DNA of 64,000 nt. It comes from Alphaproteobacteria bacterium (GTDB lineage: Bacteria > Pseudomonadota > Alphaproteobacteria > Caedimonadales > UBA9215). Shown here in pieces: positions 1-64,000 of the stretch (the stretch's first letter is position 1; each line of letters starts with the position of its first letter). Location: positions 3,140-67,139 of the forward strand of contig JAJSAD010000052.1 in assembly GCA_024281375.1 (NCBI GenBank), written 5' to 3'. A program made the position numbers and the translations under genes. Under the pieces are notes generated by a model, which worked only from the letters and a program-made list of their open reading frames with translations, was not told the DNA's origin and did not search any database.

Positions 1-120
1 TCCGGTATTGCGGATGCGGATATTCCCGCGGCGATTACAGAGCAAAAGATTGCTGAAGTTATGGCTGAGTTGGCAAACATTGCTCAGGGTAAAGCGTTGC
101 AACAAAGCCAACAACTCTAG
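1..120 (+). CDS. 3' end of a flagellin-family gene (flagellin or hook-filament junction protein), 5'-truncated by window edge
   Basis: Frame 1 is open from the window edge to TAG at 118-120 and translates to SGIADADIPAAITEQKIAEVMAELANIAQGKALQQSQQL. The xDADxAxE...Q..A pattern resembles the C-terminal D0 helix of flagellin-family proteins. It lies directly upstream of flaG-fliD-fliS. Confidence 0.4.
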   Translation, partial: SGIADADIPAAITEQKIAEVMAELANIAQGKALQQSQQL

Positions 121-317
121 AAATTAGCTCAACAATCTTAAATTGAATGAGACCTAATTTCTAGATCGATAACAACGGCGTTGGCTCTGTAAAGGGTCGA
201 CGCCCTTATCGGATTAAAGGACTAAATAAAAAGACCCTTGATAATAAGGGATAGAATAAGAATAAAAACAAAAACAAAGTATTAAAAGAATTAAGCGAAA
301 GCTTAAGGGAGTTTAAA

Positions 318-644
318 ATGACTACTATTATAACCCCACCCCCCTCAGTTGTTGCCTATAGTGCAACACCTGTTGGAAGTCAAAAACAGACACGCACTCC
401 AGATTTGAAAACAGAGGTTGTACAAGCTGCTGTCCCCAAAGATTTAAGGGTGCAACAGGGGAAAGAAAAGCCTCGTGGAGATTTCCCCGAAACATATCGC
501 CGTACAGGGGCAGATGGAACGGACAGACTGGTTATGTTAAATGAAGAGGGTGTTAAGTCTGAAACACGCATACCAACGCCTTCACAAAAAATACAACTAT
601 TAACTGATATAAAAGCGTCACCAAAATTGGATCAAATAGCTTAA
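318..644 (+). CDS. flaG: FlaG-like flagellar protein
   Basis: 108-aa ORF preceded by GGGAG SD. The C-terminal LVMLNEEGVKSETRIPTPSQKIQLL resembles the FlaG motif (V.D..TGEVIRQIP.EE.L). Its position immediately upstream of fliD-fliS is typical for flaG. Confidence 0.5.
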   Translation: MTTIITPPPSVVAYSATPVGSQKQTRTPDLKTEVVQAAVPKDLRVQQGKEKPRGDFPETYRRTGADGTDRLVMLNEEGVKSETRIPTPSQKIQLLTDIKASPKLDQIA

Positions 645-702
645 TTTTTTTAAATCAAATTTTGATGACTTTTTAGTTTTATTCATCTATTCCAGTTTGA
701 CC

Positions 703-718
703 TGGCACGTCCTTTGCA
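703..718 (+). promoter_or_regulatory. sigma54 (RpoN) -24/-12 promoter upstream of fliD
   Basis: TGGCACgtcctTTGCA matches the consensus TGGCAC-N5-TTGCA exactly, 45 nt upstream of the fliD ATG. Flagellar late genes are RpoN-dependent in many alphaproteobacteria. Confidence 0.6.
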
Positions 719-762
719 TATGTATGATGGAATAACTATCGTTAAAAACAGGGATTAAAGTT

Positions 763-2826
763 ATGGGATCCATTGCCGCCTCTCAAATCACCAATATCGC
801 CCGAGATGAAAAAACTGGTACCATTAAAGCAGACATAAAAGCAGGTGGTTTTGATGCAGGTGCTTTACGTGATGCTGTCATTGCGGGCATTGAAGCCCAA
901 GAAATTCCCATCAAAGAACGCCTAGAAGTCACAGAAAAACGTCAAGAAGCTATGGCAGAAATCCAACTGGCTTTCATGGCACATCATGAATCCCTTAAGG
1001 ACCTTCGAGGGTCCTCCATTGTTGTTACAGAAAATGGGGTCTTTGGTTACACAAAAGCCGTTCTAGGCACCCACAAGAGTAACCCCACATCGGAATATTT
1101 CAGTGTTATGGTAGACCCTGGCATAGAACCTCAAAACCTAGATGTGGCTATCTTAAAAAAAGCCGACCGTGATGGTGTTCAAGCGGCAACGGGTGCCGTC
1201 GATCAGTCGACCACAGCTCTTGGCGTTATTGGGACCTTAACTTTCAAGCATATTGATGGAACCTCCCCTGATATTGTTTTTACTTTTGATGGGACGGAAA
1301 AGGCCGCTGATATTAAGGGTAAAATTAATGCTCAAAGTGCTTACACAGGCGTCATGGCCACTTTAATTCCAAGTGGGTCTACATTTGTCCTAAGCCTAGA
1401 TTCCAAATCATTTTCAACACCTGTCACCTATATCAAAAATATTACGGGGGGGGATGCGACCCTCATCCCAGAACCTCGTAACACGATTACGGCGGCAACG
1501 GCCCATGCGGATAGTACCGTTGATATGGGTCAAACAGGGGATTTAATTTTCAAGCATATAGACGGTGTGTCAGCTGATATTGTCATTAACCTAAATGGCA
1601 AGAGTGCCAATACTATTGTGGCTGATATTACGGCTCAAAATGCCCTCACAAATGTGACGGCCACCGTTGTTGGAAATAAAATTGTCTTTGATGCACTTGA
1701 CGGAAAAACACCCCCAACCTACACACACACGATCGTCGGGGACCCGACCCTCTTTCCAACGTCCTCCACAAAAACCATCTCAGACCTTCAAGCAGAAATG
1801 ATGGTGCAAGGGTTAAAGAGTAAACATAATGACAATACCGTTAAAATGATGGGAATGACTTTTTTGCTTTTCCAAGAAACCCAGAGCGACCCTAATGTCC
1901 CTGAGGCCGCGAGCATTAGTATTGAATATTCTCCCTCAGATGCTGCTGAGAAAATTGAAGCGTGGGCAGATACCCATAATGCTCTCTTGGATATCATTGA
2001 TAAATATACCACCACAGACATTGATCTCCTTGACCTGACCCAAGAGGAAAAGGAAAATCTTCAAATAGCCCTTTTAGCCTCCAATGCGACAGTAAAAGAA
2101 ATTGAACGCTTTGTCACAACGGCCGTTCAAAAAAAAATCGGAGGAACAAATACCGCTGATTTTGGCGTGAGTGTTGATAAGGGACGTATTATCATTGATG
2201 CCAAGAAAATGAATGAAACCCTCTTGAATGATATCGAAAAAGTAAAGAATTTCTTTGGTTTTTCTGAAACCTCGACCGACCCCAAATTTTCAACAAGTAG
2301 TCATCCGACAAATATTCAACCTGAACTCATTAGTAATAATGTGACGGTCGTTCTTTCAAAAGATGGGGCAGGTGTTCTTACAGCAACCTTTGATTATGTA
2401 GGAAGTACCGGTCCTGTTGCGGCTGTAAATATTGTTGAGGGCACTGGGTATATTAGCCTTGAAGGAGATCCTAACTCTAACTATTATAAAGATTTTAAAA
2501 TTTTCTATAGTGGCACTCTTAGTAATGGTCAAAGTGCGACCACAACCATGGTCTTTATCCAAGGCATTGCTGACCAAGGTATAGGCTATATTGATAGCGC
2601 CATCGCAGAAGATGGTACCTTTGACAAACAAAAAGAAGCCTATGATGACACTATTAAAAACCAACAAGAAAAAATTAATCGTATTCAAAAATCTGGCGCT
2701 AAAACCATTGAGGCTCTAGAAAAGAAATTAGCGGCAGCCATTGAAGCCATTCAATTAATATTATCCATTAGCAATCAAGTGCAGACTATGGAACGCATGG
2801 CTTATGCGAGTGCTATGGGTGGGTAA
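763..2826 (+). CDS. fliD: Flagellar filament capping protein FliD
   Basis: 687 aa. It has N- and C-terminal coiled-coil segments typical of FliD (C-terminal ...FDKQKEAYDDTIKNQQEKINRIQKSGAKTIEALEKKLAAAIEAIQ...). It also contains internal flagellin-IN-like repeats (TFKHIDGTSPDIV / IFKHIDGVSADIV) and sits in flaG/fliS context. Confidence 0.85.
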   Translation: MGSIAASQITNIARDEKTGTIKADIKAGGFDAGALRDAVIAGIEAQEIPIKERLEVTEKRQEAMAEIQLAFMAHHESLKDLRGSSIVVTENGVFGYTKAVLGTHKSNPTSEYFSVMVDPGIEPQNLDVAILKKADRDGVQAATGAVDQSTTALGVIGTLTFKHIDGTSPDIVFTFDGTEKAADIKGKINAQSAYTGVMATLIPSGSTFVLSLDSKSFSTPVTYIKNITGGDATLIPEPRNTITAATAHADSTVDMGQTGDLIFKHIDGVSADIVINLNGKSANTIVADITAQNALTNVTATVVGNKIVFDALDGKTPPTYTHTIVGDPTLFPTSSTKTISDLQAEMMVQGLKSKHNDNTVKMMGMTFLLFQETQSDPNVPEAASISIEYSPSDAAEKIEAWADTHNALLDIIDKYTTTDIDLLDLTQEEKENLQIALLASNATVKEIERFVTTAVQKKIGGTNTADFGVSVDKGRIIIDAKKMNETLLNDIEKVKNFFGFSETSTDPKFSTSSHPTNIQPELISNNVTVVLSKDGAGVLTATFDYVGSTGPVAAVNIVEGTGYISLEGDPNSNYYKDFKIFYSGTLSNGQSATTTMVFIQGIADQGIGYIDSAIAEDGTFDKQKEAYDDTIKNQQEKINRIQKSGAKTIEALEKKLAAAIEAIQLILSISNQVQTMERMAYASAMGG

Positions 2827-2842
2827 ATAGGAGAGAATAAAT

Positions 2843-3352
2843 ATGAATCTTTATAATAAAATTTATGGATCAATCCAAGAAAATATTCCTCAATTTAAAA
2901 ACCCTGAGGAAGCTCTTTCCTTTTATCTTGAAGGCGCCTCAAAACACTTAGCTAAGGCTGAACTTGCTGCCAAAGAAGAGCGTTTTGAAGATCGCTCTAA
3001 TCACAGTGATAGAGCATTACTTATTTTTAGTGGCATTCTGAGTCACCTTGAGCAATCCCCCCCAGAAGAAAAACAAGATGTGAAGGGCCTTATCGAGTAT
3101 TGTCGTGCGATGAATGATCTTATTATTCTTATGAATATAAAAAATGACTTGAAAATGGCAGAGAATCTCACTAAGGAAGTCAAAAAAATGGCACTATATT
3201 GGAAAGAGCGTTCTGATGCTGCGGTGGTAAATAGGACGGCCAATCAAGATGGAAACGTGAAGGTATTGCCAGATCAAAGCGTTACAATGCCTCATCCAAC
3301 GTCCCCTTATCCATCAACACAAGGGACCAAAACTGCTGATTTTTCTGCCTAA
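2843..3352 (+). CDS. fliS: Flagellar export chaperone FliS (with about 45-aa C-terminal extension)
   Basis: 169 aa, starting 17 nt after fliD. The four-helix pattern is FliS-like (PEEALSFYLEGASKHLAKAE...RALLIFSGILSHLEQS...LIEYCRAMNDLIILMNIKNDLKMAENLTKEVKKMALYW). Confidence 0.75.
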   Translation: MNLYNKIYGSIQENIPQFKNPEEALSFYLEGASKHLAKAELAAKEERFEDRSNHSDRALLIFSGILSHLEQSPPEEKQDVKGLIEYCRAMNDLIILMNIKNDLKMAENLTKEVKKMALYWKERSDAAVVNRTANQDGNVKVLPDQSVTMPHPTSPYPSTQGTKTADFSA

Positions 3353-3419
3353 AATTGAAGAAAAAAATTTGAAGGAAAAATCATTCTCGGAAGAAAAATG
3401 ACTTTTCCTCAAAAAAAAT

Positions 3420-3449
3420 TTGACAAATCAGAAAAAAATCCCATATATA
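3420..3449 (+). promoter_or_regulatory. sigma70-like promoter candidate (TTGACA-N17/18-TATATA) with no ORF downstream
   Basis: TTGACA at 3420-3425, then a 17-18 nt spacer, then ATATAT/TATATA at 3443-3449. The call rests on the sequence match only. Confidence 0.3.
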
Positions 3450-3817
3450 TAGTAGAAATGTTTTGGAAACTATTTTTCCGGGACTATGAGTTTGAAATAA
3501 AATATTTTTAGTGCGTCCTTCTTAGGATAATTATGCTTGAGTGTGTCGTGCGATTTCCCCTCATAACCTAGAAAATAAAACAGCCAATATAATCTTTGTT
3601 AAAAAGATTGTATGTCGAAATTTTGTGTGCCGTTTTTATGTAACCACAAGATATTTCACAAGTTTTGCACACGTTTTATACGTACCCCGGTCGCTTTATA
3701 AGCATTAAAAGGAGAGGGTAAATGTGCATCAAGAGACAGCCTGGCCGTCTTGGCCGATGAGTTTGAGGGGACACTAAGCTGAGACCCTTTTCCCCCCGGG
3801 GAACCGCCAGGTTGGGA

Positions 3818-3848
3818 AACCGGCCCTGTTTACAGGGTCGGTTTTTTT
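3818..3848 (+). terminator. Rho-independent terminator not attached to any ORF of 60 aa or more
   Basis: AACCGGCCCTG (3818-3828), loop TTTA, then CAGGGTCGGTT (3833-3843). This forms an 11-bp stem with one G-U pair, followed by TTTTT. It lies about 470 nt after the fliS stop and about 120 nt before the next gene. Confidence 0.7.
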
Positions 3849-3966
3849 ATTGTCTTAAGAGTTTGTGCAAAATCCTCAATGTTAAGTTTCGTTCTTAACA
3901 TTGTAATATTTTTATTGTTGATGTCATATAAATAATGTTGCCAATTAACAATTAAAGGATTTAACA

Positions 3967-5586
3967 ATGTTACAATACAAAAAATATTTTATGAAAGTTT
4001 TATTAGGATCTACAGCTCTTGCATCATCAATGAGCTTCGATGCGCTTGCTGCTTCTCAATTGCAAGTGGAGCAAAACGGATTCTTCGGCGGACTTTATAA
4101 ATTACCATCTTCAAAGCATCAATCTAATTTTGATCGTCTTGTTAATGCTAAAATAGATGTAGAAATTGCTCGTCAATTACAAGTTCAGGAAGATGCAAAG
4201 TTTGCCCGTGAACTCGCTCAAATCGAAGGTGATGCAGAATTTGCTCGTCAATTACAAGCTCAGGAAGATGTAAAGTTTGCCCGTGAACTCGCTCAAATCG
4301 AAGGTGATGCAGAATTTGCTCGTCAATTACAAGCTCAAGAAGATGTAAAGTTTGCTCAGTCACTTTCGGACTCTCCTGTAGAAAATATTGAAGCAAGTTT
4401 AACTCCTGTTGTTGTTGCGAAAGCTGACCCTAAGAGTGATCTTCTCTCTGAGATTCGTGGTTTCAACAATGCTGGTTTGAAAAAAGCACCTGCTATTGTT
4501 GCGAAAGCTGACCCTAAGAGTGATCTTCTCTCTGAGATTCAAGGCTTCAACACGGCTGGTTTGAAAAAAGCTCTTAAAGTTGAGCATCGCCCTTTACCTA
4601 TTGTTCCAGCGCTTTTGAAAAGAGATAATTTGAAAAAGGCTGATGAACGTGTGGTAGAAGAGCTGCCTAATCTAAACGCACATTCTGTAGAGGCTTTAGA
4701 GAAAATGCTTACAACACCGCAAAAGTCTTTTATGAAAAAGCATATCCAACAAATATTGGCGATGAAAAAGAACGCGGAAGAAGCTCAACAACGCATTCAA
4801 ATGGCTATTGCACAGAGCAAAAAAGAAGTAAAGCCTGACCTTACCCTTGAAAAACCTAAGAGTATTATGGAAGTCCTCGCCGAAAAGATTCAAAATGTTG
4901 GTCAGGTAAATACAGTAATAGCTCAGACAGCTGATCAAGCCATTGAGGCTCTAAAAGAGGCGGATATTGACGATTTAAATACTGACGCTAAAAACTTAGT
5001 TGCGACGGCCCTTAAGGAGAATGTTGATAAGTTATCTTGGTTTGTGTCACAATTCTATGATGTGGATGCTGGTTGGGAGTTTGATTTTGCCGAAGCTGAT
5101 GAGATCATGGCTGAAATGAAAAAAAGCGACGTTGTTGAAGACGATCTACCCGTAACTAACAAAAAAGTTAATGGCGTTGGGCGGTTGAATTTATCAGCGG
5201 ATGGTGGTTTGGATATTCTGTCACAAATTCGTAATGCACGTGGGGTTATTAAGGCGACAGTTGAAAGCGATAATGTAGCTGTCAATTTTAATAACACTCC
5301 CATTGTGAATGCTGATAAAGACGCAAGAGAAGAATTTACGTTCGTGGCGATTAAAACTACACAGCCAGCTAAAAAGGTTGTTGTGAAGATTTTAGATGAA
5401 GGTGAGAATAATACTGGAGGTCTTTTGGCAGCTATTCAAGGCTTTAAATTTGGAAACCTTAAGACTGTAGATGTTGATGAAATTGAAGTCGAGAAAATTC
5501 AAGAACCAACGAACCACTTTTTGAATGCAATGGCAGCACGTCGCGCCGCAATAGGTGGTGGTGATGATGAAAGTGAAGAGTGGTAA
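3967..5586 (+). CDS. Secreted WH2-repeat / WCA-domain protein (putative WASP- or RickA-like Arp2/3 nucleation-promoting factor)
   Basis: 539 aa with AAAGGA SD 8 nt upstream and an N-terminal Sec-type signal (MKVLLGSTALASSMSFDALA). Two near-identical WH2-like motifs are present: DLLSEIRGFNNAGLKKA and DLLSEIQGFNTAGLKKA. The C-terminus reads LLAAIQGFKFGNLKTV - HFLNAMAARRAAIGGG - DDESEEW, which is a WH2 + amphipathic C helix with RR + acidic tail with terminal Trp. Confidence 0.75.
   Translation: MLQYKKYFMKVLLGSTALASSMSFDALAASQLQVEQNGFFGGLYKLPSSKHQSNFDRLVNAKIDVEIARQLQVQEDAKFARELAQIEGDAEFARQLQAQEDVKFARELAQIEGDAEFARQLQAQEDVKFAQSLSDSPVENIEASLTPVVVAKADPKSDLLSEIRGFNNAGLKKAPAIVAKADPKSDLLSEIQGFNTAGLKKALKVEHRPLPIVPALLKRDNLKKADERVVEELPNLNAHSVEALEKMLTTPQKSFMKKHIQQILAMKKNAEEAQQRIQMAIAQSKKEVKPDLTLEKPKSIMEVLAEKIQNVGQVNTVIAQTADQAIEALKEADIDDLNTDAKNLVATALKENVDKLSWFVSQFYDVDAGWEFDFAEADEIMAEMKKSDVVEDDLPVTNKKVNGVGRLNLSADGGLDILSQIRNARGVIKATVESDNVAVNFNNTPIVNADKDAREEFTFVAIKTTQPAKKVVVKILDEGENNTGGLLAAIQGFKFGNLKTVDVDEIEVEKIQEPTNHFLNAMAARRAAIGGGDDESEEW
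4165..4359 (+). repeat. In-frame tandem repeat, 75-bp unit x 2.6 (25-aa unit FARQLQAQEDVKFARELAQIEGDAE)
   Basis: Unit starts at 4165, 4240 and 4315. Only a few substitutions distinguish the copies. Confidence 0.9.
4414..4581 (+). repeat. In-frame tandem repeat, 84-bp unit x 2 (28-aa unit VAKADPKSDLLSEI.GFN.AGLKKA...), each carrying a WH2-like motif
   Basis: GTTGCGAAAGCTGACCCTAAGAGTGATCTTCTCTCTGAGATTC occurs at 4414 and again at 4498. Confidence 0.9.
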
Positions 5587-5627
5587 AATTACCACCTATC
5601 AATGATGCCAAGACAATAACTTTAATC

Positions 5628-5657
5628 AAAGCCTCCGTCATCAACGGGGGCTTTTTC
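5628..5657 (+). terminator. Rho-independent terminator of the WH2/WCA gene
   Basis: GCCTCCG (5631-5637), 7-nt loop, then CGGGGGC (5645-5651) followed by TTTTT. The stem can extend into the flanking AAA/TTT. Confidence 0.6.
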
Positions 5658-5723
5658 TATGAGCTGCATTAGTATTTTATTAACTTTCTTTTGTTATGAT
5701 TTATATAATTATTATTGGTTTTT

Positions 5724-6761
5724 ATGATGAAAAAAGTTGTTTATGCCCTGTTATTTGTTTTGTGTTCCTTTTCCCTTAATGCTAGTGATTTAAAGTATAT
5801 AAAAAAAGTTAATCAATCTCTAGAAGCTCAACTTATTGCGAAAGGAAATGAGGTTATTCAAGCGATTTATTCCGGGAGTGATCTCTCTAAAATTAAAGTT
5901 CTCCCTCTCATTTCAACGCCTCCCAAGAAGAAAAAGAAAGGTTTTTTGAAAAAGTTAACAAAAGTAAATATCACATTGCTGGGAAAGAAAAGTAAAGCTA
6001 ATGAAATTCAAAAGGCCCTGAGGCGGGAATATTTAGCAAAAGTTGTTGCCGTGATTTGGAAAATATATGATGTAGGTAAGAAACAAGGTGTCACCGGTAG
6101 TAGCGTATCTTATAAAATTATTGACAATGGAAAGAAATTATATCTCTTTTTAAAAGGCTATGTAGATATGGCGAAATCTCATTCCAGCAGTTTTGCCTAT
6201 GATCGAAATCCTGCGAAGAAATTATCGAGCCACTATAAAGAAGAAAGCCCCGAGAGCCAGTTTGGTGTAGATATAAGGTTTTATGCAAATCAATCCTCTT
6301 TGTCTATTTTACCTCACAAGAAAAAACATCTTTTATTTGGACGTCTATATTTTCAAGGTGGCACATCACCTGATTTATTATTTGTTAAATTTGAAGAATA
6401 CGGCATTGGTGCTTTGTCAGAAAAAGTTGCCCATGGATTTAACTTTCTTAAGAATTTAGCACGTTCAAAAGCTGACCTTTCAAAAAAGAGGATTGAAAAA
6501 GTAATTTTACCTGCTATTGCAAAAAGGTACCTTGAAATTGTTGAAAAAGTCCCTAAAGAATTAAGAACAAAGTTCTTTCTGTCTAAACCTAAAAGTATTA
6601 AAACGATGCTTGAAAGTGTTCGAATATTAGCTCAAGAGAAACCCAATTTTCAAAGTAATGAAAAAAGATTTCTAGATTTTTTAAAGCAACAATATCCACA
6701 TGATGACACTTATATCAAATGGCGTTCTGGAAATGAAGTTATTATGAAACTGTCTAACTAG
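5724..6761 (+). CDS. Hypothetical secreted Lys-rich protein, no recognisable domain
   Basis: The track ORF starts at TTG 5715; ATG at 5724/5727 is the more likely start. Signal peptide MKKVVYALLFVLCSFSLNAS. It has a basic patch PPKKKKKGFLKKLTK. I recognise no family. Confidence 0.55.
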   Translation: MMKKVVYALLFVLCSFSLNASDLKYIKKVNQSLEAQLIAKGNEVIQAIYSGSDLSKIKVLPLISTPPKKKKKGFLKKLTKVNITLLGKKSKANEIQKALRREYLAKVVAVIWKIYDVGKKQGVTGSSVSYKIIDNGKKLYLFLKGYVDMAKSHSSSFAYDRNPAKKLSSHYKEESPESQFGVDIRFYANQSSLSILPHKKKHLLFGRLYFQGGTSPDLLFVKFEEYGIGALSEKVAHGFNFLKNLARSKADLSKKRIEKVILPAIAKRYLEIVEKVPKELRTKFFLSKPKSIKTMLESVRILAQEKPNFQSNEKRFLDFLKQQYPHDDTYIKWRSGNEVIMKLSN

Positions 6762-7287
6762 AAACGCCGCAAGCCTTACATATCGCCTTGTAAGCCTTAA
6801 GAGTACCAGCTAAAGAATAGGTATCTTTTGTGGCTGTTCCTCGAGCAGATTTTCCCTCTACAATCATCTCAGACCCTTTTTTGGTGATTTGATCGGTCAT
6901 CATGTTATCGGTTTTAGTATCTTGCCACCAAGCGACTTCCCCTTCTGTGAACATCTTCACAATCTTGTTTCCTCTGCTGGATTTTATAGTCACTTTTATT
7001 TCCCCAGCTTTTGGAAAGCAATATCCCGCATGAAGACTTAGAACATTTTTGCTATTGATTTTGGGGCGATGGGTGATCACTGCATAGACTTGACCGCGCT
7101 TTGTATATTTTCCTTCGCTTTTTTTAGCAAGGCTTACCATATAACAGATATCGCCTTTTTTATAAGCTTGCCAACTTCCATATTTCCCTAAATTTTTAGG
7201 GTCAGCAGCAAAGCTTGTTGATGAAAGCAATACCGTTATAAAAATTGCTGTGCTTAAAAAACGAAAAGAGGTCATGATTTTCTCCAT
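6754..7287 (-). CDS. Invasion-associated locus B (IalB) family periplasmic protein
   Basis: 177 aa with a signal peptide. The pattern GSWQAY..GDxCYMVS.AKK...R...YAVITHRP....vLS...GY.F......V.I.......MF....AWW.......M...I.KG..MIV.G.S.RGT...DTYSL.G...A...I...C matches alphaproteobacterial IalB-family proteins as I remember them. Confidence 0.55.
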   Translation of the reverse strand: MEKIMTSFRFLSTAIFITVLLSSTSFAADPKNLGKYGSWQAYKKGDICYMVSLAKKSEGKYTKRGQVYAVITHRPKINSKNVLSLHAGYCFPKAGEIKVTIKSSRGNKIVKMFTEGEVAWWQDTKTDNMMTDQITKKGSEMIVEGKSARGTATKDTYSLAGTLKAYKAICKACGVSS

Positions 7288-7321
7288 ACTGAAAATAAAT
7301 TACAATCCCAGTGTACTAAAA

Positions 7322-7984
7322 TTATTTACGATGGACAACATCTGCAATGGCGCGTTTGATCTCCTCAATGCCCGTATTTTTTTCTGAACTTGACACAAGA
7401 ATGGTTGGGTAAAGAGCCGGATGTTGAGGGGCAGTATCTTCGACGCTTTTGATAAGTTTTGGAATACCAGCTTCTTTGATTTTATCAATTTTTGTCAGGA
7501 TGATTTGATAGGAAACAGCGGCCTCATCAAGCATATCCATAATCTCAATATCATTAGCTTTCAGGCCATGTCTTGAATCAATGAGGAGGAAAACACGTTT
7601 AAGTTGCACACGACCTTTAAGATACAAACGTAGCATCTTATTCCAGTCGTCTACCAGGCTCTTAGGGGCTTTCGCGTATCCATAGCCAGGCATATCAACG
7701 ACGTGCAAATGACGGTCTAGTTGAAAGAAGTTCAGACATTGTGTGCGCCCTGGCGTTGAAGAGGCCTTTGCTAATCCTTTTTTCTGGAAAATATAATTAA
7801 TTAGGGTGGATTTTCCCACGTTAGAGCGTCCAGCAAAGGCAATTTCTGGCCATTCTTCCTGGGGGAGGGTATCGAGCTTATAAACAGAGGTTACAAAGGT
7901 GCACGGGTGGCCAAAAAGCCAACGCACATGACGTTGACTTTCAGCGCGCGCTTGGATTTCTTGCGGCGTTAGGTCTTCATTCAT
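7322..7984 (-). CDS. engB: Ribosome biogenesis GTPase YihA/EngB
   Basis: G1 GRSNVGKSTLIN, G3 DMPGYGYA, G4 TKIDK. It lies immediately downstream of yidC, the conserved arrangement. Confidence 0.9.
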   Translation of the reverse strand: MNEDLTPQEIQARAESQRHVRWLFGHPCTFVTSVYKLDTLPQEEWPEIAFAGRSNVGKSTLINYIFQKKGLAKASSTPGRTQCLNFFQLDRHLHVVDMPGYGYAKAPKSLVDDWNKMLRLYLKGRVQLKRVFLLIDSRHGLKANDIEIMDMLDEAAVSYQIILTKIDKIKEAGIPKLIKSVEDTAPQHPALYPTILVSSSEKNTGIEEIKRAIADVVHRK

Positions 7985-9745
7985 TTATTTTGAACCTGTC
8001 CGCTTGGCTTCCATTCGCATGATAGTCCATTGCTGGGCGATGGTTAGTGTGTTGTTCCATGCCCAATAGATCACAAGACCCGCAGGGAAGCTGGCGAGCA
8101 TCACCGTAAAGACGAGGGGCATAAGCATAAACATTTTTTCTTGCATCGGGTCTGTTGGGGCGGGGTTCAAGCGTTGTTGAAAGAACATGGTTGCTCCCAT
8201 AATCAACGGCCAAATACCAATTTGGAGGAAACTTGGGGGATCCCAAGGAATCAAGCCAAATAAGGTAAAGAGGTTCGTTGGATCGGGGGCAGAAAGGTCA
8301 TTAATCCAACCATAAAAAGGCGCGTGACGCATCTCGATGGAAACGAACAGCACTTTATACAGGGCAAAGAACACAGGGATTTGCACAATCATCGGCAAAC
8401 AACCGGCCATAGGGTTCACTTTTTCTTTCTTGTACAGCTCCATCAGGGCTTGATTCATGGCCATTTTATCGTCTTTGTGGAGTTCTTTTAGTTTAGCCAT
8501 TTTAGGTTGCAGTTGCTTCATACGGGCCATAGAACGATAAGATTTGTTGGCTAAGGGAAAGAACAGGAGCTTTAAAAGAACCGTTAGCAATAAAATGCCC
8601 AGGCCAAAGTTTCCAAGATAATCTTTTGTTGCCGTTAAAATATGAAAGATTGGTTTTGTCAGGAAATAGAACCACCCAAAGTCCACAGCCAAATCAAAAT
8701 GCTTAATCCCTAGTTTTTCTTCATAAGAATCCAGGAGATCAAGCACTTTAGCCCCGGCGTAAAAATGGGTGGTATACTCTGCAGAACCTCCCGCCTTAAG
8801 GCTCACAGCAGGGCTGACATAATCGGTGAAATACCGATGGGCCTTTCCATTAAGGCCATGGCGATATGTTGTCTTAAAAGGTAAATCTTGAGGAGGAATC
8901 AAAGCCGTCAGCCAATATTTATCGGTGAGACCAGCCCAGCCACCCGTTGAGTTATAGGTCTCCTGCTTTTCATTCAGGTCGTCATATTTGTGCTCAATAA
9001 GTTTATCTTCAAGATATCCAACGGGACCCTCGTGGAGAATAAAGAAGCTAGAAACATCTTTAATCTCATCCCGGGTGATCATAGCATAAGCATAAATATC
9101 AACGTCTTGAGCGCTCGCGTTTTGAACATGGTCTTTAATGGTAAAAAGGTAATTGTCATCAACGGAAATCGTCCGTTCAAAAAGAAGGCCTTGACCATTA
9201 TCCCAAGTCAACATCACAGGAGAATTTTGCGTAAGCGTCTTGTTTCCTTTAAGGGACCACAAGGTTGTAGCGTCGGGAACTCGAATAGAAGGCGCACTGG
9301 CGAGCCAGCCAAAATCTGCAAAATAAGGTTGCTCTGTTTTGTCCGGAGACAGAAGAGTTATATCTTTCCCGCTTTTATCTGATTTCTCATTGTATTTGAT
9401 CAAAATAAGATCATCCAATCGCGCCCCTTGAAGACGAATAGATCCTTCAAGGGAAGGGGTTTTGAGGGTTAAACGTTTTGAGGTCGCGAGCACTTGTTCC
9501 GTTGTTTTAGGCGGGACAAGACCTGCGCTTTCTGGTAACGAGGGTGCACCACCAATACGGGGTGCATTTGTGTTACCCAACTGTGGTTTTCCGCCTGCAT
9601 TTTCTGTGTGCATAGTTTCTTGAAGAGGCTCTTGACCCGAGTCTTGGGGCTTATCAAAAAAGACACTCCAACCCACAAGGACCGCCAGGGTAAGTCCCAT
9701 AGCTAGGATCATATTTTTTGTGTTGCCACCGTCTTGTTGGTTCAT
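7985..9745 (-). CDS. yidC: Membrane protein insertase YidC
   Basis: 586 aa with an N-terminal TM, a large periplasmic domain and a C-terminal 60-kDa IMP core (PFYGWINDLSAPDP, MLMPLVFTVMLASFPAGLVIYWAWNN). Confidence 0.95.
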   Translation of the reverse strand: MNQQDGGNTKNMILAMGLTLAVLVGWSVFFDKPQDSGQEPLQETMHTENAGGKPQLGNTNAPRIGGAPSLPESAGLVPPKTTEQVLATSKRLTLKTPSLEGSIRLQGARLDDLILIKYNEKSDKSGKDITLLSPDKTEQPYFADFGWLASAPSIRVPDATTLWSLKGNKTLTQNSPVMLTWDNGQGLLFERTISVDDNYLFTIKDHVQNASAQDVDIYAYAMITRDEIKDVSSFFILHEGPVGYLEDKLIEHKYDDLNEKQETYNSTGGWAGLTDKYWLTALIPPQDLPFKTTYRHGLNGKAHRYFTDYVSPAVSLKAGGSAEYTTHFYAGAKVLDLLDSYEEKLGIKHFDLAVDFGWFYFLTKPIFHILTATKDYLGNFGLGILLLTVLLKLLFFPLANKSYRSMARMKQLQPKMAKLKELHKDDKMAMNQALMELYKKEKVNPMAGCLPMIVQIPVFFALYKVLFVSIEMRHAPFYGWINDLSAPDPTNLFTLFGLIPWDPPSFLQIGIWPLIMGATMFFQQRLNPAPTDPMQEKMFMLMPLVFTVMLASFPAGLVIYWAWNNTLTIAQQWTIMRMEAKRTGSK

Positions 9746-9764
9746 TTCAAAATTCTTTCATTGC

Positions 9765-10034
9765 TTATATTTGTTTCTTTGTTGGGGGAACAGGGTCATG
9801 TCCTGAATCCCCCCAAGGATGACAGCGCCCCATGCGTTTGAGCAAGAGCTTGCTGCCTGTTAAAAAACCGTGGACCTTTAAGGCCTCTATGCCATAGGCG
9901 GAGCAAGTTGGTAAAAACCGACAACGCGCAGGGATAAACGGTGAAATCACTCTTCGATATAGCACGATTAGACCTATGATGCAAAGGGCAGGCACGGACC
10001 TTAAGGGAGGGAAGCTAAAAACAGGTCGTTTCAT
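9765..10034 (-). CDS. yidD: Membrane protein insertion efficiency factor YidD
   Basis: ISPFIPARCRFLPTCSAYGIEALKVHGFLTGSKLLLKRMGRCHPWGDSGHDPVP is the YidD signature. I chose the start at ATG 10034, which forms an ATGA overlap with the rnpA stop. The track ORF extends to 10061. Confidence 0.85.
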   Translation of the reverse strand: MKRPVFSFPPLRSVPALCIIGLIVLYRRVISPFIPARCRFLPTCSAYGIEALKVHGFLTGSKLLLKRMGRCHPWGDSGHDPVPPTKKQI

Positions 10035-10420
10035 TTTTGATGAATCCGCCTTATGGACCACTTTAAATCTTTGGAAAGCTGGTCAAAATCATAAGTGAGG
10101 ATCTCTTTTCGAGCAATAAAGAGATAAATATAATTGGGATTTCCAATGGCGGTGAGGTGATCATGGATAATATGTCGCAAACGTCGTTTTGCCTTGTTGC
10201 GGCAGACGGCATTCCCCACTTTTTTTGAAGCCACAACGCCATATCCAATATGCCCCTCGTAGAATTCTTTCAAAATATCAATACAAGAAAGAGGTGTCGC
10301 AATGAGCACAAAAGATTTTGTCACCCATTTATCACCCTTATTCAGAATGATCTTAAAATGAGAGCTCTTTTTGAGTCCGAAAAGTTTAGGAGCTTGCGTG
10401 TCTAAAATCCCTACCTCCAA
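10031..10420 (-). CDS. rnpA: RNase P protein component
   Basis: 129 aa with the basic RNR-like motif KKVGNAVCRNKAKRRLRHI. Located between rpmH and yidD. The start in the track is TTG, so the exact start is uncertain. Confidence 0.85.
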   Translation of the reverse strand: MEVGILDTQAPKLFGLKKSSHFKIILNKGDKWVTKSFVLIATPLSCIDILKEFYEGHIGYGVVASKKVGNAVCRNKAKRRLRHIIHDHLTAIGNPNYIYLFIARKEILTYDFDQLSKDLKWSIRRIHQK

Positions 10421-10488
10421 GATACAAAAAATCCCCTTTTAAATGAGAGGTAAACTCATTTGCCAGAGGACCTTTGTTTGAAAAAAAT

Positions 10489-10623
10489 TTACGCAGACAA
10501 ACGTGAGCGGCCTTTGGCACGACGACGGTTAATTAAATTACGGCCTGAAACAGTTTGCATCCGTGAACGAAAACCATGACGGCGTTTACGAACCAAAACA
10601 CTGGGTTGAAAAGTTCTTTTCAT
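10489..10623 (-). CDS. rpmH: 50S ribosomal protein L34
   Basis: Not in the ORF track because it is only 44 aa. The reverse complement translates to [44 protein letters not shown], ending in TAA, a near-canonical L34 sequence. Confidence 0.95.
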
Positions 10624-10736
10624 AGAACAACTCCACTAATACTAAAATTAAACTATAACCCTCTTATAAGGTGGAAATACACCCCTGTCAATAAAAAGCG
10701 TCATGTTGCGAGTTTGTATATAAGACAGATGGGAGG

Positions 10737-10936
10737 TCTGCAGAATAGGTTTGTAAAATTTTCCCTTCCTATTTTCCCCTCTTCCTCCTTCTTTATTTCG
10801 CCGTATTTTTGACTAATAGGCATCTTTATTGACAATTAGTCAAAAATCGTGCGGGGGAGGCAAGGAATTTTAGAAGAGAAGGGAGGAGATAATAGGAAAT
10901 TTGAGAAATGGATAATGGACAGAAGTATTCTGCAGA
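10737..10936. repeat. 200-bp imperfect palindromic intergenic element (copy 1 of a dispersed repeat), MITE/RPE-like
   Basis: 11-bp terminal inverted repeats TCTGCAGAATA (10737-10747) and TATTCTGCAGA (10926-10936). The left arm is pyrimidine-rich and the right arm is its purine-rich mirror. The central perfect 12-nt inverted repeat is TTTTTGACTAAT (10806-10817) / ATTAGTCAAAAA (10835-10846). The core recurs at 41560-41613. Confidence 0.7.
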
Positions 10937-10941
10937 GGATT

Positions 10942-11262
10942 CTATAAAAGATAACCTTTAGCACGTTTATAGGCCATTTGAATTTCAGAAAAGAGTTCTT
11001 GTTTTTCTGTGGCACTTTTTCCACAGGCTTCTTCTGCAGATTGACTGAGCTCAGATACTTTTGTTGCCCCAAAATTAAGGGCGACCCCTTTTAAAGCATG
11101 GGAGTGTTCTTTCCATTGACTATCCTCAGCGTTAATACTTTTCTCTAACTCTAAAAGGCATTCGTCTCCACACTCGAAAAATGCCTGAACAATTTCTTGT
11201 CTAACCTCAGGATCGTCACCCGCAATTTCATCCAACTGCTCAAAGTCAAATTCATCTTCCAT
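10942..11262 (-). CDS. Histidine phosphotransfer (Hpt) domain protein
   Basis: 106 aa with the Hpt phosphorylation-site motif HSHALKGVALNFGA (H-x-x-KG-x-A-x-x-x-GA). Confidence 0.8.
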   Translation of the reverse strand: MEDEFDFEQLDEIAGDDPEVRQEIVQAFFECGDECLLELEKSINAEDSQWKEHSHALKGVALNFGATKVSELSQSAEEACGKSATEKQELFSEIQMAYKRAKGYLL

Positions 11263-11282
11263 AAAAAAAATCCTTAATTATA

Positions 11283-12179
11283 TTATCTCTGCTCAAATGT
11301 AAGAAGATTTTTACTGATTTTATGTCTATTATACGGCTTTGTGATATAGCCATTTGCCCCCTTAGAAAGAGCATTTCTAACACCATCACTTGTATTATTT
11401 GCTGTCGACATAATAATATAAGCGTTCGGATCTATCTTTTTTATTTGCTTTAAAAATTCAATACCACTCACGTCTGGGAGCTGCCAATCAAGAAAAACAA
11501 TATCAGGAGCAACTCTAAGGTAGGTTTTTAAACCTGTAATGGCATCCTCAGCTGTTTCTATAATATAATCTCTTCCTATGCAATTTTTTAGGATATTTTG
11601 TGAAAAGACTTGATCTTCAACGATGAGAATAACTTTTTTAGAACGAGTTGGGCGCTTGCCCAATAAAGATTCAAAAGCAGCCTTATTATAATTTTTTTTC
11701 AGAGCAAGGGAAAAAAACTGAGGATCTTTTTTGAGACCGTCTTTTGTCTTTATATCTAAATTATTTTTTTCACTATTATCTTGTTTTTCCGCAAGTTCCT
11801 TGAGTTTCAAATAACAATCTGCATAATGGGTTTTCAAGTCGTACTGGCCAACATACTGATTGATATTTGTGGGAGCAGATTCGCATAATATATCTGATAA
11901 ACAATAAATCACATCTGTTCTTATTTTATCTATAGTGTTATTGTTTGAGTTATGAATAAAAAAGACAATATCCGATATACTCATCATAAATATAGATCCA
12001 CTTAACTCATGAAACTCACTTGTAATAAAGTTTTGAATAAGCTCCTTACTTTGTGCCTTTAAGTTAATATCAAGGTTTGATAGATGAAAAATCAAGCAGC
12101 AGCATGACCCCTTTTCTTGTCGATTTTCTTCAAAACCATGAAGAAGCTGTTGAGCGGTTGCTTGTTTAAAAATTTTCAT
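11283..12179 (-). CDS. Response regulator: C-terminal receiver domain, about 170-aa N-terminal domain of unknown type
   Basis: The REC signature is KVILIVEDQ...DIVFLDWQLPDVSGIEFLKQIK...IIMSTA...GANGYITKP. I recognise no family for the N-terminal half. Confidence 0.8.
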   Translation of the reverse strand: MKIFKQATAQQLLHGFEENRQEKGSCCCLIFHLSNLDINLKAQSKELIQNFITSEFHELSGSIFMMSISDIVFFIHNSNNNTIDKIRTDVIYCLSDILCESAPTNINQYVGQYDLKTHYADCYLKLKELAEKQDNSEKNNLDIKTKDGLKKDPQFFSLALKKNYNKAAFESLLGKRPTRSKKVILIVEDQVFSQNILKNCIGRDYIIETAEDAITGLKTYLRVAPDIVFLDWQLPDVSGIEFLKQIKKIDPNAYIIMSTANNTSDGVRNALSKGANGYITKPYNRHKISKNLLTFEQR

Positions 12180-12289
12180 TTCATAAAATAACCAAATCAG
12201 TTTCTACTTTCTATTATTTTATAGAAAAATTAATAAATTATTAACAAGTTTCACAAACAATAAACTGTATATTTAAATTATTAAAAAGA

Positions 12290-13480
12290 ATGCGCCTATT
12301 TATGATTTTTTTTTCTAAATACATTTTTGCTATTGTTCTATTTTCTTTCCTTAGCATAGAAAGTTGGGCCACCCCCCCTTCTTTGAACCAGAAAAGTTTT
12401 ATATCGGGCAATAAAATTCTTTTTGGACAAACAGCAGCCATTGGAGGACCCGCACGTGAGCTGGGGATAGGAATGCGTGATGGACTATTAGCGGCCTTTA
12501 AAGAACAAAATAAAAAAGGCGGCATAAAGGGTGTTACGCTGGAACTTCTCACCTTAGATGATGGTTATGAGCCAGAACAAGCTATTGTTAATACTAAAAA
12601 ACTTATCAATAATAAGAATGTTTTTGCCTTAATTGGAGGCGTTGGGACACCAACGGCTAATGCTATTGAACCCATCACAACACAAGCGGAAGTTCCCTTT
12701 ATTGCCCCTTTTACAGGGGCGAATTTTTTAAGAAATCCGTACAAAAAATACGTTATCAACACAAGAGCATCTTATTGGGAGGAAACAGAGACGTTGGTGA
12801 AATATGCCATTGAAAAGCTTAAATTCTCTAAATTTTCCATTTTATATCAGGATGACAGCTATGGGCGGGCAGGGCTTTCGGGTGTAAAACGAGCCCTTAA
12901 AAAAAGAAACTTAAAATTACTGTCTGAAGGAACTTATAAGCGGAATACAATAGCTATTAAAATGGCCCTTTTAAAAATTGCGAAAAAAAACCCTGAAGTT
13001 GTTCTAATGATTGGTGCTTATAAACCCTGTGCAGAATTTATAAAATTAGCAAAGAAAAGAAACTTGAAAGCAAAATTTATCAATATTTCTTTTGTTGGAA
13101 CAAAAGCTATATTAAAGGAATTAGGGGATCAAGGTGAAGGCGTTATGATATCACAAGTTGTCCCTTTCCCCTTTGATACAACACTATCCCTCATAAAAGC
13201 ATATCAAAAAGCCATGATACAAGTGGGTTGTAAAAGCAAAATAGGCTTTGTCTCATTAGAAGGCTATATCGCGGGGCGTTTTGTCATTAATGTGCTTGCT
13301 AATATGGATTTAAAAACCCTTACAAGAAAGAAATTCATAGATAAAATCATGGAAATTTCAGTTTTTGATTTAAGTGGGTTTAAGTTGATCTTTGATAAAA
13401 ATGATAACCAAGGGTCGAATGCCGTATTTCTGACACAGGTTGATGCTAATGGAAACATACAATCAATAAAAAAAGGCTGA
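12290..13480 (+). CDS. Periplasmic binding protein, LivK/type-1 PBP (branched-chain amino acid binding-like) family
   Basis: 396 aa with a signal peptide. ILFGQTAAIGGPARELGIGMRDG...ALIGGVGTPTANA... is typical of the Leu/Ile/Val-binding protein family. It ends 4 nt before the hybrid kinase gene. Confidence 0.7.
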   Translation: MRLFMIFFSKYIFAIVLFSFLSIESWATPPSLNQKSFISGNKILFGQTAAIGGPARELGIGMRDGLLAAFKEQNKKGGIKGVTLELLTLDDGYEPEQAIVNTKKLINNKNVFALIGGVGTPTANAIEPITTQAEVPFIAPFTGANFLRNPYKKYVINTRASYWEETETLVKYAIEKLKFSKFSILYQDDSYGRAGLSGVKRALKKRNLKLLSEGTYKRNTIAIKMALLKIAKKNPEVVLMIGAYKPCAEFIKLAKKRNLKAKFINISFVGTKAILKELGDQGEGVMISQVVPFPFDTTLSLIKAYQKAMIQVGCKSKIGFVSLEGYIAGRFVINVLANMDLKTLTRKKFIDKIMEISVFDLSGFKLIFDKNDNQGSNAVFLTQVDANGNIQSIKKG

Positions 13481-13484
13481 AAAA

Positions 13485-16400
13485 ATGGTTCATAAAAAGA
13501 TACCTTTATTTATCAGTATTAGATCAAAAATCTATGCCGTCATCGGTACCGTTACCCTTTTTGCATTTGTACTTGCCCTCGTCTCTTGGGCGCTTTTTCA
13601 AACTTTCTCAAATACATTATATGTCATTACCCGTGAGAGTAACCCAACATCCCTGACGGCATCAAAGCTTGAAGTTCTCTCAGCAGACCTTAATCTTGAT
13701 GTGAATAAAGCTCTCTCCTCCCGCAATGAGGAAGAGCTGTCTAAAAGCTTTTCAAGAATGCTCAAACATATTATACAGATGCGGACATCACTGGATTATA
13801 TTCAATCCTTAGTAAAGGAAGATTTAAAACTTGGGCGCATTTATGATGAATTATCAAAAATTGAGAACTTCACAAACAAAATTAATAAATATGTTTTAAA
13901 CAGTATTGACTATAATAATTTATTATTAGAGCTTTCAAAAAGAAATCGCAAATTACAAAATCAATTTATTATCTTGGTGACCCCTATTTCTGATGATGCT
14001 CTTTTCAGTCTTTCAACTCTAAATAAAGAGAGTATCTCTGCAAGCTTTCTTGAAAAAAAATCAACATTTCTCGCTTATTCCCTAGAGTTAAAATCAGAAG
14101 GTAATTTAATTTTTGGTGTTCTCAATGTTGCTGAAAATTTATTAGACATTGATAGCCTCGCACCTTTAAAGGAAAGATTTAATGCAAGTCGGGTAAGGCT
14201 TGAGGAGCATGTCAAACTATTATTAGAACACAATAAAGGTCAAGAAACTTCTTTGACAGGAATCCAACAGTCCGTCAAAGAAATGATTGATAGTGGTATG
14301 GGAAAAAATAATGTTTTCCAAGTCAAAAAGGCACAACTATTAAACAAGATGAACTTGATCAAATTAAAGGATGCCGTTTGGTTGTCAACAAATAAAATTT
14401 CTGCTGAACTCGTTCGCCTTGAGAAAAAGATTAAAAAACAATCTGCTGAAGTTCAAGAAAACGCTGAAGAGCAAATTATTATTGGTAAATCTTTAATGTT
14501 TATAATTGCGTTTCTCTCCATCGTTATTTCTTTTTTTGTGGGATGGTGGATTGTTGGGAGAAATATTACGCAACGTTTGGAAGAGCTTCGAGAAAGCATG
14601 ATGGAGGTTTCTTCTGGAAATCTTGATGCAACAATCCCTCATACGGGCATGGATGAGGTCGCTCAAATGGGAAATGCTTTGAGTGTTTTTAAGGATAAAA
14701 TGATCTCGTTGCAAAAGAGTAAATCTCGTGAAAATTTATTAATGAATATGCTTTATCAAGGTAGTTCTGCTGCTAATAACGCAGATAGCTTCGAAGATGC
14801 GGCGGCGGCTTGTTTAAGACTGATTACGACTTATGCGTGCTGGACATATGGACATATGTATATTGTAAATGGCAAAACAAGAACCTTAGAAAGCGCTAAT
14901 ATATGGTCAGGAGAAGAAGGGGGAGACTTTAAAAATAACGTTTCAAAAATGACTTTTCGGCTCGGAGAAGGACTGCCGGGGCGCGTTATGAGTATCAATA
15001 AATCCGACTATATCAAAAATATAAGAAGTGATGATGCGCTGCTTCGGGGAAAAATATTAAAAGATGCTGGTATTAAATCCGTCTATGCCTATCCTATTCG
15101 TACAGGAAGTAAATTCTTTGGTGTCGTGGAATTCTTTTCAACCAATGAATTTAAGTTTGATAAAGGCCTAAATGAAACCATAGAAAATATTTTCACTCAA
15201 TTAGGCATATCCATTCAACGTCTGAAAACAGAAGAAGATTTGCGCTTAGAAAAAGAAAAAGCCGAAGCCGCAACTTATGCAAAAGGAAATTTTTTGGCCA
15301 ATATGAGCCATGAAATCAGAACACCTCTCAATGCCGTTCTGGGCATGGTTGATCTTATTCTTGAGTCTCAATTAAAAGCGGAGCAGCGCTATTGGGCGAA
15401 AACCATTAAAACGTCCGGTGATTCTCTTTTGGATATTATTAATGATATCCTCGATTTCTCTAAAATCGAAGCACAAGAGCTCCTCTTAGAGTCTATTCCT
15501 TTTAATATCCACAAGGTTATTGAAGAAATATTTGAGCTCATTAGAATGAGAGCTATAGACCAAGGTATTGAAATTTATTCTATTATTGAACCTGATGTCC
15601 CCGCAGGATTTATGGGGGACCCTGGACGTGTTCGCCAAATTATCATTAATCTTCTTGGAAATGCTATCAAATTCACAAAATCTGGTCACGTAGCTCTTAG
15701 GATTTCGGTCATACAAGATTTAAAACACTCCACTCAACTTAAATTCGATATTGAAGATACAGGCGTTGGCATTCAAAAAAATAAGATTGATTATATCTTT
15801 AATACTTTTTCACAGGCAGAAGAATCTACGTCCCGGCAATTTGGAGGGACTGGATTAGGTCTCTCTATTTGTAAAAAATTGGTCGAGCTTATGGGAGGAA
15901 ATATAGGTGTTACGAGTGAATTTGGTGAAGGAAGTAATTTCTTTTTCAACCTGGCGCTCAAAAAACATGACCTCTCAAAAGAAGAAAAATATCTTAAAAA
16001 ATATAAGAATATTACGTTGAAGGGGCAAAAGGCTCTCGTTTTAGAGGAGGATGGTTTGGGGGCAGAGGCTATGAAAAAATACCTGACTCACCTCTCTATT
16101 TCATCGGAAATTGTTCACTCACAGGAACAATGTATCAAGATATTAATGGAGAAATCTAAAAAAGATTTTCATTATGATTATATTTTTGTAAATTCAAAAT
16201 TGATTGATAATAATCCAATCTCATTTGGTCATATTTTGAAAGACATTAAAGGAACAGAGAAATCCTTTAAGATTCATTTAGTTGATGCGCTTTATATGAT
16301 CGATGAAAAGGAAATTATGCCCCACCTTGATGCCCAATTAACCAAACCATTACAGCTTCGAATGCTAAATAATTGCTTAAGAATTCTGACCTACTCTCGC

Positions 16401-16910
16401 AATGAATCCAAGCCTATCAAAAAAGCTTTAAACCCAGCCTTAATTGATAGTTTGATTCAAGGAACTGATGGACCGGTTGTTGATCAATCCGAAAGATTTA
16501 AGGGCGTTCATATTCTAATCGTTGAAGATATGAAAGCAAATATGGTTTTACTGAGTACCATTTTGAAAAAGCTAGGGGTGACTGTTTCAACAGCAGTGAA
16601 TGGTAAAGAGGCTGTAGAAAAATTTGAAGAATCTGATTTTAGTATGATTTTCATGGATTGCCAAATGCCAGAAATGGATGGTTTTGAAGCAACACAGAAA
16701 ATTCGAAAAATTACATCAAAACCACAATGCCCCATTGTTGCTTTAACGGCGAATGCCATGCAAGGAGATAAGGATAAATGTCTTGCGGCTGGAATGGATG
16801 ATTATCTTAATAAGCCCCTTCGAAAAGATAAGCTCATAGAGGCCATTGAACGTTGGGGAGTCGCTCCTGCCTCTCCGTTATCTGAACCCCATCTTGCGAT
16901 AAAATTCTAA
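13485..16910 (+). CDS. Hybrid sensor histidine kinase (TM - sensor - TM - HAMP - GAF-like - HisKA - HATPase - degenerate REC - REC)
   Basis: 1141 aa. H-box FLANMSHEIRTPLNAVLGM, N/G boxes NLLGNAIKFT and GTGLGLSICKKLVELMGG, and a C-terminal receiver ILIVEDMKANM...IFMDCQMPEMDGFEAT...ALTANA...DDYLNKP. Confidence 0.9.
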   Translation: MVHKKIPLFISIRSKIYAVIGTVTLFAFVLALVSWALFQTFSNTLYVITRESNPTSLTASKLEVLSADLNLDVNKALSSRNEEELSKSFSRMLKHIIQMRTSLDYIQSLVKEDLKLGRIYDELSKIENFTNKINKYVLNSIDYNNLLLELSKRNRKLQNQFIILVTPISDDALFSLSTLNKESISASFLEKKSTFLAYSLELKSEGNLIFGVLNVAENLLDIDSLAPLKERFNASRVRLEEHVKLLLEHNKGQETSLTGIQQSVKEMIDSGMGKNNVFQVKKAQLLNKMNLIKLKDAVWLSTNKISAELVRLEKKIKKQSAEVQENAEEQIIIGKSLMFIIAFLSIVISFFVGWWIVGRNITQRLEELRESMMEVSSGNLDATIPHTGMDEVAQMGNALSVFKDKMISLQKSKSRENLLMNMLYQGSSAANNADSFEDAAAACLRLITTYACWTYGHMYIVNGKTRTLESANIWSGEEGGDFKNNVSKMTFRLGEGLPGRVMSINKSDYIKNIRSDDALLRGKILKDAGIKSVYAYPIRTGSKFFGVVEFFSTNEFKFDKGLNETIENIFTQLGISIQRLKTEEDLRLEKEKAEAATYAKGNFLANMSHEIRTPLNAVLGMVDLILESQLKAEQRYWAKTIKTSGDSLLDIINDILDFSKIEAQELLLESIPFNIHKVIEEIFELIRMRAIDQGIEIYSIIEPDVPAGFMGDPGRVRQIIINLLGNAIKFTKSGHVALRISVIQDLKHSTQLKFDIEDTGVGIQKNKIDYIFNTFSQAEESTSRQFGGTGLGLSICKKLVELMGGNIGVTSEFGEGSNFFFNLALKKHDLSKEEKYLKKYKNITLKGQKALVLEEDGLGAEAMKKYLTHLSISSEIVHSQEQCIKILMEKSKKDFHYDYIFVNSKLIDNNPISFGHILKDIKGTEKSFKIHLVDALYMIDEKEIMPHLDAQLTKPLQLRMLNNCLRILTYSRNESKPIKKALNPALIDSLIQGTDGPVVDQSERFKGVHILIVEDMKANMVLLSTILKKLGVTVSTAVNGKEAVEKFEESDFSMIFMDCQMPEMDGFEATQKIRKITSKPQCPIVALTANAMQGDKDKCLAAGMDDYLNKPLRKDKLIEAIERWGVAPASPLSEPHLAIKF

Positions 16911-16973
16911 CGATTTTATGTTTCCTTTAGGACCTATGCAGAGTTCTCCTATAGGACGCTGCAAAAGCTCCCT

Positions 16974-19900
16974 TTATAAGTGTGGAAACCGTTTCTTTAA
17001 TCGGCTTATCAAGTTTTCTTTTTGAAGGGCGACGTGGACATTTTCTTTTAGCATCAACGCGCACGGCGTCACAATGAGCGTGAGGATTGTCGCAAAGGTC
17101 ACCCCAAAAACAATGGCCGTTGAGAGGTCAACCCACCATTGAGAAGAAGGCGCATTGTAAGAAACAATGCCCTCAAAAAAGTTGAGGTTGAGTTTTAAAG
17201 ACATGGGAAGCAATCCTAAAACCGTTGTGATTTGGGTTAAGAGAACGGGTCTGATACGGGTCACACCGGTTTCAATGATGTTCTTTTTCATGTCTTTTGA
17301 TGTCTTTTTTAAGTGATCGAAAGTATCGATGAAGATGATATTATTACTCACGATAATCCCCCCAAGAGCAATGACACCAATCCCTCCCATGACAATACCA
17401 AAGGGTCTCCCCGTTATAAGCAGCCCAATAAAAACACCGATGGTGGATAAAAAGACAGCACTAAGAACCAACCCTGCTGAGAAAAAACTATTAAACTGAG
17501 TGACAAGGATAAGGGTGATCATAAAGAGAGCAACCAAGAAAGCTTTGCCCAGGAAGGCACTTGTTTCTTGTTGGTCTTTGTCTTCTCCTTTGAAATGAAT
17601 ACGAATCGTGGGGTCTTGGGGGTTCTCCTTAAGCCATTGTTGCACCTCAGCAATTTTTTGAGGTCCCAAAAATCCTTTTTCAAGTTCTGCGGTGATTTTA
17701 TAAACACGGGTGCCATCAACACGATTGATGGTGTCAAGTTTGGGTTGTAAAAATTGTGTAGTGAAGGAAGAGATAGGCGCAACGCCAAATTTAAAGGGGG
17801 GAACGATGCCTTTTGTGAACTGGATAAAAAGATTTTCCAGTTGTGTTAAATTGCGATATTCCTTTGGAAAACGCACGAGGATATCAATTTCATCGCGGCT
17901 ATCATCAGGCCTAAAAGTATCCAACACAACGCCATTAGAAATCAAACGAACGCCTTGGCCAACGTCGGCAACGTTGGATCCAAAGAGCGCTGCTTTCTCG
18001 CGGTCTATTTTAATAGCCCATTCAAAACCAGGGATGGGCCTTGTGTCTTCAACGGATTTCAGACCTGGTAGGGTATCAATGTAGTTCCTGACGGTACCCA
18101 CCGTTGCTAAAAGATTATCAGGAATACGAGAAGAGAATTCAATATGTAAGGGTTTTCCCGTTGGGGGACCTGCTTTTTCTTCATCGATTTGCACCACAAT
18201 GCCGGGAATATCTTGGGTGCGTTCTAGGACCTCTTTTAAAACTTTATCGGCTTTACGGCGGTGTTGCCAATCGACAAATTCAAGGGTAATAGTTCCGATG
18301 GTATCTTCGGGCGGGGAGGAAGATTTTTTACTATTATTGCTGCCAACGTCGGTGTTGGTATAGATGCTTTTGAATTCACCCATATCTTGGATACGATCTT
18401 CCACAAGTTTGACGAGATCATTTTTTTCATCAACGGAAAGATTCCCTTGGGCGCGCACTTGAATAGCGGCGTTATCTGGTTCGATGGAAGGAAAAAATTG
18501 AGTGCCATGATTAAGGAAGCTATAAATAAAGAGAACAGCGACAACGCTCCCCATGATTTTACCTAGGATTGTGCCAGGCTTTTCAAGGGCCTTTTGTAAG
18601 AAAATACGATAGTGTTTGATATACCATTCTTCTTGATGGTTTGTTTTTTTCTTAGGTCGTTTGCCAAAAATAGCCCCGAGGGTTGGCAGAAAAATAAGGG
18701 CCATGACAATGGATCCTGTGAGAGTTGCAATCAACGTCAAGGGGAGAAACTTCATAAATTGCCCGACGATGCCTGGCCAAAAAAGAAGGGGCATAAAGGC
18801 AACAATGATTGTTGCAATAGAAGAAATCACGGGCCAGGTCATGCGCTTTGCGGCTTCGATGAAGGCTTCTTTAGGAGGGGCGCCTTCGTTCATTTTTTGG
18901 TCCGCATATTCCGCCACAATAATAGCGCCATCCACCAGCATTCCGACCGAGAGAATCAAGGCAAAGAGCACAACGATATTGATGGTATAACCTTGCAAGG
19001 CAATAAAAAGGATCCCCATCAAAAAAGACCCAGGGACAGCAATGCCCACCAATAAAGACGAGCGCCATCCAAGGGAGAGGATAATGACCAGCATCACCAA
19101 AAGCACGGCGGCAATGACATTGTTCTCAAGGTCACCCAGCATGTCACGGATTTTTCCAGATTCATCTTGAGAATAATCGACGTTAAGATTCTCGGGCCAG
19201 TATTGTTGTTCTTCTTTAATAAGCTCTTGAACATTTTCAATGGTTTGGATGATATTTTCACCGGTACGTTTTGAAATCTCAAGGGCAATGGAGCTTTTAC
19301 CATTCAAGCGAGCATAGCCTGTGGGGTCTTTAAAAGTCCGCCTAATGTCGGCGATATCTTTAAAGCGGACAATACGATCGCCAAAAATCCCAACGGGGGT
19401 GTTCAAAATATCATCAACGGTGGTGAGAAGACCATTGATTTTGAGGGAAAAACGACCTTTCCCATTATCAAGTGTTCCTGCGGACACAAGGGCATTATTA
19501 CTTTTGAAAAGAGTGATAATGTTTTTAAAATTAAGATTGTACTTTTCAAGACGAGAAGGATGCACAATAATTTCGATTGTTTCCTCGCGGTCTCCGACGA
19601 TTTTTGCTTCTAAAACGCTGGAGATATTGCCTTCAATTCTATCTCTCAAATCTTTAGCTACTTGATAGAGAGCGCGCCGTGGAAGAGAACCCGAGAGGTG
19701 AACCACAAGGACAGGAAATTGACTGAAGCTCACCTCTTTGACGGTAGGATCATCGGTGTCGGCGGGAAGATCTGATTTGGCTTCGTCTACTTTTTCACGG
19801 ACATCATCCAGGGCTTTTTTTGAGTCAAATCCTGCAGTAAATTCCAGAGTCACACTCCCGGAATTTTCTTTAGCGCTTGAGCGCATTTCTTTAAGGCCTT

Positions 19901-20123
19901 CAATGGACCTCACTTTTTGTTCAATAGGTCTGACAATGAGGCGTTCACCATCTTCGGGGGAAATACCCTCGTGGTGATAGCTGATATTAATAATGGGGAT
20001 TTTAACGTCAGGAGCAGATTCTTTAGGAATATTGATATAGGTGATGGTTCCCGCCAATAAAATAAAAACGAGGGTAAAGATAACGGTTCTCGAGCGATCA
20101 ATGGCCAGTTGGATCAGAGACAT
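16974..20123 (-). CDS. RND family efflux transporter permease (AcrB/MdtB-like)
   Basis: 1049 aa with 12-TM AcrB architecture, starting MSLIQLAIDRSRTVIFTLVFILLAGTITY. It overlaps the stop of the upstream adaptor gene. Confidence 0.9.
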   Translation of the reverse strand: MSLIQLAIDRSRTVIFTLVFILLAGTITYINIPKESAPDVKIPIINISYHHEGISPEDGERLIVRPIEQKVRSIEGLKEMRSSAKENSGSVTLEFTAGFDSKKALDDVREKVDEAKSDLPADTDDPTVKEVSFSQFPVLVVHLSGSLPRRALYQVAKDLRDRIEGNISSVLEAKIVGDREETIEIIVHPSRLEKYNLNFKNIITLFKSNNALVSAGTLDNGKGRFSLKINGLLTTVDDILNTPVGIFGDRIVRFKDIADIRRTFKDPTGYARLNGKSSIALEISKRTGENIIQTIENVQELIKEEQQYWPENLNVDYSQDESGKIRDMLGDLENNVIAAVLLVMLVIILSLGWRSSLLVGIAVPGSFLMGILFIALQGYTINIVVLFALILSVGMLVDGAIIVAEYADQKMNEGAPPKEAFIEAAKRMTWPVISSIATIIVAFMPLLFWPGIVGQFMKFLPLTLIATLTGSIVMALIFLPTLGAIFGKRPKKKTNHQEEWYIKHYRIFLQKALEKPGTILGKIMGSVVAVLFIYSFLNHGTQFFPSIEPDNAAIQVRAQGNLSVDEKNDLVKLVEDRIQDMGEFKSIYTNTDVGSNNSKKSSSPPEDTIGTITLEFVDWQHRRKADKVLKEVLERTQDIPGIVVQIDEEKAGPPTGKPLHIEFSSRIPDNLLATVGTVRNYIDTLPGLKSVEDTRPIPGFEWAIKIDREKAALFGSNVADVGQGVRLISNGVVLDTFRPDDSRDEIDILVRFPKEYRNLTQLENLFIQFTKGIVPPFKFGVAPISSFTTQFLQPKLDTINRVDGTRVYKITAELEKGFLGPQKIAEVQQWLKENPQDPTIRIHFKGEDKDQQETSAFLGKAFLVALFMITLILVTQFNSFFSAGLVLSAVFLSTIGVFIGLLITGRPFGIVMGGIGVIALGGIIVSNNIIFIDTFDHLKKTSKDMKKNIIETGVTRIRPVLLTQITTVLGLLPMSLKLNLNFFEGIVSYNAPSSQWWVDLSTAIVFGVTFATILTLIVTPCALMLKENVHVALQKENLISRLKKRFPHL

Positions 20124-21276
20124 TTTTATCCTCAGGAGTTGTGTCGTGGGTCACATTCATCACAACAGGGTCGACGGTATCGCCCGCCTTGACATAATAT
20201 TGACCAACGGTAATAACTTTTGTCTCATCGGGGAGACCCCGAACCCAGATTCCTGTGTCATCATGATTTAAAATATCGATGGTATGGAAAGCAACTTTGT
20301 TGTCTTGGTCTACGGTTTTGATGCCTGGTTTTCCATCATGATCCATGGCAATGGCAGCGGGAGAAAACAGGTGAGCTTTGGAGGTGTCTACAGGAATTTG
20401 AATGGAAGCCGTTAGGCCATCGGAAAGCATGGCGTCTGTATTATTGATGGTAATTTCCACACGGTATGTGCGCGTATTTGAGTCTGCAATGGCACTCACA
20501 AAGGTGACCTCACCAGCAAGGCAATTGTCCGAGCAGTGAATCTTTGTCTGAGAGCCAAGCTGAATACGGTGAATATCTTTTTCAGACACAAAGACCACAG
20601 CAAGAAGAGGGTCCAAGGAGACATAATCCAAGAGTTTGTCTCCGGTCTTTACATAATCACCCAATTGAACATAGCGTGTGTCCACACGGCCATCAAAGGG
20701 GGCTCTTACCTTTGTAAACTCAATGTCCGTTTGGATTTGTTCAAGGGCGGCTTGGGCGGATTCGAGTTGGGATTTTGCTTCGGCAACGGCGGTTTTAGAT
20801 TTAAATTTGTTGGACTGAAGTTTTTTTGCATTATTATAGTCAAGCAAGCGTTGTTCAACGACGGCTTTTGCTTCCCGTAATGTTGACAACCGGGAGGCAA
20901 AAGAAAGATTTAAGATATCTTGGCCCTTTAAAAGGGTCTCCCCTTTTTCAGCAGGAATACTTTTAACGATTCCGGCGGTTTCTGCCTTTAAAGTGACTTT
21001 GTTCAGGGCTTCAAGAGACCCTTGAAGGGTATAGTAGGTTGTTTTTTCTTGAGCTTTAGAATTAATTACTTGTACCCGCACAAGTTTATTTTCATTATTT
21101 TTAGCCGGAGGGACTGTGTTTGAAAAAATTGTCCCCAATATGAACCAAAGGAATAAAACGACGCCTACCAAGAATAGGTTAAAACGTTGATTATCAAAAG
21201 ATAAAGGGCCAACATATCTTTGAAGAGTTTTTTTAGACTCTTTCAAAAAGGGCTGTAAAAAATCCGTCTGTTTCAT
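20098..21276 (-). CDS. RND efflux periplasmic adaptor (membrane fusion protein, HlyD family)
   Basis: 392 aa with an N-terminal TM, coiled-coil hairpin, lipoyl and beta-barrel segments (FTKVRAPFDGRVDTRYVQLGDYVKTGDKLL). The 5' end overlaps the rsmB 3' end by 44 nt, so the true start is uncertain. Confidence 0.8.
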   Translation of the reverse strand: MKQTDFLQPFLKESKKTLQRYVGPLSFDNQRFNLFLVGVVLFLWFILGTIFSNTVPPAKNNENKLVRVQVINSKAQEKTTYYTLQGSLEALNKVTLKAETAGIVKSIPAEKGETLLKGQDILNLSFASRLSTLREAKAVVEQRLLDYNNAKKLQSNKFKSKTAVAEAKSQLESAQAALEQIQTDIEFTKVRAPFDGRVDTRYVQLGDYVKTGDKLLDYVSLDPLLAVVFVSEKDIHRIQLGSQTKIHCSDNCLAGEVTFVSAIADSNTRTYRVEITINNTDAMLSDGLTASIQIPVDTSKAHLFSPAAIAMDHDGKPGIKTVDQDNKVAFHTIDILNHDDTGIWVRGLPDETKVITVGQYYVKAGDTVDPVVMNVTHDTTPEDKNVSDPTGH

Positions 21277-22486
21277 GATTACTGGGTCCTAGGGCTAAGA
21301 ATTCACCCGTGCCTTCAGGTGTTTTACTTAAAACTTTATCACAGATTGTCGAGGCCTTCACCAGGGAAAAGAAGGAATGCTCTTGAAGGAACCAGTTGGC
21401 TTGGTCTTGGTTTTCTGTTGCTAGAAGAGAACAGGTTGCATAAACAAGTCGGCCTCTCTCAGCCACAAAACGTTGAGCATCGCGGAGAATTTCCTGCTGC
21501 CTATTGATGTATTCTTTAACTTTTTCTGGTGATAAAAGAACCTTTAATTCGGGGTGACGGCGCAAGGTTCCCGTTCCTGAACAAGGGGCATCGACGAGGA
21601 CAAGGTCATAAACATTAATATGCTGAGTATCCCTTATAAAATGATCATATTCAATAAAGTCAATATTGTGAAGACCTTGTTGTTCTGCGCGTTGATGGGC
21701 AATTTTAAGGCGTTTAAGATCAGGGTCCGTTGCAGTGATTCGAGCCGTTCTGCAAAAAGAAGCAAGGGCAAGGGATTTTCCGCCCGCCCCGGCACACAAA
21801 TCTAGAATTTTCATATCAGGTTTTGGCTCACAAAGAAGAGCCAATATTTGAGAACTCTCCTCTTGAATATCAATTGCGCCTTTTTCAAAAAGAGGATGGT
21901 TCTTCATATTAATTTTATCAAGGATGCGAAGACAGTGGGGAGAATAGGGTGTTTTTTGTAGAGTCATCCCCTCATTTACGAGAGCTGTTTGAATTTTTTC
22001 GATGTCCGTATTGCAACGAATATCAAAGGGAGCTTGTTCCTGAAGAGCCTTAAGGGTGGTCTCATCACAGGTTTCTTGAAGAGCTTTAAACAGCCAAGAT
22101 GGGAGCCAATACTGAGCAGCCGATGAGATTTTCTTCTCTTTAATATCCTGACACAGAACGATTTCTTCTTCACTCAAAGGCGCAGGTGCATTGATGTCAC
22201 CGGTAAAAATAGAAGAAATTTCAGTGCCTTCTTTGAGGGTGAGGTAGGCGATCATCAAGGGACGTCCCAGCATCACTTTCCACTCTTTGATGTTAAGGAG
22301 CTCCATAAAAAGAGGCGCGCGACGCATGACCTCAAAAACAATGTTGCCAATGGTGCGGCGATCTTTAGAGCCCGCATAACGACGGTCTTTGAGCTCTCGT
22401 TTAATACGCGGGGAAAGGGGACCATGGGTCGGACGATAAGCATCTAAAATTTCGATGGCTGTTTGATATTGTGCATTTGGTTTCAT
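21233..22486 (-). CDS. rsmB: 16S rRNA (cytosine-C5) methyltransferase RsmB/Sun family
   Basis: SAM motif ILDLCAGAGGKS, catalytic DAPCSGTGTLRRHPE, and ATCSL. Confidence 0.85.
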   Translation of the reverse strand: MKPNAQYQTAIEILDAYRPTHGPLSPRIKRELKDRRYAGSKDRRTIGNIVFEVMRRAPLFMELLNIKEWKVMLGRPLMIAYLTLKEGTEISSIFTGDINAPAPLSEEEIVLCQDIKEKKISSAAQYWLPSWLFKALQETCDETTLKALQEQAPFDIRCNTDIEKIQTALVNEGMTLQKTPYSPHCLRILDKINMKNHPLFEKGAIDIQEESSQILALLCEPKPDMKILDLCAGAGGKSLALASFCRTARITATDPDLKRLKIAHQRAEQQGLHNIDFIEYDHFIRDTQHINVYDLVLVDAPCSGTGTLRRHPELKVLLSPEKVKEYINRQQEILRDAQRFVAERGRLVYATCSLLATENQDQANWFLQEHSFFSLVKASTICDKVLSKTPEGTGEFLALGPSNHETDGFFTALFERV

Positions 22487-22513
22487 GGGAAAGGAACACT
22501 TTTTTTTTAAAGG

Positions 22514-23257
22514 TTAAGGCTGAAAGTTAAGACAAATCACATAGGTCTCGGGAGACTCTTTGCGGCTTGCGGGGGGTTTAAAATGTTTGACCGTTTGAAA
22601 ATGCTTTTTGAGGAGGTCGAGCATTTCCCGATGAGTTCCGCCAGCAAAAACTTTGGCAACAAAATGACCACCAGGTCGCAAGTGCTCTAAGGCAAAAGAG
22701 AACGCCGTTTCCCCTAGGAGTGTTGTGCGCAAATGATCTGTGCCCGCGTGGCCCGTGGTGTAGGCTGCAAGGTCGCTAATGATGAGGTCCACAGGACCTG
22801 GTAAAAGAGCCGCTAGTTTTTGTTTGCTTTCTTGCTCTAGAAAATTTCCTTGAACAAAAGTCACGCCATTTAGGGCATCCATTTCAAGGATATCTAACGC
22901 GAAAACAGAACCTTTTCCGTGTTTGTCTTTGATGATTTGGGCGGCTATTTGGGACCATCCTCCAGGTGCAGCTCCTAAATCAACAATCACAGAATTTGGT
23001 TTCACAAGATCAAAACGTTCATTAATTTCAATGAATTTAAAGGCGGCCCGTGAGCGATATCCGAGAGATTGGGCTTCCTGGACGTAAGGATCATTCAGTT
23101 GACGCTGCAACCACCGTTGGGAAGAATTCTTACGCCCCCGTGCTGTTTTAAGCTGCACAGATTTTTTACGAAAACCACTCATCGGTCGTTTGATTTTACT
23201 GCCGGTCTTGTCATTGGTTTTCACGGGGCGTTTTGTGATGTGCCGGGTAATATTCAT
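22514..23257 (-). CDS. rlmE: 23S rRNA 2'-O-ribose U2552 methyltransferase RlmE (FtsJ)
   Basis: RSRAAFKFIEINERF..VVDLGAAPGGWSQ...ISDLA...KVF.G matches the FtsJ/RrmJ family. Confidence 0.9.
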   Translation of the reverse strand: MNITRHITKRPVKTNDKTGSKIKRPMSGFRKKSVQLKTARGRKNSSQRWLQRQLNDPYVQEAQSLGYRSRAAFKFIEINERFDLVKPNSVIVDLGAAPGGWSQIAAQIIKDKHGKGSVFALDILEMDALNGVTFVQGNFLEQESKQKLAALLPGPVDLIISDLAAYTTGHAGTDHLRTTLLGETAFSFALEHLRPGGHFVAKVFAGGTHREMLDLLKKHFQTVKHFKPPASRKESPETYVICLNFQP

Positions 23258-24261
23258 GAAGCGATATTATTTCTGGGGTCAAGGCGTTCAGGATAAGCCA
23301 GCGCATAAACAATACCATCTCGCACGCCCCGGTCTGTAACAGTTACGCAAAGACCAGGAAAGGTTGTATAAATCCCTTCAAAAATGGCAAGACCTCCCAG
23401 AATAAGATCATCTCGAGACTGGCCAATACAGGGATGCAAAAGGCGCTCATCAGGGCTCATAAGCTGGACATGTTTGATGGTTTTTTCAATATCTTCAAAG
23501 GTGAGAATACTCCCATCAACTTTTTCACGATCATAGAATCGTAAATTTTGATGAAGGGCAGAGACCGTTGTGATGGTCCCGGAGGTACCAATAAGTTGGA
23601 TTTTATCTGCCGCAATAAGGTCAGCGATTTTGTGCTTTTTTGCAAAAGGTTGCGTTAAGGATAAAACATGCTGAACGGTTTGTGAGTAGTTTTTAAAGGT
23701 TGTGTGTTCAAGGTCTTCGGCCAAAGATACAACACCCAGGGGAATGGAAATGGAATCAATCAAGTGGGGGCTATTTTGGTTTGTTACGTCGGCAAAAATA
23801 ACTTCGGTGCTTCCCCCACCAATATCAAAGATAAGAGCATGGTTGTATTTTGGATCAACGAGTTCGGCACACCCAAGAGTGGCAAAAATAGCCTCTTGTT
23901 CACTGGAGATAATCTGTAAATCTAAACCAAGTTCTTGTTTAATGCGCTCCAAAAATTCAGGACTATTTTGAGCCTTTCGAGTCGCAGCCGTTGTGATGGC
24001 CAGGGTTTTGACATTATGATAGTGAGAAATTTTCTTTTGAAAGAGTTCTAAGGCATTCAAGGCCCGCTCCATGGCTTCAAAGGAAAGTTTATTCGTTTTA
24101 TTAATTTTTTCGCCGAGGCACACAAAGCGTGAGGTAGCTTCAAGGTTTTCAATACCTTGGTCTGTTTTATTAGAAACCAGTAGTCGACAATTCCGGCTAC
24201 CAAGATCAATGGCCGCAAAATATTGTTTTTGGGTCGTGGCAGCGTTGTGGTTTTGTGTCAT
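23254..24261 (-). CDS. Ppx/GppA family phosphatase (exopolyphosphatase / pppGpp phosphohydrolase)
   Basis: AAIDLGSRNCRLLV and IFDIGGGSTE are ASKHA-fold motifs. I chose the start at Met23 of the track ORF (ATG 24261, MTQNH...). The track ORF extends to 24327. Confidence 0.8.
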   Translation of the reverse strand: MTQNHNAATTQKQYFAAIDLGSRNCRLLVSNKTDQGIENLEATSRFVCLGEKINKTNKLSFEAMERALNALELFQKKISHYHNVKTLAITTAATRKAQNSPEFLERIKQELGLDLQIISSEQEAIFATLGCAELVDPKYNHALIFDIGGGSTEVIFADVTNQNSPHLIDSISIPLGVVSLAEDLEHTTFKNYSQTVQHVLSLTQPFAKKHKIADLIAADKIQLIGTSGTITTVSALHQNLRFYDREKVDGSILTFEDIEKTIKHVQLMSPDERLLHPCIGQSRDDLILGGLAIFEGIYTTFPGLCVTVTDRGVRDGIVYALAYPERLDPRNNIAS

Positions 24262-24351
24262 AATTCTAAAAGGTGCCTGGTATCTATGTAACTTAAAGAT
24301 ATAGCGCAAAAGGTAGGCGTAGAACAAGTTTTATTTACGGGGGAAGGAAAA

Positions 24352-25347
24352 ATGAACAGGTTTAAGAAGAGGAATTATCTCCATAGGTTTTTGAGTGTTT
24401 TGATGGTATTAATGTCGACCTCGTGGGGAGACGCATTGGGAAGTGCGATGGATGAAAGTGGTGTAGAGGCGGAAGCCTCTTTTTTTACACCTAAAATTAT
24501 TGGGGAAATTGAAAGTCTTACGGCTTTTGTTAACGGGAGGACAGATGTTAACGGAAGGACAGAAGAGAATTTTAAAGCGGCAACAAAAGATATCATAGAG
24601 ATGATAGACGGCAAGGAGAAGGCAGAATTGGAAGACATAAAATGTCGACAGTTACAGACTTTTTTTACTGCTTCCGCCTCCTTTTTAAAGACTTTTTCAA
24701 AAGTTAACTTAAAGTTTTTAGAGTCCATAGGACCTTCTTTTTCCATACTAGGAGCTTGTCAATCTTCTTAACTGGGTACGGATTTTTTAAGTTTTTTAAC
24801 CGTTTACCAAAAGAAATCATTGAAAATTATCAAAGGTTTGTCTCAAGACCCGAATGAATTAAGTTTGAATACGATGCGGTCTATGGGAGTCATTGTTGCA
24901 TTTTTACGTCCTTATGAAGACAGAGGGCTGGGCAAAAAATTTTCAGAGTTAGAAACGGCCTATCATCATGTTCTTAGCCATTTTCAAAAAGCCATACGAG
25001 AACAAGTGCGTTCTGAACTCACGCCTGTTTTCTATGATGCTCGTGGCGATGATCGTCGCTGGCTGAAATCACCACAGGTAGAATTTGTATTGACAGTAGG
25101 AAGAACAGCTTTTGAGTCATATATCGATACGAGGGGTTCTTTAGAACGTGCTGAAATATGGCAGGTAAAACAACATAAGAAAGTAGATCGGTGCAGTGCT
25201 GATAAAAAGGGGGCAATCCTCCTAACCTCTCGAAAAAAATCGAAATACAAAAGAGGGAGCAAAAAATACAAGAATGATCGTCCAGATATGAATAATGGAC
25301 GGGGTGGCAGAGAAAAATCCCGATCAAAATCGTATCGATATCCCTAG
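24352..25347 (+). pseudogene. Orphan secreted-protein gene interrupted by one in-frame TAA (24769-24771)
   Basis: Track ORFs 24352..24771 and 24820..25347 are in the same frame. The 48 nt between them contain no further stop. The second ORF has only a TTG start and no SD. The N-terminus is signal-like (FLSVLMVLMSTSWG) and the C-terminus is very basic. Confidence 0.5.
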
Positions 25348-25386
25348 ACGTTCTTTTTAATTTTGTTATAATAGAGGTTCTCAAAT

Positions 25387-25457
25387 TGGGAAATAGTTTA
25401 GCGGTAGAACTCTCGGCTCTGGACCGGGCAACCCAGGTTCGAATCCTGGTTTCCCAG
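25387..25457 (+). tRNA. tRNA-Gln (anticodon CTG)
   Basis: Cloverleaf read by eye. Acceptor TGGGAAA/TTTCCCA, D arm GTTT-AGCGGTA-GAAC, anticodon stem CTCGG/CCGGG with loop CT-CTG-GA, T arm CCAGG-TTCGAAT-CCTGG, discriminator G. The 5' U and ...CCCAG 3' end resemble bacterial tRNA-Gln. CCA is not encoded. Confidence 0.85.
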
Positions 25458-25467
25458 CCCCTTATTT

Positions 25468-27741
25468 TTAGGGGTCGTTTAGAGTTTTTTCATCGTCTTT
25501 TTTCTCTTCTTTGGCTTGGGGTTTTTGACCGAGACCAAATTGATCCCCGCTGATTTGTACCTCTCCCAAATTTTTGAAAGAAAGTCTAAACATGACGGTG
25601 ACACCTGGTTTGTAGTCGCGGTCTTGATAAAAAGTTTTCACAATAGATGTTGAAAATTTAAAGCAATCATCTTCAAAGGTAAGCGCCCCTCCATGGGAAA
25701 GATTCCCCCCTTTGCGACCGAGTTCGCGAGTGATATCCCCTTGAATTGACCAGTGTTTGGTAAACTGAGAGGAAGCCCCATAGCTGACTTGTTCAATGGA
25801 AATACCGGGAATGGTGACCTTTGGAAAACGTGTATAGGTTACTCGAACCTTAAAGATCGGTTGTCCCACACTTAAGGAGGATTCATTACGTTTTGCTTGA
25901 AGGCTCCTTTTACTTAACAGAAGACGACTGTTCATGTCGATCCAATCACGGTAGGTGTAGTTGGCCCGCACAATGTAATCGGACTGACGGGAGCGTAGAC
26001 CCGTTGATTCAAAACTATCGGGGACTTTAGAGAGACTGTGGGACTGCCCTAGGAACAATTCAGAATTACCGATGTTTTTTGAATAATAAGCAAATTTTGT
26101 CCCATAATTAAAGCGCGACCACTCATCCATAACGTCAAGGCCCGTTAAGCGATTGGATGATAAAATATTAGCATCGCTGAGCTCAAATAGAGAAGAATCT
26201 TCATTGGGAATACGCACAGAATTGCGGTTATTTGCCGTCACAACAAAACCAGCAACGGGTTCAATGACAAAACGTCCCCCTTGAAGAACTTTATAAAAGG
26301 GATATTTCAAATGGGCGTGGGTTGTGGGTGAAAAGCGAATGCGTTGTCCTGAGTAGTGGGAGCCATCATTTAAAAGAAGGTTGGTTACGCGATAAAAATC
26401 CCAACGTCCTTGAAGGCCAAAATCTGTTACCGTGCCAAGGGAACTGATCCATTGTGCTTTCCAGCCCCCTTCCGCTGAAAAGCGTTTTACATTTTGTCCT
26501 TTACGGCGCTGGAGATTTAAAAAACTTGTGTCCAGAAAAAATGTTCCGTCCAAGAAAGTCGGTTGAGACAAAAGGTGCATCTCTGCTGACGGCGCTACAA
26601 AGGGAATCTTGGAGGTCGTATCTTCTTGTCTTAGGCTTTGGTAGCTGATGCCTTCAAGGAGGGCGTAATTACGGTTCCAAAAAGTTTCAGTATAGACCCG
26701 TGACGTTAGAAAACTTTCTCGACCAACACCAAGGAAGCGATATTTTTTGAGATAAGTATCATCCAGAGCCCGTTGGATATTAAAGCCCGTGAACCAATTA
26801 TCCGTGATACCAAAGCGGGCTTTTGTTTTAAGGTGACCGCGCAGTTGATTTTTAGAGGTTTCATTATCCTTAGGCCCGCGTAGATAGTGGCTTTTTGTCA
26901 CACTGGTTTCAAACTCCCAGTGACCGTTACAAAAGTTCTGACGATAAGCAAGCATAAGAAGCGGATTTTCTCGGGTATAAACCGGTGTAATTGTCAGATC
27001 TTTACTCTCATCAATAGCCCAATAATAGGGCACTCCAATAATGGCACCAAGATTTCCAGACCCTCCAAAAAAAGGTGTCAGAAAACCAGAACGACGTTTC
27101 ACTGTGGGTCCCGGATGAGAGAGGTAAGGCGTATACATCACGGGAATGCCCCACATTTCAAGGGTCGAGTCCGCATGGGTGATATCCCCTGTTTCCTCAT
27201 CCCAAACCATATGGCGGGATTTAATAAGCCATGTGGGTGATTTCGAGGGATCTGTGCGACACACATGACAAGGGCTATAGACCACTTGATCAAATTGATT
27301 GTGAGTACCATCCTTACGTTTTACTCTATTGGCGGCATAAAGAGAATCATCGGACATAATACCTTTGATAGCCTCGGAAAAGCCTTGTTTAAGGTCACCG
27401 CTAATATCAAAACGATCGGTAAAAGTGATGTTGTTTTGATCATCTATGAGTTTGACATGACCAATGGCAATGATTTTGTCTTCTTTTTGATCATAAACGA
27501 TTTTGTCAGCATAAAGAGTCAGTCCTCCTCGGGAAATTTCCACGTGACCACTGGCATTTATGATTTCTTTTTGCTGGTCGTAAGATATGTTATCAGCAAA
27601 CAAAAGGGTGCGGTGTTCTTGTCTCTGAGAGTCTAATGTAGACGTTCCTTCATTTGGATTCAAAAAGGTTTGGTCATCGGCGTTTACAAGTGTGCTGATA
27701 AGCAAGAATGCGAAAAAGGAAAGGGGGAATTTACAAGTCAT
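25468..27741 (-). CDS. lptD: LPS assembly outer membrane protein LptD
   Basis: 757 aa with a signal peptide, an OstA-N beta-jellyroll (LFADNISYDQQKEIINASGHVEISRGGLTLYADKIVYDQKEDKIIAIGHVKL) and a large C-terminal barrel. Confidence 0.9.
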   Translation of the reverse strand: MTCKFPLSFFAFLLISTLVNADDQTFLNPNEGTSTLDSQRQEHRTLLFADNISYDQQKEIINASGHVEISRGGLTLYADKIVYDQKEDKIIAIGHVKLIDDQNNITFTDRFDISGDLKQGFSEAIKGIMSDDSLYAANRVKRKDGTHNQFDQVVYSPCHVCRTDPSKSPTWLIKSRHMVWDEETGDITHADSTLEMWGIPVMYTPYLSHPGPTVKRRSGFLTPFFGGSGNLGAIIGVPYYWAIDESKDLTITPVYTRENPLLMLAYRQNFCNGHWEFETSVTKSHYLRGPKDNETSKNQLRGHLKTKARFGITDNWFTGFNIQRALDDTYLKKYRFLGVGRESFLTSRVYTETFWNRNYALLEGISYQSLRQEDTTSKIPFVAPSAEMHLLSQPTFLDGTFFLDTSFLNLQRRKGQNVKRFSAEGGWKAQWISSLGTVTDFGLQGRWDFYRVTNLLLNDGSHYSGQRIRFSPTTHAHLKYPFYKVLQGGRFVIEPVAGFVVTANNRNSVRIPNEDSSLFELSDANILSSNRLTGLDVMDEWSRFNYGTKFAYYSKNIGNSELFLGQSHSLSKVPDSFESTGLRSRQSDYIVRANYTYRDWIDMNSRLLLSKRSLQAKRNESSLSVGQPIFKVRVTYTRFPKVTIPGISIEQVSYGASSQFTKHWSIQGDITRELGRKGGNLSHGGALTFEDDCFKFSTSIVKTFYQDRDYKPGVTVMFRLSFKNLGEVQISGDQFGLGQKPQAKEEKKDDEKTLNDP

Positions 27742-27757
27742 TAAAGTGTTCTTTTAT

Positions 27758-28852
27758 TTATCCATCTTCTGAGTATAAGAGTTTTGTTGTTGCAAAAAAG
27801 CCTGTGACAATTGTCGGGACCCAGGCGGCAAGCAAAGGAGGTAAATTCCCAGCGCTTCCAAGAGCATAGGTCATATCTCTTAAAAAGTAGAGCAAAAAAG
27901 TAATAGAAATTCCCCCGATAAGGAGGCGAACAGTTCCCCCTGATCGCAGAGGCGCCATGGAAAATGTTGCGGCTAGGACCACCATGACGGCCAACCAAAT
28001 ACAGCGCGCAAGGAGGGTATGCCATTGCATGAAATACTGAGTAGCCGACAGACCAGAGGTTTCAAGGAGTTTAGCATATGATCTTAGACTATAAAAAGTC
28101 AGGGTTTTGGGATCGGAAAAACTTTCTTGGATAGAGTTGACAGAAAGAGTTGTATTCAATTGATGGGTTGTGAACTGTTCTGGAAAACCGTCTTTTAAAA
28201 GGTGCCATCCATGGTTGAGTTGAAGGTGACCATCCGTTAAAATTCCTTGTTTTGCATCAAAACGTTCTATAAATCGATCATCTTCATCAAAGGCATAGGC
28301 ACTCACATTATAAAGGGTCTGCGCTTTTGCATCAAAGTGAGTGGCGTGGAGGATGACCTGTTTATCCTTGAGGGTTTCTCGTAGCCAGAAGCCATTTTTC
28401 GAAATGGAAAAAGGCGTTTGTTCTTGGTAGATATATTTATTTTCAAGGTTGTAAAATTTATCTAACATTCTGGCGGAAAAAGAATTAATAACCAAGAGGT
28501 CTATGAGGCCAATGAGGAGAGCTGTGCCGGCAAGGGGGGTTAAAATTTGCCAGATGGAAACACCAGAGGCTCGGATAATAAGAAGCTCTTGATTGCGATT
28601 TAAACGCCAAAAAGCAATGATAGCGGCAAAGAAAAGGATAAAGGGGAGGATTTCTTGGAAAAAGTTTGGAAACCGAAAGAGGAACATTTTGAGGACAAGG
28701 TCAATGCCAATATCTGCTTTACCAGATGTGCGTCGAAAGAGCTCCATGAGATCAAAGAGAGCAAAGATAAACCCGATTGCTCCTGAGGTAATGAGAAACC
28801 ACTTCATGAAATTTGAAATGAGATACTTAGAAAGAGAGTAGGTTATTCTCAT
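27758..28852 (-). CDS. lptG: LPS export ABC transporter permease LptG
   Basis: 364 aa of the YjgP/YjgQ family (6 TM plus a periplasmic domain). It overlaps the lptF stop by 4 nt. Confidence 0.85.
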   Translation of the reverse strand: MRITYSLSKYLISNFMKWFLITSGAIGFIFALFDLMELFRRTSGKADIGIDLVLKMFLFRFPNFFQEILPFILFFAAIIAFWRLNRNQELLIIRASGVSIWQILTPLAGTALLIGLIDLLVINSFSARMLDKFYNLENKYIYQEQTPFSISKNGFWLRETLKDKQVILHATHFDAKAQTLYNVSAYAFDEDDRFIERFDAKQGILTDGHLQLNHGWHLLKDGFPEQFTTHQLNTTLSVNSIQESFSDPKTLTFYSLRSYAKLLETSGLSATQYFMQWHTLLARCIWLAVMVVLAATFSMAPLRSGGTVRLLIGGISITFLLYFLRDMTYALGSAGNLPPLLAAWVPTIVTGFFATTKLLYSEDG

Positions 28853-29967
28853 GAAAGCTCTCCCTCTTCAAGAGGGGGAATTTTTGAAGTTTTAGGTTTT
28901 GGAGGCCAAATAAGTAGTTTTAAACATATTAAAACGACAAGGCTCACCAAGCCATAGGCTCCTTTAATTAAGGCGGGGTGCTTATCTGACATATTAAGAA
29001 TAGAAAACACAATAACTTCAAGAATAAGACAACTGAAGATCGCAATCATGATACGTTTTGAGCGCCCTCGTCTATTATAGTCCCCCAGTAAAAAGGCAAG
29101 ACCTGCTAACAACACAAAGGGGAAAACCATGAGAGGTAATAAAATACGCTCGTGTACTTCAACGCGGATGAGTTTTTTGTCTTTATCGGAAAGGTCACCC
29201 TCAGGGTTAAAGAGCTCGGCCATGGAAAGCTCGTTAGCTTTTTTATGGCGAGGACCCGACTCGTGGGGACTTTCTACATCAACACTATATTGATCAAAAT
29301 TTAAAATAGACGGTTTGCCCGTTTTACCATCAATGTTTTGACGACTGCCTCGGTAAAGAACAAAGCGAAGCCCCTTAGGGGTTTCAAGGATCTGACCCAC
29401 CTCAGCCGTAATGGTGGCAATGTTTTTTGAATCTCTGGCATCATAAACAAAAATGCCCTTCATATCCCCTTTGCGTGTTTTGTGTTTGGTATAAAAAGTA
29501 ATACCCTCAATAGCTGTAAAAACCCCAGGCTGCAACCATTGTCCTGTTAGATTGTGACGGATATCTTCACGCAGGTCTTTAAAATTGGTCGTTGCAAGGG
29601 GTTGAATATAAAGGTTAATAGCATACAAAATAGAGAGGAAAATCGTTGCAGCAATAAGGGGAGAACGCATGATCTGTAAATTAGAAAGACCAAGAGCCCG
29701 CATGATCACGAGCTCACTATCACTATAAAGTTTGCTGAGAATAAAGAGGGCCGCAATCAGGAAGGCAATGGGTAAAATAGTACTGACGAGGCTGGGTAAA
29801 AGAAAGCTGGAGAGTTTGAAGAACATCAAAAGGGACAAGCCCTTTGTCATCACATAGTCAATGAATCTTAAGGATTGTGTTAACCACACGGCAAGGGAAA
29901 GAATGACCGTGATTAAGAGGGTTAATAAAAAGGTCTGGGCAAATACGTAGCGCCCTAAGCGATTCAT
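28849..29967 (-). CDS. lptF: LPS export ABC transporter permease LptF
   Basis: 372 aa of the YjgP/YjgQ family, upstream partner of lptG. Confidence 0.85.
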   Translation of the reverse strand: MNRLGRYVFAQTFLLTLLITVILSLAVWLTQSLRFIDYVMTKGLSLLMFFKLSSFLLPSLVSTILPIAFLIAALFILSKLYSDSELVIMRALGLSNLQIMRSPLIAATIFLSILYAINLYIQPLATTNFKDLREDIRHNLTGQWLQPGVFTAIEGITFYTKHKTRKGDMKGIFVYDARDSKNIATITAEVGQILETPKGLRFVLYRGSRQNIDGKTGKPSILNFDQYSVDVESPHESGPRHKKANELSMAELFNPEGDLSDKDKKLIRVEVHERILLPLMVFPFVLLAGLAFLLGDYNRRGRSKRIMIAIFSCLILEVIVFSILNMSDKHPALIKGAYGLVSLVVLICLKLLIWPPKPKTSKIPPLEEGELS

Positions 29968-30180
29968 TTTTATTCCTTGTTAGAGCTTAAGGGGCAGTAC
30001 CCTTTGTGTTTATCTTAATAAATCCATCATATACCTATTCCATTGAAAAGGGTATGCAGAGGGTTCTCTATAGGCTTGTATTTTTCTCTTATTTCTTGTA
30101 GAAAACATAGTATACGCTTTGTTGTACCCCTAAGGGGGATTAACCTCAAGGAAAACTTTACGTAAAAAAGGACCTGATTT

Positions 30181-31434
30181 ATGGGTAAGTTAATACTCTC
30201 TTTCTTAACAGTTGTTTTATTAGGTGCCAGCTCTTTTGTGACATCGACTCAAGCCGTGATGATTGCGGCCACCATTAATAACAAAGCAATTTCAACACGA
30301 GATCTCAATAATCGTATTAAGCTTGCTATTATTTCATCCGGTATGCCTGACACTGCAAAAACCCGTCAGCAACTGCGTGAACAGATTTTGAATATGATGG
30401 TTAATGAGCAGATTCAATTGCAGTTGGGTGAAGAATATAAAATTAAAATTGATGAAGCGACGTTGATGGCTTCTGTTCGGGATATTGAAAATCAGAATAA
30501 TATGCCCGAGGGCGGTTTGCAAAAAATGCTCTCTAAGCAAAACATTCCCTTTTCGCTGATGAAAAAGCATTTAGAGGCCTCTATTATTTGGCGTGAATAT
30601 GTTCGGGAGCGTTATCGCCATTTGGTTCAAGTCAGTGACAGTGATGTAGAACGCGCCCTTCAAGAACTGAAATCTAACAATAAAGAAACCCGTTATCATC
30701 TGGCGGAAATTGCTCTTTATTTTGATGATAAACAAAGTGCAACAAGTGTCAAAGGCCAAGCTGATCGTATTGTGAACCAGCTAAGGCAAGGGGCACAGTT
30801 TTCGATGCTCGCCAGTCAGTTCTCCAATGCGCCGAGTGCAGCCCGTGGGGGAGATATTGGCTGGATTCCAGAATCAAAACTAGAGACGAATGTTGTTGAT
30901 CAGCTTAAGAAATTAGAACCTGGCCAAGTCTCCATACCCCTCCAAACGGGTAAAGGGTTCCGTGTTTATCTCGTGCGGGATAAGCTGGCGGCCGGTCAAT
31001 TCGCAAAGCCCTTGACAACGGTTAGTTTTAAGCAAGTTTTTGTGGCGAACCCTAAGGATGCTTTTAATTTTGAGATCGAAGATAACATCAAACAAGTCGC
31101 AACCATGGCCCGTCAAATTACGAGTTGTCGTGTGGTTGAAAAACTAACGGCCCGTAAAAAAGCAAAGGTTCAAGATATAAAAGACATTCCTTTGAACAAT
31201 TTACCTCCAGAATTGCGTAATCTTCTTATGAAGACAAAAGAGAACAGAGCAACAGCCCCTCTTTATACGGGAAATGGGGCGATGTTTTTTGTGGTCTGTG
31301 AAAAGAAAACAACCAACCCGAAAGAGCCGACAGAAGAAGATATACGGGCCCAATTGGTGGATCGTAAGCTTCAAAATGTGGCGGAGCAAGAGTTGCGGAC
31401 GAGGCGGGGCGGAGCCCACATTGATATTCGTTAA
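30181..31434 (+). CDS. surA: Periplasmic chaperone / parvulin-type PPIase SurA
   Basis: 417 aa with a signal peptide, a SurA N-domain and a rotamase motif (ARGGDIGWI). The surA-rsmA linkage is conserved. Confidence 0.8.
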   Translation: MGKLILSFLTVVLLGASSFVTSTQAVMIAATINNKAISTRDLNNRIKLAIISSGMPDTAKTRQQLREQILNMMVNEQIQLQLGEEYKIKIDEATLMASVRDIENQNNMPEGGLQKMLSKQNIPFSLMKKHLEASIIWREYVRERYRHLVQVSDSDVERALQELKSNNKETRYHLAEIALYFDDKQSATSVKGQADRIVNQLRQGAQFSMLASQFSNAPSAARGGDIGWIPESKLETNVVDQLKKLEPGQVSIPLQTGKGFRVYLVRDKLAAGQFAKPLTTVSFKQVFVANPKDAFNFEIEDNIKQVATMARQITSCRVVEKLTARKKAKVQDIKDIPLNNLPPELRNLLMKTKENRATAPLYTGNGAMFFVVCEKKTTNPKEPTEEDIRAQLVDRKLQNVAEQELRTRRGGAHIDIR

Positions 31435-31446
31435 GGGTATATTAAC

Positions 31447-32286
31447 GTGCTCTTAAATCTCCCCACAATTTCTGAAACAATAGCTGAGTTTGGCCTCGGG
31501 GCGAAAAAATCCTTGGGCCAAAATTTTATTCTGGAGTTGAATTTAACACAAAAAATTGCTCGCCAAGGTCTTCCCTATTCTGAGAAAGAAACCTTAATCG
31601 AGATTGGTCCTGGTCCTGGTGCCTTAACACGAGGAATTCTCCTCAATGGGGCTAAAAAACTGATCGCCCTTGAAAAAGATGAGCGATGTTTAGAGGCTCT
31701 TACGGTTTTGAGAGAGGCCTCAGAAAATCGCCTCCAGGTGATTGAAGCCGATGCCATGACCATAGACTTAAAAGGCATTGCCAAAGCTCCTTTCAAGATC
31801 ATTGCAAACCTCCCCTACAACATTTCAACGCAACTTTTGTTAACCTGGATTGAGGGTGTACAGGATATGAGTGGCCTTGTTCTTATGTTTCAAAAGGAAG
31901 TTGCCCTACGCCTTGTGGCCACCCCAAGGTCAAAAGCCTACGGTCGCTTGAGTATTCTCACACAGCTTCGCTACAAAGCACATATCGCCTTTGAGGTGCC
32001 GCCAACGGCTTTTAGACCAGCCCCTAAAGTGACCTCGGCCATTGTTGTGCTGAAGCCTCAAGCTTCCTATCCAGAAAATGATTTATGGAATGCTGTTAAA
32101 CGTGTGACCCGTCAAGCCTTTGCCCAACGTCGCAAGATGCTGCGTAAAACCCTACAGCCCCTTTTTGCGGACCCTAAAGCGAGGTTGCAAGGGTTGGGCC
32201 TATCAGAAACAGCCCGCGCTGAAGAGTTGACGCCTCAGGATTTTGTGGCCCTCAGCCAAGCCTACTTAGGGGAGCAAAATGATTAG
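31447..32286 (+). CDS. rsmA: 16S rRNA A1518/A1519 dimethyltransferase RsmA (KsgA)
   Basis: KKSLGQNFI, EIGPGPGALT and NLPYNIS are KsgA/Erm family motifs. GTG start. Confidence 0.9.
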   Translation: MLLNLPTISETIAEFGLGAKKSLGQNFILELNLTQKIARQGLPYSEKETLIEIGPGPGALTRGILLNGAKKLIALEKDERCLEALTVLREASENRLQVIEADAMTIDLKGIAKAPFKIIANLPYNISTQLLLTWIEGVQDMSGLVLMFQKEVALRLVATPRSKAYGRLSILTQLRYKAHIAFEVPPTAFRPAPKVTSAIVVLKPQASYPENDLWNAVKRVTRQAFAQRRKMLRKTLQPLFADPKARLQGLGLSETARAEELTPQDFVALSQAYLGEQND

Positions 32287-32839
32287 GATAATTGCGGGAA
32301 CCTTACGGGGTCGTAAGCTTGAGGTGCCGCCGTCAAAGATAACGAGACCCACAACGGATCGTGTGCGCGAATCTATGTTTAATCTCCTGGAAAGCTATAT
32401 GGCATCTCAGGGTATATCCTTTGAGGACGTAACGGTTTTGGATGTCTTTGCGGGGTCTGGGGCTCTGGGTTTTGAAGCCCTTTCTAGAGGGGCACAACAG
32501 GTAACGTTTTTCGACCCCGCCCCGCCGGCCCTTAAAATTTTGCAACATAATGCTGCCCACCTACAGTGCGAGCGCTCCCAAGTGAAAATTCAGCGCGTTG
32601 ATACGACAAAGCCCCCTAAGGCGCGACAAGCCATTGGCCTTATTTTTATGGATCCTCCCTATAGCAAAGGGTTTCTAAGGCCCACTTATGAGGCACTCTT
32701 GAAAAAGGGTTGGGTGAATGACACAACAATTCTTGTGTTTGAAACCTCCGACCAAGAAGAGCTTCCGCCTTTCTTTGACGATAAAATCAAAATCCAACGG
32801 ACTTATGGGTCGACTATTGTAAGAATTCTAGGGGGGTAG
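32279..32839 (+). CDS. rsmD: 16S rRNA m2G966 methyltransferase RsmD
   Basis: IRIIAGTLRGRKL..P....RPTTDRVRESMFN, DVFAGSGALGFEALSRGA and DPPY. Confidence 0.85.
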   Translation: MIRIIAGTLRGRKLEVPPSKITRPTTDRVRESMFNLLESYMASQGISFEDVTVLDVFAGSGALGFEALSRGAQQVTFFDPAPPALKILQHNAAHLQCERSQVKIQRVDTTKPPKARQAIGLIFMDPPYSKGFLRPTYEALLKKGWVNDTTILVFETSDQEELPPFFDDKIKIQRTYGSTIVRILGG

Positions 32840-32866
32840 GTGTTTAATCCCCTATGCTTAAGAAAA

Positions 32867-32890
32867 AAGCCAGCTGGTTAAAACTGGCTT
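32867..32890. terminator. Bidirectional hairpin between convergent rsmD and the 32913 ORF
   Basis: AAGCCAG (32867-32873) and CTGGCTT (32884-32890) form a 7-bp stem, with an A-tract on the left and TATTT on the right. Confidence 0.4.
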
Positions 32891-32912
32891 TATTTATAGA
32901 AATTATGCAGTA

Positions 32913-33710
32913 TTAACCATCAATTTGATATCCATCAGGGATATTTCCTTGTGAGCGACCGGATTCGTTATCATCACATTCATAAGACCCTGTTAGTGTG
33001 AGGGCGATGTATTCTGCTACTGTAGGTTCATCAATGACAGTGTCGCTCTCAAGAGCTAATTTTGTTGTGGTGTGGATCACACGAACTTGACTGTAATTTT
33101 GGATTGCATATCGTGTTGCTCTTTTTGTATTGAAGCCCCTCATTTTTGTATATTCCCATGAACGCGTCAGCACTTTAAATTCACCAGGTACGGCCTCGCG
33201 TGCTTCCTCGAGACGTAGACGGAAAAGAGCTTCTCCCACACGAGAATATATAGTTCCATCGGGACGTTCCCAATTTTCAGCGCTATGGACAGTTACAGTT
33301 GATCCAACAGTTAATTCTGCATCAGGTACTTCTGTGTTATCACGAGCGATGTAAGCAACATTATCATTATTATGAGGAGCGGGATCACGTAGAAAATCAT
33401 CACGTCCAACCTCAAGGTTGGCTTTCATCAATTTTGTTGCCGTTTGAGTATCATCATTATTATCCCAACCAGCATCTTGGAGGTCACCTGTAATAGGTAG
33501 GGAAATACGACGATTTTCGTCATCTTTTGTTGCTTTAAGACGAGCTTTAACAATACCTTCTTCAACAAAAAAGCGAATTACTTTGATTGTTGTTGCATCA
33601 TCAGCTAAAAAGGCATTTAAATCCCCATCACTGGTAACACCAGAAGAAGCCACGGCAACCGTTGATAGAAGAGGGAGTATAATACTCAATTGTTTTAAGG
33701 TCTTTTTCAT
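32913..33710 (-). CDS. Hypothetical secreted protein, no recognisable domain
   Basis: 265 aa with signal peptide MKKTLKQLSIILPLLSTVAVASSG. It is acidic. I recognise no family. Confidence 0.55.
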   Translation of the reverse strand: MKKTLKQLSIILPLLSTVAVASSGVTSDGDLNAFLADDATTIKVIRFFVEEGIVKARLKATKDDENRRISLPITGDLQDAGWDNNDDTQTATKLMKANLEVGRDDFLRDPAPHNNDNVAYIARDNTEVPDAELTVGSTVTVHSAENWERPDGTIYSRVGEALFRLRLEEAREAVPGEFKVLTRSWEYTKMRGFNTKRATRYAIQNYSQVRVIHTTTKLALESDTVIDEPTVAEYIALTLTGSYECDDNESGRSQGNIPDGYQIDG

Positions 33711-33779
33711 AAGTCTAATCCTTAGTTTTATAAATGAGATTTTATCTCATTAAAAACATAGAATTAAGAGACTTATTTG

Positions 33780-34586
33780 TCAAGTTCCTTTATGATGAAA
33801 GGGCACCAAAAGCAATGTCTCTAAATCTAACGCCTTAGGATCAGGATATTCTTTCAGGCCGATGGTCATGTTGAGGTGACCTTTTTGGGGTTGGGCTTTA
33901 TAAGTTTTGAAAAGCCGATCCCACCAGGGTAAATTAAATCCAAAATTATTGTTGGTTTCCTGGGGAATAATCGAGTGATGCACCCGGTGCATGTCTGGCG
34001 TGACCACAAACAGCCGAAGTAGTTTATCAAAGTTTTTGGGGAGCTTAATATTGCTGTGATTGAACAAAGCCGTTGCATTCAACAGCACTTCAAAAGCAAT
34101 AACACCCGCTGCGGGCGCTCCTAAAATCGCAACAACCCCTAATTTTAACAGCACTGACAAAAGAATCTCAACGGGGTGAAAGCGCACACCACTCGTCGCA
34201 TCTAGATTTGTATCGGTGTGGTGCACTTTGTGGAGGCGCCATAAAAGAGGTTGGTAATGAAATAGCACATGTTGCCCGTAAACCATAAGGTCCAACAAAA
34301 CAATGGTTAATAAAAAAGTAACAAGAGAGGAAATATGTAGGAGATAAAACAGTCCCCATTGATGTTCCTCTAAAAAGAGAGCGAAGGCGGCGGGGAGGAC
34401 AGGAATCAGAAAGCGGACAGCCAGAGTATCTAAAGCCACAAGGCCTAAGTTCGCGAGCCACCTCGTTTTTTTAGAGGCTTTATTAGGTCGGTAAGGCATG
34501 ATTCTTTCAAGGAAAATCATGACCAAGAGGACACCAACAAAACAACTTAACCGGATTAAAGACTCATTGTTCAGGAGGATATCCAT
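33780..34586 (-). CDS. Fatty acid hydroxylase / sterol desaturase family membrane protein
   Basis: Multi-TM protein with His boxes HVLFH, HKVHHTD and HRVHHS, typical of the FA_hydroxylase superfamily. Confidence 0.75.
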   Translation of the reverse strand: MDILLNNESLIRLSCFVGVLLVMIFLERIMPYRPNKASKKTRWLANLGLVALDTLAVRFLIPVLPAAFALFLEEHQWGLFYLLHISSLVTFLLTIVLLDLMVYGQHVLFHYQPLLWRLHKVHHTDTNLDATSGVRFHPVEILLSVLLKLGVVAILGAPAAGVIAFEVLLNATALFNHSNIKLPKNFDKLLRLFVVTPDMHRVHHSIIPQETNNNFGFNLPWWDRLFKTYKAQPQKGHLNMTIGLKEYPDPKALDLETLLLVPFHHKGT

Positions 34587-34597
34587 GGTTTATTGCC

Positions 34598-35182
34598 CTA
34601 CCATTCACCTGAATTTTGAGTTGGGCTATCCGTTGACACATCCTGCAAACGCGCTTTGTTTTCTATAATTTCTATATTATCCGGAGACTCCATTTCATTA
34701 GCGCTTTGATCCATCAATTGGTCAATGAGATCATCAATGCGGTCGCTGGTTTCTTCATCAACGGTTTCTGTTTGGGGAATGTCTCCGTCAAATTCCTCAC
34801 CACTCACGTCCTTGACCCAGATGTCATAAACGGGATGCTCGAGAGCAGAAACAGAGGGGTTAGAGGCAAACATCCAACCTTTAAAAACGGTCTTCAATTC
34901 TTTGCCCTGTTTCTTTTACGTGATATCAAAGAATACTTTTGATTCTGGGTCTTCCTCAGGATTTGACTTCCAGGCCCTAAGAGCCCGAATCATCAGGGTC
35001 CCAATTTTAATGGCTTCTCCGACTTTCAGTGTTATTTCTGAGGTTCTGGCAGTGACTTTATCGAGGGCGCCAATCTTAACGGTATCTTTAAAGGTGCCCT
35101 CCATTTTTTGGATGGTGTCGGCTTTTAACTCCAATGAGGTGCAACAAAAAAAGACAAAGGTTAAAAAATAAGTTATACGCAT
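34598..35182 (-). pseudogene. DUF2155-family gene interrupted by one in-frame TAA (plus-strand 34916-34918)
   Basis: Track ORFs 34916..35182 and 34598..34897 share a frame. The joined reading is ...SKVFFDIT*KKQGKELKTVFKGWMFASNPSVSALEHPVYDIWV.... The N-part (LDKVTARTSEITLKVGE...IGTL.I....C) and C-part (F.GWMFAS.P...ALEHPVYDVW) are the two halves of DUF2155 as I remember it. The mlaD/NDUFA12 neighbourhood is typical. Confidence 0.6.
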
Positions 35183-35185
35183 TCT

Positions 35186-35653
35186 TTATTGATCTTCTGT
35201 TTTGGGTTTTTCGGACTTGTTGCTAAAGATAAGCTGACCGATAAGAGATTCAAGGTTCACAGAAGATTGTGTATGAATGATTGTATCGTTTTCAGCAAGA
35301 TAATTTTCATCCCCCCCTGGCACCAGGGCTAAATATTTACCTCCCAAAAGGCCATCGCTGACCACTTCGGCTGAGGTGTCCTTAGGGAGCTTAATATCTT
35401 TATCGATTTTAAAAGAAATTATGGCAAGGTAGGTCTCTTTTTCGATATCAAGGGCGGAAATGGTTCCAATTTTAACACCGCTCATGCGCACATCAGATCC
35501 TTTGATAATGCCGTCAACACGGTCAAAGGTTGCATGGTACTCAAGGGTATCTGTTTTTTCTGAGCCACTGGCTTGGTACGCATACACAAAAAAGAGTCCA
35601 GCAACCACAAGGACAACAGCGCCCATTAGGGTTTCGATTGTATTATTTTTCAT
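35186..35653 (-). CDS. mlaD: Outer membrane lipid asymmetry protein MlaD (MCE domain)
   Basis: 155 aa with an N-terminal TM (ETLMGAVVLVVAGLFFVYAY) and an MCE core (YHATFDRVDGIIKGSDVRMSGVKIGTISALDI). Confidence 0.8.
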   Translation of the reverse strand: MKNNTIETLMGAVVLVVAGLFFVYAYQASGSEKTDTLEYHATFDRVDGIIKGSDVRMSGVKIGTISALDIEKETYLAIISFKIDKDIKLPKDTSAEVVSDGLLGGKYLALVPGGDENYLAENDTIIHTQSSVNLESLIGQLIFSNKSEKPKTEDQ

Positions 35654-35668
35654 ATCTCTATCATTATC

Positions 35669-36043
35669 CTAGTTGTTGGGGACCCACGGCTTATAGGGTG
35701 TTGAGGGTTGAGTGGTATCGGTTTCGTTTAAGAGGCTTGCTTTGGGATGGTAGGCCTCATTACTGCCCGTTTGGTTGTGTTGATGCTTTTTTTCCCAAGG
35801 GTGGGGTTCACCACAAAGAGCACGCTCGCTTGTGTAATGAAGCCAAGAAAACCATTTTGCAGGAATCATAGAGGCCTCAACGGCACCGGATTTATAAATG
35901 ACCCAGCGTTTTTGAACCCGTTGGGGTTTCCCAAACAAAAGTTTCTCCTGATAGTACTTATTTCCAAATTCATCTTCTCCCATAAAATTACCCGCAATTT
36001 TGGAAAAAATCTTTGTTTGTATAAGGTTGGTGTAGAGGCTCAT
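35669..36043 (-). CDS. NADH:ubiquinone oxidoreductase subunit NDUFA12-like protein
   Basis: GEDEFGNKYYQ...KRWVIYKSGAVEASMIPAKWFSWLHYT....W.K.H..N.TG...AY.P matches the NDUFA12 family found in alphaproteobacteria. Confidence 0.8.
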   Translation of the reverse strand: MSLYTNLIQTKIFSKIAGNFMGEDEFGNKYYQEKLLFGKPQRVQKRWVIYKSGAVEASMIPAKWFSWLHYTSERALCGEPHPWEKKHQHNQTGSNEAYHPKASLLNETDTTQPSTPYKPWVPNN

Positions 36044-36065
36044 TCAAGGCTCCTGTATAAAAAAC

Positions 36066-36093
36066 TTGCATCCTTCTTTAAAATATATATAAT
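36066..36093 (+). promoter_or_regulatory. sigma70-like promoter for the rimP-nusA-infB operon (TTGCAT-N16-TATAAT)
   Basis: TTGCAT at 36066-36071 and TATAAT at 36088-36093. Confidence 0.45.
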
Positions 36094-36130
36094 TCAGGTA
36101 AGTCTGCAAAGATATTAAATAAGTTTATGC

Positions 36131-36158
36131 AGGTGGATCTTCGGATCCACCTTTTTTT
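36131..36158 (+). terminator. Strong intrinsic terminator in the rimP leader (candidate attenuator)
   Basis: AGGTGGATC - TTCG - GATCCACCT forms a perfect 9-bp stem with a UUCG tetraloop, followed by TTTTTT. It ends 16 nt before the rimP ATG and about 40 nt after the predicted -10. Confidence 0.7.
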
Positions 36159-36173
36159 GTAAGTATAGGAAAT

Positions 36174-36659
36174 ATGGATTTAGCATCGCGCATAGAACAC
36201 TTGGTTGAGCCAGCCCTTAATGATCTAGGGTATAGTATTGTTGAAATTTTGATCATTGGGTCGGGCCGTATGAAGCTGGATATTTCTATTGAGTGCGTAA
36301 ACCACGAGCCCGTGACCATCACGGACTGTGTCAAAGCGAACCGTGAAATTTCGGCTTTATTAGACGTTGAGGACCTTATTAAATCGGCTTATATTCTTGA
36401 TGTGTCTTCTCCGGGAATTGATCGTCCCCTTGTGAAGAAAAAAGATTTTAAGCGATTTTTGGGGGAAAGAGTGAAAATCAAAACCCACGAATTTGTTGAG
36501 GAGCGTAAGAAATTCACAGGTACCTTGCAAGACGTTGATGAAACGAAAATTATTGTTGTGTTGGATGAAAATGATATCACCCCTGAGGGAAATAACCGTA
36601 TTGAGATCTTGTATGATCAGATTCAACGGGCTAAATTGAACCCAGATTTTAAAATTTAA
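36174..36659 (+). CDS. rimP: Ribosome maturation factor RimP
   Basis: 161 aa. LVEPALNDLGYSIVEI...LDVSSPGIDRPL is the RimP signature. It lies upstream of nusA. Confidence 0.9.
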   Translation: MDLASRIEHLVEPALNDLGYSIVEILIIGSGRMKLDISIECVNHEPVTITDCVKANREISALLDVEDLIKSAYILDVSSPGIDRPLVKKKDFKRFLGERVKIKTHEFVEERKKFTGTLQDVDETKIIVVLDENDITPEGNNRIEILYDQIQRAKLNPDFKI

Positions 36660-36686
36660 AGCGTTTTACAGTTAGGAGACCAAAAA

Positions 36687-38282
36687 ATGGTAGCAGGCAT
36701 GAAGACAGAAATTTTGGGGGTGGCAGATGCCGTTGCCCGTGAAAAAGGGATTGATCGTGAGGTCATTATCGAAGCGATGGAAGTCGCCATTCAAAAGGCG
36801 AGCCGTGCAAAGTATGGCCATGATCGTGATGTGCGTACAACTATTGATCGCCAAACCGGTGAAATTATTATGCATGCGTATCGTGAAGTCGTTGAAGAAG
36901 TTGAGAACGAAAGTGCTCAGTTGCTCCTAGAAGATGCACAACGTATCAACCCTGATATTAAAATGGGGGAGTTCATCGTTGATGATTTACCTCCCTTTGA
37001 TTTTGGACGTGTGGCGGCCCAAACGGCCAAGCAAGTGATTTTCCAACAAGTGCGTGAAGCAGAACGGTCTCGTCAATACGAAGAATACAAAGACCGTGTT
37101 GGGGATATCATTAATGGTATTGTGAAACGTGTTGAATTTGGCAATGTGATGGTTGATCTTGGTCAAACTGAAGCCATTATTATGCGTGATAATATGATTC
37201 AACGAGAAGCCGTTCGTGTGGGAGATCGCATTCGCGCCTATGTTGAGGATGTACGACCAGAACCTCGGGGATCTCAGATTTTCCTCAGCCGAACCCATCC
37301 GCAATTTTTGGCAAAACTCTTTGCCCAAGAAGTGCCTGAAATTTATGATGGGCAGATCGAGGTAAAGGCTGTTGCTCGTGATCCTGGTAGCCGTGCGAAA
37401 TTTGCGGTCTATGTGGGTGACAAAAGCATCGATCCAGTCGGAGCGTGTGTTGGTATGCGCGGAAGCCGTGTTCAAAATATCGTTACAGAGCTTCAAGGTG
37501 AAAAAATTGATATTGTGCCTTGGTCTGAAAATCCAGCGGTCTTTATTGTGAATGCCATGGTCCCTGCCGAAGTCTCTAAAGTGATATTGGATGAAGAAGC
37601 CGGTAAGGTTGATGTGATTGTTCCCGATGATCAGTTGAGTCTTGCCATTGGTCGCCGCGGTCAAAATGTGCGTTTAGCGAGCATGCTCACCGGCTGGAGC
37701 TTGGATGTGAGTTCTGAGACTCAGGAATCAGAGCGCCGTGTTGAGGAAGTGAAACGTATTTCGGCGATCTTTATTGAAGCGATGGATATCGATGATGTGA
37801 TCGCGCATTTGTTGATTAGCGAAGGATTTAAGAAGATCGAAGAAATTGCCTTTGTTCCTTTGGATGATCTTGCGAATATTGAAGGGTTTGAAGAAGAGCT
37901 TGCAGAGGAACTTCAAAATCGTGCAAAGGCCTATGTTCAGGTTATTGAAGATAAACATAAAGCCATTTTGAAAAAGCTTGGTGTTGCTGATGATTTGGCT
38001 AACTTTGAGGCCTTATCTAAGGAACAAATTGTTGCTCTTGGGGGTAAAGACATTAAAACCCTTGATGATTTTGCAGACCTTGCGGGGGATGAATTGGTCG
38101 ATCTTCTTGATAATTTATCTGTTCGGGATGCCAATGCCCTCATCATGAAGGCCCGTGAACATTGGTTTGCAGAGGAAGATGCTGCAAAAGCAGCCGCTGA
38201 GGCTGAGGCCGCTGCTGTTGAAGAGAAAACGGACACAAAGACCGACACAGAGGTTGAAACCTCTAAAGCTGATGAGGCTTAG
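36687..38282 (+). CDS. nusA: Transcription termination/antitermination factor NusA
   Basis: 531 aa with NusA-N, S1, two KH domains (IDPVGACVGMRGSRVQNI, AIGRRGQNVRLAS) and a C-terminal acidic repeat region. Confidence 0.95.
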   Translation: MVAGMKTEILGVADAVAREKGIDREVIIEAMEVAIQKASRAKYGHDRDVRTTIDRQTGEIIMHAYREVVEEVENESAQLLLEDAQRINPDIKMGEFIVDDLPPFDFGRVAAQTAKQVIFQQVREAERSRQYEEYKDRVGDIINGIVKRVEFGNVMVDLGQTEAIIMRDNMIQREAVRVGDRIRAYVEDVRPEPRGSQIFLSRTHPQFLAKLFAQEVPEIYDGQIEVKAVARDPGSRAKFAVYVGDKSIDPVGACVGMRGSRVQNIVTELQGEKIDIVPWSENPAVFIVNAMVPAEVSKVILDEEAGKVDVIVPDDQLSLAIGRRGQNVRLASMLTGWSLDVSSETQESERRVEEVKRISAIFIEAMDIDDVIAHLLISEGFKKIEEIAFVPLDDLANIEGFEEELAEELQNRAKAYVQVIEDKHKAILKKLGVADDLANFEALSKEQIVALGGKDIKTLDDFADLAGDELVDLLDNLSVRDANALIMKAREHWFAEEDAAKAAAEAEAAAVEEKTDTKTDTEVETSKADEA

Positions 38283-38387
38283 GGAGGTGCTCCTTCCCCT
38301 TTGCCCTTGGTTGGTTTGCATTCCCACGGATAGTGCGGTATGTATGGTGATGAAAATGTAACTATTAAAGCGTTTAAGAGAGAAAAA

Positions 38388-40904
38388 ATGGCGGATAAAG
38401 AAAACCAGACAGGTCAAAAAAAGACATTAAGTCTTTCCTCTAAGAAATTAGAGCTGACAAAAACTGTTGATGCAGGAAAAATTCGCCAGAGTTTCTCCCA
38501 TGGACGCAGTAAGGCTGTGACCTTTGAGGTCAAGAAAAAGCGTGTTATTGGTGGCGCGAGTGAGGCCTCAAAAGATGTCGCTCTGAGTGAGTCTGAGCTT
38601 GAAAAACGCAAACGTATCCTTGAGATGGCCCAGGCTGGGGATGCCGAAAAAGCAAAAGAACAACAGATTCTTGCGGACATGGATGTTAAACGGTCTCAAG
38701 CCTTAACGGATCGCCAAGCCCAAGAAAATCAAGAAGCGGAAGAAGAAGCTGCAAAAGAAGCTGAAAAGAAGACCGCTGAAGCTAAACGCCTTGAGGAAGA
38801 AGAAGCTAAAAAAGAAGCCGATCAGGCTATCGCGCAACAACAAGCTGCAGCTCAACCCATTCAACCAGATGATGATTCGCCTGCAACGGGTCCCCTTGCC
38901 GGTGGCCGTGTTAAGTCAGCTACAGAAAAGCACGATGGTGATGCGGACTCTAATGCCCATGGCAAAAAAGATCGTAAAACCCTGTCGTTGGGTAAGAAAA
39001 ACAAGCATAAACCTGTTGTATATTCCGTGCAAGATGCCATGGCGACGGGAGATGACCTTGGCCCTCAACGTAGTGATGCGGCACGACGCCGTGCCCGTGA
39101 AAAGAAACTTGCCCAACGAATTGATCCCGCTGATAGTAAGCCCCAAGTGCGTGATGTTGTGGTGCCGGAGGTTATCACAGTTCAAGAACTTGCAAACCGT
39201 ATGGCTGTTCGTGCGGGTGAGATCATCAAAAAATTGATGAGTCTTGGGGTGATGGCAACCTTGAATCAGAACATTGATGCCGATACAGCCGAGCTTATCG
39301 TGACAGAATTTGGTCATAAGATTGTGCGTGTCTCTGATGCTGATGTCGAGGAAGGATTAATTCCCGATGACGATCCTAAAAAACTTCAAAAACCGCGGGC
39401 TCCTGTTGTGACTGTGATGGGCCATGTTGATCATGGTAAAACATCCTTGCTAGATGCGATTCGCAAAACCGATGTTGTGGCTGGTGAATCCGGGGGTATC
39501 ACTCAACATATTGGGGCTTACCAAGTCACTCTTGCTGGTGATAAAAAAATTACCTTTATTGATACACCGGGGCATGCGGCGTTTTCTGAAATGCGGGCTC
39601 GAGGAGCGGAGGTTACTGATGTTGTGATCCTTGTGGTGGCGGCTGACGATGGTATTAAAGAACAAACCGTTGAAGCCATTAACCACGCAAAGGCTGCTGG
39701 TGTTCCTATTATTATTGCTATTAATAAGATGGATAAACCGGGTGCAGACCCCAATCGTGTGCGCAATGAACTGTTGACCCATGAACTTGTCACCGAGGAA
39801 ATGGGGGGTGATATTCAAACCGTTGAGGTCTCTGCAAAAGAAGGCTTGAATATTGATAAACTTGAAGAAGCTGTTTTATTACAAGCTGAAATTCTTGAGC
39901 TTGCTGCTAATCCTGACCGTGGTGCCATTGGCTCTGTTGTTGAATCTCGTGTTGAAAAAGGCCGCGGGTCCGTTGCAACGGTTTTAGTTCAACGGGGGAC
40001 TCTTAAGGTTGGAGACATTTTTGTTTCGGGAGCACAGTGGGGTAAAGTTCGAGCGCTTATTGATGATAAAGGCAAGCACATTAAAACGGCTGGCCCGTCG
40101 ACACCCGTTGAGGTTCTTGGTTTTTCCGGAGCCCCATTGCCGGGTGATTCCTTTATTGTGGTGGAGGACGAGGCCCGTGCCCGTGATGTGGCCGGCTACC
40201 GTGCTCAAAAAGAAAAAGATCGCAAAGCTATTCAAATGCGTAAAGCCTCTATGGATTTGTTGATGGCGGGAACATCAGACGCAGAACGTAAGACACTTTC
40301 GGTGATTATTAAGTCTGATGTGCAAGGATCCGTTGAAGCGATCGTCGGGAGTTTTGATAAAATTCCCAGTGATGAAGTTGAAATTCGTGTGCTTCATACG
40401 GGTGTGGGGGCTATTAACGAAAGTGATATCACATTAGCGCAAACCACCAACGCCTTTATTATTGGCTTTAATGTGCGTTCTAACCCTCAGGCTCGGATAT
40501 TAGCAACGAAAGAGAATATTGAAATTCGTTATTACTCCATTATTTATGATGTCATTGATGACGTTAAGACAATTGTGAGTGGTTTGTTAACTCCTGAAAA
40601 ACGAGAAGACTTCCTTGGATATGCTGAAATTCGTGAGGTCTTTAACATCACCAAGGTGGGCAAGGTTGCGGGTTGTTATGTGACGAGCGGTGTTGTTAAA
40701 CGGGGGGCAAAAGTACGTCTTCTTCGTGATAATGTTGTGATCCATGAAGGAGCCCTAAGGACTTTGAAACGCTTTAAGGATGAAGTTAAGGAAGTTAAGG
40801 AGTCCTATGAATGTGGGATGGCCTTTGAGAATTATAATGATATTCACCCTAAAGATGTGATAGAGTGCTTTGAAGTTCAAGAAATTGCAAGAACAATTGA
40901 CTGA
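38388..40904 (+). CDS. infB: Translation initiation factor IF-2
   Basis: G domain [21 protein letters not shown] and NKMD. I prefer the start at [16 protein letters not shown] (ATG 38388) because it resembles typical IF-2 N-termini. The track ORF starts at 38340. Confidence 0.95.
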
Positions 40905-40936
40905 TTTTAAAGTATATTTAGTAGGAAATACTCTAA

Positions 40937-41380
40937 ATGACAACATTTTCAAAAACGCCAACGGGCCCCAGTCAACGCCAATTGAAGGTTGGGGAGCAAA
41001 TTCGTCACATCATGAGTGAGGTGTTAGCACGCTCTGACTTCCATAATGAGGTGTTGGCCCGTGCCCATGTGTGTATTGGGGAAGTGCGTATGAGTCCTGA
41101 TTTGCGTCATGCCCGTGCTTATATCACCTCCTTGATGGGGGAAAGTATGAGCGAAGCCGTTAAGGCTCTTAATGAAAATGAGTATCACTTTCGCAAAACT
41201 CTCTCTCAAGAACTCACCATGAAATTTTTGCCCAAAGTGTGTTTTGTGGAAGATGATTCTTTTCATGAAGCCAATAAAATTAATGCTCTTTTTACATCGG
41301 ATCGTGTCTCTCGAGATTTAGATGCCGAAACCGATAGCGTGGAATCTTCTTATAGTCGTTTCAAAAATGTTGCAGACTAA
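40937..41380 (+). CDS. rbfA: Ribosome-binding factor A
   Basis: QRQLKVGEQIRHIMSEVL...VCIGEVRMSPDLRHARAY...L......R..L......K..P...F..D matches the RbfA family. Confidence 0.85.
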   Translation: MTTFSKTPTGPSQRQLKVGEQIRHIMSEVLARSDFHNEVLARAHVCIGEVRMSPDLRHARAYITSLMGESMSEAVKALNENEYHFRKTLSQELTMKFLPKVCFVEDDSFHEANKINALFTSDRVSRDLDAETDSVESSYSRFKNVAD

Positions 41381-41439
41381 GAAAGAGCGCCTGACAATTA
41401 TAGAAACAGTCTGTGGAACAACTCATCTCCCTTTTTTAA

Positions 41440-41700
41440 ATCCTCGACTTTTCCCTTTAAAATTCCTCCCTCCCTCCCTGTTTCATTTTTCTGAAAAAGG
41501 ACTTTTCATTACATCTATTTTTCTCCCCCTCTCCCTAAAACTCCCTATCTTCTTTACGATATTTTTGACAAAAAGGCATCTATTGTCAATATTTTGGACT
41601 ATTAGTCAAAAATTAGGACGGAATAGGCAAACTATTTTAGAGAGGGAAAGAATTTTCCCAAGAAGAAAAGAAGGGACAAAAACAAAAGATCTTTTGGGGG
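41440..41700. repeat. Copy 2 of the purine/pyrimidine-skewed palindromic intergenic element (boundaries approximate)
   Basis: The core TATTTTTGACAAAAAGGCATCTATTGTCA...ATTAGTCAAAAAT (41560-41613) matches 10804-10847. The left arm is pyrimidine-rich (CTCCCTCCCTCCC, TTCTCCCCCTCTCCCTAAAA) and the right arm is its purine-rich mirror (TTTTAGAGAGGGAAAGAATTTT...AGAAGGGA). It fills the unusually long 365-nt rbfA-truB gap. Confidence 0.65.
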
Positions 41701-41745
41701 CTACGCACTCACCATCCCTCTCTTTTGCAAAACTAACAGGTAAAT

Positions 41746-42669
41746 ATGCTATCGTTGTTTGAAAACATATCACCCCCTAATGCTTTTCACGGTTGGTTAA
41801 ACGTCTACAAGCCCGTTGGTCCAACGTCTTTTGATGTGGTTAAGCAGGTGCGTCGTTTATTGCCCCGTAAAACCAAGGTCGGTCATGGAGGAACTCTTGA
41901 TCCATTAGCCCACGGCATTTTGCCCATTGCCATTGGAGAGGCAACCAAGACTGTTGATTATCTTATGGATGAGAAAAAAGAGTATATCTTTGAGGTGTGT
42001 TGGGGGGAGGAGCGTACCACTGATGATCTTGAGGGAGAAATCTTACGTAAGTCTTCCAAGCGCCCCATGCAAAAAGAAATTGAACAACTGCTTCCCCAAT
42101 TTACAGGGGTTTTGGATCAACTACCGCCGCTGTATTCCGCTAAGAAGATAGGAGGAAAACGGGCTTGCGATTTAGCCAGAGAAGGCAAAGAGGTTATTTT
42201 AAAGCCCTCAAGGGTGACTGTTTTCGACCTTGAAATTTTGGATTACACTCCCGATAAAGTTAAATTGAGAGCTTTGTGTTCTAAGGGAACATATATTCGT
42301 TCTCTAGCGCGAGACATGGGTCAAGCCCTTGACTGTTATGGATATGCTGCTTCTATTTTGCGCTCCCAAGTCGGGGGAATGTCCTTAGAGGAGGCGATCC
42401 CTTTAGAAAAACTTGCGCTTTTGGAAAAAGACGGTATATTGGGTGAGATGATACGACCCATCCAGGCAGTTCTGGCCGACATCCCGGCTGTTTTGGTTAC
42501 ATCTGAGCAGGAGCAAAAGCTCCGTTATGGTCAAATGGTGGTGTATCAGGTGCCGGATAGTGCCCATGATTCTCTTTACATTTTATGTGTGAATGATCAG
42601 CAAAAAGCCGTTGCCATTGTTGAGGTTTTAGACACTATGTTAAAACCAAAACGTGTATTTAATATTTAA
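41746..42669 (+). CDS. truB: tRNA pseudouridine-55 synthase TruB
   Basis: [17 protein letters not shown], with the catalytic motif [23 protein letters not shown]. Confidence 0.95.
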
Positions 42670-42688
42670 TAAATTGAAAGGAATGATG

Positions 42689-42958
42689 ATGTCGATGTTA
42701 CCAGAGCGTAAAAGCGCCCTTATTAAAGAATACGCTACAAAAGAAGGCGATACAGGTTCACCAGAAGTTCAAGTTGCTGTTCTAACGGAACATATTATAA
42801 ATCTAACAGAGCACATGAAAGAACATAAAAAAGATGTTCACTCTCGTCGTGGTCTGTTGATGAAAGTTAACAAGCGTCGTAAGTTGCTTGATTATCTAAA
42901 GAGCAAAGAAGAAAGCCGTTACCAAACTCTTATTAAGAGCTTAGGCCTACGTCGCTAG
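42689..42958 (+). CDS. rpsO: 30S ribosomal protein S15
   Basis: [71 protein letters not shown] is canonical S15 (89 aa). I chose the third ATG. The track ORF starts upstream at 42653, inside the truB 3' end. Confidence 0.95.
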
Positions 42959-43036
42959 AATTAATTGTTAGTTTAAGATAATCAACACTCCTTTGGCGTG
43001 TCATTGAAAGAAATAAAAGAAAGGACTTTGAGACAA

Positions 43037-45166
43037 ATGTTCAAAGCTCATAAACAAGAAATACAGTGGGGCGGTCGTACCCTCACCCTGGAAACAGGAA
43101 AAGTTGCACGCCAAAGCGACGGTGCGGTTATTGTGACCTACGGAGAGACATCGATTCTCTGTACGGCGGTGAGTTCTAGAAAAGCGAAAGAAGGCATTGA
43201 TTTTTTCCCTTTATCTGTGCATCACGTTGAAAAATATTATGCTGCTGGTCGTATTCCAGGGGGATTTTTTAAACGTGAAGGCCGTCCGACGGAGCGTGAA
43301 GTTCTGATTTCTCGTCTTATTGACCGCCCTATTCGCCCTCTTTTCCCAGAAGGTTTTCGCAACGAAACACAAGTGATTACCAACTTGTTAAGCCATGACA
43401 TGGAAAATGATCCCGATGTGGTTGCGTTGATTGGAGCCTCTGCGGCTCTTGCCATTGCAGGTGTTCCTTTTGCGGGCCCTGTTGCGGCGGCGAAGGTTGC
43501 TCTGGATGATCAGGGTGCTTTTATTTTAAACCCGACTACGGCCCAAACAAAAGAATCTAACCTTGAATTGATTGTGGCGGGAACAGAAGAAGGTGTGTTG
43601 ATGGTTGAATCTGAAGCCTCCGAGCTTTCAGAAGAAATCATGCTGGATGCCGTTATGTTTGCCCATGAAAGTTTCCAACCGGTTATTGAGGCTATTAATA
43701 AGCTCAAGGCTGATGCTGGTAAAGAAGCTTGGGTTCTTGAGGATACATCAAAAGCTGATGCTGAGGTTTTTAAAAAGGTTCAAAATGCTGGAGAAGATGA
43801 TTTGCGTCAGGCCTATCAAATTCGTATCAAGCAAGACCGTGTTACAGCCATTAATGACGCACGTATGAAAGTCCTAGACGCTGTTGTAGACGCTGATAGC
43901 GATACATTTACGGACAATAAGGTCCTTGCGCAATTCAAAAAGCTTGAGAAAAAAGTTGTCCGGGGCGACATGATCAAGACCAAAAAACGTATTGATGGGC
44001 GTGATCTTGAGACGGTGCGTGATATTAAGTGCGAAGTTAACGTCGTGCCCAGAGCTCATGGTAGTGCTTTGTTTACCCGTGGGGAAACCCAAGCTCTTGT
44101 GATTACAACCTTGGGAACGTCATCTGACGAGCAAATCGTCGATAGTATTGATGGTGAATATCGTGAGCGCTTTATGCTTCATTATAACTTCCCGCCTTAT
44201 TCCGTTGGAGAGGCCGGTCGTTTTGGACCTCCCGGACGCCGTGAAATTGGTCATGGTAAGCTTGCTTGGCGGGCTCTTCATCCCATGATTCCCACAAAAG
44301 AAGAATTTCCGTATACGTTGCGGGTTGTTTCTGAAATTACAGAATCCAATGGGTCCTCCTCTATGGCTACCGTTTGTGGAACATCCTTATCTTTGATGGA
44401 TGCGGGTGTGACCTTGAAAAAGCCCGTTGCAGGTATTGCCATGGGTTTGATCAAAGAAGGCAAAGACTTTATTGTTCTGAGTGATATTCTGGGTGATGAA
44501 GATCATTTAGGGGATATGGACTTTAAGGTTGCTGGGACTGAAGATGGGATTACATCCCTTCAAATGGATATCAAAGTAACCAGTATTACCCGTGATATTA
44601 TGCAACAGGCTTTAAAACAAGCGTTGGATGCACGTGTTCATATTTTGGGTGAGATGGCGAAAGCGTTGACCGATGCTCGGACGGACGTGAGTGATAATGC
44701 GCCTAAAATGCATAAAATCCAAATCAAGAAAGAAAAGATTCGTGATTTGATTGGTCCCGGCGGTAAGATGATTCGCCAAATCTGTGAAGATGCTGATGTT
44801 AAAATCGATATCTCTGAAGAGGGTCTTGTTGAAATTGCAGGAAATTCTTCGGAAGCCATTGATAAAGCCATTGAAATGGTTAATAGCGTTTGTGTTGATC
44901 CAGAAGTGGGCGAGAAGCATCAAGGTAAAGTCATTAAGTTGATGGACTTCGGGGCGATCGTTAGCTTTATGGGTGATAAAACAGGTCTTGTTCACATTAG
45001 CCAACTGAAAAATGAGCGTGTTGAGAAAGTCTCAGACGTTGTGAAAGAAGGCGATGGCGTTTGGGTTAAGATTTTAGAAGTAGATGCCAGAGGTAAAATT
45101 CGCCTCAGCATGAAAGTTTTAGATCAATCCAATGGTGATGAGGTCAAAGCTGAGAGAAAAGCATAG
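43037..45166 (+). CDS. pnp: Polyribonucleotide nucleotidyltransferase (PNPase)
   Basis: Two RNase PH domains, KH and S1. I chose the start at [31 protein letters not shown] (ATG 43037). The track start at 42998 is GTG. Confidence 0.95.
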
Positions 45167-45194
45167 TTGTTTTAAAAGTGCGTAATAACAAAAT

Positions 45195-45245
45195 AATCGG
45201 CAGGGTAATCTTTTGTAGTGAGAGAGGATATATCTGCCGATTTTT
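45195..45245 (+). terminator. Possible pnp terminator (long-loop hairpin plus T-tract)
   Basis: AATCGGCAG (45195-45203) pairs with CTGCCGATT (45234-45242), followed by TTT. The 30-nt loop makes this weaker than a canonical terminator. Confidence 0.35.
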
Positions 45246-45276
45246 ATGATGATAAAAATAAAATAGAGATAAGCCC

Positions 45277-46680
45277 ATGAAATCTTTGAATTCTATCCTA
45301 ATTGGTGCTAAGGAATATTTACCTTTAATCGAAGGTGGTAAGGGTGTTGCGATTTCCACAGGACAAACAACAGGAGCCTGGGCTGCGGCTGGCGGTATTG
45401 GGACATTTTCTGCGGTGAATGCGGATTCATATGACGAAAACGGTGAATCTTTGCCTGTGGTGGATTATGGTAAAACACGTCGTGAGCGCCATGAAGAACT
45501 TATTAAGATGGCTATTAAAGGCGGTATAGAACAGGCTAAAATTGCCTATGAAATGGCAAAAGGACGCGGGCGTATTCATATGAATGTCCTTTGGGAAATG
45601 GGAGCCTGCGAGCGAATTCTCCACGGTGTTATGGAAAAAGTTCAAGACCTTGTTGAGGGCGTGACCTGTGGGGCTGGGATGCCCTATAGGGTTGGGGAAA
45701 TTTGTGCGAAGTATAAAACCCATTACCTGCCTATTGTTTCCTCGGCCCGTGCCTTTCGTGCCCTTTGGAAGCGTTCTTACCACAAGGTTCCTGAGTGGCT
45801 CGGGGGGGTTGTCTACGAAGACCCCTGGCTTGCAGGCGGGCACAATGGTTTGAGCAATAGTGAAAACCCTAAAGAACCTCAATCTCCCTATGACCGCGTG
45901 CGTCAGTTGCGCTCTATGATGCGTGATCTGGGCCTGGGCATGGTTCCCATTATTATGGCTGGTGGTGTGTGGTGCCTTAGTGAATGGCAAGATTGGATTG
46001 ATAATCCTGAGCTTGGCCCCATTGCGTTTCAGTTTGGGACGCGTCCTCTTTTAACTCAAGAAAGCCCTATTTCCGATGCGTGGAAAAAGCGTCTTATGAC
46101 TCTAAAAGAGGGGGATATCATGTTGAATAAGTTTAGCCCCACGGGTTTTTATTCCTCTGCTGTCTTGAACCCTTTCTTAAAAGATTTGGTCGCGCGTTCC
46201 GAACGCCAAGTGGCCTATAGTACAAAGTCCGGTGTCAACGAAGCTCACACGGCTGAGTATTTAATAGGGGTGCGACAGCGATCTATTTATATGACCCCTC
46301 AAGATCGCGCAAAAGTGTCTGAGTGGGAAGCTGTTGGGTTTAGTGAACCTATGCGTACGCCTGATGGCACTCTGGTGTTTGTGACACCTGACCAAGCTAA
46401 AACAATTCATCAAGATCAAGTGGATTGTATGGGATGTTTGAGTTCCTGCGGCTTTAGTAACTGGTCTCAAAATGAGTCCGGCACAACGGGTCGCAAAGCG
46501 GATCCACGATCGTTTTGTATTCAAAAAAGTTTGCAGGATATTTCCCATGGGGGATCCCTTGATCATAATTTGATGTTCGCAGGTCATCAGGCCTATCGTT
46601 TTGCAACGGATCCTTTCTATGCTAACGAGACTATTCCAACGGTAAAAGAGTTGGTTGATAAAATTCAAACAGGTGCTTAA
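45277..46680 (+). CDS. Nitronate monooxygenase (2-nitropropane dioxygenase) family FMN oxidoreductase, long form
   Basis: 467 aa with TIM-barrel NMO-like motifs GAGMPY, LAGGHNG (xAGGHxG) and PIIMAGGV. The substrate is not inferable. Confidence 0.55.
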   Translation: MKSLNSILIGAKEYLPLIEGGKGVAISTGQTTGAWAAAGGIGTFSAVNADSYDENGESLPVVDYGKTRRERHEELIKMAIKGGIEQAKIAYEMAKGRGRIHMNVLWEMGACERILHGVMEKVQDLVEGVTCGAGMPYRVGEICAKYKTHYLPIVSSARAFRALWKRSYHKVPEWLGGVVYEDPWLAGGHNGLSNSENPKEPQSPYDRVRQLRSMMRDLGLGMVPIIMAGGVWCLSEWQDWIDNPELGPIAFQFGTRPLLTQESPISDAWKKRLMTLKEGDIMLNKFSPTGFYSSAVLNPFLKDLVARSERQVAYSTKSGVNEAHTAEYLIGVRQRSIYMTPQDRAKVSEWEAVGFSEPMRTPDGTLVFVTPDQAKTIHQDQVDCMGCLSSCGFSNWSQNESGTTGRKADPRSFCIQKSLQDISHGGSLDHNLMFAGHQAYRFATDPFYANETIPTVKELVDKIQTGA

Positions 46681-46712
46681 TATAAATTGAAACAAGGAGA
46701 AGGAGAAAAATA

Positions 46713-47249
46713 ATGTTAACAGTTGGTGATAAATTTCCAAGTTACGACCTCACAGGTGTAACCTCTAATGATATGGATGGTTTTAAGCCCTTTAATAATG
46801 AAATAAATGCTGACAAATGGAAAGTTTATTTCTTTTGGCCAAAGGATTTTACCTTTATTTGCCCAACGGAAATTGAAGCTTTCGGAGCCTTAACCGCTGA
46901 GTTTGCGGGAGCAAAAGCTGTTGTTTACGGGGTGAGCACAGATTCTGATTTTGTTCATTTAGCCTGGCGTAAAAGTCATCCAGGGTTGAACAATCTTCCC
47001 TTCCCGATGCTTTCTGATATTACTCGGGAGCTTTCTTGGGAATTGGGTATTCTTCATCGTGATGAAGGTGTTTGCTTGCGTGCAACTTATATCGTTGACC
47101 CAGAAGGCATGATTCGTCATGTGAGCGTGAATGATTTAAGTGTGGGTCGTAGTCCTGAGGAGACATTACGTATTCTAAAAGGTCTTCAAAATGGGGGCCT
47201 CATGCCTTGTAATTGGCGACCAGGTCAAAAACCTTTAGAAGTCGCTTAG
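46713..47249 (+). CDS. 2-Cys peroxiredoxin (AhpC/Tsa family)
   Basis: Peroxidatic Cys motif FFWPKDFTFICPTEI and resolving Cys in GGLMPCNWRPG. Confidence 0.9.
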   Translation: MLTVGDKFPSYDLTGVTSNDMDGFKPFNNEINADKWKVYFFWPKDFTFICPTEIEAFGALTAEFAGAKAVVYGVSTDSDFVHLAWRKSHPGLNNLPFPMLSDITRELSWELGILHRDEGVCLRATYIVDPEGMIRHVSVNDLSVGRSPEETLRILKGLQNGGLMPCNWRPGQKPLEVA

Positions 47250-47269
47250 GCACTAAGCTCTTTTAAAAC

Positions 47270-47299
47270 AAAGCCTCTAAAATTTTTTAGGGGCTTTTG
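47270..47299 (+). terminator. Rho-independent terminator of the peroxiredoxin gene
   Basis: AAAGCCTCTAAAA pairs with TTTTAGGGGCTTT (13-bp stem, one G-U) followed by T residues. Confidence 0.6.
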
Positions 47300-47300
47300 T

Positions 47301-47406
47301 TATAGTCATTCCAAAAAAGTCCCAGACGTCGTCATTCGCTCCTAAACTATAAGGCATAGTCGTCGACCCCTCTTTCCTAGACTGGAACCTTTTTGGAATG
47401 ACTATA
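47301..47406. repeat. 106-bp element bounded by perfect 17-bp terminal inverted repeats (MITE/REP-like)
   Basis: TATAGTCATTCCAAAAA (47301-47317) is the exact reverse complement of TTTTTGGAATGACTATA (47390-47406). The adjoining inner sequence continues as an imperfect palindrome (GTCCCAGAC / GTCTAGGAAA...CTGGAAC). There is no coding capacity. Confidence 0.7.
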
Positions 47407-47479
47407 TTTTAGGATTTACCTTTCCTTAATGTTTTTCACCTATACTTGAGGGAGTATGGATCAGAAATGAAATAGGCAC

Positions 47480-48946
47480 ATGACAAGAAAGAATAATAAG
47501 ACTGCCACTGTTACATCAAAAATTCTAAAAAACGAAGCCCTTCATTTCACCCTAATGGCGGCTGTAATAGGACTTATCCTAGCAATTCTTTATATTTTCT
47601 CTTCTTATCTGAGTGCCGATAAAGCGGGGGCTGATTATATTATTGCTCAAAGCATACATGTTCTTATTGTGTGCTTTGTTGCTTGGATTATTATGCGTTT
47701 ATTCCGCATGGTTTTGGTGCAAAATTTTAAGAAAAAAACTGATAAACATGTGCCGCGCTACATCATAAGCCTTTTCAATTGGGGGGTGACAATTGGGGCT
47801 ATTCTTTTTATTACAATTTCTGTTTTTGAGCAATCCGCCTGGACTCTTGTGACGGCTGGAGGCATTATGGGGGCTGGTCTCGCTTTTTCTGTTCAAGGCA
47901 TTGTCTTGGACATGGTTTCTGGTTTGATTCTTGATGTGGAACGAACCTATAAAACGGGAGATTGGATTCGCTTGGATGAAAAAACCGTTGGAGAGGTTAT
48001 CAAAACATCTTGGCGCCATATTGAAGTCAGGACTGAGCAAGGTAGTTTAATTGTTATTCCCAATCGTCAACTCACCTCCACAACTTATGAAAATCTCTCT
48101 CATTTTAATAAGGTTTATGGGGATGAGGTTTCTTTGGCCATCGACCATGATGTCCCCGTTGAACGAGCTGAGCGCGTGTTAACGGATGCTCTTTTGGGAA
48201 TCCCTGAAGTTGTCAAGACAGGTATTTATTCTGTATGGGCTGACTATGTCAACGAAGGAGGCGTCGTGTTTACCCTTCGTTTTGGCGTAGAGGGATTTGA
48301 TCGATTGCGCCCTATCCGTCATAAGGTATTAGACGCGGCAACAGCGACACTACATGCCAACGGTATGAATGTTTCTGAAACCATCGGTGAATATTGTCTC
48401 TCAAAAGCTGTTCCTTATTATCAATCCAATGAATTGCCCGTTAAAGATGTTTTGCGTAAAGTAAAACTTTTTGATGCGTTAAAGGATAGTGAAATTGAAA
48501 AATTAAGCAAAAAGGCTGAGCGTTTTCTCATTGATGCAGGGGATGATATTATTGTTATGGGGGATGATTCAGATTCCTTGTTTGTTATTGCTGAAGGGGC
48601 TGTTGATGTGATTATCCCTCTCAAAGAAGGCAAGAAAACCATTAATAAAGTTGTCGCAACCCTTGGGGCTGGAAATTTTGTGGGGGATAGAGCGCTTTTA
48701 CTCGGTGAAAAACGGTCTGCAACGGTCAGGGCCCGCACAAAAGTACTGACCTATGAGGTTACTAAATCTGACTTAAAACCTCTCCTAAAAGCCCGGCCTG
48801 AGATTATCGGGGCTCTTTCTGATATCGTCTTAGAACGCGAGCAAGACACCTCTAAAAAGGTCAGTGATGCTAAAAAAGGCTTGAAGAAAAAAAACACCCT
48901 TCGAGAAGAGCTTATGAAGGGTATCCAAAAATTCTTTGGTGTTTAG
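47480..48946 (+). CDS. MscS-family mechanosensitive channel fused to a C-terminal cyclic nucleotide-binding domain
   Basis: MscS core GDWIRLDEKTVGEVIKTSWRHIEVRTEQGSLIVIPNRQL. The cNMP-binding domain reads FDALKDSEIEKL...GDDSDSLFVIAEGAVDV...GNFVGDRALLLGEKRSATVRA. Confidence 0.8.
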   Translation: MTRKNNKTATVTSKILKNEALHFTLMAAVIGLILAILYIFSSYLSADKAGADYIIAQSIHVLIVCFVAWIIMRLFRMVLVQNFKKKTDKHVPRYIISLFNWGVTIGAILFITISVFEQSAWTLVTAGGIMGAGLAFSVQGIVLDMVSGLILDVERTYKTGDWIRLDEKTVGEVIKTSWRHIEVRTEQGSLIVIPNRQLTSTTYENLSHFNKVYGDEVSLAIDHDVPVERAERVLTDALLGIPEVVKTGIYSVWADYVNEGGVVFTLRFGVEGFDRLRPIRHKVLDAATATLHANGMNVSETIGEYCLSKAVPYYQSNELPVKDVLRKVKLFDALKDSEIEKLSKKAERFLIDAGDDIIVMGDDSDSLFVIAEGAVDVIIPLKEGKKTINKVVATLGAGNFVGDRALLLGEKRSATVRARTKVLTYEVTKSDLKPLLKARPEIIGALSDIVLEREQDTSKKVSDAKKGLKKKNTLREELMKGIQKFFGV

Positions 48947-49046
48947 TCGTCTTTTTTTAAGTTTTTTCCAGATGAATTTGATCAAAAAATTGACAATTCC
49001 CCTTTTATTAATTATAAGAGAAATATTAATAAAAAGGGACTAAAAA

Positions 49047-50015
49047 ATGAAAAATATCCTTATTGCTTTATCTATAATGTTTTCTTCTATTCTTCAAGCA
49101 TCAGAAATCATAGAGGCGTCTGAAGGTCTTAAGGAGACTTTGAACAGAGCTGTCGAAGATGCAGTCTGGGAAAATGGTTTGTCTAGTATCGTTGACTCTC
49201 GTCCCTTTGGTTTGCTCACAGTTCAACCAGACCCAGAAATTGAGGACCCCTCCCTTTTATTCAAGACATTAAAGATTTCGGGAAAATTTATGGAACTTAT
49301 AAAGGAATTAAGGCTTTTATATGATAATATTCCTATGAAAATAGTTTCTGATCTAGGTAGTGAGAAAGCCTATTGGAGCCTTCAGAAAAAGTGCGTTTAT
49401 ATGGTACCTGAAGGTGTTTGTTGCTCTCTTATTTTTGAATTGTGCAATGCGGCTAACTCCGCTCTTTTTGAAGAAAATTACGATTTAATGATGGGGTATG
49501 CAAAGACTCCAAATGAATTTGCCTTTTTACTTGAAGTTGCAGAATGTATGACATCCCAGCGCTCTTGTTTAATTAGTTTTGATTTCTGGGACGTACTTAT
49601 GCGGCCTGATCATAGGGCGCTCAGAAAATATATGGCCCAACTTTATGGTGTAGGACCTGGAGAGTTTGAAGAATTCGAAGAATTTATGGAATATAATAAA
49701 GAAGAATTACTTGAAAAAAAGGAAAATACGTTTCTAGATTACTGGACGATTCAGAATATGGGAGCTTATAAGGATATCACTCATACAAACGCTATTAGAA
49801 GGCAGTTTCTGACCCTAAAACCACACTATTCTTCTTGCACAGAAAATAGGAATTTTCTTTCTCTTATCTCCCCTCAATTTGAAGAAGCAATTGTGAATGC
49901 CCTAATGCTATTGAGCCTGAATAGGCAGTTTTATGTCTTGAAAAATTTTGGTGGTGTTCCTGTGGATTTACATCCTTCTAGAAAAACATCGTCACAATTA
50001 TGGCGAGGCGCTTAA
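49047..50015 (+). CDS. Hypothetical secreted protein, no recognisable domain
   Basis: 322 aa with signal peptide MKNILIALSIMFSSILQAS and an acidic EFEEFEEFMEYNKEE patch. A promoter-like TTGACA-N17-TATAAG lies about 60 nt upstream. Its stop overlaps the xthA stop (convergent). Confidence 0.55.
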   Translation: MKNILIALSIMFSSILQASEIIEASEGLKETLNRAVEDAVWENGLSSIVDSRPFGLLTVQPDPEIEDPSLLFKTLKISGKFMELIKELRLLYDNIPMKIVSDLGSEKAYWSLQKKCVYMVPEGVCCSLIFELCNAANSALFEENYDLMMGYAKTPNEFAFLLEVAECMTSQRSCLISFDFWDVLMRPDHRALRKYMAQLYGVGPGEFEEFEEFMEYNKEELLEKKENTFLDYWTIQNMGAYKDITHTNAIRRQFLTLKPHYSSCTENRNFLSLISPQFEEAIVNALMLLSLNRQFYVLKNFGGVPVDLHPSRKTSSQLWRGA

Positions 50016-50803
50016 CGTTCTAAGTCAATCCAAACAGGGGCATGGTCTGAGGGTTTTTGTTCCCCGCGGATGTCATGATCAATGCCCGTGTCTTTTAAAA
50101 TATCTGCTGCTTGGGGGGAACATAAAAGATGGTCAATGCGATAGCCTTTGTTGTTGCCATAGGACCCTGCTCGATAATCCCACCAGGAAAAGAGGTTCTG
50201 ATTCGCCGGTAAAAGAGCAGGATGTTTTAAGCGAAAACCATCTATAAATCCTTCATGATAGAGGGCACGCAATGTTTCTCGTTCTTGCAGGGAACACAGT
50301 ATGCGATCTTTTGTGAACGTATCGGGATTATGGCCATCGCTTATAAAAGGAGCGATATTGTAATCACCTCCAATGACAAGGGGTTCATTGTGTCTCAAAA
50401 GCGCTCGGCCATGCTCTTTGAGGGCATTAAGAAATTTCATTTTATAGGCGAATTTTTCACTGCCAACTTCTTGACCATTGGGAACGTACACGCTCGCAAC
50501 TCTGATACCGTCAACAAGGGCTTCGATATAGCGGGCCTGTTCATCTTCGGGGTAAGTGGGGAGGCCACAGACCACATCTTCAAGGGGGCTTTTAGAAAGA
50601 ATAGCCACCCCATTATAGGATTTTTGACCCCTGAGGGCGATAGTGTACCCAAGGTCCTCAACTTCTTCGTGAGGAAAAGTTTCTTCCTGACATTTGAGTT
50701 CTTGGAGGAGGATAATGTCGGGATTGCGCTCGCCCACCCATTTTTTAAGATGATCAATCCTTGTTCGAATAGAATTCACATTCCAAGTTGCAATAAGGGT
50801 CAT
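50012..50803 (-). CDS. xthA: Exodeoxyribonuclease III
   Basis: TWNVNSIRTR...LQELK...GDYNIAP...SDHAPV are EEP-family AP endonuclease motifs. Confidence 0.9.
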   Translation of the reverse strand: MTLIATWNVNSIRTRIDHLKKWVGERNPDIILLQELKCQEETFPHEEVEDLGYTIALRGQKSYNGVAILSKSPLEDVVCGLPTYPEDEQARYIEALVDGIRVASVYVPNGQEVGSEKFAYKMKFLNALKEHGRALLRHNEPLVIGGDYNIAPFISDGHNPDTFTKDRILCSLQERETLRALYHEGFIDGFRLKHPALLPANQNLFSWWDYRAGSYGNNKGYRIDHLLCSPQAADILKDTGIDHDIRGEQKPSDHAPVWIDLER

Positions 50804-50820
50804 CTTATCTCCAAAGCCTT

Positions 50821-51231
50821 TTAAATTGAAAATGAATTACCACACCCACAAGACGCATCAGAGTTAGGATTGCGTAAGGTAAAGGCAGCCCCGATGAGCT
50901 CTTGCACATAATCCAGAGTGACATCTTTGAGGAGATCATAGGATATCTCATCGGTCACTACAGTCAGCTCTTCGAAGATAAAAATAAGCTCGTCCTTAAG
51001 GGGCTCATTTGTGAAATCGAATTTGTATTGAAAACCATAGCATCCTCCACTGAGAACGGAAATACGAAGGAGGAGTGTGGCCTGTGGTTTTTTCTGTCGT
51101 TCTTGTGTCATGAGGATACGAAGGCGATTTACAGCGCTGTCGGTTATGTATATGGTGGAATCGGTGAGGGGTGCAGGTGCTTGCATAGGATTCCTAGGAA
51201 TCTGAAGAGTATTTTTTTCCGCAGGTGTCAT
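50821..51231 (-). CDS. erpA: Iron-sulfur cluster insertion protein (HesB/IscA/ErpA family)
   Basis: ITDSAVNRL...GGCYGFQYKFDF...CGCGNSFSI is the A-type carrier signature. The N-terminus is about 20 aa longer than usual, so the true start may be Met16 (51186). Confidence 0.8.
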   Translation of the reverse strand: MTPAEKNTLQIPRNPMQAPAPLTDSTIYITDSAVNRLRILMTQERQKKPQATLLLRISVLSGGCYGFQYKFDFTNEPLKDELIFIFEELTVVTDEISYDLLKDVTLDYVQELIGAAFTLRNPNSDASCGCGNSFSI

Positions 51232-51320
51232 TATGGTATCGCGCTCGATTTAATAATATCAGTTCTCTGTTATTTATAGCATATCACCTGAAAATTAAAG
51301 TTTTTATTTGAGAAGAAGTT

Positions 51321-53066
51321 ATGAATCTGTTTACGACCTTTTTAGAGGACATCCGCTCTATTACAAAAACCTTGGTAAAGGAGGGAGTGCTTCCCCAGGG
51401 AACACCTCTCGATCGTTTTGTGGTGGAGCCTCCAAAGGATGCCTCCCATGGAGATTTGGCCACTAATGTTGCTATGGTATTGTGTAAGCCTGCAAAGCTT
51501 AACCCACGGGCCTTAGCAGAGTATTATGTGACTCATTTAAGTACTCATAAAGACGTGATGAGCGCTGAGATTGCCGGTCCTGGTTTTATTAATATCCGTT
51601 TAAAAGAAATTTTTTGGCAAGGTCAGTTAGCAGACATTTTAAAAGCGGGAGAGTCCTATGGTGACTCAACCATTGGTCAGGGTGAAAAAGTAAACGTTGA
51701 ATATGTGTCAACGAACCCGACGGAGCCTTTGCATATCGGGCACTGCCGTGTTGCGGTGGTGGGAGATGTCCTCTCGAGTCTCTTAGAAAAAGCGGGTCAC
51801 AATGTCACCCGTGAGTATTATATTAATGATGCCGGCGGCCAAGCTAATGACCTCGCAAGATCGACCTATAAACGTTACCTTCAAGCTCTCGGGCATGATA
51901 TCGATGATTTAGGGTCCTATGGGGGAGATTATCTGATTCCCGTTGGAAAATCTTTAGCTAAAGAGGTCGGGGATAAATGGGTCAATAAGGAAGAAGCTGA
52001 CTGGCTTTTTGAGGTTCGGGCCTATGCTATTGAGGCCATGATGGGTTTGATTCGGCGGGACCTCGGCACATTAAATATTCATCAGGATGTTTTTTCTTCT
52101 GAATTGGCCATCGTCAAGGCGGGTCGTGTTGACGAGGCTATTGACGATTTGACACAGAAAGGCCTTATTTACACGGGTGTTTTGGAAAAACCCAAAGGTC
52201 GGGACATTGAGGATTGGGAACCTCGGGAACAAACCCTATTCAGATCAGAGAAGTTTGGGGATGATGTGGACCGTGCCATCAAAAAATCCGATGGCAGTTG
52301 GACCTATTTTGCCAGCGATATGGCCTATCACTTGGATAAATTAAAGCGCGGTACGCCAACATTGATTAATGTGTGGGGTGCTGACCATGGGGGCTATGTA
52401 AAGCGCTTGACGGCAGCGGTTGAGGCCTTAAGTGACGGCAAAGCGAAAATGAAATGTATTCTTTGTCAAATGGTGCGTTTTATGGTGAATGGGAAAGCCA
52501 TAAAAATGTCAAAACGGGATGGGAATTTTATCACTGTTGATGAAGCTATTGAAAAAGTGGGGTTGGATGCCATGCGTTTTTTGATGGTCTCTCGTAAAAA
52601 TGATGCTTTTCTTGATTTTGATTTTGAAAAAGCCATCGAGCAAAGCAAAGATAACCCCGTGTTCTATGTGCAATACGCCCATGCGAGGGCTCATTCTATT
52701 AAGCGTCATGTCCAAGATCAGTTCCCAGAGATAGGCTTAAGTCTTGAGGCTCTGTCACAAGTTGATTTTTCAGGACTCACCTCGTCAGAATTTTTAGCTT
52801 TGATTAAAAAATTGTCAGAGTGGCCGCGGGTCATTGAAATGGCGGCGCGGACCTATGAGCCCCATCGTATTCCTTATTATTTGGGAGAGCTTGCCGCTGA
52901 ATTCCATGGCCTTTGGAATAAAGGAAAAGAAAACATGCACTTACGTTTTATTGATCCAGAAAATAGCTTATTAACACAAAAGCACTTTGCCCTTGTGCAA
53001 GCAGTTGCTATAGTGATCGGATCAGGTTTGAAACTTTTGGGTGTGAATCCCCCAGAAAAAATGTAA
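51321..53066 (+). CDS. argS: Arginine--tRNA ligase
   Basis: HIGH-type motif NPTEPLHIGHCR and KMSKS-type motif MSKRDG, with a C-terminal DALR anticodon-binding region. Confidence 0.95.
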   Translation: MNLFTTFLEDIRSITKTLVKEGVLPQGTPLDRFVVEPPKDASHGDLATNVAMVLCKPAKLNPRALAEYYVTHLSTHKDVMSAEIAGPGFINIRLKEIFWQGQLADILKAGESYGDSTIGQGEKVNVEYVSTNPTEPLHIGHCRVAVVGDVLSSLLEKAGHNVTREYYINDAGGQANDLARSTYKRYLQALGHDIDDLGSYGGDYLIPVGKSLAKEVGDKWVNKEEADWLFEVRAYAIEAMMGLIRRDLGTLNIHQDVFSSELAIVKAGRVDEAIDDLTQKGLIYTGVLEKPKGRDIEDWEPREQTLFRSEKFGDDVDRAIKKSDGSWTYFASDMAYHLDKLKRGTPTLINVWGADHGGYVKRLTAAVEALSDGKAKMKCILCQMVRFMVNGKAIKMSKRDGNFITVDEAIEKVGLDAMRFLMVSRKNDAFLDFDFEKAIEQSKDNPVFYVQYAHARAHSIKRHVQDQFPEIGLSLEALSQVDFSGLTSSEFLALIKKLSEWPRVIEMAARTYEPHRIPYYLGELAAEFHGLWNKGKENMHLRFIDPENSLLTQKHFALVQAVAIVIGSGLKLLGVNPPEKM

Positions 53067-53078
53067 TTGGAGACACTT

Positions 53079-54098
53079 ATGAATGACCCACAACGCCCCC
53101 ACAATTCAACTTTAGAACGATCAGAAAGGACAAATCCTGAGATGGGTTCAGATCGAGATGCCTTGAACCTTGTAAGGAAACGTCGCCCCATGGGAGCTCC
53201 GTTAAAGAAATCTAGCGAGAAATTTCAACTCACAATGCCTATTAAAATTGGGGCTGTTGCGTTAATTTTTGCTGGTATTGTCTTGAGTGTGTGGACGATG
53301 AAATCTGCTCATACGCCTGTGAATGATGAGGACCTTCCTGTAATCGCTTCTGAACTTGAGATGGACGATTTTAAAGTCGCTCCTAGTGAAAAAGATGATG
53401 GTCAAGTTCCCCATAGTGATAAAGAATTCTATAGTGAGCTTGAACCTGCAAAACCAATAGCTCAAAAAGAAGCCTTCCGGAAGGCACCTGAGCGCCCCAG
53501 TAAGCAAGTATCCCCGGAAACTTTATTTGCAAAAGGGGCTGCCGCTGTTAAAGAAGAGGTGCCGACCAAAGCAACGAAAGAAGTCTCTGATGGAGATGTG
53601 AAGGTTGTTGATAATGCTAATGATTCAGCCAAGCAAGCTTATAAAGCACCCGCCCCAACGGTTTCAGCTTCAAAACCTCGTAAGACCTTAGAGATGGCCA
53701 TTCAAGATACTCAAAGTGAAATGCGTCGTAACGCGAATCGTCTTGCTAGAAATGATAACCTGTCTAAAAATGATGTTAAAAAAGTTGTATCAGCTCCTGT
53801 ATCAGTGCCGACAAAAGCCTCAACATCGGTAAAAGCCGCGGGGGGGCAAGGGTATTGGGTCCAAGTGGCTTCTTTACCGACTCAGGCCTCTGCTCAAAAA
53901 GAAGCAAAACGCCTTCAAGCTAAATCGAAAAAAGAGCTGAAATCACAAGACTATCGCACCGTTCGTGTAGACCTTGGTAAGCCGAAGGGCATCCGTTATC
54001 GCGTTCATTTTGGTCCTTTTTCCCGTTCTCAAGCTGTACAGAAATGTCAGAACTTGAAAGGAAATGAGAAAATTTCTTGTCTCGTCGTAAAGGGATAA
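53079..54098 (+). CDS. SPOR domain-containing membrane protein
   Basis: One TM (IGAVALIFAGIVLSVW), a low-complexity linker and a C-terminal SPOR domain (GYWVQVASLPTQASAQKEAKRLQ...YRVHFGPFSRSQAVQKCQNLK). I chose ATG 53079 with a GGAGA SD. The track start at 53067 is TTG. Confidence 0.8.
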   Translation: MNDPQRPHNSTLERSERTNPEMGSDRDALNLVRKRRPMGAPLKKSSEKFQLTMPIKIGAVALIFAGIVLSVWTMKSAHTPVNDEDLPVIASELEMDDFKVAPSEKDDGQVPHSDKEFYSELEPAKPIAQKEAFRKAPERPSKQVSPETLFAKGAAAVKEEVPTKATKEVSDGDVKVVDNANDSAKQAYKAPAPTVSASKPRKTLEMAIQDTQSEMRRNANRLARNDNLSKNDVKKVVSAPVSVPTKASTSVKAAGGQGYWVQVASLPTQASAQKEAKRLQAKSKKELKSQDYRTVRVDLGKPKGIRYRVHFGPFSRSQAVQKCQNLKGNEKISCLVVKG

Positions 54099-54102
54099 TT
54101 CT

Positions 54103-54804
54103 GTGTGGGATGAACAGCTGGTAACCCTTCTAACGAATGTCCTGATTTATGGGGTGCCGGTTATTTTTGCCATTACTCTCCATGAGGCAGCCCACGGGTA
54201 TGCGGCTCTTCAACGGGGGGATATGACAGCCAAGGTGGCGGGGCGCATTTCCCTCAATCCCTTTCGCCATGTGGACCTTTTTGGCACTTTTATTTTACCG
54301 GCGATTTTAATTTTCTCCCATGCTCCTTTTGTTTTTGGGTATGCAAAGCCGGTGCCAGTAAATTTTAATGCGTTACGTAATCCTCGTTCTGACATGGTTT
54401 ATGTTGCCCTTGCAGGCCCTGCGACGAATATTTTCTTGGCTATTGTCTCAGCACTTTTATTCTACACCGTTCCGTTGATGTCTCCCCTTGCTGCTAAAAT
54501 AATGATCCAAATGCTTGCTTTTTCTATTAATATTAATGTCCTTCTCGCGTTGTTTAATATGCTTCCTATCCCTCCCCTTGATGGGGGCCGTGTTGCCGTT
54601 GGATTACTGCCTGACTTCCTAGCACGTCCCTTGGCGAGGCTCGAAAGATGGGGGTTCGCCCTTATTATTGGTTTTTTTATGCTTTTGCCTTTTATTTTGG
54701 CTCAGTCTGGCATTCACTTTAGTTTGTTTGAAGTCTTGCTAAAAAGGCCAATGGCATGGACAATTGATGTGATAGTATCTTTAACAGGTATCGCAAATCT
54801 TTAG
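54103..54804 (+). CDS. Site-2 protease family (peptidase M50) membrane metalloprotease
   Basis: HEAAHGYAA (HExxH) within the first TM region, polytopic, and a second motif NMLPIPPLDGG. GTG start. Confidence 0.8.
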   Translation: MWDEQLVTLLTNVLIYGVPVIFAITLHEAAHGYAALQRGDMTAKVAGRISLNPFRHVDLFGTFILPAILIFSHAPFVFGYAKPVPVNFNALRNPRSDMVYVALAGPATNIFLAIVSALLFYTVPLMSPLAAKIMIQMLAFSININVLLALFNMLPIPPLDGGRVAVGLLPDFLARPLARLERWGFALIIGFFMLLPFILAQSGIHFSLFEVLLKRPMAWTIDVIVSLTGIANL

Positions 54805-54816
54805 AGGAGAAAAGAA

Positions 54817-55110
54817 ATGAGTGTCGGCCCCTGGCAGATTATTATTATTGTTTTAATTATTTTGGTTTTGTTTGGCAAAGGTAAAATCTCAACTTTCATG
54901 GCTGACCTTGGCAAGGGAATGAAGTCCTTTAAAGACGGGATGGATGATGAAAAAAAGCCTGAAAAAAAAGAAAAAGAGCCCGTAAAGAAAGTTACTGTGA
55001 AAAAGACAGTAAAGAAATCAACTAAAAAAATAACCCCTCCACAGAAACCGACTACGAAAAAAACACCCAAAAAAAAAGCGGCTCCTAAAAAGAAACCTGT
55101 GAAAAAATAG
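54817..55110 (+). CDS. tatA: Twin-arginine translocase subunit TatA with long Lys/Pro-rich tail
   Basis: MSVGPWQIIIIVLIILVLFGKGKISTFMADLGKGMKSFKDGM is canonical TatA/E. About 50 aa of KKP/KKT-rich tail follow. Confidence 0.9.
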   Translation: MSVGPWQIIIIVLIILVLFGKGKISTFMADLGKGMKSFKDGMDDEKKPEKKEKEPVKKVTVKKTVKKSTKKITPPQKPTTKKTPKKKAAPKKKPVKK

Positions 55111-55116
55111 GTTCTG

Positions 55117-55392
55117 ATGTTTGATCTTGGCACCTGGGGTGAAATCTTTATTATTATTGTTGCGGCTTTGGTCCTTATTGGGCCAAAGGAGCTGCCGACA
55201 GTGCTGCGTGCCTTGGGTCGTCTTATTCAAAAGCTTAAAAATATGAGTGCTGGTGTTCGACGTGAATTTGATAAATATATCCATGAAGGAGAATTCGAGG
55301 AATACACCAAAGGCACCAATATTTTAGGGGATATGGATCCCAACAAAAACTCTGATGAGGACGAAAAAGAGGAGTCAACCAATGACCTCTGA
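55117..55392 (+). CDS. tatB: Twin-arginine translocase subunit TatB
   Basis: MFDLGTWGEIFIIIVAALVLIGPKELPTVLRALGRLIQKLKNM. Confidence 0.85.
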   Translation: MFDLGTWGEIFIIIVAALVLIGPKELPTVLRALGRLIQKLKNMSAGVRREFDKYIHEGEFEEYTKGTNILGDMDPNKNSDEDEKEESTNDL

Positions 55393-56161
55393 TCAGAATC
55401 AAAGTTCAGACAAAGACATGCCGTTGGTCGCTCACCTTTTGGAATTGCGCTCACGTCTTTTGTGGAGCTTCCTCTTTTTCGGTGTTGCTTTTGTTGCTCT
55501 TTATCCTTTTTCTCAGCATATTTTTGCATATCTAGTGATGCCTTTAGCCGATTTATTAGGAACTGATGAAAGTCGTCGCCTGATTTACACAGGCCTTCCC
55601 GAAGCTTTTCTAACCTATTTGAAGGTCACTCTTTTTGCAGCCTTTATGGTATCGTTTCCTATTATTGCCCTGCATCTCTGGCGTTTTATTATGCCAGGGC
55701 TTTATAAAAATGAACGCCGTACCTTTTTCATTTTCATGATTTCAACGCCGCTTTTGTTTATTGTCGGGGCTGGATTTGCTTTTTATGGAGTCATTCCCAT
55801 GGCGCGGAAATTCTTTTTGAGCTATGAAAGTTCTGCCGCCATAACGGGTCTTGCTATTCAACTAGAAGCCCGAGTCAGTGAATATTTGTCCATGACCCTT
55901 CAGATGATGATCGCTTTTGGCCTGTGTTTCCAAATGCCGTTGGTGCTGCTCTTATTAGCGCGTATGGGTGTTTTGACAGCCGTGTCTCTTGCGCAAAAGC
56001 GCCGTTATGCTATTGTTTTAATCTTAATAATGTCAGCGATTTTAACGCCCCCAGATGTGTTAAGTATGATGGGATTAGCTGCCCCTCTTTATGTATTATA
56101 TGAAATTTCTATTGTATTAGTGCGGGTCTTAGCGCCCCCTAAAAAAGAAAGTGGAGAGTAG
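55382..56161 (+). CDS. tatC: Twin-arginine translocase subunit TatC
   Basis: MPLVAHLLELRSRLL followed by 6 TM. I chose ATG 55382 with a GAGGAG SD, overlapping the tatB stop. The track ORF begins at 55355. Confidence 0.9.
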   Translation: MTSDQNQSSDKDMPLVAHLLELRSRLLWSFLFFGVAFVALYPFSQHIFAYLVMPLADLLGTDESRRLIYTGLPEAFLTYLKVTLFAAFMVSFPIIALHLWRFIMPGLYKNERRTFFIFMISTPLLFIVGAGFAFYGVIPMARKFFLSYESSAAITGLAIQLEARVSEYLSMTLQMMIAFGLCFQMPLVLLLLARMGVLTAVSLAQKRRYAIVLILIMSAILTPPDVLSMMGLAAPLYVLYEISIVLVRVLAPPKKESGE

Positions 56162-56168
56162 ATTTTAA

Positions 56169-57452
56169 GTGTTAGATATTAAGTGGATTCGTGAAAATCC
56201 AAAACTATTAGATGCGGGTCTTGCAAAGCGCAATAAATCCCCCTGTGCGGCTGAATTAATTGCGCTGGATGAAAAACATCGGGCATTCTTAACGCAGCTA
56301 CAAGATTTACAAAGTGAGCGCAATACCGTTGCCAAAGCCTTTGGGGAAGCAAAACGTAAAGGAGAGAGCTCTGAGGCGTTAGGGGCAAGGGCAACGGAGA
56401 TTAAGCAACAGCTCTCAACCCTTGAAGCACAATCTGACGATGCGCAAAAAGAGTTGGAATTTTTATTGGCCATCACGCCGAACCTTGTATTAGATGAAGT
56501 GCCAGCCGGTGCGGAAGAATCAGATAACGAGCTTATGAAAACATGGGGGGATATTCCAACCTTTGATTTTGAGCCCAAGCGCCATTTTGATTTGGGAGAA
56601 GACTTAGGGCTGATGGATTTTGAGACCGCTGCAAAGATGTCGGGCTCTCGGTTTGTGCTATTACGCGGTGCCCTCGCAAAATTAGAGCGTGCCCTTGCGA
56701 ATTTTATGTTAGATCGTCATATCGATACCTATGGTTATGAAGAAATCCAGCCCCCCGTGTTGGTGAAGGATCAGGCTTTTTATGGGGCAGGCCTGTTGCC
56801 AAAATTTGCCGATAATGCTTTTCAGACAACGGAAAATCATTGGCTTATCCCCACATCAGAGGTGCCCCTTTCTAATATGGTGAGCGACTCTATTATAGAT
56901 AAGAAAGACCTTCCCCTTCGTTTTGTGGCCCACACACCCTGCTTTAGATCGGAAGCAGGAGCCGCTGGCCGTGACACCCGTGGAATGATTCGCCTGCACC
57001 AATTTAATAAGGTCGAGCTTGTTTCAATTACTCATCCCGACGAGACCATGGCCGAGCATGAGCGCATAGTTTCCTGCGCAGAAAGTATCCTCGAGAGCCT
57101 GGAACTTCCCTATCGCCGCATGCTTTTGTGTGGCGGAGATATGGGCATTCAATCTGAAAAGACTTATGACCTTGAAGTCTGGTTACCGGGCGAAGATACT
57201 TATCGTGAAATTTCCAGTTGTTCAACCTGTGGGGACTATCAAGCACGCCGCATGAAGGCTCGTTTTAGGGAGGATTCTGTTGAGGGGAAAAAAGGGAAGA
57301 CACGTTTTGTGAATACCTTGAATGGATCTGGTTTGGCCGTGGGCCGAACCCTTGTGGCGATTCTTGAAAACTACCAACAAGCCGACGGGTCCATTAGGGT
57401 CCCAGAAATACTACGTCCCTATATGGGCGGCCTTGAGATCATACAAAAGTAA
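56169..57452 (+). CDS. serS: Serine--tRNA ligase
   Basis: MLDIKWIRENP, an N-terminal coiled-coil arm, and class II motifs (TPCFRSEAGAAGRDTRGMIRLHQFNKVE, LNGSGLAVGRTLVAILENYQ). GTG start. Confidence 0.95.
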   Translation: MLDIKWIRENPKLLDAGLAKRNKSPCAAELIALDEKHRAFLTQLQDLQSERNTVAKAFGEAKRKGESSEALGARATEIKQQLSTLEAQSDDAQKELEFLLAITPNLVLDEVPAGAEESDNELMKTWGDIPTFDFEPKRHFDLGEDLGLMDFETAAKMSGSRFVLLRGALAKLERALANFMLDRHIDTYGYEEIQPPVLVKDQAFYGAGLLPKFADNAFQTTENHWLIPTSEVPLSNMVSDSIIDKKDLPLRFVAHTPCFRSEAGAAGRDTRGMIRLHQFNKVELVSITHPDETMAEHERIVSCAESILESLELPYRRMLLCGGDMGIQSEKTYDLEVWLPGEDTYREISSCSTCGDYQARRMKARFREDSVEGKKGKTRFVNTLNGSGLAVGRTLVAILENYQQADGSIRVPEILRPYMGGLEIIQK

Positions 57453-57474
57453 ACTTTAAAAGGATAAAAATTCC

Positions 57475-58236
57475 ATGCGTATTTTGATTTCAAACGATGA
57501 TAGTATTAATGCTCCTGGGATTAAGGTTCTCGAAAAAATCGCCCATACCATGAGTGATGATGTGTGGGTGGTCGCGCCTGAAGTTGAACACAGTGGTGCT
57601 GGACATTCTTTAACCTTGGGGAGGCCTTTAAGGGTTCGCAAAGTATCTGAAAAGCGTTTTGCCATTGATGGCACGCCGACGGATTGTATGCAGATTGCCC
57701 TAAAGCGTCTTTTAAAAGATCATAAGCCCGACCTTGTCTTATCTGGTGTGAACAATGGGGCGAATTTGGGGGAGGATATTACCTATTCTGGAACCATTGC
57801 GGCAGCTATGGAAGCAACAATTTTGGGTGTACCTTCTATTGCGCTTTCTCAGTTGGTGAAATCTGGGCAACATGCGAAATGGGGAACAGCGGAACATTGG
57901 GCTCCTGGTTTGATTACTCAATTGTTAAAGGCCGGTTGGCCCGAGGATGTGTTGATCAATCTTAATTTCCCCAACGCAATTACGGATTCTGTGAAAGGCG
58001 TGCGGGTTGTTAAACATGGTCGGCGCCATGAGCAAGGAGATATTACCAAGTGGCTCGACCCCAGAGGAGAACCTTTTTATTGGATCGCTAGCAGTATCCG
58101 AGGGGAACAGACCGATGAGCCTGATACGGATTTGGCCTGTGCCTCCGACAATTACATTACCATAACACCTTTGCACCTTGATTTGACTCATTATGACACC
58201 TTGAAAAAATTAAAGAAAGTCCTGACTGATGGATAG
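57475..58236 (+). CDS. surE: 5'/3'-nucleotidase SurE
   Basis: MRILISNDDSINAPGI, SGVNNGANLGEDITYSGT. Confidence 0.95.
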   Translation: MRILISNDDSINAPGIKVLEKIAHTMSDDVWVVAPEVEHSGAGHSLTLGRPLRVRKVSEKRFAIDGTPTDCMQIALKRLLKDHKPDLVLSGVNNGANLGEDITYSGTIAAAMEATILGVPSIALSQLVKSGQHAKWGTAEHWAPGLITQLLKAGWPEDVLINLNFPNAITDSVKGVRVVKHGRRHEQGDITKWLDPRGEPFYWIASSIRGEQTDEPDTDLACASDNYITITPLHLDLTHYDTLKKLKKVLTDG

Positions 58237-59314
58237 GAAGGCAGCAAAATTCTTTGTTGTTTTTCTTTTACTACCTCTTTTCTTTTTAAGCGGTTGCCTT
58301 CTAGACCGCTATCATTATTATACGTCTGTGCGAGGCACTCCCGGTTCTATTTCCGCTGTTGCTGTCCATAAAGGGGATAATATTTATCGGGTCGCCAAGC
58401 GCTATGATGTGACCTTGCGAGATTTAATTGAGGTTAATAACCTAAAGCCGCCCTACAGAATTCATCCGGGGCAGGCTCTGCGACTCCCTAAAAAACGCAT
58501 TCATATTGTCCGTCGTTTTGAAACGGTAACTTCTATTGCCCGTAAACGTAATGTAGATATTCATGGGCTTGTTAAAATGAATGATCTTCAAGCCCCCTAT
58601 ACTCTTCGTGAAAATCAGCGTTTACAGTTACCGTATCCTCAGAAGGCACAACCTCACTGGGCACGACGTAAAATTGTGGCCAAGAAAATTGAGCCTATTA
58701 AAAAAATCGAACCCCTTTTGCCCCTTAAGGAAAAAGCCAAAACAATTGAACCCTTACTACCTTTAGTAAAAAAACCAACGCTCAAAAAGCCCTCTCCTAA
58801 CAGAGAGGCTCATAGGGAGACTCAAAAAACTTTTAAAGATATTTTTCAAGTTCCTCCTCCCCAAAAGCCACAATTGGTACATACGGCAAAAACACCCTCT
58901 CAAAAAAGAGTGTCTCAGAAAGAACCAAAATTAGCGCTTATTTCAAAATTCAGTTGGCCGTTGCGAGGGCGTATTCTGGCAAAGTATGGCAAAAAATCAG
59001 GAGGGCTTCGTAATGATGGGGTGAATATTGCCGCCAAAAAAGGAACACCTATTAAAGCGGCGGAGCAAGGGCATGTTGTTTATGTCGGAAATGCCTTAAA
59101 AGGCTATGGTAAATTGATTTTGATTCGCCATCGTGGTGGATGGATTACGACCTATGCCCACTGTGACCGGACCTTCATTTCTAAGGGTGACCCGGTCAAA
59201 AAAGGCCAAAAAATTGCTACTGTTGGCTCTACGGGAAATGTCAAAAAGTCTCAGCTCCATTTTGAAGTGCGTAAAAAGACACGAACGGTTGATCCTTTGC
59301 GCTATTTAGGTTAG
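58229..59314 (+). CDS. nlpD: LysM-domain / M23 peptidase family lipoprotein-like protein (NlpD-like)
   Basis: Lipobox-like LFFLSGC, two LysM repeats (HKGDNIYRVAKRYDVTLRDLIEVNNL and RRFETVTSIARKRNVDIHGLVKMNDL), and a C-terminal M23 domain (GVNIAAKKGTPIKAA..G.V.Y.G....YG.LILIRH..GW.T.YAH...). Confidence 0.85.
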   Translation: MDRKAAKFFVVFLLLPLFFLSGCLLDRYHYYTSVRGTPGSISAVAVHKGDNIYRVAKRYDVTLRDLIEVNNLKPPYRIHPGQALRLPKKRIHIVRRFETVTSIARKRNVDIHGLVKMNDLQAPYTLRENQRLQLPYPQKAQPHWARRKIVAKKIEPIKKIEPLLPLKEKAKTIEPLLPLVKKPTLKKPSPNREAHRETQKTFKDIFQVPPPQKPQLVHTAKTPSQKRVSQKEPKLALISKFSWPLRGRILAKYGKKSGGLRNDGVNIAAKKGTPIKAAEQGHVVYVGNALKGYGKLILIRHRGGWITTYAHCDRTFISKGDPVKKGQKIATVGSTGNVKKSQLHFEVRKKTRTVDPLRYLG

Positions 59315-59487
59315 GATGAGCCTGTATTTTATACCTATTCAGTTTCGACGTGTGGGTTTTAAAACCAGACCAGAGCTCCCGGAGCGTATACTTTATACGT
59401 GAGGACATTATGACTTTGGGATGTGTCGCCGTTTTGAAAGGCCACACGTTGAAAGAGGATGGGTATTAGCTTATTTAAGGAGAAAAA

Positions 59488-59913
59488 ATGTTAGCACTTA
59501 CTTTATCAGACTTTAGTTTAATTGGAACGGCCAACGCCCAAGCCTTTGGAGGGTCTAGCGGTATTGTAAGCTTCCTTCCTTTCGTCTTGATTTTGGGAAT
59601 CATGTATTTTCTTGTCATTCGCCCCCAAAGCAAAAAAGCCAAAGAACATCGTGACATGGTTTCTGCCCTTAAAAAAGGAGATCGTGTTGTGGTCTCTAAT
59701 GGTATTTTAGGCGTTGTTTCTAAGGTCATTGATGATCATGAAATTACCGTTGAAATCGCCTCGGGAGTGGACATAAAAGTTGTGCGCTCAAGTGTTTCTC
59801 AGGTTGTTTCTAAAAAAACAACGACCCCTGCCGCGAATTCAGAGGGACCTGCTGTGAAGAAAACAACGGCTTTGAAGAAAAAGGCGGCTGCAAAAAAGTC
59901 ATCGAAAAAGTAG
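59488..59913 (+). CDS. yajC: Preprotein translocase subunit YajC (with Lys/Ala-rich tail)
   Basis: FLPFVLILGIMYFLVIRPQSKKAKEHRDMVSALKKGDRVVVSNGILGVVSKV. Confidence 0.9.
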   Translation: MLALTLSDFSLIGTANAQAFGGSSGIVSFLPFVLILGIMYFLVIRPQSKKAKEHRDMVSALKKGDRVVVSNGILGVVSKVIDDHEITVEIASGVDIKVVRSSVSQVVSKKTTTPAANSEGPAVKKTTALKKKAAAKKSSKK

Positions 59914-59943
59914 ACCCTTTAACAAAAAGATTGAGTTAAAAAA

Positions 59944-61521
59944 ATGGTTCATATTCCTACTTGGAAACGCTTAGTTGTTCTCATCACGGTGATTTTTGGT
60001 GTGCTGTTTTCCATGGCGACTTTTATGGATGATAAAGATGTCGATAGCTTACCAGAGTGGCTCCAAGGTCAAGTGAGTTTGGGCCTTGATCTTCAAGGGG
60101 GCTCTCACCTGTTATTGGAAGTAGATGTTCAGTCTGCTTTACGAGATCAAGCGAGTTTTATGGCTGATGATGCTCGCAAAATCTTACGCAAAAAACGCTT
60201 AAAGTTCTCTAATATGCGCGTTGAGGACTTGGTGGTGCGCTTTAAGCTGGATAAACTCTCAGACCGCCAGGCTGTGTATAAAGCTCTGGGGCAACAAGGC
60301 CGTGACATGGCTTTTGATGAGCAAACGTCTGAGTTCTCGATGACGTACAGTGATGCTGAAATTGCCGCCAAGAAAAAACTCCTTATCCAGCAATCTCGCG
60401 AAGTTGTTGAGCGCCGTATTAATGCTCTTGGAACCCGTGAGCCTAATATCCAAACACAAGGAACGGACCGTATTATCGTGCAATTACCTGGTGTCAGTGA
60501 TCCAGCGGCCGTGAAGGATATTCTGGGAAAGACAGCGAAATTAACCTTCCAAATGGTTCATAATCAATATCCAACCTTAGCCTCCTCAGGGGGGCGTGTG
60601 TTGCCTGGAACCCTTGCGATCCCTGAGGATCCTTCCCAAATACGAGGCGACCGCAAGCCCGTGACCTACCTCGTCAAAAAACAAATTTTGTTGACAGGTG
60701 AGTCCTTGTCTAATGCGCAACCGGGATTTTCTGAGAATAATGCTCCCGTTGTAACCATGCGTTTTGATACCGTTGGGGCTCGTAAATTCGGAGAAATCAC
60801 CAAGCAATATACCCATCATCAGTTGGCTATGGTGTTGGATGGTAAGGTTATTAGTGCCCCTAATTTGAATGAGCCTATTTTAGGCGGGAATGTACAAATT
60901 TCCGGTAACTTTACCGTTGCAGAAACCTCAAGTCTCTCACTTTTGTTGCGCTCTGGGTCTTTGCCGGCCCCCTTGAATGTTATTGAAGAGCGAACCGTTG
61001 GTCCCGATTTGGGGGCAGATTCCATTGCTGCTGGTGAGGATGCGACAAAGGTTGCCGTTATCTTGGTCTTTATTTTTATGTTGGTGGCTTATTCTTTGTT
61101 TGGCCTTTTTGCTAATGTCGCCCTTACCTTTAATCTTGTATTTTTAGTGTCCGCCCTTGCTCTAACGGGCTCTACCCTAACATTACCAGGTATTGCAGGT
61201 ATAGCCTTGACCTTAGGGATGGCCGTTGATGCCAATGTTTTGATTCTCGAGCGTATTAAAGAAGAACTTCGAGCCGGTACAAAGTTAATTCAGGCTATTG
61301 ATTCCGGGTCCAAGCGCGCTATGGCGACCATTATTGACTCAAACATTACGACGCTCATTGGGGGCTTAGCCCTTGTGTTTTTTGGGTCTGGCCCCGTTAA
61401 AGGCTTTGGGGTGACCTTGTGCATGGGAATTGTGATTTCCATGTTTACAGCCATTACGTTAACTCGGATTTTGGCAGTATCTTGGTTTAAATGGGCCAAG
61501 CCTAAAGTTCTTCCCATTTAA
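59944..61521 (+). CDS. secD: Protein translocase subunit SecD
   Basis: 525 aa. LGLDLQGGSHLLLEVD, and the C-terminal 6-TM SecD/F domain. Confidence 0.95.
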   Translation: MVHIPTWKRLVVLITVIFGVLFSMATFMDDKDVDSLPEWLQGQVSLGLDLQGGSHLLLEVDVQSALRDQASFMADDARKILRKKRLKFSNMRVEDLVVRFKLDKLSDRQAVYKALGQQGRDMAFDEQTSEFSMTYSDAEIAAKKKLLIQQSREVVERRINALGTREPNIQTQGTDRIIVQLPGVSDPAAVKDILGKTAKLTFQMVHNQYPTLASSGGRVLPGTLAIPEDPSQIRGDRKPVTYLVKKQILLTGESLSNAQPGFSENNAPVVTMRFDTVGARKFGEITKQYTHHQLAMVLDGKVISAPNLNEPILGGNVQISGNFTVAETSSLSLLLRSGSLPAPLNVIEERTVGPDLGADSIAAGEDATKVAVILVFIFMLVAYSLFGLFANVALTFNLVFLVSALALTGSTLTLPGIAGIALTLGMAVDANVLILERIKEELRAGTKLIQAIDSGSKRAMATIIDSNITTLIGGLALVFFGSGPVKGFGVTLCMGIVISMFTAITLTRILAVSWFKWAKPKVLPI

Positions 61522-61548
61522 TTGATAATGAGATAATAGAGAAAAAAT

Positions 61549-62481
61549 ATGCGTGGATTACAGCTTGTCCCTTATAATACAAAAATAGATTTTACAGGAC
61601 GTCGTTATATTGCCTATGCTCTGGCAGCCTTAATTGTCCTAGGGTCTTTTGGGGCTCTTTTTACGAAGGGCTTAAACCTTGGTATTGACTTTAAGGGGGG
61701 GCTCTTGATTGAGATTCGTACCCCTGGGAAAGCTGATATCGCCGGTTTGCGCTCAACCTTGAATGGCTTAGGTCTTGGAGAAGTGAAACTTCAAGATTTT
61801 GGCACAGACCGTGATGTCTTGATTCGCGTCGAGCAACAAGACGGCGGTGAAAAAGCCCAAGCTGTTGCTCTCAAGATGATCAAAGCTACTTTGGGGGACC
61901 AGGTGGATTACCGCCGTGTGGAGACCGTTGGGGCTAAAGTGAGTGGAGACCTCATCCAAAATGGTATTATGGCCCTGGCTTTTGCTATGGTTGGGATGTT
62001 GATTTATATCTGGATTCGTTTTGAATGGGAATATGGTGTGTGTGGTGTCCTGGCCCTTTCCCATGATGCTATTGCCGTCCTTGGTTTTTATGCTATTTCA
62101 GGGTTTGAATTTAATGAAACAGCCTTTGCGGCCATTCTCACCACGGTGGGGTATTCCATTAACGATACTGTTGTGATCTTTGATCGTTTGCGAGAAAATT
62201 TGCGGAAATACAAAACCACACCGATTCCTGAACTCATTAATATTAGTGCGAATAACACCCTGTCCAGAACTTTACTAACGGCAGGCTCCACTATCCTAGC
62301 CCTTTTTGCCTTGTATTTCTTTGGCGGGCCGGTGATTGAAAACTTTAGTATGCCTATTATTGTTGGGGTGATTGCGGGAACCTTTTCCTCGATTTTCTTA
62401 TCTGTAAACTTGTTGTCATTTTTTGATCTACGCAAGACAAAAGACGATGACATTATTCCCTCTGGGCCGGTTACCAAATAG
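61549..62481 (+). CDS. secF: Protein translocase subunit SecF
   Basis: 310 aa. LGIDFKGG, GYSINDTVVIFDRLREN. Confidence 0.95.
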   Translation: MRGLQLVPYNTKIDFTGRRYIAYALAALIVLGSFGALFTKGLNLGIDFKGGLLIEIRTPGKADIAGLRSTLNGLGLGEVKLQDFGTDRDVLIRVEQQDGGEKAQAVALKMIKATLGDQVDYRRVETVGAKVSGDLIQNGIMALAFAMVGMLIYIWIRFEWEYGVCGVLALSHDAIAVLGFYAISGFEFNETAFAAILTTVGYSINDTVVIFDRLRENLRKYKTTPIPELINISANNTLSRTLLTAGSTILALFALYFFGGPVIENFSMPIIVGVIAGTFSSIFLSVNLLSFFDLRKTKDDDIIPSGPVTK

Positions 62482-62556
62482 AATATTCTGCTTGATTTTT
62501 GAGGAGAGACCTTCTATAAAGAACTTAAAATTATGAAATATTATTAGGAAATTTCT

Positions 62557-62781
62557 ATGAAAAAAGATATTCACCCAGAATACCACGCGATCAAAGTGGT
62601 TTTAACAGACGGTTCTAGTTTTGAAACACGTTCCACATGGGGTAAGAAAGGAGAGACAATGCGTCTTGATATTGATCCCTCTTCTCATCCCGCTTGGACA
62701 GGGGTCCATCGTTTGATGGATGCCGGTGGTCAGCTTGCCCGCTTTAATTCAAAGTTCGAGAATTTTGGTCTAAAGAAATAG
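62557..62781 (+). CDS. rpmE: 50S ribosomal protein L31
   Basis: [49 protein letters not shown]. Confidence 0.95.
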
Positions 62782-63187
62782 GGTTTTTATTCATTTGCTG
62801 GGAAAGCACTAAGATTCTTTTATAGAGTCCAAGACTTTCTATCAAGAGTTCACGAATGGGTAAGGGGTATTCATCCTCTTGCCCATTTATACTATTAGAA
62901 AGGCAAAAAGGATCATCCCTAATAAGGTATTTTTTTGAACAGGCTTCTTCGGCGGTGATTTCCCCCGCTAAAGAGGCTTTTTGTGCCAAGAGCCAAGCCA
63001 TGACTTGAGTCAATCTTGCTGTTACTCTGGTCATTTCACAGTTGACTCGTAAGTCCCTCACTTGATCAGGTTCTTGAGCCCGTTGACTTGAATAGTGCCT
63101 CAAAAAACTTTCAGACTTTGTCAATAAGTCTAAAGTCTCTGTGTATGTGTTGTCGTAAAGTATTGATGAAAATTTTTTAGTAATCAT
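62744..63187 (-). CDS. DUF1465 family protein (RcdA-like, regulator of CtrA degradation family)
   Basis: 147 aa. The ...[31 protein letters not shown]... block matches the conserved DUF1465 core (T.RL.....WLL..RA...GE....) as I remember it. The 3' end overlaps the rpmE 3' end by 38 nt (convergent). Confidence 0.55.
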
Positions 63188-63377
63188 AATAACACCTCAA
63201 AGTAAAGATAGGTATTACTATAGTATAATTTGGTTAATATTTCGTAAAATATTTGTTTTATTTTCTTAATATTGACCTTTTTCAGGGAAAATATCTCAGA
63301 AAGGACGGTTTTGAGATGTATTATTTGGCAAAAATACTTTATAATGAATCTTTCTCATAAAAGAGATTGCGTAGAAT

Positions 63378-64000
63378 ATGCTAGAAGAAAATATGGCTTT
63401 GATTGTTGATAAATTACTTTTAGGAGTAACGTTGGCGGCACCTATTGGCCCTGTGAGTATCGAAATGATTAAGCGGGGGCTGCGCCATGGATTCCTATCC
63501 GCCTTTAGCGTGCGTCTTGGGGGGGCTTTTGGTAATTTCATTTGTTTGTTAGCAGCTTATTATGGTCTAGCCCCTTTGTTAGCTTATCCCCAAGTTCTTA
63601 ATTTTTTTGGTTTAATTGGATCGGCTCTTTTGATTTATATGGGGGTAAAAACGCTGCGTAAGGGTATGGATGATCTAGATTTGGAGGGAGATATCGCCTT
63701 GCAAAAGGGGATGCGTTGGGGGTTATACCTCGCCATTGCTAACCCCGTGGCCTTTGTTTTTTGGCCTAGTATTTTTGCAGCGAGCCTTGATCCAACGGCA
63801 GGTGTAACGCGTCTTGGCCTTTTTCAAAATGGTTTTATTATTATCGGTGTTCTTTTATGGGGGGGAGCTTTAAGTGCTGTTCTTGCCTATGGTCACACGC
63901 ATTTAAGCAAAAAAGTTATTGTGCGTATTAGCCAAATTTCGGCCTTATTTATGTTTTATTTTGGTCTCAAGTATCTTTGGGTTATTGGGAGACGCCTTTT
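63378..64000 (+). CDS. LysE/RhtB-type amino acid exporter family membrane protein, 3'-truncated by window edge
   Basis: Not in the ORF track because no stop lies within the window. The frame is open from ATG 63378 (or ATG 63393) to the window end. It translates to MLEENMALIVDKLLLGVTLAAPIGPVSIEMIKRGLRHGF...ALLIYMGVKTLRKG...ANPVAFVFW..., a multi-TM LysE-superfamily pattern. Confidence 0.5.
   Translation, partial: MLEENMALIVDKLLLGVTLAAPIGPVSIEMIKRGLRHGFLSAFSVRLGGAFGNFICLLAAYYGLAPLLAYPQVLNFFGLIGSALLIYMGVKTLRKGMDDLDLEGDIALQKGMRWGLYLAIANPVAFVFWPSIFAASLDPTAGVTRLGLFQNGFIIIGVLLWGGALSAVLAYGHTHLSKKVIVRISQISALFMFYFGLKYLWVIGRRL

Follow-up and report, generated by a model that had tools for sequence, protein, structure and literature searches.

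A putative Holosporales effector with a WCA-type C-terminus resembling WASP-family nucleation-promoting factors

The window, a stretch of 64,000 nucleotides of genomic DNA, contains a gene whose deduced product is probably, as judged from its sequence, a mimic of WCA-type nucleation-promoting factors (NPFs) of the Arp2/3 complex that carries additional WH2 repeats of the beta-thymosin type. The interpretation that we favour, at somewhat better than even confidence, is that the product is secreted by a Holosporales bacterium as an effector, disordered over most of its length, which mimics the NPFs of the WASP family. A sequence-only reading of this DNA had proposed a candidate Arp2/3 activator composed of a signal-like N-terminus and a complete WCA module, and this core proposal gained support at the sequence level from a Pfam WH2 match, predicted helices at the W and C elements, a conserved tail and the Holosporales source. 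The open reading frame and all motifs quoted for it are real, the translation being exactly the one given before, and the protein is identical to P0001 in NCBI. The coordinates of the gene, its motifs and its flanking hairpins are compiled in Table 1.

Table 1. Features of the candidate effector gene and its flanking DNA; positions refer to the window.
Feature	Position (nt)	Strand	Remarks
Intrinsic-terminator-like hairpin between fliS and the effector gene	3814-3847	+	15-pair stem with 7 G-C pairs, then T-run
Candidate WCA-type effector ORF	3967-5586	+	complete, 539 aa and stop
Sec-type signal-peptide-like segment, aa 1-28, MLQYKKYFMKVLLGSTALASSMSFDALA followed by AS	3967-4050	+	heuristic composition reading
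Tandem helical repeats D-x-[EK]-F-A-R-[EQ]-L-[AQ]-x-x-E, aa 63-135	4153-4371	+	DNA repeat and regular expression
WH2/beta-thymosin-type motif 1, AKADPKSDLLSEIRGFNNAGLKKA, aa 150-174	4414-4488	+	Pfam best stretch 154-175; predicted helix 155-167
WH2/beta-thymosin-type motif 2, AKADPKSDLLSEIQGFNTAGLKKA, aa 178-202	4498-4572	+	second Pfam WH2 stretch (~185-205); predicted helix 184-191
R-P-L-P-I-V-P, aa 208-214	4588-4608	+	fits R-x-L-P-x-hydrophobic-P, the pattern of class I SH3 ligands
Central block, KLSWFVSQFYDVDAGWEFDFAEADEIMAEMKK, aa 355-386	5029-5124	+	acidic, invariant Trp370
RLNL-x4-G-x3-L-x2-IR-x-ARG-[VI]-[IV], aa 406-431	5182-5259	+	WH2-like helix without LKKV
W of the terminal WCA, GGLLAAIQGFKFGNLKTV, aa 484-501	5416-5469	+	invariant G-x-L-L-x-x-I and L; predicted helix 486-491
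C (connector) amphipathic helix, NHFLNAMAARRAAI, aa 516-529	5512-5553	+	invariant H, A, A, R; predicted helix 517-528
A (acidic) tail GGGDDESEEW, C-terminal Trp539	5554-5583	+	Asp and Trp invariant
Terminator-like hairpin GCCTCCG-TCATCAA-CGGGGGC then TTTTT, directly 3' of the stop	5631-5656	+	read from the sequence; absent from the consensus terminator scan

The terminal module, GGLLAAIQGFKFGNLKTV ... HFLNAMAARRAAI ... GGGDDESEEW, occupies aa 484-539 (nt 5416-5583). Its W element is conserved and shares the I-x-G-F-x4-L-K-[KT] spacing with the tandem motifs that score in Pfam. When scanned alone, the terminal WH2-like motif of P0001 gave no Pfam match; its equivalent in the homologue P0004 (NLLDQIRNNKQLINLKKA) reached 15.2 bits on the Pfam WH2 profile, which is below the threshold, and that of P0002 represents the best Pfam Thymosin stretch of this protein. 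The C helix reads H-F-L-N-A-M-A-A-R-R-A-A-I and contains the conserved Arg that characterises the NPF class, with modest statistical support (z 2.4-3.2). The acidic, Trp-bearing end that is likewise typical of the class reads DDESEEW here as compared with DDEDESWDD, DDEDESWDDF and DELDDEWED in the homologues. Such a tail arose at a frequency of 4e-4 in 200,000 shuffles of the protein and occurs in one of the 289 six-frame ORFs of the window. A composite shuffle test for a combined WH2 and C pattern was uninformative, since thymosin beta-4 escaped the WH2 pattern, and WAVE1 and the bacterial tails escaped the C pattern. A role of the terminal Trp in a beta-signal of outer membrane proteins was considered and rejected on account of the missing alternation of hydrophobic residues and the residues DD, DDF or ED that follow the Trp in the homologues.

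The search for homologues that had been suggested along with the original proposal was carried out as an exhaustive phmmer comparison with 1.84 billion representative proteins, yielding two full-length relatives and one fragment, and a scan of metagenomes added a third full-length relative. The tail is kept in all three of these other full-length homologues in the form G-x-LL-x2-I ... H-x3-A-x2-A-x-R ... D ... W, with an overall identity of 23-46%, and the conservation is concentrated in the motifs and not in the linkers. The homologue P0004, which originates from the Acanthamoeba endosymbiont Ca. Paracaedimonas acanthamoebae, keeps the WCA tail yet is devoid of tandem WH2 repeats. Since the tail is present in every full-length homologue and the tandem array is missing from P0004, the tail and not the array represents the constant element of the family. 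At a cut-off of E<=1e-3 the phmmer search returned five other proteins in all, none of which is RickA-like. In word-indexed searches neither the protein nor the family alignment retrieved anything other than the protein itself. A scan of a genome collection with the protein gave no match, the species apparently being absent from the GTDB representatives, and a tblastn comparison with plasmids gave none either. Regarding the source organism, the PNPase encoded in the window is 87% identical to that of a metagenome-assembled genome labelled 'Holosporales bacterium' and 64% identical to that of Paracaedimonas, and judging from these sequence identities the organism is a member of the Holosporales. 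All characterised Holosporales are host-associated (PMC11909080), and the source bacterium presumably lives as a symbiont inside a protist cell.

The comparison of the tail with N-WASP and WAVE that the sequence-only reading had also envisaged was made with N-WASP and WAVE1. A HMM built from the four bacterial tails ranked the human WAVE1 WCA region first among approximately 650 decoy ORFs (12.4 bits, E 0.004), and the resulting alignment is colinear from W across C into the beginning of A, with the C region in register with ILSRRIAV. The N-WASP region was not retrieved by this HMM, and in the reverse direction a HMM of the two eukaryotic sequences (N-WASP and WAVE1 WCA) missed the bacterial tails, which is a weak test as the C regions were misaligned by MAFFT. 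The reference WCA sequences of N-WASP and WAVE1 were verified against the PDB entries 6uhc and 4n78. In pairwise shuffle tests the z-scores of the bacterial CA regions against those of N-WASP or WAVE1 were mostly between 1.8 and 3.2, with one pair at 0.5, and are comparable with the value of 2.1 obtained for N-WASP CA against WAVE1 CA; the complete WCA regions of P0004 and N-WASP gave a z-score of 5.9, none of 3000 shuffles being as good. Nothing significant was found in the PDB by sequence searches, whether the query was the complete protein, its N-terminal repeats, the profile of the tails or the tail of P0004. The profile similarity to eukaryotic WCA regions is weak. Common to the bacterial and the eukaryotic proteins are the order W-C-A, with a putative W in the bacterial tails, at the extreme C-terminus, the hydrophobic positions of the C helix together with one or more conserved Arg residues followed by A-I or A-V, and an acidic-tail Trp located 0-3 residues from the end. 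On the other hand, the WH2 linker of the bacterial protein is two residues longer and of the thymosin beta-4 type, its acidic tail is short with 10-13 residues, it contains no WH1, GBD, SHD or proline-rich regulatory regions, and its tandem WH2 motifs precede the terminal WCA by about 280 residues. The combination of several WH2 motifs with a CA region is known from JMY, which has three WH2 motifs.

The Pfam WH2 match comes from the tandem pair DLLSEIRGFNNAGLKKA and DLLSEIQGFNTAGLKKA (aa 150-202, nt 4414-4572), which is contained in an 84-bp DNA repeat of 2.0 copies with 91% matches. The Pfam check that had been recommended for WH2 (PF02205) gave a significant score of 27.5 bits for both motifs together, as compared with the curated cut-off of 23.1, and a single tandem motif scanned alone reached 18.8 bits. 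Accordingly, the protein contains the WH2 motif of which at least one is expected in an NPF. The WH2 spacing had been described as two residues longer than the canonical one, and the pattern I-x2-F-x4-L-K-K is indeed real and equals that of thymosin beta-4 (MAEIEKFDKSKLKKT, checked in PDB 4pl7); sub-threshold Pfam Thymosin matches, among them the stretch 187-211, accompany the WH2 match for this reason. Two tandem copies are found in P0001 and three in P0002 and L085. Of the upstream WH2-like motifs listed in the original reading, the two tandem ones together pass the Pfam threshold, whereas the weaker one, GGLDILSQIRNARGVIKAT at aa 413-431 (nt 5203-5259, predicted helix 414-423), had no Pfam WH2 match when scanned alone. 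This motif belongs to the region aa 406-431, which is the most conserved of the family, with invariant L, N, L, G, L, I, R, A, R and G, and which is possibly a second actin- or Arp2/3-binding helix. The central block preceding it has columns of Y, W, F, F, I, M and K that are invariant across three homologues, and is without a match in Pfam or the PDB.

The full-length AlphaFold2 model is largely disordered and of low confidence (mean pLDDT 41.8), and the short predicted helices, namely that at aa 414-423 and those given in Table 1, coincide with the WH2 and C motifs. Towards the N-terminus, the helical repeats derive from a 75-bp DNA unit present in 2.7 copies with 96% matches, provide four matches to the regular expression at aa 76-125 and are modelled by AlphaFold2 as one long helix spanning aa 52-134. 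They scored below the Pfam thresholds for UBZ_FAAP20 (23.2 versus 25 bits) and CCDC50_N (19 versus 27 bits), showed a weak match to the N-terminus of RIOK3 in the PDB (E 0.07-0.18) and had no Pfam UIM match; by their sequence they are possible ubiquitin-binding helices of the MIU/UIM-like kind. The proline motif is conserved and reads RRPLPTLP in both P0002 and L085, and RRPLPIIP in P0003. The Sec-type signal peptide assigned in the sequence-only reading is recognisable by heuristic features only, that is by a Lys-rich n-region, a 12-aa hydrophobic core with a Kyte-Doolittle value of 1.5 and an A-L-A motif. A similar segment is conserved in P0002 and L085 (MKNTLLVFLLGTTAISSSMTGEALA followed by SS) and is not evident in the Paracaedimonas homologue P0004. 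The segment could instead be a membrane anchor.

The gene had been placed directly after the flagellar genes flaG-fliD-fliS. FliD and FliS were confirmed; a spacer of 614 bp with a terminator separates fliS from the effector gene, and the presumed flaG (ORF 318-644) had no Pfam match at E<=0.01. The upstream terminator is located inside a G+C-rich structured stretch, and an Rfam scan of the spacer revealed nothing credible. The homologous genes adjoin those for aspartate kinase and leuS or for coproporphyrinogen oxidase and mnmA, and no flagellar neighbours were found at the three homologous loci. Neither conserved linkage nor co-transcription hence assigns the gene to the flagellar cluster, considering the terminator at 3814-3847 and the length of the gap. 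The statement that the window is free of T3SS and T4SS genes holds for the annotated ORFs, among which no specialised secretion genes were found and the only secretion-related entries are Sec/Tat/YidC housekeeping genes and an RND pump.

According to the proposed mechanism, the Sec system would carry the protein across the inner membrane and a second step would bring it to the host cytosol, or alternatively the N-terminal segment would anchor the effector in a membrane. The WH2 motifs would then load actin monomers, while the C helix and the acidic Trp tail would bind and activate the Arp2/3 complex of the host. Branched actin formed at the bacterium or its vacuole might serve entry, movement or remodelling of the niche.

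Different explanations of the same motifs have to be weighed against this mechanism. The protein might be an actin-monomer binder of the WH2/beta-thymosin kind, acting as a sequesterer or direct nucleator independently of Arp2/3 like VopL/VopF, Spire or TARP, with a CA-like tail that serves another purpose or none. This would fit the facts that the sole database-significant signal is the WH2/Thymosin signal of the tandem repeats, that the number of repeats varies between two and three as in tandem-WH2 nucleators and that the similarity of the CA region to eukaryotic NPFs is statistically weak; it is nevertheless unlikely, since the C helix, acidic stretch and terminal Trp occur in every full-length homologue including one without tandem WH2 motifs, and the family HMM aligns WAVE1 through the C region. 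A slightly better, though still low, probability is given to an N-terminal membrane anchor that, once a different system has delivered the protein, would hold the WCA module at a host or vacuolar membrane, which is the proposal made for Wbm0076 of Wolbachia. The 12-aa core with its moderate hydropathy and subsequent A-L-A is more like a signal peptide than a transmembrane helix, and P0004 has no comparable segment. In favour of an anchor, P0001 and P0002 agree unusually closely in their h-region and c-region. In Wbm0076 an N-terminal transmembrane segment accompanies a VCA region, and activity in yeast requires membrane targeting (PMC9980815); with respect to delivery systems the T6SS is widespread in Holosporales (PMC11909080) and a vir-type T4SS is present in Paracaedimonas (PMC5751055).

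Chance resemblance of the motifs in the low-complexity, helical and charged sequence of an ordinary periplasmic, envelope or flagellum-associated protein is very improbable. The Sec-type N-terminus, the position next to fliD-fliS, the mostly disordered and low-complexity sequence in which short-motif matches are common and the lack of a significant PDB or full-WCA profile match would be in line with it. Against it speak the tiny family whose sole organism-labelled member is from a Holosporales endosymbiont, the unconserved flagellar adjacency, the gene's own terminators on both sides, the Pfam WH2 score above the curated threshold and the concentration of conservation in motifs instead of linkers. 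Export by the flagellar type III apparatus, which the sequence-only reading had offered as a speculation, is disfavoured by the gap and strong terminator in front of the gene, by the non-flagellar neighbours of its homologues and by the hydrophobic Sec-type N-terminus, which is not the signal of flagellar substrates. In its favour are the location downstream of fliD-fliS and the suggestion in a review that the flagella of Holosporales might double as a secretion system (PMC11909080); the route is extremely improbable. A more elaborate version of the preferred NPF mimicry is improbable: the internal blocks with the highest conservation, namely the acidic Trp-containing stretch Y-x5-W-[DE]-F-[DG]-F at aa 364-374 and the helix L-x2-IR-x-ARG-[VI]-[IV] at aa 418-428, would form a second, permuted A/C-like pair, so that one undimerised chain could fill both NPF sites of the Arp2/3 complex, the MIU-like repeats and the SH3-ligand motif would target ubiquitinated membranes or the endocytic machinery, and delivery would proceed from a Sec-loaded periplasmic store as in the infectious forms of Holospora.

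If the interpretation as an NPF mimic is true, a non-homologous WCA family of Holosporales would extend the hijacking of Arp2/3 to protist symbionts of an ancient lineage, whose host interaction has been called poorly understood at the molecular level (PMC11909080). The family would be one more instance of short-motif mimicry that arose by convergence or lateral acquisition, and the Sec-type N-terminus would raise the tractable question of how a periplasm-routed protein reaches the host cytosol. No publication on WCA or NPF proteins of the Holosporales came up in literature searches.

Bacterial WCA mimics are a textbook example of molecular mimicry between pathogen and host, represented by RickA, ActA, BimA of B. 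thailandensis and Wbm0076. RickA, ActA and Wbm0076 all come from pathogens or symbionts of animals. The proline-rich region of WASP, RickA, ActA and Wbm0076 is absent from the protein described here. Like the secreted VopL/VopF proteins of Vibrio, it is a putatively secreted bacterial protein whose WH2 repeats lie close together; VopL/VopF differ in having three WH2 motifs and a dimerisation domain but no CA region, and in being T3SS substrates that carry no Sec signal. RickA of Rickettsia and Tisiphia, which acts through its C-terminal WCA region (bioRxiv 10.1101/2025.08.14.669974), has the same NPF-type C-terminal organisation with one or two WH2 motifs. It is without a Sec signal and possesses an N-terminal repeat/G-actin-binding domain and a proline-rich region (PMC11077975), so that the Sec-type N-terminus does distinguish the present protein from RickA, as had been stated. 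Homology to RickA was not detected in the exhaustive phmmer search.

The closest architecture is that of Wbm0076, in which an N-terminal transmembrane segment is likewise combined with a VCA region (PMC9980815), which weakens the earlier implication that a hydrophobic N-terminus joined to such a module is unique. At this architectural level, each is an alphaproteobacterial protein that opens with a hydrophobic segment and closes with a V-C-A arrangement, and each comes from an endosymbiont, presumably so in the present case. No homology was detected, Wbm0076 not being among the exhaustive phmmer matches, and the order from which it comes is the Rickettsiales instead of the Holosporales. Wbm0076 has polyproline regions, whereas the present protein contains 3.2% Pro and a single RPLPIVP; the tandem beta-thymosin-type WH2 motifs, the D-x2-F-A-R-x-L-Q repeats and the conserved central block distinguish the latter. 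Within the Holosporales, an 89-kDa periplasmic protein of Holospora obtusa with two actin-binding motifs is exposed to the host at invasion (PMC9866348). It was not retrieved as a homologue by exhaustive phmmer and is not known to have a CA module or Arp2/3 activity; it provides a Holosporales precedent for a route from Sec via the periplasm to the host. In view of these systems, the protein probably represents a new but not unprecedented family of bacterial mimics of host actin regulators.

The 539-aa candidate effector (P0001; ORF 3967-5586, + strand) ends in a putative WH2-Central-Acidic (WCA) module that recurs in a small family of bacterial proteins. The ORF and its translation were identical to those of the sequence-only reading, whose motif coordinates were likewise confirmed, and an identical 539-aa protein is present in NCBI on a 67,460-bp contig. 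Word-indexed homology searches returned only the self-match, and phmmer, run exhaustively against 1.84 billion representative proteins, yielded three true relatives: P0002 (543 aa, 46% identity), P0003 (a 316-aa fragment) and P0004 (795 aa, 31% identity across the C-terminal 200 residues). P0004, which UniRef automatically names 'WH2 domain-containing protein', belongs to the Acanthamoeba endosymbiont Ca. Paracaedimonas acanthamoebae. Scanning metagenomes brought in one more member, a 544-aa sister of P0002 encoded on the 593-kb contig L085 (5035-6669). Two further phmmer matches were placed outside the family, P0005 with D-A-R-L-A-R-Q-L-Q-type repeats only and P0006 as an unrelated repetitive protein.

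Features of the candidate effector and its gene neighbourhood
Feature	Residues	Window position	Strand	Details
N-terminal segment	 	 	 	MLQYKKYFMKVLLGSTALASSMSFDALA followed by AS; Lys-rich n-region, 12-residue moderately hydrophobic core, A-L-A site
Repeats D-x-[EK]-F-A-R-[EQ]-L-[AQ]-x-x-E	63-135	4153-4371	+	four regex matches, aa 76-125
Tandem WH2 motifs 1 and 2	150-202	4414-4572	+	84-bp DNA repeat, 2.0 copies, 91% matches
RPLPIVP	208-214	4588-4608	 	RRPLPxxP in P0002, L085 protein and P0003
Acidic Trp block	364-374	 	 	Y-x5-W-[DE]-F-[DG]-F, in block Y-x5-W-[DE]-F-[DG]-F-x5-IM; both internal blocks within aa 355-431, 5029-5259
WH2-like motif GGLDILSQIRNARGVIKAT	413-431	 	 	
Arg-bearing amphipathic helix	418-428	 	 	L-x2-IR-x-ARG-[VI]-[IV], in block RLNL-x4-G-x3-L-x2-IR-x-ARG-[VI]-[IV]
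Terminal WCA (putative)	484-539	 	 	GGLLAAIQGFKFGNLKTV ... HFLNAMAARRAAI ... GGGDDESEEW
G+C-rich structured stretch	 	3696-3852	+	53% vs 35% G+C for spacer; predicted fold -56 kcal/mol, z -2.0
348-aa downstream ORF	 	5715-6761	+	signal-peptide-like start MKKVVYALLFVLCSFSLNA; stretch PPKKKKKGFLKKL
177-aa signal-peptide-bearing protein	 	6754-7287	-	Pfam IalB, 28.8 vs 22.1 bits

Three C-terminal elements are common to all four full-length proteins (the candidate effector, P0002, P0004 and the L085 protein), namely G-x-LL-x2-I ... L-[KN]-[KT]-[VA] (W), H-[FL]-x2-A-[ML]-x-A-x-R-[RA]-x-[AS]-[IM] (C) and an acidic run with a Trp 0-3 residues from the C-terminus (A; DDESEEW, DDEDESWDD, DDEDESWDDF and DELDDEWED). 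Invariant columns of the family alignment are concentrated in the motifs, with divergent linkers between them. Since P0004 keeps the terminal WCA without the tandem WH2 array, the tail is the constant of the family. The Pfam WH2 profile (PF02205), proposed earlier as a check, matched the candidate effector through its two tandem motifs with 27.5 bits against a curated threshold of 23.1, alongside a sub-threshold Thymosin match. Taken singly, one tandem motif scored 18.8 bits and the terminal motif of P0004 15.2 bits, and neither the terminal WH2-like motif of the candidate effector nor that at residues 413-431 obtained a Pfam score. The earlier remark that the spacing exceeds that of canonical WH2 by two residues is correct, and thymosin beta-4 (MAEIEKFDKSKLKKT; checked in PDB 4pl7) has precisely the same I-x2-F-x4-L-K-K arrangement.

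The tails were compared with the WCA regions of N-WASP (6uhc chain H, 401-501) and WAVE1 (4n78 chain D, 495-559), both checked in PDB. A two-sequence HMM of these regions did not detect the bacterial tails, and PDB sequence searches with the tails were empty. In a search with the HMM of the four bacterial tails that included about 650 decoy ORFs, the top rank went to the WAVE1 WCA (12.4 bits, E 0.004), in a colinear alignment extending from LLEAIR through ILSRRIAV into the acidic region; N-WASP was not recovered. Shuffle-calibrated Smith-Waterman comparisons of bacterial with eukaryotic CA segments (C plus A) gave z values mostly between 1.8 and 3.2, with one pair at 0.5, compared with 2.1 for the two bona fide CAs of N-WASP and WAVE1; the P0004 and N-WASP WCAs reached z 5.9, with none of 3000 shuffles as good. 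Of the window's 289 ORFs one has an acidic Trp tail, and shuffling produced such a tail at a frequency of 4e-4. The AlphaFold2 model from the four-sequence alignment was of low confidence (pLDDT 41.8) and mostly disordered, with short helices at 155-167, 184-191, 414-423, 486-491 and 517-528 that coincide with the helices of the WH2 motifs and of the C element; disorder broken by short amphipathic helices is typical of WCA regions. The earlier proposal of a complete WCA tail is upheld by motifs and family conservation, at which level it appears well supported, and is weakly supported at the level of profiles, where similarity is weak.

Further short motifs, regarded as leads, accompany the tail. 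The repeats at residues 63-135 gave sub-threshold Pfam matches to ubiquitin-binding helix families (UBZ_FAAP20, 23.2 vs 25 bits; CCDC50_N, 19 vs 27 bits) and a weak match to the RIOK3 N-terminus; these tandem helices are akin to eukaryotic MIU/UIM ubiquitin-binding motifs, and P0002 and the L085 protein contain the versions D-[AE]-L-L-A-R-x-L-Q and D-A-E-F-A-R-S-L. RPLPIVP, which we take to fit the class I SH3-ligand pattern, is the sole proline motif of a protein otherwise devoid of the proline-rich region typical of nucleation-promoting factors. The acidic Trp block and the Arg-bearing helix, the two best-conserved internal blocks, had no Pfam or PDB match; their composition loosely recalls the A and C elements, and a second A/C-like pair is a speculative reading of them. 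Effectors typically have such a chain of eukaryote-type short motifs within a disordered protein.

The N-terminal segment has a counterpart in P0002 and the L085 protein (MKNTLLVFLLGTTAISSSMTGEALA followed by SS); no convincing counterpart was seen at the N-terminus of P0004, whose start is set by stop codons lying upstream. The difference from RickA noted previously holds, as RickA has no Sec signal (PMC11077975). The combination is not unique, however, because Wolbachia Wbm0076 possesses an N-terminal transmembrane segment, polyproline and VCA, so that a hydrophobic N-terminus with a VCA is not unprecedented (PMC9980815). Since Wbm0076 requires membrane anchoring for activity in yeast (PMC9980815), the segment of the candidate effector could be a membrane anchor instead of a cleaved signal. 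The 89-kDa periplasmic protein of Holospora obtusa provides a same-order precedent for a route by Sec and periplasm to the host (PMC9866348). Characterised Holosporales are all obligately eukaryote-associated, mostly with protist hosts, which makes a host-cytosol target plausible; T6SS are widespread and flagellar genes common in this order (PMC11909080; PMC5751055). The window has a G+C content of about 42%, and its PNPase shares 87% identity with its counterpart in a MAG labelled 'Holosporales bacterium', 64% with Caedibacter sp. and Ca. Paracaedimonas and 60-62% with diverse Alphaproteobacteria (GTDB representatives).

A hairpin and T-run directly 3' of the stop codon indicate that the candidate gene is probably monocistronic. 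Its third-position G+C (0.287) lies below that of nusA, infB, pnp, argS, serS and secD (0.36-0.45), which is compatible with, and not diagnostic of, an accessory or laterally acquired gene. The downstream ORF 5715-6761, without a family match, has the lowest G+C among the genes measured (0.327; GC3 0.264) and could likewise encode an accessory or secreted protein. The gene whose product matches Pfam IalB (invasion-associated locus B) lies two genes downstream of the candidate gene. Immediately downstream of P0004, on contig L082 (12529-14160), a 543-aa signal-peptide-bearing protein without a Pfam match may be a co-located secreted protein. The remaining window genes are housekeeping genes (yidC, rnpA, nusA, infB, pnp, argS, serS, secDF, tatC, lptDFG), together with those for an RND pump and a hybrid kinase.

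Flagellar export was an earlier speculation, and flagellar genes lie nearby. FliD (763-2826) and FliS (2843-3352) were confirmed, but ORF 318-644 (+), taken for flaG, had no Pfam match at E<=0.01, so that the confirmed members of the mini-cluster are fliD and fliS. Nor does the candidate gene directly follow fliS: a 614-bp spacer intervenes, containing the stretch 3696-3852, which ends in a strong 15-bp-stem terminator (3814-3847), had no Rfam match and may represent either a small RNA or the terminator of the fliS operon. The three homologous loci have no flagellar neighbours, the genes there being aspartate kinase with DUF3576 and leuS, or coproporphyrinogen oxidase with alpha/beta-hydrolase and mnmA. 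Flagellar export is unsupported by this context and very improbable.

Alongside the established architecture, conservation, significant WH2 match and taxonomic setting, we consider it reasonably probable that the candidate effector is an exported or anchored WCA-type activator of Arp2/3. Such a protein would be exported by Sec or anchored in the membrane and delivered into the host cytosol by a further step, where its WH2 motifs would load actin monomers and the C element and acidic Trp tail would bind and activate Arp2/3, resulting in branched actin assembly. The main rival, a WH2-only actin binder or nucleator, is considerably less probable, and an ordinary envelope protein is unlikely.

Known bacterial WCA mimics are RickA, ActA, BimA of B. 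thailandensis and Wbm0076. Across the 1.84 billion representatives, phmmer detected no homology of the family to any of them, and a literature search found no published description of it; the sole existing annotation is the automatic 'WH2 domain-containing' label. Although WCA mimicry by bacteria is itself already known, the proteins described here, which differ from these four in belonging to another order and in their distinct motif set, appear to constitute a new family of candidate WCA mimics.
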